Positions 1 through 13,621 of a stretch of DNA of 13,621 bases are shown piece after piece. The stretch lies in the IMG/VR virus record IMGVR_UViG_3300021363_000001, positions 1-13,621 of that record; one strand, given 5' to 3'. The DNA comes from a virus (taxonomy: Duplodnaviria; Heunggongvirae; Uroviricota; Caudoviricetes). The translations under genes and the position numbers were made by a program. The notes beneath the pieces were generated by a model that saw only the letters and a list, made by a program, of their open reading frames with translations, did no database searches and had not been told where the DNA came from. Numbering within the stretch: the stretch's first letter is position 1; the number at the start of each line of letters is the position of its first letter.

Positions 1-23
1 GTCTTGTTAACTTCATTATTCAT
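1..23 (-). CDS. possible 5' fragment of a CDS running off the left edge (MNNEVNK...)
   Basis: ATG at 23 on the minus strand, open to position 1, same orientation as the operon; only 7 codons are visible. Confidence 0.3.
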
Positions 24-100
24 CTAAATAAACAAAAAAAATGGGTTTTTGACTTCATTAGGGGCAACGTGTTGACAAATAGTTGACAAGTGAATGTACT

Positions 101-463
101 TTATATTGTAAACCTATTGTAAATCAACTGCAAAGGTATTGATTGGTTAGAGTATAAACACTCAAACCGGATTAATCGGGAGTAAAGCAGGCGCAAACCA
201 TCCGACAACGGGAACGGGAGCGGATCGCGTTTGTGATTAAAAAACGAGGGTGGGGTGGCTTCAGAGGTGGCGGGGGGGATGAAAAAATGACCGCCCGTCT
301 GTAAAAATGATGGTATAACCCCCCTTATGCATGACGACACAACTTTAGCAATAACGTGTCCATACGACATAGCTTTGGCAATAGCTGGCCATGACGACAT
401 AACTCTCAGGAATACTGTCCAATACGGTATTACTTTCGTGGTTACTTTTTTTTCTTTGCTCAT
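101..463 (-). CDS. hypothetical protein, 120 aa, with N-terminal 10-aa degenerate repeats
   Basis: ATGA overlap with the stop of 460..681 supports the start. The C-terminal half crosses a G-run-rich tract and may not be coding. Confidence 0.45.
   Translation of the reverse strand: MSKEKKVTTKVIPYWTVFLRVMSSWPAIAKAMSYGHVIAKVVSSCIRGVIPSFLQTGGHFFIPPATSEATPPSFFNHKRDPLPFPLSDGLRLLYSRLIRFECLYSNQSIPLQLIYNRFTI
331..440. repeat. degenerate 30-bp tandem repeat, about 3.5 copies
   Basis: Units at 331, 361, 391 and 421: atgacgacacaactttagcaataacgtgtc / catacgacatagctttggcaatagctggcc / atgacgacataactctcaggaatactgtcc / aatacggtattactttcgtg. Confidence 0.6.
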
Positions 464-681
464 GACTGCAGAGTATATTTTAGTTTAACTAATCTCATCA
501 GGTATGGCAAATATAGGTTATTGCCTGCCTGGGCGGTAATTATTTCTATATGTGAAGTAACCATTTTTTGAACATTGGTTATTTTGGTAGTCTTGTCAAG
601 GACGATCTCAGTCGGCAGAACCCTGTTTTTAAAGAAATATTCTAGGTCGGTGATTTCAATAAGCCAGTTTTCCTTTGTCAT
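460..681 (-). CDS. DUF6965-like small protein, 73 aa
   Basis: The pattern LEYFF..LP..I.L...T.ITNV..MV.SHI.II....GN..YLPYL.RL..LK resembles the Bacteroidota DUF6965 family as I recall it. Confidence 0.65.
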   Translation of the reverse strand: MTKENWLIEITDLEYFFKNRVLPTEIVLDKTTKITNVQKMVTSHIEIITAQAGNNLYLPYLMRLVKLKYTLQS

Positions 682-797
682 TTTTTTTTGAATTATATAC
701 TGAATTATTTTTTGTCTGGCTCCGGGAAATTTCTGACCGTTTGAGAGGTAAATTTTTTTTTGGTGTTTTTTTGATTCTCTTTATAGTTGTTTTATAC

Positions 798-932
798 TTA
801 GTTTATCTTGTAGAAGAAATACGTTAAAAACAGGACTATTGCGCATGCCGGGGGGGATATTACCCATAGCATTACTACTGGCCAGAACCATATAAGTAGG
901 TAGCATAGGATATTAAACTGTTTGGGGGACAT
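798..932 (-). CDS. 44-aa two-helix membrane microprotein (not in ORF track)
   Basis: Hand translation: MSPKQFNILCYLLIWFWPVVMLWVISPPACAIVLFLTYFFYKIN*; two hydrophobic segments split by SPP. Confidence 0.6.
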   Translation of the reverse strand: MSPKQFNILCYLLIWFWPVVMLWVISPPACAIVLFLTYFFYKIN

Positions 933-1027
933 GGTGAAATCCTTTTGGCTTGCGCGAGCGGGTTTATAATTGCTTTATAGTGTTACGTGGAACATTGCGA
1001 AAAACGGCTAAATCACTTCAATTACTA

Positions 1028-1192
1028 TCATCTGATCACCAATGACATGATATTGAATATAAATCCGATGAAAAATAGAAGGACTACGGCCAGGACATAT
1101 TCGTAGTTGAATACCCATACGTACACAGCGCAGATGTACAGTAGTATAGCCAGAGCCAGTAGCGCCTTTCCTAAATTTGATTTAATCATCAT
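1028..1192 (-). CDS. 53-54-aa two-TM membrane microprotein (not in ORF track)
   Basis: Hand translation: MMIKSNLGKALLALAILLYICAVYVWVFNYEYVLAVVLLFFIGFIFNIMSLVIR*; the second ATG (1189) may be the real start. Confidence 0.7.
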   Translation of the reverse strand: MMIKSNLGKALLALAILLYICAVYVWVFNYEYVLAVVLLFFIGFIFNIMSLVIR

Positions 1193-1193
1193 A

Positions 1194-1223
1194 CAAATAT
1201 AATTATTTATTGAGTTTTGCCAA
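1194..1223 (-). promoter_or_regulatory. Bacteroidota housekeeping-sigma promoter
   Basis: TTG (1223-1221) - N19 - TATATTTG (1201-1194), matching the TAnnTTTG -7 consensus. Confidence 0.55.
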
Positions 1224-1383
1224 GGTAGTAGTCATTAAGTTCTTTCATCCCTGGCTGATAACCGCAGAAGGAGCACTTGGAGACTTTTGCTGACGAAGTA
1301 TCTTTTGTTTCCTTCAGTGAGAATACCACAGCGTCTTCTTTTTTGCAGTGTGGGCATGGGAGAAGCAGGTGTTGTTTTTTCAT
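1207..1383 (-). CDS. 58-aa zinc-ribbon protein (not in ORF track)
   Basis: MKKQHLLLPCPHCKKEDAVVFSLKETKDTSSAKVSKCSFCGYQPGMKELNDYYLGKTQ*; two CxxC pairs; ATGA-coupled to the upstream gene. Confidence 0.8.
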   Translation of the reverse strand: MKKQHLLLPCPHCKKEDAVVFSLKETKDTSSAKVSKCSFCGYQPGMKELNDYYLGKTQ

Positions 1384-1607
1384 TTCATTGATTCATATAA
1401 GGACATGAATTCTTTTGCAGAAGCAAAATTCAACTGGATAACGGCAAACACCAATGTGTTATCTGGCGACTGCTTGAATTTTCCCTTGGAAAAATAAATT
1501 TCTTTGGTGTGCAGATCAATCACAAGTGTCCCAATGGACACATCTTTTTTTCTGTCTATCACCACTTGTAGATTCTCGTTTACCTGGATGATGTCTTCTT
1601 TTTTCAT
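1380..1607 (-). CDS. hypothetical protein, 75 aa (start revised to MKKEDIIQ)
   Basis: ATGA overlap at 1604-1607 with the upstream stop. Confidence 0.7.
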   Translation of the reverse strand: MKKEDIIQVNENLQVVIDRKKDVSIGTLVIDLHTKEIYFSKGKFKQSPDNTLVFAVIQLNFASAKEFMSLYESMK

Positions 1608-1984
1608 TTTATCGCCTCCATAACATTTATTGCCTGATGGTTTATAGCGATGTCTTCTAAATGCACAATGCATTCCAGCAGCCCACCCTTAAAGCCAATC
1701 AGCTTCATTATTTCTTGTACCATGGCCGGGTTGGGTAATGATCCTGGTGTATCGACAGACATTGACAAGTGCCTGATTTTTTTATCCGGATACGCATCTA
1801 TTGTGTAAACAATTTTATATCCAAATGGGAGTATTAATGTGTACGGGCCTATGTCTCCTGTGGGCTTCATTTGCTTATTATAAATATCCAGCAGGTCATC
1901 CATTGAAAGCGGATTTCTGTCTGCATATGAAACAAGATTAGCGATCTTGTCTTTTAAATCTTGATCAACTATCAGTGGTCTCAT
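1604..1984 (-). CDS. hypothetical phage protein, 126 aa
   Basis: ATGA-coupled at both ends; protein-like composition with an RHLSMSV...LPNP motif. Confidence 0.8.
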   Translation of the reverse strand: MRPLIVDQDLKDKIANLVSYADRNPLSMDDLLDIYNKQMKPTGDIGPYTLILPFGYKIVYTIDAYPDKKIRHLSMSVDTPGSLPNPAMVQEIMKLIGFKGGLLECIVHLEDIAINHQAINVMEAIK

Positions 1985-2182
1985 CGGCTGGATGGAGATT
2001 TAATTTCGCTTAAAAGAAAAGTTAGAAGATTGCCCAAGTCAGGTAGCGTGTTTTTGCGTCCAGTTTTTTTCTGCCAGTATTTAATAGCCTCTCCCATTTT
2101 GTCCAGGCGTGCATTCACGCAATAGGTCTTTAAGAATTTGCTTGGCAGCGTTTATTAAAGTTCTGTTTCTCATGTTGCTCAT
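1981..2182 (-). pseudogene. split or frameshifted gene (33-aa and 38-aa pieces in different frames)
   Basis: MSNMRNRTLINAAKQILKDLLRECTPGQNGRGY* (2081..2182) and MGEAIKYWQKKTGRKNTLPDLGNLLTFLLSEIKSPSSR* (1981..2097). The outer ends are ATGA-coupled to the neighbours, but the 202-nt span is not a multiple of 3. Confidence 0.5.
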
Positions 2183-2469
2183 GGGAGTAGTAATTTATTT
2201 ATTTTTGATAGCTCAATACTAAATTCCTCAAATCTTTCTTTTGGAACCATTATATCAAGTTTCACACGGATATATTTTATAGCTATTGCTATATCTGGAT
2301 TTTCTACTTGCATTTTGTTCCTGAATTTTATACATCTACTGTATGCTGCCGTCCGTGAAATCCCAAGTCCCTTTGCAAGTTCAGCATACGTTGGTGCAAT
2401 TTTATTTTTAGAGACGTATTGGTCAACCCATTTTTCGGCAGCCAAAACTTTTTCGCTTTTTTGTTTCAT
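2179..2469 (-). CDS. helix-turn-helix DNA-binding protein, 96 aa
   Basis: APTYAELAKGLGISRTAAYSR resembles the LexA-type winged-HTH motif; no peptidase domain is seen. Confidence 0.75.
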   Translation of the reverse strand: MKQKSEKVLAAEKWVDQYVSKNKIAPTYAELAKGLGISRTAAYSRCIKFRNKMQVENPDIAIAIKYIRVKLDIMVPKERFEEFSIELSKINKLLLP

Positions 2470-2503
2470 GGGAGTTGGGAGATTATTGATAGGGAGCGCT
2501 GGG

Positions 2504-2695
2504 TTACAAATTCAATATTTCTTCAGAGATAAATCCCTCACACTTCGATACGTCTTGGCGGAGTTTTTGTAATTCTTCAGGTATTGATTTTACCTTGTGA
2601 TATTTGGCTACTATTATTTGTTCAAGGAGCGGGATGCAGTCACCGCGTACATAAGTGTCCGCATCAAGCTGAAGGTAATGTAGCGGTATTCCCAT
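2504..2695 (-). CDS. hypothetical protein, 63 aa (start revised to MGIPLHY)
   Basis: The ATG lies 4 nt after the upstream stop at 2700-2702. Confidence 0.6.
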   Translation of the reverse strand: MGIPLHYLQLDADTYVRGDCIPLLEQIIVAKYHKVKSIPEELQKLRQDVSKCEGFISEEILNL

Positions 2696-2699
2696 TTTT

Positions 2700-2993
2700 T
2701 TATTTCTTTTTTTTATAGCATTTGCCTTCAAGAATTTCCTTTGGCATTGTCAGCATCATGGCTATTCCTATTAATCTGTCATTGCGGCATGGCGAAGTAT
2801 AATAGTCATCACCCATAGTTATTCCTCCCCACCAGAATGTTACATTATATGGTCTTATTAATTTTGCTTCCGGAATTGAACTAAGCTCTATTCGTGGAGT
2901 AAGCATAGACAATGCCTCACAAATACAATATTCTTTTTCACTTGCAATCAGCTCCCCCGCTTTCAATAATGCTTTACGTTGCTGCTTTGTCAT
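2700..2993 (-). CDS. hypothetical phage protein, 97 aa, paralog of 2990..3265
   Basis: Shares MTxxQR, a central Cys, PExxLxRP, WW and R-hydrophobic C-terminal helix motifs with its neighbour. Confidence 0.8.
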   Translation of the reverse strand: MTKQQRKALLKAGELIASEKEYCICEALSMLTPRIELSSIPEAKLIRPYNVTFWWGGITMGDDYYTSPCRNDRLIGIAMMLTMPKEILEGKCYKKKK

Positions 2994-3265
2994 TTGCCTT
3001 TACACATTTCAGCGCAAAACAGCAGCGCCATGATTCGTAATTCATAACCCTCATTGTTCAGGTTCCACCATGGGTCTTCCAAAGGATAATTTTCTGTCGG
3101 CCTAAATAAGCTGAATTCCGGAAACTCCCTCATCACTAATTTAAAGTTATTGACAAATCCAACTATGTGACTTAAATGAAAGCACACTACATACCTCGAA
3201 TATGGAAACAACTCATAATTATTTGCTATCTTCAAATAAATTTTCCTTCTCTGTTTATTTGTCAT
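2990..3265 (-). CDS. hypothetical phage protein, 91 aa, paralog of 2700..2993
   Basis: MTNKQRR...C...FPEFSLFRP...WW...RIMALLFCAEM; ATGA-coupled to the downstream gene. Confidence 0.8.
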   Translation of the reverse strand: MTNKQRRKIYLKIANNYELFPYSRYVVCFHLSHIVGFVNNFKLVMREFPEFSLFRPTENYPLEDPWWNLNNEGYELRIMALLFCAEMCKGK

Positions 3266-3568
3266 TTTCCAGCTGGAGATTCTTTTTTCGTCTCCTCATT
3301 TTTTTTCTTTTTTCTTTGGTAACAACAATCGCCCAGTGCTGTCCATCTTTACCAGTGAGGATTCTCAGTTCAATAACGCCTTTTATCGGCTTGTATGATT
3401 TTAGCATCGAAGGATGTGATTTTAGCGGCCAGTCATCTTTGTCAAGATTTAAACCTGGCCAGTTTTCATCTCCAATAATTTGTTTGCAATTACCACCATG
3501 GCTCCAGAGTGGCCATGCGGAACTTTGTACTCTGCGTAATTGAGGTCAGCAAGGTTGATCACTTTCAT
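3255..3568 (-). pseudogene. frameshifted gene, about 104 aa if one base is restored at 3451-3453
   Basis: Frame 1 reads MKVINLADLN...LLEMKTGQV* (stop 3449-3451). The -1 frame continues LNLDKDDWPLKSHPSMLKSYKPIKGVIELRILTGKDGQHWAIVVTKE...NDK*. Span 314 nt = 315-1. Confidence 0.6.
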
Positions 3569-3583
3569 ATTTATTTTTGTTTT
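3562..3583. repeat. 22-bp direct repeat, copy 1 (ctttcatatttatttttgtttt)
   Basis: Identical to 4801-4822; on the minus strand it reads AAAACAAAAATAAATATGAAAG, a translation-initiation region plus start codon. Confidence 0.85.
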
Positions 3584-3588
3584 TAATG

Positions 3589-3873
3589 TTATTCCCGAAC
3601 GCGCTCAATTCTTTTACTTAATGGATCGTATACCTGTTGCAATACTGGCTCATAGATGCCTGGTATCAATACAATGTCGTGATGTTCTCCCGTCCATGTT
3701 TCACGACCATCCATCCAGCCTTTTTCAAGCAGATGTCTTAATACCGCGTTGCTGTCCTCTGAGACAATGATGCGTCCAAGAGAATCAAATTGGATGTCAC
3801 CTGTTATTACATGACAGTGGTTTTTACTTTCCCCCACTGCGAGGATTCTTTTTTTTCTTTCTTCTGTAGTCAT
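3589..3873 (-). CDS. His-motif small protein of the type that accompanies DUF6745 genes, 94 aa
   Basis: LAVGESKNHCH...LRH...EHHDIVLIPGIY..VLQQVYDP...RVRE matches the LAxGExTGHxH / EH..I.L..G.Y...Q.EYDP pattern as I recall it. Confidence 0.75.
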   Translation of the reverse strand: MTTEERKKRILAVGESKNHCHVITGDIQFDSLGRIIVSEDSNAVLRHLLEKGWMDGRETWTGEHHDIVLIPGIYEPVLQQVYDPLSKRIERVRE

Positions 3874-3884
3874 TTTATTTATTT

Positions 3885-4540
<656 letters not shown>

Positions 4541-4544
<4 letters not shown>

Positions 4545-4807
4545 ATAGGCAGAATACAGCTTTTGCTTATAGGAATAATTTCGATGGCTGTGGTAATAAT
4601 AATTTCATCAACCGGTTCAGATATTTGACAAGCAGACAATTTGAGTCCATGGCCTATTGATACTTCATGTAACGACAATGCTTTATCGCCCCACTTCCAT
4701 AATCTTCTTGAGTTTTTTAAATGAACTTGTTGTCCGCTAAAACTTTCAAGTGTTCCAAAGTGAACACCGGCACTACCTGCGCGTACCAATACTCTTTTTC
4801 CTTTCAT
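4541..4807 (-). CDS. DUF6948-like protein, 88 aa
   Basis: GKRVLVRAGSAGVHFGTL...V.LKNSRRLWKW...LSL.EV...IEIIP matches the family pattern as I recall it; that family often precedes G/S/Y-repeat genes. Confidence 0.75.
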
Positions 4808-4822
4808 ATTTATTTTTGTTTT
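4801..4822. repeat. 22-bp direct repeat, copy 2
   Basis: Identical to 3562-3583; contains the stop of 4810..5106 and the start of 4541..4807. Confidence 0.85.
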
Positions 4823-5106
4823 GATTTTTTGACTAACTTTTTCTTCGGCTCATAAACTTTGGGGAATTTTTTTTCACCCCACAGAATTGGTTCTCTAACC
4901 GTGTATGCTTTTAGTGTGCAATCATGTAGCAGCGATAGCGTCTCCAGTAGCCCTATCTTTGTATCGCTACCAAAAGTAGTTTGCTCAACGTAAGAAAGTG
5001 GTTTGCCATTGGTATAATGCACTTCACATATTTTAAAGAAGACACCGAATGCTGCATCGGGGAAAGCAAGCACTCTGTAATTCCAGTTGTGTTTGTGTTT
5101 TTTCAT
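4810..5106 (-). CDS. hypothetical phage protein, 98 aa
   Basis: WNYRV...ICEVHY..GKP motif; Lys-rich tail; ATGA-coupled to the upstream gene. Confidence 0.75.
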   Translation of the reverse strand: MKKHKHNWNYRVLAFPDAAFGVFFKICEVHYTNGKPLSYVEQTTFGSDTKIGLLETLSLLHDCTLKAYTVREPILWGEKKFPKVYEPKKKLVKKSKQK

Positions 5107-5270
5107 ATTGGATTTTCAAGTTTATCAATTCGTTTGGCCAGTACAGTATTCAATTCAGCCAGCAGCTTAATTGATCTTGAATTACGAAGGCTGGCAAAGG
5201 CAAGAAATATTACTCCTATGTTAGTTAACACAAGCGGAACGGCCAGATATAGATATGGTATGAGTGTCAT
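5103..5270 (-). CDS. 55-aa single-TM microprotein with amphipathic tail (not in ORF track)
   Basis: MTLIPYLYLAVPLVLTNIGVIFLAFASLRNSRSIKLLAELNTVLAKRIDKLENPI*; ATGA overlaps at both ends. Confidence 0.75.
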   Translation of the reverse strand: MTLIPYLYLAVPLVLTNIGVIFLAFASLRNSRSIKLLAELNTVLAKRIDKLENPI

Positions 5271-5809
5271 TGTAGCGGTGCTAAATATTTTCCTGTTTTC
5301 AAAAAGTTCAGTACTCCAAGTATCACTCCTCCTACTCTGCCGTTGCCATCTTCAAATGGATGGATGGACTGAAATAGCCTATACCATTGGATTAAGTCAT
5401 CGGTAGAACGAACTGGCATGATGCGACTCATTAAGTAAGGAATGAGTAGGTAGTTAGGTGGAGTGTAAACGATTTCACGCTTGGTGAGAATTTCACCAGT
5501 GGCAACATTGACCATTTGTGAGGAGCCAACGATATGCACCTCTTTTGTTCTGTACCGGCCTCTTGATTCCAGTCCAGTCATAATTGTTGAGTGGCATAAA
5601 AATAAAAACCCCTCATCCATTTCATGTTCATCAAACCCGATGATGCTTCGAATGCAAAACTCAGTAGCGTCCACACGTTTTGGATAATCCTCATGCGGCT
5701 TGTTGATCATGTCAGCCAGGGTGCGAACGTCTTCCACATCAACAAATTTCGGTCTCCACTCAGCTGAGCGTTCTTTTACTTCTTCGAATATTGTCTCCAG
5801 GTCACTCAT
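5267..5809 (-). CDS. Fic/Doc (Fido) domain protein, 180 aa
   Basis: HPFEDGNGR signature at 5336-5362, plus GRYRT.EV and a PP motif upstream. Confidence 0.9.
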   Translation of the reverse strand: MSDLETIFEEVKERSAEWRPKFVDVEDVRTLADMINKPHEDYPKRVDATEFCIRSIIGFDEHEMDEGFLFLCHSTIMTGLESRGRYRTKEVHIVGSSQMVNVATGEILTKREIVYTPPNYLLIPYLMSRIMPVRSTDDLIQWYRLFQSIHPFEDGNGRVGGVILGVLNFLKTGKYLAPLQ

Positions 5810-6198
5810 GCCTCTTGTAATGATAATGCTTCGGTAATCTGCCGCGTGATGCTATAGGGAACTTGTCCGATAAGATTTCCCTCTTGTTTCTCCTTGATAT
5901 AATACAGCGCATGCATGATTCTTTGCTTTGGAGTTATGCCAATTTGAAATCCATGCGCCCGACCATCATTTACTAATTGAGGGGTATAGCTTATGTATTC
6001 TACAAATAAATAATTAAGCGCTCTTGACTCTTCCGTGTAGTCAAAGGCACTATACTGTCCACAAAACCCCATGGCGCAGTATTGCTTATCTGCTAAAGAT
6101 GTGAGAGGGAACACTAATCTACTGTACGCTCCGGTAGCCCAAAGATGCTCATGGATTACCTCAAACTTTTTGATAAAATAATCTGTTGTATATTCCAT
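5806..6198 (-). CDS. hypothetical phage protein, 130 aa, paralog of 6203..6604
   Basis: Shared blocks: FIKKFExIxExLWxTGA, CAMGxCG, PxLVND, TPKxRIxxALYxIK. Confidence 0.85.
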   Translation of the reverse strand: MEYTTDYFIKKFEVIHEHLWATGAYSRLVFPLTSLADKQYCAMGFCGQYSAFDYTEESRALNYLFVEYISYTPQLVNDGRAHGFQIGITPKQRIMHALYYIKEKQEGNLIGQVPYSITRQITEALSLQEA

Positions 6199-6202
6199 GG
6201 TA

Positions 6203-6604
6203 TTATGCTGTTACAGGTTCAAGGAAATCTTCAATTACTGACTGGCTCAGCTCAGGAGTACGTATAGCTTTCTGTTGTCTGGCTTTGATAAGATACAGCG
6301 CAGCAAGTATTCTGGCTTTTGGCGTGCGGTTTTCCAGAATATCCTTAATGCAATTTTCGAGAGAACAATATCTTGTAGAAATATCCCAGTCATTTACCAA
6401 CTCTGGGATGACGCCAATTTCCAATTTAAATAATCTCGATAATGCGGTAGCTTCATGGGGTTTTCCGAAGCGTGTTATTTTTCCGCAGTGGCCCATTGCG
6501 CAGGAATAAATTGTGTCCCCAGAATACCTATGCAATGCTCCGGTACACCACAGCTCTTCGGGTATCGCTTCAAACTTCTTGATAAAATGATTTACATCAT
6601 ACAT
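6203..6604 (-). CDS. hypothetical phage protein, 133 aa (start revised to MYDVNHF), paralog of 5806..6198
   Basis: The start aligns with the paralog N-terminus and lies downstream of the promoter at 6646-6677. Confidence 0.85.
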   Translation of the reverse strand: MYDVNHFIKKFEAIPEELWCTGALHRYSGDTIYSCAMGHCGKITRFGKPHEATALSRLFKLEIGVIPELVNDWDISTRYCSLENCIKDILENRTPKARILAALYLIKARQQKAIRTPELSQSVIEDFLEPVTA

Positions 6605-6645
6605 AATAATTGAGTTTAGAATTGGTTTATTTTTCTGTATCGCTC

Positions 6646-6677
6646 CAAAAGTATAGTTTATTATAAAACAATACAAA
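6646..6677 (-). promoter_or_regulatory. consensus Bacteroidota promoter driving the leftward operon
   Basis: TTTG (6677-6674) - N20 - TACTTTTG (6653-6646): exact -33/-7 consensus and spacing. Confidence 0.8.
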
Positions 6678-6680
6678 TTC

Positions 6681-6703
6681 TTATTAACAATGTATGTTAA
6701 TAA
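6681..6703. promoter_or_regulatory. operator-like inverted repeat TTATTAACA-N5-TGTTAATAA
   Basis: Perfect 9-bp dyad in the divergent intergenic region, 3 bp from the -33 box. Confidence 0.5.
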
Positions 6704-6721
6704 CACGTCTTTTTTTGCTTT

Positions 6722-6767
6722 TGTACTGGATATGATAATCTGTCATATTTACTGAAAAACCAGTACA
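6722..6767 (+). promoter_or_regulatory. 5'-leader stem-loop reaching the scaffold start codon
   Basis: TGTACTGG (6722-6729) / CCAGTACA (6760-6767) enclosing ATATGA (6730-6735) / TCATAT (6743-6748). Confidence 0.45.
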
Positions 6768-7945
6768 TGGCAGTAGAAGTGGCCCCAGCGCCAAACGTAA
6801 CACCCCCCACCCCACCTCTTGACGCCTTGAATAACATAGGCAGGAGTTTGTCTGCCCAGCGGCTCAAGACAGCGACAGTGGTAAATGAAAAAGAGCCCGT
6901 TACGGGCCCCGTTGCCACATCCTCTGCCACCCCAATTCCGGTAGCGGCACCAGAAACTCAAGCACCCTCACCTACGGCAGCTGATGACGATAAGAAAAAA
7001 CTTGAGTCAATTCCAGTACAGACAGAATCAAAAGTTGTAGTGGAACCGCCGGCAGTAGCTCCTGAAACAAAACCAGAAAAAACGGAGCCCAAAAAATTTG
7101 AGCAAAGCCAGGTTGCCGATTACTTAAAAGAGCTGGATGAGCCGGAGGTAAAACCAAAAGAAGAGAAGCCACAGGCTGCGCCACTTCCAAAAGAAGTTGA
7201 AGACGAGCTTAAAGCATACCGCTCATTAAAGAGCAACCCGCTGTATGCAGCGGTGGAGGAGATAGTAAAGAATGGCGGTGATATACGCGCCTTTGCAAAA
7301 AAGTTCGAAGTACCGGACTATGATAAGATGCTAAGCTCAGACATCTATAAAAATGAGCTGAAGAAACAGGCGCTCTCCGATGAAGAGATCAATGAGGCGA
7401 TGGAAGAGTTTAACGAGCTGCCTACACACAAACAGAAATTATTGACCAATCCTATACGTGCACAGCTGAAGAAAGACGCTGACGAGCAGACAAAAAACCT
7501 GCTGCCAGCTCCCGATCCGGCAGAGCAAAGGCGCATTGCAGAGCTACAGAGTAAGAGTGCAAATGAAGCGGTGGGCAATCTTGACCGGCTGATACAAAAA
7601 GCAGCGGACAAGGGCTACTACGGCTATGTACTTGACAAAGAAGATCAGCAAGCGATAAGGACATCGGTAATGAATAACACGCAGGTTGGCCCCGATGGAG
7701 TCTCCTACGATGTGGCTACCAGTTTTCATCAGCAGATGCGCATGAATGAAAAGATTTTCAAGAAGATGTTACGTAACGCCACAGAAATGGGCGAATACAT
7801 CGGATATGAAAAGTTCATCAAAGACCGTGTTCGCGTTGACAAAAATGAGTTCGTAGCCAACTCCGGAGGAGGTGACGGCAAGGTGTCCATCACTGATGTG
7901 ATCCGCCAGCGCGGAATTGTAACACCCATCCAGAACGGGAAATAG
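6767..7945 (+). CDS. probable capsid scaffolding protein, 392 aa
   Basis: Acidic, Pro/Ala/Thr-rich disordered N-terminus and helical E/K-rich core; directly upstream of the probable capsid gene. Confidence 0.7.
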   Translation: MAVEVAPAPNVTPPTPPLDALNNIGRSLSAQRLKTATVVNEKEPVTGPVATSSATPIPVAAPETQAPSPTAADDDKKKLESIPVQTESKVVVEPPAVAPETKPEKTEPKKFEQSQVADYLKELDEPEVKPKEEKPQAAPLPKEVEDELKAYRSLKSNPLYAAVEEIVKNGGDIRAFAKKFEVPDYDKMLSSDIYKNELKKQALSDEEINEAMEEFNELPTHKQKLLTNPIRAQLKKDADEQTKNLLPAPDPAEQRRIAELQSKSANEAVGNLDRLIQKAADKGYYGYVLDKEDQQAIRTSVMNNTQVGPDGVSYDVATSFHQQMRMNEKIFKKMLRNATEMGEYIGYEKFIKDRVRVDKNEFVANSGGGDGKVSITDVIRQRGIVTPIQNGK

Positions 7946-7976
7946 TTCTGAGGATTCAATTAAAATTTAAAAACAA

Positions 7977-9380
7977 ATGTCATTACAACCGACACCCAAC
8001 CAGTTGAGTGTAGATGGCTTGCAGAATAATTTACTTCTGAACGCTATCAACTCTCCTGATAAAGTACCTTTTACATGGGACATTTCAAACGGCTACAACC
8101 TGCTTGAGATGCTTATGTATCTTAAAGGACGCAAGCCGCGTCCGGTCTCCGGAACAGGCGGTGCCATCCAAAAGCCCATCATGGGTATCAGCCGTGTTAT
8201 TGCGCAGGTCGCAACACGCACCCTGAATGGAACCGGAACACTCACTCTGACTTTCACCGATCCCAACTACAACCTGTTCCGTTTAAAGCAAGTGTGTCTT
8301 GACGGCACTCCTTCCTCAAACGCAGGACGTGTAATTGCTTCGGCTCCCGGAACAATTACCCTTGAACCAGACGGCGCTATCAACGCAGCCGGTGGTTATG
8401 CAGTAGTAACCTCTGCCTTCCCGGTAGGTGGTTATGCTCTTGCAGCCTGGGACAACTCTGGTTTTTACGATTCAGCAGCAACACAAAGCATGTACGAGAC
8501 TCCATTCTACGTGACTGACGTGGTTGCTACTCACCGTGAATCTCTCACGCTTCGCTTAGCTGATTTCTTCAAGACATACACAACCTATGACGGTGGCTTC
8601 TGGGCTAACGGCCAGGAGATGTTTGCATACAACCGTATGAATCAAAGTAAGATTCGTAACTGGTACTTCTCAAAATTCGGAACATTCCAATCCGGACTTG
8701 AGGGAACAGTGAACTATTCTATGGGTGTTCGTCAGGCTGTGATGGATCAGTACCGTGGTGGCTATTACCAGAATTACACCAACCCACTCACTCAAAACGA
8801 TTGGGAGAACTGGCTGACAACAACTGCTGATCTTCAAAGCATCTCCGGTGGAGATACTAAGCTGAACATCTGCATGGGCCGTGAGCTTCTTCGTAGAGTT
8901 CAGTCCTTCACCGCTCCGTACATTCAGTTCGGTGGAAATACAAACACCTTCGGTGGAAATTCAGTGAAAGGATTAGATGTAAGGGAGTATTCATACGCAG
9001 GTATCAATGCCAACCTTTACCTTGATCCGGTGCTGAATGATATTCCTTCATACCCAACCGGCTCTTCTATTGTCGGCGTTGTAGGAACAATCCGTCAGAA
9101 CACATGCTTTGCTATTGACCTGGCAGATTACCAGCCAGCAGGTGGCGGTGGTGTATTACCGGCATTTGAGGAACTGTACTGGCAGGAGCTTGGACAGTCA
9201 ACTATTTTCGGATATGAGCCAGGATTAATTGGCATGAGTCAGAAAATGGGATCAGACATCTTCTCAAAAGCAAATACGTTGGCTACCAACGATTCTCCGA
9301 GCGCGAAGTTACACATCTTCGATATGAGCGGCCCTTCACTGATTGCAAACCGTTGTGGTTGGCTTGAGCCGGCTGCGTAA
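7977..9380 (+). CDS. probable major capsid protein (HK97-type with beta-rich insertion), 467 aa
   Basis: Size, position, Gly/Thr-rich insertion, ERKIFF-like helix (QSKIRNWYFSK), ..MGR.LL...Q and G..V.EY...G strands resemble capsids of Bacteroidota podoviruses and crAss-like phages. Confidence 0.8.
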   Translation: MSLQPTPNQLSVDGLQNNLLLNAINSPDKVPFTWDISNGYNLLEMLMYLKGRKPRPVSGTGGAIQKPIMGISRVIAQVATRTLNGTGTLTLTFTDPNYNLFRLKQVCLDGTPSSNAGRVIASAPGTITLEPDGAINAAGGYAVVTSAFPVGGYALAAWDNSGFYDSAATQSMYETPFYVTDVVATHRESLTLRLADFFKTYTTYDGGFWANGQEMFAYNRMNQSKIRNWYFSKFGTFQSGLEGTVNYSMGVRQAVMDQYRGGYYQNYTNPLTQNDWENWLTTTADLQSISGGDTKLNICMGRELLRRVQSFTAPYIQFGGNTNTFGGNSVKGLDVREYSYAGINANLYLDPVLNDIPSYPTGSSIVGVVGTIRQNTCFAIDLADYQPAGGGGVLPAFEELYWQELGQSTIFGYEPGLIGMSQKMGSDIFSKANTLATNDSPSAKLHIFDMSGPSLIANRCGWLEPAA

Positions 9381-9422
9381 ATATAGTTTACAATCTAAAT
9401 TACAATTTAATATATAATATCA

Positions 9423-10190
9423 ATGAATATCAATAGTTCATATAACGTAATCACTCCCGCAGCCGCTGGCTCTGACGTTGTGGTAACCGGTACGATCATG
9501 AGTATCACTGGTGCTCCACCGATTGACGTGCGCTGGATTCTGAATAACGTCTACCACGCATTGCCGGTTGCTGAAACGCCAGCTCAGTGGACTTCTACTG
9601 TTGTGGCTCCTGTTGCAGCGCAGACCTACGGGTTTAAAATGCAGCAGATTCTTCCTGAGACATCACCAGTGCTTCCATTTGCGTTTGGTCTTCCAACGAC
9701 ACCGCTGACAAACACAGTTGCAGGAACAGTGTTCCACACTGTTATCGCTGCTGGTGAAACTGCCACTCAAACAACAACTGCCCTGAACCTGGGCGTAACA
9801 GGCTACACTGATCCTTCGATTGGTTTCCGTCTGGCATCGCACATTCAGGCAGCTGGTGTTATTACTTTCATTGCTGCAGCTGGTTACCCGCTGTTCTCAA
9901 TGACAAACGTGAGTCCGAATGGTGGAGTACTGACACTGGTAAACACAGTTCCCGGAGTAGCATCAAGAGGAACAGTTGGCGACTTGACACGTCAAGGCGT
10001 TAACCCGGCCCTGTTAACTGCAGGGGCTTCTTATGGTGAAATTCAGATTAACTTCTACACTGAGACTCAAGGTGGAGTTATGGATTCTGTGCATCTGTAC
10101 ACGCATACAATATATGCGCTGGACAACGGAGCTAACCTGACTGCGTTCTTCTCTGCTGTACAAACAGCTATTGGAGCGCTCTGGGTATAA
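9423..10190 (+). CDS. probable capsid decoration/auxiliary protein, 255 aa
   Basis: T/A/G/V-rich, charge-poor, beta-type composition; follows the capsid gene and precedes a terminator. Confidence 0.6.
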   Translation: MNINSSYNVITPAAAGSDVVVTGTIMSITGAPPIDVRWILNNVYHALPVAETPAQWTSTVVAPVAAQTYGFKMQQILPETSPVLPFAFGLPTTPLTNTVAGTVFHTVIAAGETATQTTTALNLGVTGYTDPSIGFRLASHIQAAGVITFIAAAGYPLFSMTNVSPNGGVLTLVNTVPGVASRGTVGDLTRQGVNPALLTAGASYGEIQINFYTETQGGVMDSVHLYTHTIYALDNGANLTAFFSAVQTAIGALWV

Positions 10191-10200
10191 CAATGAAAAG

Positions 10201-10232
10201 AAACATCGCATCCCGTAAGATGCATGTTTTTT
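10201..10232 (+). terminator. intrinsic terminator
   Basis: AAACAT(c)GCATC-ccgtaa-GATGC ATGTTT followed by a T-tract. Confidence 0.7.
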
Positions 10233-10257
10233 ATTATAAACCAAAAAACCATATTTA

Positions 10258-11331
10258 ATGAAACATGAAATTATTATCCGGATGCTTGAGCCGGTGATCC
10301 ACAAGACTCCTCTTGCACGCAGCTATTCAACAGGGAACATCATGAAAGTTCTCACATCTGACAACAAGATCGAGGAGTTTTCAAGTTCAGAATATCTGGC
10401 GCGCGCGAGCACCAACAACCCTCTTCCCATTGCCTGGAGTAAGCCTATTGATTTTGGCGTTCTCTCAAGCATGGAACACCGCTTTACCTATGAGACATTC
10501 ATTGATAAGGACGGATACGAGGTGGGCATTGACACCCAGAACAAGGATTTAAAAAAGGCTTATGAAGAGTTCTGGTGTAAGCATCCAAACACTGTTGTTA
10601 ACGGTGTAGGTCATGCCAATACAAAAAATCCGCTGTTCAATTTGATTGATACCACAGCACAGACCATCCAGGGACTTGTTGACTACGACAATAAACTTCG
10701 TATCGCCAACCGTATCCAGGAGATGAGCTTTGATGAAAAGCGTGACGTGATGTATTTCTTTGGCAAGAGTCCAGTTGGAAAACTGGACGGTGAGTTAAAG
10801 ATGCTGCTTGCTGATTTCACTACCGGCCTGTGCTTCCAGGGAGCCAACACAGAAAAGTTTTTAGCTGTGTGGATGAATGCGTCTTCTCATCCGGATCGTG
10901 ACATGCGTGTTACACTTCGTAAAGCCATCGAGCTGAATGTTATTCAGAACAATCCGAAAAATGGTCTTGAGAGTTATTACCTGGGACAATCACCAATCGG
11001 TAATTCCATTGATGATTTGATCGGGTACTTCAAAAAAGAAGATGCGCTGTTCAAGGAATTCGTTGAAAGAGTAGTTCACGACAAGGAAGATATTTCTCTT
11101 GAAGCTGACAACAGCCTGATACTTGATAAGGCGGTGAGTAAAGGAAAACTTGGCGTAATGAATGATGGTGAGATCACCGATCTTCGGCGTCAGGCAAAAC
11201 AACTCAAGGACGAAGGATTTATTGACAAGGGCTTCAACCATCACTCAGCAAAAGTTGTGCGTCTGATGGAAGAGATTGAAAAAGGCAGCAAGCTGAAGCA
11301 GGAAAAAGAACGCGCTGCAGTAACTAATTAA
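10258..11331 (+). CDS. conserved capsid-module protein, 357 aa, function unknown
   Basis: RVTLRKAIELNVI...YYLGQSPIGNSIDDLIGYFK resembles the protein encoded after the capsid gene in crAss-like phages (recalled, not searched). Confidence 0.6.
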   Translation: MKHEIIIRMLEPVIHKTPLARSYSTGNIMKVLTSDNKIEEFSSSEYLARASTNNPLPIAWSKPIDFGVLSSMEHRFTYETFIDKDGYEVGIDTQNKDLKKAYEEFWCKHPNTVVNGVGHANTKNPLFNLIDTTAQTIQGLVDYDNKLRIANRIQEMSFDEKRDVMYFFGKSPVGKLDGELKMLLADFTTGLCFQGANTEKFLAVWMNASSHPDRDMRVTLRKAIELNVIQNNPKNGLESYYLGQSPIGNSIDDLIGYFKKEDALFKEFVERVVHDKEDISLEADNSLILDKAVSKGKLGVMNDGEITDLRRQAKQLKDEGFIDKGFNHHSAKVVRLMEEIEKGSKLKQEKERAAVTN

Positions 11332-11353
11332 TAATTGTTTGTTTTCGAGTTTT

Positions 11354-11387
11354 CCATATTGATACCACCAGGAATTAAAGGGCCTGG
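11354..11387 (+). terminator. intrinsic terminator
   Basis: ACCACCAGG-N10-CCTGGTGGT followed by TTATTT. Confidence 0.65.
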
Positions 11388-11410
11388 TGGTTTATTTAAA
11401 AAAAAGTAAA

Positions 11411-11809
11411 ATGAAAAAATTATCATTCCTTATTATCATGCTGCTTGCAGTAGCAACAGCCAGCGCCCAGTGCGCAGCTCCGGATGTCAAAAGCGCTAAG
11501 TCGTCAAAAGACACCTATACAGTAACCATTAATTATCCAGGAGGCATCGGAGGGTACGATGTGCTGTGGACGAAAATGCCATCAGGCGAAAACGTACTTG
11601 TCCCCTGCCAGGGGCAGAGAAAATTCACTCCTCACAGTGATGTGTGGGAGATTGCAATTACAAATCAATTAGCGCCAGGTTCTCCATTCTATGGAATCAA
11701 AGACGGTGACCAAATAAAAATTCGCGCTCATTGCACTGTGCCGGCAAACTGCTATACCGATACCAACGTTGGAACTTTCACTGTGCAGTACACTGTGAAG
11801 TTTAAATAG
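11411..11809 (+). CDS. exported protein with Sec signal peptide and FN3-like domain, 132 aa (start revised)
   Basis: MKKLSFLIIMLLAVATASA|Q signal with Gln+1; CxAP...YDV.W...IKIRAHC pattern typical of Bacteroidota FN3-like domains. Confidence 0.7.
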   Translation: MKKLSFLIIMLLAVATASAQCAAPDVKSAKSSKDTYTVTINYPGGIGGYDVLWTKMPSGENVLVPCQGQRKFTPHSDVWEIAITNQLAPGSPFYGIKDGDQIKIRAHCTVPANCYTDTNVGTFTVQYTVKFK

Positions 11810-11850
11810 CTACCTTTCCGACCTGTTCTTCATATTAGATTTTGTTTAAG

Positions 11851-11882
11851 AACCGCGCTGATTACGCCAGCGCGGTTTTTTT
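11851..11882 (+). terminator. intrinsic terminator
   Basis: 10-bp stem AACCGCGCTG/CAGCGCGGTT, 7-nt loop, T7 tract. Confidence 0.85.
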
Positions 11883-11889
11883 ATATTTG
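11882..11889 (+). promoter_or_regulatory. -7 promoter element TATATTTG
   Basis: Exact TAnnTTTG match 4 nt before the ATG at 11894; no clear -33 box. Confidence 0.5.
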
Positions 11890-11893
11890 AACC

Positions 11894-12280
11894 ATGAAAA
11901 TATTTCTTGATGACGTGCGGGAGCCAGCTGATTGTATTGGTTATATGTATAGAAGAATTGGTAAAGACAATTTACTTTATATCGAAAAGTGGTGCGTAGT
12001 GAGAAATTATTTTTCATTTATTGGACTGGTTCAGCTCTGTCAAGAAAATAATATTGAGATTACCCACATTTCTTTTGATCATGATCTTGGCTATGTCATG
12101 ACTGAAGACCAGGGCAAAATTATTATTGCCGATGATTACAAAGAAGAAGACAAGACAGGATTGGACTGCGCTAAATTTATAAAGGAATTGTATCAGCGCG
12201 AAGGAAAAAAATTACCAATAATGTTTGTCCACTCAATGAATCCTGTTGGCACCCAACACATCATTGATCTTTTTAAATAG
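11894..12280 (+). CDS. cyclic-phosphate-processing receiver-domain-like protein, 128 aa
   Basis: IFLDDVREP...ISFDHDLG...TGLDCAKFI...VHSMNPVG...I matches the stand-alone receiver-like family linked to RNA repair systems. Confidence 0.8.
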   Translation: MKIFLDDVREPADCIGYMYRRIGKDNLLYIEKWCVVRNYFSFIGLVQLCQENNIEITHISFDHDLGYVMTEDQGKIIIADDYKEEDKTGLDCAKFIKELYQREGKKLPIMFVHSMNPVGTQHIIDLFK

Positions 12281-12351
12281 TGGGATAAGTAAGACTCGAA
12301 CTTACGTGGTTCAGATTTACAGTCTGTCCTTGCTGCCCCGGCATTTATCCC
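12281..12351 (-). tRNA. tRNA-Tyr(GTA), atypical (weak D-arm, no long variable arm)
   Basis: Acceptor GGGATAA/TTATCCC, A73; CAGA-CTGTAAA-TCTG; T-arm GTAAG-TTCGAGT-CTTAC. Confidence 0.65.
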
Positions 12352-12356
12352 AATAG

Positions 12357-12441
12357 CGGAAAGTTGAGCATCGAAGCCCCTACTTGTGAGTAGTCATCCT
12401 TGTTTTCAAGACAAGTTGAATCACCTGATTCGAAACCTTCC
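12357..12441 (-). tRNA. tRNA-Ser(TGA), 8/4 acceptor/T-stem type
   Basis: GGAAGGTT/AACTTTCC, G73; CTTGT-CTTGAAA-ACAAG; long variable arm; T-stem GGGC/GCTC with a 6-nt loop. Confidence 0.75.
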
Positions 12442-12444
12442 AAG

Positions 12445-12515
12445 AGACTACAGCTGGAGTCCAACCAGCTACTCAGGGTTTGCAATCCTGCACCAATGCG
12501 ATTGGTCTTGTAGTC
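12445..12515 (-). tRNA. tRNA-Cys(GCA), atypical D- and T-loops
   Basis: GACTACA/TGTAGTC with U73 (Cys identity); CAGG-A-TTGCAAA-C-CCTG; T-arm GCTGG-TTGGACT-CCAGC. Confidence 0.75.
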
Positions 12516-12523
12516 TATTAAAG

Positions 12524-12608
12524 CGGAAAGCAGAGTAGTCGAAACCCATCCCCTTTCGGGGACGATTTGCTTAGCAAGCAATCTCAGCTCCTCGCTGATT
12601 TACTTTCC
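12524..12608 (-). tRNA. tRNA-Ser(GCT), 8/4 acceptor/T-stem type
   Basis: GGAAAGTA/TGCTTTCC, G73; TTGC-TTGCTAA-GCAA; variable arm TCCCC-GAAA-GGGGA; GGGT-TTCGACT-ACTC. Confidence 0.85.
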
Positions 12609-12609
12609 G

Positions 12610-12681
12610 TGCGAATGTTTGGAATCGAACCAATCCTCACGCTCTTCAGGCGTGCGCTTCTACCAAGTTAGCTTCATCCGC
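12610..12681 (-). tRNA. tRNA-Phe(GAA)
   Basis: GCGGATG/CATTCGC, A73; CACGC-CTGAAGA-GCGTG; TTGG-TTCGATT-CCAA. Confidence 0.9.
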
Positions 12682-12690
12682 AAAATTCAT

Positions 12691-12743
12691 AATGTTTAAT
12701 ATCCTGAACAAAACACCTGCTTTTGTACATTATATTAAACATT
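12691..12743. repeat. AT-rich inverted repeat / long hairpin between tRNA-Leu and tRNA-Phe
   Basis: AATGTTTAATAT (12691-12702) / ATATTAAACATT (12732-12743) with an inner imperfect stem. Confidence 0.8.
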
Positions 12744-12744
12744 G

Positions 12745-12824
12745 TAGGCGTAGTGGGAATCGAACCCACAAGCCGAAGCACAGGTTTTTAAGACCTGCAT
12801 GTTTACCTATTTCATCACACGCCT
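12745..12824 (-). tRNA. tRNA-Leu(TAA)
   Basis: AGGCGTG/TACGCCT, A73; CAGGT-CTTAAAA-ACCTG; short class II arm; GTGGG-TTCGATT-CCCAC. Confidence 0.95.
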
Positions 12825-12825
12825 G

Positions 12826-12906
12826 TCCCGGATGAGGGAGTCGAACCCCCACGCTTTACGCACCAGTTTCTAAAACTGGCGTGGCTACCAATTACACCAA
12901 TCCGGG
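12826..12906 (-). tRNA. tRNA-Leu(TAG)
   Basis: CCCGGAT/ATCCGGG, A73; CCAGT-TTTAGAA-ACTGG; GGGGG-TTCGACT-CCCTC. Confidence 0.95.
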
Positions 12907-12910
12907 AAAT

Positions 12911-12940
12911 AAAAAAAGCCCCCTGTTTCCAGGAGGCTTT
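12911..12940 (-). terminator. attenuator terminator directly upstream of the tRNA array
   Basis: AAAGCCUCCUG-GAAA-CAGGGGGCUUU plus a U7 tract ending 4 nt before tRNA-Leu(TAG). Confidence 0.9.
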
Positions 12941-12967
12941 CATATGCACGTTCTTTTTTTAGACTTT

Positions 12968-13045
12968 CTAATGATCAAGCAATGCATGGCCTCCCGCTGT
13001 TGTGAGCGAATAACTAAAGGAGAGACATAACAAATTTTTGATCAT
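12968..13045 (-). CDS. 25-aa attenuator leader peptide MIKNLLCLSFSYSLTTAGGHALLDH (not in ORF track)
   Basis: Lies between a promoter and the terminator; codons 5-14 are only L/C/S/F/Y; contains the antiterminator strand GGGAGGC. Confidence 0.8.
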   Translation of the reverse strand: MIKNLLCLSFSYSLTTAGGHALLDH

Positions 13046-13049
13046 GGGG

Positions 13050-13080
13050 AAAATGTAATTAATTCATATAACGGTACAAA
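13050..13080 (-). promoter_or_regulatory. promoter for the leader and tRNA array
   Basis: TTTG (13080-13077) - N19 - TACATTTT (13057-13050, one mismatch to TAnnTTTG); ATG 4 nt downstream. Confidence 0.6.
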
Positions 13081-13102
13081 AAAAAATTTGTTACTTTGTG
13101 AT

Positions 13103-13363
13103 ATGGGACAGGTTGAGATGTATGAGACCATCACCGGAGAGATGCTGCCAGTGAAAAAGAAAAAAACAAATCCGCTGCTGAAGGCCTACGGCCCAGGGCC
13201 AGAAGGGAAAAAGTGCGGCCAGTGTGAGCATCACTATTTTAAGAGAATGTCAAAAAGCTATCCCAAGTGCGCGTTGCGAAAAAATACCTGCGGCCCAAAA
13301 ACAGATCACAGCAGCCGCTTTCCAGCTTGTGGAAAATTTATTTTAGAAAATCCTTGCATATAA
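13103..13363 (+). CDS. Cys-rich putative metal-binding protein, 86 aa (start revised to MGQVEM)
   Basis: YGPGPEGKKCGQCEH...KC...TDH...ACGKF pattern; preceded by TTACTTTG-N4. Confidence 0.75.
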   Translation: MGQVEMYETITGEMLPVKKKKTNPLLKAYGPGPEGKKCGQCEHHYFKRMSKSYPKCALRKNTCGPKTDHSSRFPACGKFILENPCI

Positions 13364-13384
13364 AGAAACTTCTTTTTTCATTTG
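13354..13384 (+). promoter_or_regulatory. possible promoter for the second leader
   Basis: TTG (13354-13356) - N20 - TTCATTTG (13377-13384, one mismatch). Confidence 0.35.
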
Positions 13385-13412
13385 CAGTTCAATAAAAGAA
13401 AAAACATCTTCA

Positions 13413-13499
13413 ATGTTCAAAGTAAGAAATACAGAGAAAACGTGGTGCACCGATGGTGGCATGGCGATAGCTGTGATTAATACCGGATCAGGGGGATAA
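13413..13499 (+). CDS. 28-aa putative attenuator leader peptide MFKVRNTEKTWCTDGGMAIAVINTGSGG (not in ORF track)
   Basis: Ends 31 nt before a terminator that precedes tRNA-Trp; its last codons complement the terminator 5' strand. Confidence 0.7.
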   Translation: MFKVRNTEKTWCTDGGMAIAVINTGSGG

Positions 13500-13530
13500 C
13501 GACTTTTGCATATTAACAATTTAGCAAGCG

Positions 13531-13562
13531 CCCCCGATCTTAAAAGTCGGGGGTTTTTGTTT
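13531..13562 (+). terminator. attenuator terminator upstream of tRNA-Trp
   Basis: CCCCCGA-N9-TCGGGGG followed by TTTTTGTTTT. Confidence 0.85.
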
Positions 13563-13565
13563 TCT

Positions 13566-13621
13566 ACAGGTTGTGGGCTAAGGTAGCCGAGCGGATTCCA
13601 AACCCGCAGGAGTGAGTTCGA
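13566..13621 (+). tRNA. tRNA-Trp(CCA), truncated by the window end
   Basis: D-stem GGCT/AGCC; GCGG-A-TTCCAAA-C-CCGC; T-stem GTGAG-TTCGA; the 3' half and exact 5' end cannot be seen. Confidence 0.7.

Follow-up and report, generated by a model that had tools for sequence, protein, structure and literature searches.

In the trp, his, phe and leu leaders of enterobacteria, regulatory codons are clustered in a promoter-proximal short ORF, in a run that includes region 1, and a 2:3 antiterminator shares sequence with a rho-independent terminator. The enterobacterial ilvGMEDA (Ile/Leu/Val) and thr (Thr/Ile) leaders sense more than one amino acid each, and the pheST attenuator of E. coli places a gene of the translation apparatus under leader-peptide control by the supply of charged cognate tRNA. 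The tRNA genes of phages are usually viewed as a means of codon-usage matching or as spares against host tRNA cleavage and, to our knowledge, almost nothing is known of their regulation. Gene-control elements of the Bacteroidota are poorly charted. The locus described here shares the listed features of the enterobacterial leaders, as inferred from sequence, and heads a block of phage tRNA genes.

The window, that is the whole stretch of DNA analysed, is the initial 13.6 kb of a phage genome that is complete at 77.6 kb and has terminal repeats. A Bacteroidota host would fit this phage, because its terminase is nearest to the terminases of Flavobacterium and Cellulophaga phages (~33% identity). 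The genome contains 23 tRNAs in four units (A to D, Table 1), which cover all 20 amino acids with one tRNA per codon box or half-box. All four units have a small ORF and a terminator at their head, with a hairpin plus T-run located 5-13 nt before the first tRNA. A preliminary description of the window had listed seven tRNAs in unit A. All seven were recovered by ARAGORN at a threshold of 85%, but only five have robust support from ARAGORN, from an Rfam score that reaches the gathering threshold, or from both: Leu-tag, Leu-taa, Phe and Tyr were detected by ARAGORN at default settings, and Rfam added Cys (38.5 bits). The remaining two, Ser-gct and Ser-tga, have aberrant T-arms and were both detected by ARAGORN only at 85%; Ser-tga scored 33.6 bits on the Rfam tRNA-Sec model and Ser-gct had no Rfam match. 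Their anticodon loops and long variable arms are consistent with Ser, and because of the odd T-arms we grade these two genes as merely probable tRNAs. The amino-acid set of unit A approximates the UNN codon column. Within the unit, a near-consensus promoter (TTTG-N20-GAATTTTG) lies directly upstream of tRNA-Phe and may therefore provide a second input to the distal tRNAs.

Table 1. Features of the tRNA units and of leaders A and B. Positions are those of the window.
Feature	Position	Strand	Basis
tRNA unit A: Leu-tag, Leu-taa, Phe-gaa, Ser-gct, Cys-gca, Ser-tga, Tyr-gta	12280..12906	-	ARAGORN, Rfam
Intrinsic terminator A (regions 3 and 4): 12-bp stem 12941-12914, GAAA loop, T-tract to 12907	12907..12941	-	
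Leader ORF A, 25 codons, MIKNLLCLSFSYSLTTAGGHALLDH	12968..13045 (ATG 13045, TAG 12970-12968)	-	
Region 2, GCGGGAGGCC and adjoining ATGCAT	12982..12997	-	
Regulatory run, codons 5-14, LLCLSFSYSL	13004..13033	-	
Region 1, GTCTCTC, within the run, partner of region 2	13020..13026	-	MFE fold
-7 box-like element TACATTTT (consensus TAnnTTTG), then CCCC, then ATG	13050..13057	-	
TTTG, resembling a -33 promoter element, separated from the -7 box by 19 nt	13077..13080	-	sequence reading
Leader ORF B, 28 codons, MFKVRNTEKTWCTDGGMAIAVINTGSGG	13413..13499	+	
Unit B terminator, then T-tract	13530..13554	+	
tRNA-Trp, opening gene of unit B, truncated at the end of the window	13568..13621	+	
tRNA unit B: Trp, Thr, Met, Ile, Glu, Gly, Ala, Val, Lys, Arg-tct	from 13568	+	
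tRNA unit C: Asp, Asn		+	
tRNA unit D: Pro, Gln, His, Arg-acg		-	

The 25-codon minus-strand ORF of the preliminary description (13045-12968) was found exactly as proposed. The promoter claimed upstream of it is also present but is not sigma-70-like; a promoter search found no sigma-70 promoter at leader A. Its layout, TTTG-N19-TACATTTT-N4-ATG, is of the Bacteroidota -33/-7 type, with a spacing between TTTG (the -33 element) and the box that we take to be that of Bacteroidota promoters. In Flavobacteria, TAnnTTTG serves as the -7 box for sigma-A; its position in Flavobacterium is -12 to -5 (PMC9723704). Because the ATG follows the box by 4 nt, a leaderless mRNA starting at or beside the AUG is predicted for leader A, with the transcription start itself inferred. 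The box-N4-start layout is common to four other leaders, namely leader D of this genome and three in two other phages. The exact arrangement TAnnTTTG-N4-ATG was also found upstream of real phage genes, such as the 128-aa gene at 11894. Between the box, start codon, run, helices, terminator and tRNAs, leader A leaves no space for a further promoter.

Codons 5-14 of the ORF encode solely Leu, Phe, Ser, Cys and Tyr with all five present, as had been claimed, and make use of both Leu and both Ser codon families. This run scores 18.9 bits, with its own amino-acid set ranking first of 14 sets (scoring is described below). The codons CTC and TCC within the run require four-way wobble by U34 tRNAs. 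The chance of such a run had been put at ~5e-6, which proved too small. There are 8 runs of at least 10 L/F/S/C/Y codons (3 of them with all five amino acids) in the 155,238 codon positions of the genome, and therefore the chance of the leader A run within the 135-nt interval between promoter and terminator is ~0.003-0.007 for this single locus. The significance of the correspondence rests on replication, not on the leader A locus alone.

The strong terminator said to precede the tRNAs was borne out as a hairpin of 12 pairs (12941-12914) followed by a T-tract. Its GC-rich stem has a stability of about -20 kcal/mol and it is located 7 nt before tRNA-Leu (12906). The MFE fold of leader A contains both this terminator and a pairing of GUCUCUC, within the run, with GGGAGG, in agreement with the proposed 1:2 helix (GTCTCTC/GGGAGGC). 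Alternatively, GCGGGAGGCC at 12997-12988 can pair with the terminator 5' arm, and the adjoining ATGCAT with a downstream TGCAT, giving an antiterminator. The core of this pairing, GGGAGGC (12995-12989) with GCCTCCT (12937-12931), had been proposed and came out as the best duplex with the 5' arm: GCGGGAGGCC is the best upstream partner of the arm at -15.1 kcal/mol, which was matched by 2 of 300 dinucleotide shuffles (0.7%, p = 0.007). A further proposed pairing, of AAAGTCT with GGGCTTT, is possible (7 pairs, 2 of them wobble) but was absent from all computed folds. When transcripts truncated before the terminator 3' arm were folded with a ribosome footprint masked, 9/12 arm nucleotides were paired with a stalled ribosome vs 7/12 with the ribosome at the stop codon. 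These folds agree with the suggested 2:3 sequestration of the terminator arm, by a small margin for leader A. In this model, thermodynamics alone would only weakly separate a stalled ribosome from one at the stop codon, and kinetics and steric blocking must therefore contribute. A ribosome stalled at codon 14 would cover region 2. Overall, the predicted folds of leader A follow the scheme of the trp attenuator, with 1:2, 2:3 and 3:4 helices.

Strict matched runs head three of the four units in this genome (A, C and D), and the leader of unit B is enriched for the amino acids of its unit. In leader B, 21 of 27 residues belong to the set of the ten downstream tRNAs (binomial p = 0.002), all ten amino acids including Trp are present, and the 5' arm of the unit B terminator pairs with the end codons GGATCAGGGGGA (~13485-13496). 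Leader C is a 60-codon ORF upstream of Asp-Asn that ends in NNNNDDN-P-stop. Leader D is a GTG-started ORF located 4 nt after TATCATTG, with the run HQQPRPR, ahead of Pro-Gln-His-Arg-acg.

The preliminary description had proposed, as a check, a search of related arrays for leaders whose content co-varies with tRNA content, and such covariation was found in two distant phages, G003 (reached via the neighbouring phrog_1479) and G006 (reached via a PurZ-like gene). Their tRNA sets are similar to those of the present genome and their tRNA sequences are very diverged. Compared with unit A (Leu Leu Phe Ser Cys Ser Tyr, run LLCLSFSYSL), unit 1 of G003 (Pro Gln His Arg Leu Leu Ser Ser Tyr, run LSPLSQQRYLSH) has Pro, Gln, His and Arg added to both the array and the leader. 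In unit 5 of G006 (Leu Leu Thr Cys Ser Ser Tyr, run SYCLLTLSYT), the Phe tRNA is located upstream of the leader, and the run has Thr and no Phe. Unit 4 of G006 (Lys Val Asn Trp Phe) is headed by the run NWNKVFK. All three leaders begin 4 nt after TATATTTG or TATGTTTG. By hand count, units with both Leu and both Ser isoacceptors have leaders that use both codon families, and Arg codons agree with the isoacceptor of the unit in 4/4 cases (CGC with acg, AGA with tct).

Antiterminator strands located downstream of the run and complementary to the terminator 5' arm were found in 5/7 leaders (-10 to -15 kcal/mol), namely A, B, D, G006 unit 4 and G003 unit 1, and are weak in G006 unit 5 and C; Fisher combination of the seven shuffle p-values gave ~0.002. 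In footprint folds, a ribosome stall within the first half of the run left 6-12 arm nucleotides sequestered in all seven leaders, vs 2-7 with the ribosome at the stop codon.

To score the units, we took the longest upstream run of codons for the amino acids of each unit, weighted by the background frequency of the set. Unit boundaries were set post hoc, at terminators or at gaps of ≥100 nt, with the data already seen. Across the three phages the true set ranked first among 14 sets in 6/14 units, and the other 8/14 lacked a strict top-ranked matched run. Permuting the sets among leaders gave p ~1e-5 overall and 7e-4 within genomes. Moreover, all amino acids of each set were found in its run (joint p ~5e-4).

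The strict-run score was also applied to 222 tRNA units from 15 other phages carrying the PurZ-like gene. No overall excess of matches over permuted sets was found in this survey; the device is therefore lineage-restricted or the detector is crude. The match signal was confined to terminator-headed units: across all genomes, 12 units have a terminator abutting the first tRNA, and a matched segment was found in 6 of these (p ≤ 0.001). A new case is a jumbo phage (G053), where a Shine-Dalgarno sequence, a leader with 19/34 residues in F/L/H/Q and a terminator precede tRNAs for Phe Phe Leu His Leu Leu Cys Leu Gln. Another is G013, where 15/28 leader residues fall in D/E/V/L. Antiterminator strands are present in both and, judged by sequence, these independent lineages show the same design.

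Searches for closer relatives of the locus returned little. No close relative of the leader A locus was found in the sequence collections searched, and querying the DNA of cultured phages with the locus sequence gave only generic tRNA-Leu matches. An exact D-arm pattern retrieved ten unrelated tRNA-Leu loci from viral contigs, none with a homologous leader, and the exact T-arm/acceptor pattern of tRNA-Leu-tag had no match in viral or metagenome contigs. Terminase peptide words retrieved no loci. The neighbouring 86-aa ORF is an orphan, and relatives of the phrog_1479 neighbour exist without adjacent tRNA arrays. Among known RNA families, Phe_leader (RF01859) matched at 38.4 bits (E = 2e-4), below its gathering threshold of 55 bits, with the match carried mostly by the terminator hairpin. 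Full-text literature searches turned up no account of tRNA genes controlled by leader-peptide attenuation.

We consider it likely that a ribosome-mediated (trp/ilv-type, multivalent) transcription attenuator controls this block of phage tRNAs. The anatomy, the correspondence between codons and tRNAs, its covariation across phages and the alternative pairings were observed. The attenuator reading rests on computation only, with no expression data, because the 1:2, 2:3 and 3:4 logic comes from folding. We infer that the leader is translated, where transcription starts, in which direction and how strongly the system responds, and that scarce, uncharged or cleaved host tRNAs are the trigger. Host RNA polymerase would initiate at the Bacteroidota-type promoter, with the transcript starting at or next to the AUG (leaderless), and a ribosome would translate the 25-codon leader as the polymerase approaches the terminator. 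Where Leu, Phe, Ser, Cys or Tyr aminoacyl-tRNA is scarce, the ribosome would stall in codons 5-14 and cover region 1, leaving region 2 (GCGGGAGGCC) to pair with the terminator 5' arm; no terminator would form and the seven tRNAs would be transcribed. With fast decoding, or with no translation, regions 1 and 2 would pair, the terminator would form and transcription would stop before tRNA-Leu. Probably, the tRNA block is made only under slow decoding of the listed codons, for which there are no RNA or ribosome data. The outcome would be negative feedback, with on-demand synthesis of each tRNA block.

The codon-matched ORFs could instead act on RNA processing or stability and not on termination, which we regard as unlikely without dismissing it. 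Whether ribosomes occupied the 5' part of the precursor would then govern its folding, its cleavage by RNase P/E or its decay, and the hairpins would be constitutive leaky terminators, or would be overridden by a phage factor for temporal control. Matched ORFs without a terminator point in this direction: in G043 an ORF with nine Ser codons enters the first of four tRNA-Ser, and in G003 unit 2 an EEQEAEE ORF enters tRNA-Glu. The weak antiterminators of G006 unit 5 and of unit C point the same way. However, a model of processing alone has no need of a strand complementary to the terminator 5' arm right after the run, or of a region 1 within it. Another proposal is that the small ORFs encode functional micro-proteins, with terminators that merely end their genes. 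The unit C ORF, with 60 codons and the appearance of a helical protein, favours this proposal, but the peptides of different phages have no common sequence and share only an amino-acid set that tracks the tRNAs, so that we give it very little weight.

Pure coincidence would require ordinary or spurious small ORFs and ordinary terminators, with codons that mirror the T-rich local composition. The leader A locus taken alone gives a chance of about 0.3-0.7%, which is modest evidence, and the set of unit A is essentially the UNN codon column, both of which leave some room for such an explanation; it is nevertheless strongly disfavoured, and in our view very improbable, as runs of different composition (NNNNDDN, HQQPRPR, NWNKVFK) match their own units too, and composition-preserving permutations still gave p ~1e-5. 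We likewise see very little prospect for sensing without a ribosome, in which the run would pair directly with the anticodons of (uncharged) tRNAs, like a T-box specifier, and stabilise the antiterminator. Complementarity between these codons and the unit's anticodons, as this would demand, is given by construction, but no match to the T-box leader (RF00230) was found in 11800-13621 even at E ≤ 1. Moreover, the runs have no internal stop and are always in frame with a start that either follows a -7 box by 4 nt or has a Shine-Dalgarno sequence ahead of it, and the stop of the ORF is positioned relative to region 2.

If the attenuator is accepted, the four leaders might together form a codon-by-codon audit of decoding capacity, which would sense the loss of host tRNAs and replace exactly the affected set; we put this forward as a tentative possibility that may well prove wrong. 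The code would be split by the four leaders roughly into UNN, ANN+GNN and CNN, and host tRNAs could be lost, for example, through anticodon-nuclease defences or the phage's own host shut-off. Were this true, the result would be an inducible counter-defence made from an attenuator, with relevance to the arms race over anticodon nucleases, and RNA processing would come under the same principle in a terminator-free version (a sensor ORF entering the first tRNA). The attenuator itself, if true, would let decoding speed feed back directly on tRNA supply and would add a new class of target to a textbook mechanism. The hypothesis predicts the tRNAs sensed by each leader, and possible uses include a natural multiplexed sensor of the charged-tRNA pool and a tool for Bacteroidota.

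T-box riboswitches share with the phage element the sensing of tRNA status and a terminator/antiterminator switch, but uncharged tRNA binds to them directly, with no ribosome involved, and they are marked by the conserved stem I and T-box motifs. The pheST attenuator differs in controlling a synthetase, in sensing one amino acid and in being chromosomal. In mycobacteria, leaderless polycysteine short ORFs have been described as Cys-responsive attenuators (bioRxiv 10.1101/834739). These resemble the phage leaders in being leaderless short ORFs with a codon run as the sensor, and differ in sensing one amino acid, in having protein-coding targets and in belonging to another phylum. Unlike the enterobacterial leaders, which act on biosynthesis, transport or synthetase genes, the phage leaders have tRNAs as their targets and list up to 7-10 amino acids, with at least one codon per downstream tRNA species; their mRNA is probably leaderless, the host would be one of the Bacteroidota and there is no sequence homology. 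Leader-peptide attenuation itself is a textbook mechanism, and what would be new here is an attenuator acting on tRNA genes.

Economy marks the tRNA complement of this phage genome, which is carried in four units (A and D on the minus strand, B and C on the plus strand). Each four-codon box is served by a U34 tRNA, with the exception of Arg (ACG), and each two-codon half-box by one tRNA apiece. A single copy of the CAT tRNA is present, and there is no obvious decoder of the Ile codon AUA among the 23 tRNAs. The units are roughly sorted by first codon letter, with UNN in unit A, ANN and GNN in units B and C, and CNN in unit D.

Coordinates of the features described.
Feature	Location	Strand	Details
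23 tRNAs	genome 12280-15541 (window 12280-13621 and beyond; L002)		minimal complete decoding set
Leader A mRNA, 5'-most 8 nt, AUGAUCAA	window 13038-13045	-	perfect complement of UUGAUCAU
UUGAUCAU at leader A stop codon	window 12971-12978	-	pairs with AUGAUCAA in MFE fold
Spacer tRNA-Leu-taa/tRNA-Phe, 62 nt	window 12682-12743	-	
Cys-rich orphan ORF, 86 aa	window 13103-13363	+	CxxC plus further Cys
phrog_1479 gene, 128 aa	window 11894-12280	+	start 4 nt past TATATTTG
Ser-rich ORF, MSEDSSSSSSSSSGMW...	L098 (phage G043), about 14640-14700, reverse-complement coordinates	minus	nine Ser codons, mixed families
Glu-rich ORF (EEQEAEE)	L079 2199-2246 (phage G003)		enters tRNA-Glu; resembles Ser-rich ORF
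140-nt region ahead of Gly Met Glu Met Ala	L078 (phage G006, reverse complement) 2622-2761		closed by long-range stem AAAGCATGAGTGAG / CTCACCATGCTTTTTT
Adenylosuccinate-synthetase homologue	L017:93-1253 = genome 15692-16852	-	Pfam PF00709, E 4e-43

In the small ORF that leads unit A, the predicted pairing of the two ends could mask the start codon once the full leader has been transcribed, possibly limiting it to a single round of translation. Within the unit, the Leu-taa/Phe spacer contains an inverted repeat, AT-rich and 11 bp long (ATGTTTAATAT / ATATTAAACAT), and a near-consensus promoter, TTTG-N20-GAATTTTG, which extends as far as the first base of tRNA-Phe.

No terminator separates the Ser-rich ORF of G043 from the four tRNA-Ser genes that follow it (gct, gga, cga, tga); the ORF continues directly into the leading one, and its stop codon lies within the tRNA-Ser anticodon loop. 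Together with the Glu-rich ORF of G003, this ORF may represent a terminator-free variant of the codon-matched sensor. The 140-nt region of G006 contains no matched leader and, for this reason, may be a control element of another kind.

The proposed divergent attenuators of units A and B flank the Cys-rich ORF, which matched only itself, without a homologue, in a search of 5.8 billion proteins. On the other side of unit A, the phrog_1479 gene, with relatives of 48-58% identity on four other phage contigs, ends tail-to-tail with tRNA-Tyr without an intervening terminator; judging from where it starts relative to TATATTTG, its mRNA is probably leaderless. Just upstream of unit D lies the adenylosuccinate-synthetase homologue, followed by a GIY-YIG gene. 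The family to which this homologue belongs includes PurZ of phages with 2-aminoadenine (Z) genomes.

Follow-up and report, generated by a model that had tools for sequence, protein, structure and literature searches.

We consider it very likely that each tRNA operon of this phage is gated by a multivalent, ribosome-mediated transcription attenuator that would provide feedback on tRNA supply, such that the phage probably makes a tRNA set only when ribosomes are short of that set. The window analysed (13,621 nt; positions 1-13621 of contig C1) is taken from a virus record of 77,621 bp that has direct terminal repeats and is rated 100% complete, and is the left end of a complete 77.5-kb phage genome; coordinates above 13621 continue the window numbering on C1. 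The tRNA region is laid out as three promoter-leader-terminator units (A, B and C), the promoters being candidates, plus one nested attenuator (D) before the Asp and Asn genes.

Leader codons match the tRNA genes behind them

The elements of the three main units are as follows.

12280-12906, minus strand: array A, tRNA-Leu(TAG), Leu(TAA), Phe, Ser(GCT), Cys, Ser(TGA) and Tyr (ARAGORN; Rfam)
12907-12941, minus strand: intrinsic terminator A, hairpin 12917-12938 plus U tract, about -20 kcal/mol
13045-12968, minus strand: leader ORF A, 25 aa; sensor codons 5-14 at 13033-13004; predicted antiterminator strand 12997-12989
13413-13499, plus strand: leader ORF B, 28 aa; sensor codons 3-23; predicted antiterminator strand 13486-13495
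13530-13563, plus strand: intrinsic terminator B, hairpin 13530-13553 plus U-rich tail
13568-13621, plus strand: tRNA-Trp(CCA), with which array B opens; truncated at the window edge (whole gene 13568-13637 on C1)
13568-14579, plus strand: array B, in order Trp, Thr, Met, Ile(GAT), Glu, Gly, Ala, Val, Lys, Arg(TCT); then Asp and Asn at 14822-14974
about 14145-14213 (L001 about 2146-2214), plus strand: degenerate Ile-TAT-like tRNA within array B
15674-15609, minus strand: leader C, GTG-started, containing HQQPRPR, upstream of array C
about 15575-15542, minus strand: terminator C, preceding array C
15541-15238, minus strand: array C, tRNA-Pro, Gln, His and Arg-ACG

Codons 5-14 of leader A (leader 1 of an earlier sequence-only reading) spell LLCLSFSYSL, and 10 of 10 are thus L, C, S, F or Y; among codons 3-25 of leader B (leader 2), C12 is the only such residue, and H, P and Q occur in neither sensor stretch. 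All three observations had been made in that reading, and we recovered each of them. From them it had predicted that tRNA-Trp heads a larger rightward array matching leader 2. With ARAGORN on the whole contig, we found this array on the plus strand from 13568 to 14974: tRNA-Trp does not stand alone, Leu, Tyr, His, Pro and Gln tRNAs are absent from the array, and the amino acids of all 12 isotypes are found within leader B codons 3-23. The same reading had proposed that tRNA supply is controlled in two complementary blocks that split the amino-acid alphabet. Control in blocks by the leaders stood, but the blocks are three units and the nested Asp/Asn attenuator rather than two; H, P and Q belong in a third leader beyond the window. 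The split is not a fixed design, and its partition differs among relatives (see below). Arrays A, B and C jointly serve all 20 amino acids.

Every array is fully covered by its own leader (5/5 amino acids for A, 12/12 for B, 4/4 for C and 2/2 for D), and, as far as the sequences go, the match is codon-level. Arg is split between AGA in leader B, with Arg(TCT) behind it, and CGC in leader C, with Arg(ACG) behind it. Leader B also holds both ATA and ATT, ATA being the codon for the degenerate Ile-TAT-like gene, which has a short D arm and is called by neither ARAGORN nor Rfam; a close relative, L005, has a CAT tRNA in its place. U-ending wobble codons are preferred in sensors A, B and C but not D, a pattern noted post hoc. 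As to the tRNA calls themselves, both Ser tRNAs and the Cys tRNA of array A were called by ARAGORN at a relaxed threshold, as was tRNA-Ala of array B, which is also an Rfam tRNA match; tRNA-Met of array B is initiator-like. A grouping of arrays by position-37 modification was rejected, with tRNA-Trp in array B and a tRNA-Pro with A37 here.

To judge the match against chance, we ended the sensor windows at the switch codon derived from folding, a threshold picked post hoc after the data were seen, with a large margin. Own-array codons made up 38 of 47 (10/13 in A, 20/22 in B, where F2 and C12 are unmatched, and 8/12 in C). None of the proteome windows of equal length (~20,000 per leader) matched as well with full coverage. 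Under coincidence, the pairing that the terminator region requires would by itself yield short ORFs of biased composition; leader A lends itself to this idea in that its pyrimidine-rich codons double as a pairing strand, and the leader B match is modest alone (binomial p 0.007), since the set B amino acids make up 65% of proteome residues. Joint random reassignment of amino acids to arrays, however, reached the observed match in 0 of 10^6 trials, coverage is full in every unit of the genome, and an unseen array was predicted from its leader alone. Coincidence is thereby largely refuted, and we regard it as extremely unlikely.

Predicted switch between antiterminator and terminator

Leader and tRNA genes are separated by terminator hairpins (-18 to -21 kcal/mol, each with a U tract) located 23-34 nt downstream of the stop codon; over 14 of 14 units from 7 genomes, the stop precedes the terminator by 21-38 nt. 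Equilibrium folding of the full leaders gave no switch, the terminator always being favoured; the model therefore requires co-transcriptional kinetics and tight coupling, and because of this result we adopted folding of nascent transcripts that end just past the terminator 5' arm and are blocked wherever the ribosome covers them (cover assumed to extend 10 nt beyond the A-site codon). With the ribosome on the sensor codons, the 5' arm is predicted to be sequestered by a G-rich strand inside the ORF, its pairing with upstream RNA reaching a maximum of 0.74-1.0. The arm is predicted to be freed after codon 14 in A, 23 in B and 13 in C, which are the sensor ends, and the pairing falls to 0.01-0.14 with the ribosome at the stop. 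The antiterminator is thus predicted to be exclusive with the terminator and to be released by a stall on sensor codons. Shuffles of the free RNA reached the observed antiterminator pairing in 1/300 cases for A, 0/300 for B and 23/300 for C, which is not significant alone, and in 5/300, 8/300 and 8/300 for three relatives.

A 1:2 protector (pause) hairpin, which would favour termination when the leader is untranslated, is predicted in unit C, in L005 unit A and in the more distant relatives L044 and L080 (untranslated pairing 0.17-0.32). It is weak or absent for the other units here (untranslated pairing 0.85 for A, 1.0 for B and 0.69 for D), with a weak prediction for A. One may speculate that default read-through of untranslated leader B would suit an array that holds an initiator-like tRNA. 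The Rfam model Phe_leader (RF01859) scored 38.4 bits at terminator A, below its gathering threshold of 55, and this score was mostly terminator-driven.

We picture the attenuators working as follows. Host RNA polymerase would start at a TAnnTTTG-type promoter, producing apparently leaderless transcripts for leaders A and C, and a ribosome would translate an ORF of 21-28 codons that, as read from its sequence, holds at least one codon per downstream tRNA type. A stall on any sensor codon is predicted to leave the G-rich strand free to pair with the terminator 5' arm; a ribosome beyond the sensor would cover that strand, and the terminator would form. If any charged tRNA of the set were scarce, the array would be transcribed and the new tRNAs would relieve the stall, a negative feedback with OR logic in which Asp and Asn would sit behind an additional, nested attenuator. 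Since most amino acids have one sensor codon each, perhaps only a severe shortage stalls the ribosome.

A nested Asp/Asn unit and read-in ORFs before tRNA-Glu and tRNA-Lys

Further ORFs lie within array B.

14582-14764, plus strand: nested unit D, 60-aa ORF ending NNNNDDNP; terminator at about 14787-14821, then tRNA-Asp and tRNA-Asn at 14822-14974
from 13955, plus strand: Glu-codon mini-ORF reading into tRNA-Glu
from 14393, plus strand: Lys/Arg-codon mini-ORF reading into tRNA-Lys

The mini-ORFs begin ~30-40 nt before tRNA-Glu and tRNA-Lys in the present genome, in L005 and in the larger genome L073, and their Glu or Lys/Arg codons adjoin or form a strand pairing with the tRNA 5' end. The Glu hairpin is ~14 bp here and in L005, and outcompetes the cloverleaf in the predicted fold. 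We think it rather probable, from these folds, that tRNA-Glu and tRNA-Lys have a second, maturation-level lock: a ribosome stalled on the mini-ORF would mask the strand that ties up the tRNA 5' end, which would allow folding and processing of the tRNA. The arrangement is not as clean, since the tRNA start would itself be covered by a ribosome halted on the last Glu codons. In the L073 genome, a separate candidate promoter serves tRNA-Glu, together with a Glu-rich read-in ORF that lacks a terminator.

Leader content follows array content in relatives

The closest relative, L005 (capsid 94% identical), keeps all four units. In L044 (capsid 27%) the only tRNAs are Leu, Leu, Ser, Ser and Tyr, and neither C nor F appears in the leader; likewise, L080 has neither tRNA-Cys nor tRNA-Phe, and both residues are missing from its leader. 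L073 is a complete 124-kb genome in which arrays A and C have fused behind a single leader that covers P, Q, H, R, L, S and Y (7/7); the second leader has gained F, tRNA-Phe having moved there, and lacks V and E, whose tRNAs are absent from its array. tRNA-Cys of L073 is weak evidence of co-variation, because it has its own candidate promoter (L100 ~2370-2555, where a short structured spacer also lies upstream of the gene). An unrelated phage (L064 4700-6361, and L070) has a sigma-70-type promoter and a 29-codon leader with a 24/26 match to its array (K, T, G, R, I, V, F, M, A). Thus, across these sequences leader content follows array content and the partition of the alphabet varies; the alphabet appears to be split because each leader mirrors its own array.

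The pattern used in the leader A search included S-Y-S codons, which makes S and Y circular in L073, L080 and the bacterial contig L098, and in these three the evidence consists of the remaining residues and what the arrays contain; L005 and L044, recovered through the capsid, do not carry this bias. Among 38 viral matches to the leader A pattern, only 2 had an array directly behind, and L064/L070 were incidental finds. DNA patterns from leader C gave 9 matches, none with tRNAs, and those from leader B gave none. As single queries against viral contigs, the capsid and the zinc-finger ORF returned no relatives, nor did the capsid against cultured phages; the tRNA region matched cultured phages at single tRNAs only. 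Since capsid relatives L006-L008 (61-70%) carry no tRNAs within the fetched flanks, the tRNA region appears to be an inserted module flanked by structural genes.

These comparisons bear on two other explanations. In the first, the ORFs are translated and coupled to the terminators, and the switch reads general ribosome slowing (antibiotics, starvation, uncoupling) with the codon match secondary. Our folding scans leave room for this, in that a stall at any position before the switch codon is enough to open the antiterminator, and a cyanobacterial tRNA array does answer general translational stress (PMC10272220). General slowing would not, however, explain why leaders track arrays residue by residue in diverged phages, including losses, moves and a fusion, or why matches in A-type leaders fall after the switch codon (2/11, 0/8, 2/9 and 1/9); we consider it quite unlikely.

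In the second, the terminators leak or yield to a phage antitermination factor, and the leader peptides are products, or relics of a captured, non-working host element. Temperate phages often use protein antiterminators, and this phage, with its integrase and adjoining HTH protein, is probably temperate. Moreover, a similar leader-terminator unit lies before Leu, Ile(TAT)-like, Ser, Ser and Tyr tRNAs in a Cytophagaceae MAG (L098 2150-2711), close to the end of a 401-kb contig and in surroundings without obvious phage genes; this unit is imperfect, with coverage of only 3/4 and a W in the leader without a tRNA-Trp in the array. Against this explanation, leader B of L005 encodes an identical peptide with two synonymous changes while the spacers and tRNAs have diverged, the L005 antiterminator and terminator strands are altered in step and yet complementary, and at the site equivalent to unit D an unrelated 144-aa ORF of L005 ends in NNNDDNP, such that two unrelated ORFs converge on the same Asp/Asn tail. 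We judge leaky or factor-driven terminators to be very unlikely, and retain attenuation by the leaders; the L098 unit suggests that the tRNA-attenuator system may exist in bacterial chromosomes too.

Candidate promoters, host and phage

The candidate promoters of leaders A and B are divergent, with an ORF between them.

13050-13057, minus strand: candidate Bacteroidota -7 box TACATTTT, one mismatch to TAnnTTTG, 4 nt before the leader A ATG
13103-13363, plus strand: 86-aa ORF with CxxC motifs, between the divergent candidate promoters
13377-13384, plus strand: candidate -7 box TTCATTTG, one mismatch, 28 nt before leader B

The leader A box is an exact TAnnTTTG in L005, and, here and in L005 alike, 4 nt separate the candidate boxes of A and C from the start codon. 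Since the Bacteroidota -7 box occupies positions -12 to -5 (PMC9723704), transcription would start on the start codon itself, and the leader A and C transcripts appear to be leaderless. The 86-aa CxxC ORF has no family match and, being absent from L005, is dispensable for the system.

TAnnTTTG is the Bacteroidota promoter consensus (PMC7366714), and the boxes of this type that precede the leaders point to a Bacteroidota host; the host is probably not a cyanobacterium. The genome encodes a crAss-type muzzle protein and a tyrosine integrase with an Arm-DNA-bind_5 domain adjoined by an HTH protein, and the phage is therefore probably a temperate crAss-like phage. Its record occurs in soil metagenomes, with no RNA data set listed among them, a blank that has no bearing on expression, and pieces of the tRNA region assembled from another study's sample (run X2) showed 0 letter differences.

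Other features of the region

Between tRNA-Met and tRNA-Ile lies a circularly permuted, anticodon-less tRNA-like RNA (C1 13799-13870, L001 1800-1871, plus strand), ordered as T arm, acceptor stem closed by a loop, D arm and closing stem. It also occurs at L005 14604-14673, where all hand-assigned pairs hold, many changed on both sides. Its topology is that of the YrlA tRNA-like domain (PMC4201824); there was no Rfam YrlA match, and no Ro60/TROVE gene in the genome. It is possibly a decoy for tRNA-binding enzymes. An AT-rich inverted repeat of ~55 nt, possibly a small mobile or processing element, sits between tRNA-Leu and tRNA-Phe here (12685-12742) and between tRNA-Glu and tRNA-Gly in L005 (~14880-14937). 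Directly upstream of leader C is an adenylosuccinate-synthetase-family gene (C1 15692-16852, L001 3693-4853, minus strand), labelled PurZ-like by PHROG, with the PurA-type Asp in its GDEGKG motif, and absent at the L005 site. Elsewhere in the window, the minus-strand ORF 3885-4544 begins with a long Gly-Ser/Gly-Tyr repeat, and the minus-strand ORF 5267-5809 encodes a Fic/DOC-family protein.

Relation to known systems

Leader-peptide attenuators of amino-acid operons include trpL, hisL, leuL and the multivalent thrL and ilvGMEDA. The phage units share with them a short sensor ORF, a 2:3 antiterminator (predicted in the phage) and 3:4 intrinsic terminator, a stop just before the terminator and, we infer, the sensing of charged-tRNA shortage. 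In contrast, the phage output is tRNA genes rather than enzymes, up to 12 amino acids are read, mostly from single codons where trpL and pheL have codon runs, the units are phage-borne, two are apparently leaderless, and one nested sensor ends an ordinary ORF. The E. coli pheM attenuator of pheST also feeds charged-tRNA level back on the charging and decoding machinery, in its case a synthetase and one amino acid rather than tRNA arrays. The T-box riboswitch, likewise a terminator/antiterminator switch responding to tRNA charging, differs in binding tRNA directly without translation; Rfam scans gave no T-box match, with cut-offs of E<=1 for the window and E<=10 for the tRNA region.

The proposed mechanism is the known pheL type (a leader-peptide transcription attenuator; PMC3082878), and a Bacteroidota host has yielded clues to leader-peptide attenuation (PMC9723704); we did not find it described for tRNA genes, or with as many as twelve inputs there. 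Our literature search, mostly of journals outside subscription, found no tRNA genes under leader-peptide attenuation. The Anabaena trn tRNA array, repressed by TrcR (PMC8421152, PMC10272220), resembles the phage arrays in that accessory tRNAs stay silent until translation is impaired, and differs in being governed by general stress and a DNA-binding repressor; neither 'leader' nor 'attenuat' occurs in the text of PMC8421152.

Possible purpose and implications

Why phages carry tRNAs has been an open question for more than 50 years, according to PMC10264068, which presents phage tRNAs as a counter-defence to tRNA-depleting host enzymes; this is a likely selective reason for the array. The abstract of that paper is on anticodon-loop resistance and not on tRNA-gene regulation. 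Replacement of tRNAs destroyed by host defences or toxins is the purpose we lean towards, if only slightly. A general tRNA supply during lytic growth is a lesser possibility, and a benefit to the lysogen under stress is doubtful. Loss of tRNA is a more plausible selected signal than amino-acid starvation, because extra tRNA cannot cure starvation, even though starvation would trip the switch. We give about an even chance to a self-monitoring supply for all 20 amino acids, in which the four attenuators and the Glu and Lys folding locks would sense destroyed host tRNAs (for instance, by anti-phage tRNases) and only the affected block would be made.

The units would extend classical attenuation from enzymes to tRNA genes, and they may offer compact multi-input biosensors of tRNA availability in Bacteroidota. 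Simple codon compensation requires no sensor, and a switch set by stalls on a tRNA's own codons argues that these tRNAs are an on-demand rescue from tRNA depletion. If the self-monitoring reading is true, leader sequences would reveal which tRNAs phages expect to lose.

Follow-up and report, generated by a model that had tools for sequence, protein, structure and literature searches.

A putative ribosome-mediated attenuator ahead of an eleven-gene tRNA block in a crAss-like phage

Within the stretch of DNA analysed here (the window, comprising the first 13,621 nt of a single-contig phage genome of 77,621 nt, or 77.6 kb), we identified a short leader ORF, an intrinsic terminator and a competing upstream RNA pairing, placed together directly ahead of a block of tRNA genes. 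From sequence comparison and folding models, we propose that this unit, R1, probably functions as a ribosome-mediated transcription attenuator gating the eleven-gene block, whose tRNAs would be made when their cognate codons are read slowly. Within this proposal, the promoter, the translation of the ORF, the kinetic competition of RNA structures and the regulatory outcome are the components that we infer.

The tRNA array and the R1 leader

All tRNA genes were found to be confined to genome positions 12280-15541. ARAGORN predicted 19 tRNAs, to which Rfam searches and hand folding added Cys-GCA, Ser-UGA, Ser-GCU and Ala-UGC, together with a doubtful Ile-UAU. The R1 block comprises 11 tRNA genes in the order Trp, Thr, Met, Ile-GAU, Glu, Gly, Ile-UAU(?), Ala, Val, Lys and Arg-UCU, ends at genome position 14579, and yielded no terminator between its Trp and Arg-UCU genes. 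Its Ala and Ile-UAU members were called by hand; the latter could not be aligned with the second CAT tRNA of a relative phage, L069, and may have decayed.

The tRNA-Trp gene opening the block is atypical, with a short D-arm and an Rfam score of 31.5 bits as compared to 63.7 bits for the tRNA-Trp of the relative; the two genes are ~65% identical, whereas the leaders preceding them are 98% identical. Also identified was a tRNA-like piece at genome 13797-13882 (L001 1798-1883), kept in the relative (L069 4355-4440), with a perfect T-arm located ahead of a D-arm-like segment; this could represent a tRNA that is permuted or split, or an element involved in processing. Furthermore, a cREC_REC gene (PF20274, cyclic-phosphate processing receiver; window 11894-12280) abuts tRNA-Tyr tail to tail, an adjacency that may link the tRNA array to the repair of cleaved tRNAs.

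The 28-codon leader ORF with TGG as its eleventh codon, as described in the original prediction, is present ahead of the R1 tRNA genes (Table 1), and its codon content mirrors the block that follows. Of the 27 codons beyond the start, 21 are cognate to tRNAs of the block (P = 0.004), and each of these tRNAs is represented (11/11, P = 0.008), covering 10 amino acids and including AGA for Arg-UCU as well as both ATT and ATA for the pair of Ile tRNAs. The leader is thus enriched in codons tied to the product that it would regulate, the link running from codon to tRNA gene and not from codon to biosynthetic enzyme. Given the doubtful status of the Ile-UAU gene, codon statistics were rerun without it: the joint P for cognate fraction and coverage, 3e-4, remained at or below 7e-4 when this hand-called gene was omitted or when strict wobble rules were applied. 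When the 645 ATG-initiated ORFs of 20-40 codons encoded on either strand of the whole genome were compared, only the R1 leader reached both values. The six noncognate codons correspond to tRNAs of other blocks, with TTC, TGC and TCA being read by tRNAs of the left block, and AAT, GAT and AAT by those of the Asp-Asn block.

Table 1. Features of the R1 unit and of its sister units. Positions refer to the window unless marked as genome positions.
Feature	Position	Strand	Remarks
Conserved region upstream of leader: candidate promoter and A-rich 5' UTR	13365-13412	+	43/48 nt identical in L069
R1 leader ORF, 28 codons, MFKVRNTEKTWCTDGGMAIAVINTGSGG then stop	13413-13499	+	TGG is codon 11
Antiterminator 5' strand GGAUCAGGGGG	13485-13495	+	within last ORF codons; pairs with 13531-13540
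Variable spacer, holding CGACUUUU (13500-13507), 5' strand of second pairing	13500-13529	+	least conserved part of R1 unit
Intrinsic terminator: hairpin 13530-13554 and U-run 13555-13563	13530-13563	+	9 pairs (6 G-C), 7-nt loop, then TTTTTGTTTT
tRNA-Trp(CCA)	genome 13568-13637 (window keeps 13568-13621, 5' part)	+	ARAGORN and Rfam, whole genome
Unit L leader MIKNLLCLSFSYSLTTAGGHALLDH then stop	12968-13045	-	then Leu-UAG, Leu-UAA, Phe, Ser-GCU, Cys, Ser-UGA, Tyr
Unit L terminator	12914-12941	-	directly ahead of tRNA-Leu(UAG)
Unit P leader (V/M)KQFATHQQPRPRSNPAVQLL then stop	genome 15609-15674 (L001 3610-3675)	-	terminator directly after; Pro, Gln, His, Arg-ACG
Unit R2, 60-codon ORF ending NNNNDDNP then stop	genome 14582-14764	+	terminator directly after; Asp, Asn

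Upstream of the leader, the conserved region includes TTG-N19-TTCATTTG, one mismatch away from a Bacteroidota-type TAnnTTTG box. The exact box is absent ahead of the R1 leader in this genome, so that the promoter assignment is one that we only infer. The start context of the ORF is A-rich, a property kept in the relative, and lacks a Shine-Dalgarno sequence, as would be usual in a Bacteroidota host. Between the two divergent leaders of R1 and the leftward unit (window 13103-13363) lies an 86-aa, Cys-rich (zinc-finger-like) gene which is missing in the relative phage, and whose product had no match in Pfam or PHROG.

Terminator, competing pairings and folding model

Located between the leader ORF and the tRNA genes, the predicted terminator was borne out as a hairpin (-15.6 kcal/mol) followed by a T-run, with tRNA-Trp beginning 5 nt further on. 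This spacing is too short for a promoter to fit between, eliminating the independent promoter between position 13562 and the tRNA that would have spoken against attenuation. Also upheld was the predicted complementarity between the end of the leader and the 5' strand of the terminator: GAUCAGGGGG pairs with CCCCGAUC (13485-13495 with 13531-13540) through 10 pairs and one bulge, at -16.6 kcal/mol. In 38 of 2000 dinucleotide shuffles, the 116 nt upstream gave a duplex of such strength with the 5' arm of the terminator (P = 0.019). This alternative pairing would sequester the 5' arm of the terminator, and its upstream strand would be covered by a terminating ribosome.

Equilibrium folding of the full transcript always favours the terminator, so the R1 switch must be kinetic. 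We therefore consider a folding model of the nascent RNA truncated after the terminator 5' arm, in which a ribosome footprint was set at each codon. The modelled probability of the antiterminator was 0.99 without a ribosome and for A-site codons 1-21, fell at codons 22-23, and remained at 0 for every position from codon 24 on, the stop included. The earlier proposal that a ribosome arriving at the ORF end frees the terminator is thereby reproduced by the model, the footprint covering the antiterminator strand from codon 24 to the stop. No anti-antiterminator (1:2) or pause hairpin that would impose termination on an untranslated leader, as in the classical trp/his/phe type, was found for R1, the ribosome-free nascent RNA folding into the antiterminator at the probability given above (0.82 in L069). 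Lacking an effective 1:2 element, R1 would represent a two-state variant, in which the model predicts read-through to be the default and termination to require a ribosome that keeps up with the polymerase.

The original prediction also placed emphasis on the single TGG codon, an emphasis not sustained by the present analysis. Only one codon in 28 specifies tryptophan, which is thus not singled out; with cognate codons present for all 11 tRNAs of the block and stalls anywhere in codons 1-21 being equivalent in the model, each leading to the antiterminator, the signal would be overall decoding speed rather than tryptophan.

A second complementarity had been predicted as well, and it exists: CGACUUUU in the variable spacer pairs perfectly with AAAAGUCG (13542-13549) over 8 bp at -9.8 kcal/mol, and together with the first pairing constitutes, topologically, a pseudoknot. 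In L069, 3 of the 8 pairs are broken and uncompensated, reducing the energy from -9.8 to -0.5 kcal/mol; hence, of the two helices of an H-type pseudoknot, helix 1 is kept and helix 2 is lost. The pseudoknot is consequently unsupported, as the second pairing is not conserved in the sole relative and the switch in the folding model operates without it.

Sister units and conservation in a relative phage

Four units were identified in the genome (R1, L, P and R2), in each of which a short ORF, rich in codons of its own block, is followed by a terminator and the tRNA genes. The assertion that the leftward attenuator follows the same logic with an unrelated sequence is supported, and the combination of codon-to-block mirror and terminator extends to all four units. 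In the L leader, the cognate run LLCLSFSYSL (10 codons) uses only codons of the 7 leftward-block tRNAs; the corresponding runs in P and R2 are HQQPRPR (7) and NNNNDDN (7). None of 20000 random draws gave cognate runs of 10, 7 and 7 codons. A 4 x 4 comparison of leaders with blocks paired every leader with its own block and with none of the other three, and the four strongest terminators of the region were those ahead of the four tRNA blocks. The R2 ORF starts 2 nt past tRNA-Arg-UCU, the whole R2 unit spanning genome 14582-14819 (L001 2583-2820), and unit P is kept in the relative (L069 6629-6800). The arrangement of unit P, comprising a -7-like box, CCCC and then GTG, suggests a nearly leaderless mRNA. 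The L leader gave a weak match to the Rfam Phe_leader family (RF01859) at 38.4 bits, below the 55-bit threshold. In the model, units L and P come closer in appearance to classical attenuators, their sensor run being located in a region 1; R2, like R1, is predicted to be a two-state switch.

The phage is a crAss-like phage from soil. It encodes a crAss-type muzzle protein, whose closest homologues carry Pfam crAss_MUZ and CrAss_Ring domains, and the phage sequence is present in soil metagenomes; among the sequencing runs that contain it, none is recorded as RNA. Also encoded are a distant portal, an integrase and a PurZ-like enzyme. The latter, a PurZ-like adenylosuccinate synthetase (phrog_1211), adjoins a GIY-YIG homing endonuclease on the minus strand (genome 15692-16852 and 16815-17438), and hints at a 2-aminoadenine genome.

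Searches for relatives were largely negative: megablast and blastn of positions 12900-13621 against phage collections gave zero matches, as did tblastn of the portal against the phage collection; IMG/VR protein scans with the upstream 86-aa protein, a 357-aa protein and the portal revealed no relatives; and a scan of viral and JGI metagenome contigs for a back-translated leader pattern and a tRNA-Arg pattern gave no match. PurZ relatives in IMG/VR were found without adjacent tRNAs, and the nearest PurZ homologues (56-58% identity) occur in bacterial contexts. More distant muzzle relatives (P0124, P0128 and P0129; loci L071-L073) are 39-43% identical to the muzzle protein of this phage, and their loci have no space for a tRNA array upstream of the muzzle gene (10 kb visible in two, <2 kb in the third). 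In another crAss-like lineage (L068, a 78,977-nt contig), a mini-ORF, MYNTREINSNSSLRLRRRRIL followed by a stop, lies at 10892-10957 on the minus strand ahead of Arg-UCU and two Arg-ACG tRNAs; a clear terminator is absent. The phage group of L068 also encodes a class-I aminoacyl-tRNA synthetase and HisRS-like genes (L062, L063, L065).

The one informative relative, L069, is a soil-metagenome contig of 80,874 nt (80.9 kb) whose muzzle protein is 66% identical to that of this phage. Against a background nucleotide identity of 71-79%, an 80% cut-off leaves L069 matching the region only in islands that correspond to tRNAs and leaders. The tRNA blocks of this genome recur in it in unchanged order. 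The R1 ORF is identical at 85 of 87 nt and the peptide is identical, with both changes being synonymous, in third positions and still cognate (AAA>AAG, ACC>ACT). This conservation has a binomial P of 1e-7 against a 78% background, and places the leader among the most conserved of 12,579 sequence windows. Changes in the terminator are compensatory, a C and a G having been lost jointly and T.G having given way to T-A (-15.6 to -12.1 kcal/mol); in the antiterminator, a G.U becomes G-C and one G-C pair is lost (-16.7 in L069 vs -16.6 kcal/mol). With a single relative and nearly unchanged antiterminator strands, covariation support is thin, being confined to the G.U to G-C replacement and the single pair lost. 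The folding model yields the same pattern for L069 as for this genome, with a lower plateau (P = 0.82). The other L069 leaders are alike in kind (SLFCLSLSYSL, HQQPRPRSNPAV, and NNNDDNP followed by a stop), the last forming the tail of an unrelated 144-codon ORF that is itself preceded by TACATTTG-CAAA-ATG. L069 lacks the 86-aa gene and has no plus-strand gene upstream of R1, its L and R1 leaders standing back to back within 385 nt. The R1 terminator thus cannot be merely the end of that upstream gene, and this layout also implies that transcripts of the block must start just before the leader.

Proposed mechanism, competing readings and significance

In the proposed mechanism, transcription would begin in the conserved 48 nt ahead of the ORF, and a ribosome would translate the 28-codon leader as RNA polymerase proceeds. 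The emerging terminator 5' arm would pair with the antiterminator strand unless the ribosome occupies codons 23 to stop. A lagging ribosome would permit the antiterminator and hence read-through into the tRNA block, upon which RNase P would free tRNA-Trp, 5 nt past the U-run; a ribosome keeping pace would cover 13485-13495, allowing the terminator to form, and the block would not be made. Since no tRNA of the block is without its codon in the leader, the time needed to translate the leader would report a shortage of any such aminoacyl-tRNA, resulting in negative feedback of the block on itself. The dispersed sensor also fits a two-state design, as any slow codon among 21 would delay arrival at the end of the ORF.

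Other readings of the R1 unit account for part of these observations. The completely conserved peptide would suit a functional micro-protein, and a terminator that always wins at equilibrium would suit a constant leaky terminator that sets a fixed low read-through or guards an RNA 3' end, next to an unrelated ORF (encoding a micro-protein or nothing) and with translation irrelevant. We regard this as rather unlikely given the codon match to the tRNAs of the block, the same mirror in three sister units with very different leaders, the position, right where the ORF ends, of a stable complement to the 5' arm of the terminator whose energy is conserved, and the lack in L069 of an upstream gene for the terminator to end. 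Conservation of 98% at the nucleotide level exceeds the need of coding constraint alone, and could instead reflect a non-coding regulatory or processing element, in which the conserved 140 nt would function at the RNA level, be it as a leader bound by a protein, tRNA or RNase or as an sRNA whose 3' end is the terminator, the ORF being incidental. However, both substitutions are synonymous and at third codon positions, no Rfam family including T-box matches the R1 unit, and the correspondence between codons and tRNAs would be left without explanation, rendering such an element improbable.

The presence of both complements (-16.6 and -9.8 kcal/mol), with tRNA-Trp as the first gene of the block and TGG as codon 11, speaks for a tryptophan-sensing attenuator with a pseudoknot antiterminator formed from both pairings (13486-13495/13531-13539 and 13500-13507/13542-13549). 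Such an attenuator is nonetheless highly improbable, in that only one of the 28 leader codons is for Trp, the modelled outcome is the same wherever in codons 1-21 the ribosome stalls, and the second pairing decays in L069 (3/8 pairs, uncompensated) where the rest of the unit is kept; the 2-nt link between the 3' strands also appears to leave little steric room for a helix of 9-10 pairs. Each single R1 statistic is only moderate (P 0.004 to 0.05), as might be expected if an ordinary terminator ahead of a tRNA array had acquired a random ORF and a random complement. Such a coincidence is barely credible in view of the joint P of about 3e-4, the presence of the design four times in the genome, and conservation in L069 far above background. 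Ribosome-mediated attenuation is the reading that we prefer.

Literature searches returned no description of tRNA genes being controlled by leader-peptide attenuation. A leader attenuator of the Escherichia coli pheU/pheV tRNA-Phe genes was considered as a precedent and dropped, as these genes have leaders of 3-4 nt (PMC7049720) and a further source is silent on such control (PMC3082878). Searches of positions 13400-13567 against Rfam leader families (Trp, His, Phe, Leu, Thr) and T-box yielded a single hit, a match of 12.8 bits that is attributable to chance and concerns a 5' UTR family unrelated to these.

Among enterobacterial multivalent attenuators, the ilvGMEDA leader senses Ile, Leu and Val, and the thr leader senses Thr and Ile. 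R1 shares with these a short multi-amino-acid leader, an intrinsic terminator, a competing antiterminator and a decision set by ribosome position. Unlike them, it is found in a phage, would control tRNA genes instead of enzymes, with a product feeding back directly on the sensed decoding step, has codons for 10 amino acids (11 tRNAs) scattered over the ORF and not in a run, and is without an effective 1:2 anti-antiterminator. With the trp attenuator (trpL, RF00513) and the Bacteroidetes trp leader motif, R1 has in common a Trp codon in a leader before a terminator and termination favoured by a ribosome at the stop; it differs in having a single TGG in place of tandem Trp codons and in lacking an Rfam leader match. 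With only two states, R1 is also predicted by the model to be read through when translation is abolished, unlike classical attenuators, as exemplified by the untranslated trp leader, which terminates more. The leftward unit of this genome shares its logic and its place directly ahead of a tRNA block with R1, but concentrates its sensor in a compact run of 10 codons and has a classical pairing between regions 1 and 2, in contrast to the dispersed sensor and two states of R1. T-boxes are likewise terminator/antiterminator switches reporting tRNA status, yet they bind uncharged tRNA directly, are untranslated, and control synthetase or amino-acid genes. Finally, in E. coli pyrBI and pyrE, as in R1, the outcome is set by how closely the leader ribosome trails RNA polymerase, with no 1:2 structure; the logic is opposite, a close ribosome blocking the terminator to give read-through and the signal being UTP-dependent polymerase pausing.

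Phage tRNA arrays are usually viewed as helpers for codon usage or as a counter to tRNA-targeting defences, and to our knowledge little has been established as to how their expression is controlled. Leader codons that mirror the downstream tRNAs offer a testable mechanism, in which tRNAs would be made when their own codons are decoded slowly, and R1, with 11 tRNAs and 10 amino acids, is the most multivalent unit in this genome. The combination of a codon-matched mini-ORF and a terminator before a tRNA block may also serve as an annotation rule for metagenomic phages. More speculatively, and with considerable doubt, the leader could be regarded as a 'test track' that times the ribosome over the codons of all eleven tRNAs, R1 being one of four sensors for a block-by-block, host-independent tRNA supply that could switch on replacement tRNAs once the host's pool has been depleted by one of its defences, an anticodon nuclease for example. 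If true, this would represent a general principle of control for phage tRNA arrays, unpublished to date.
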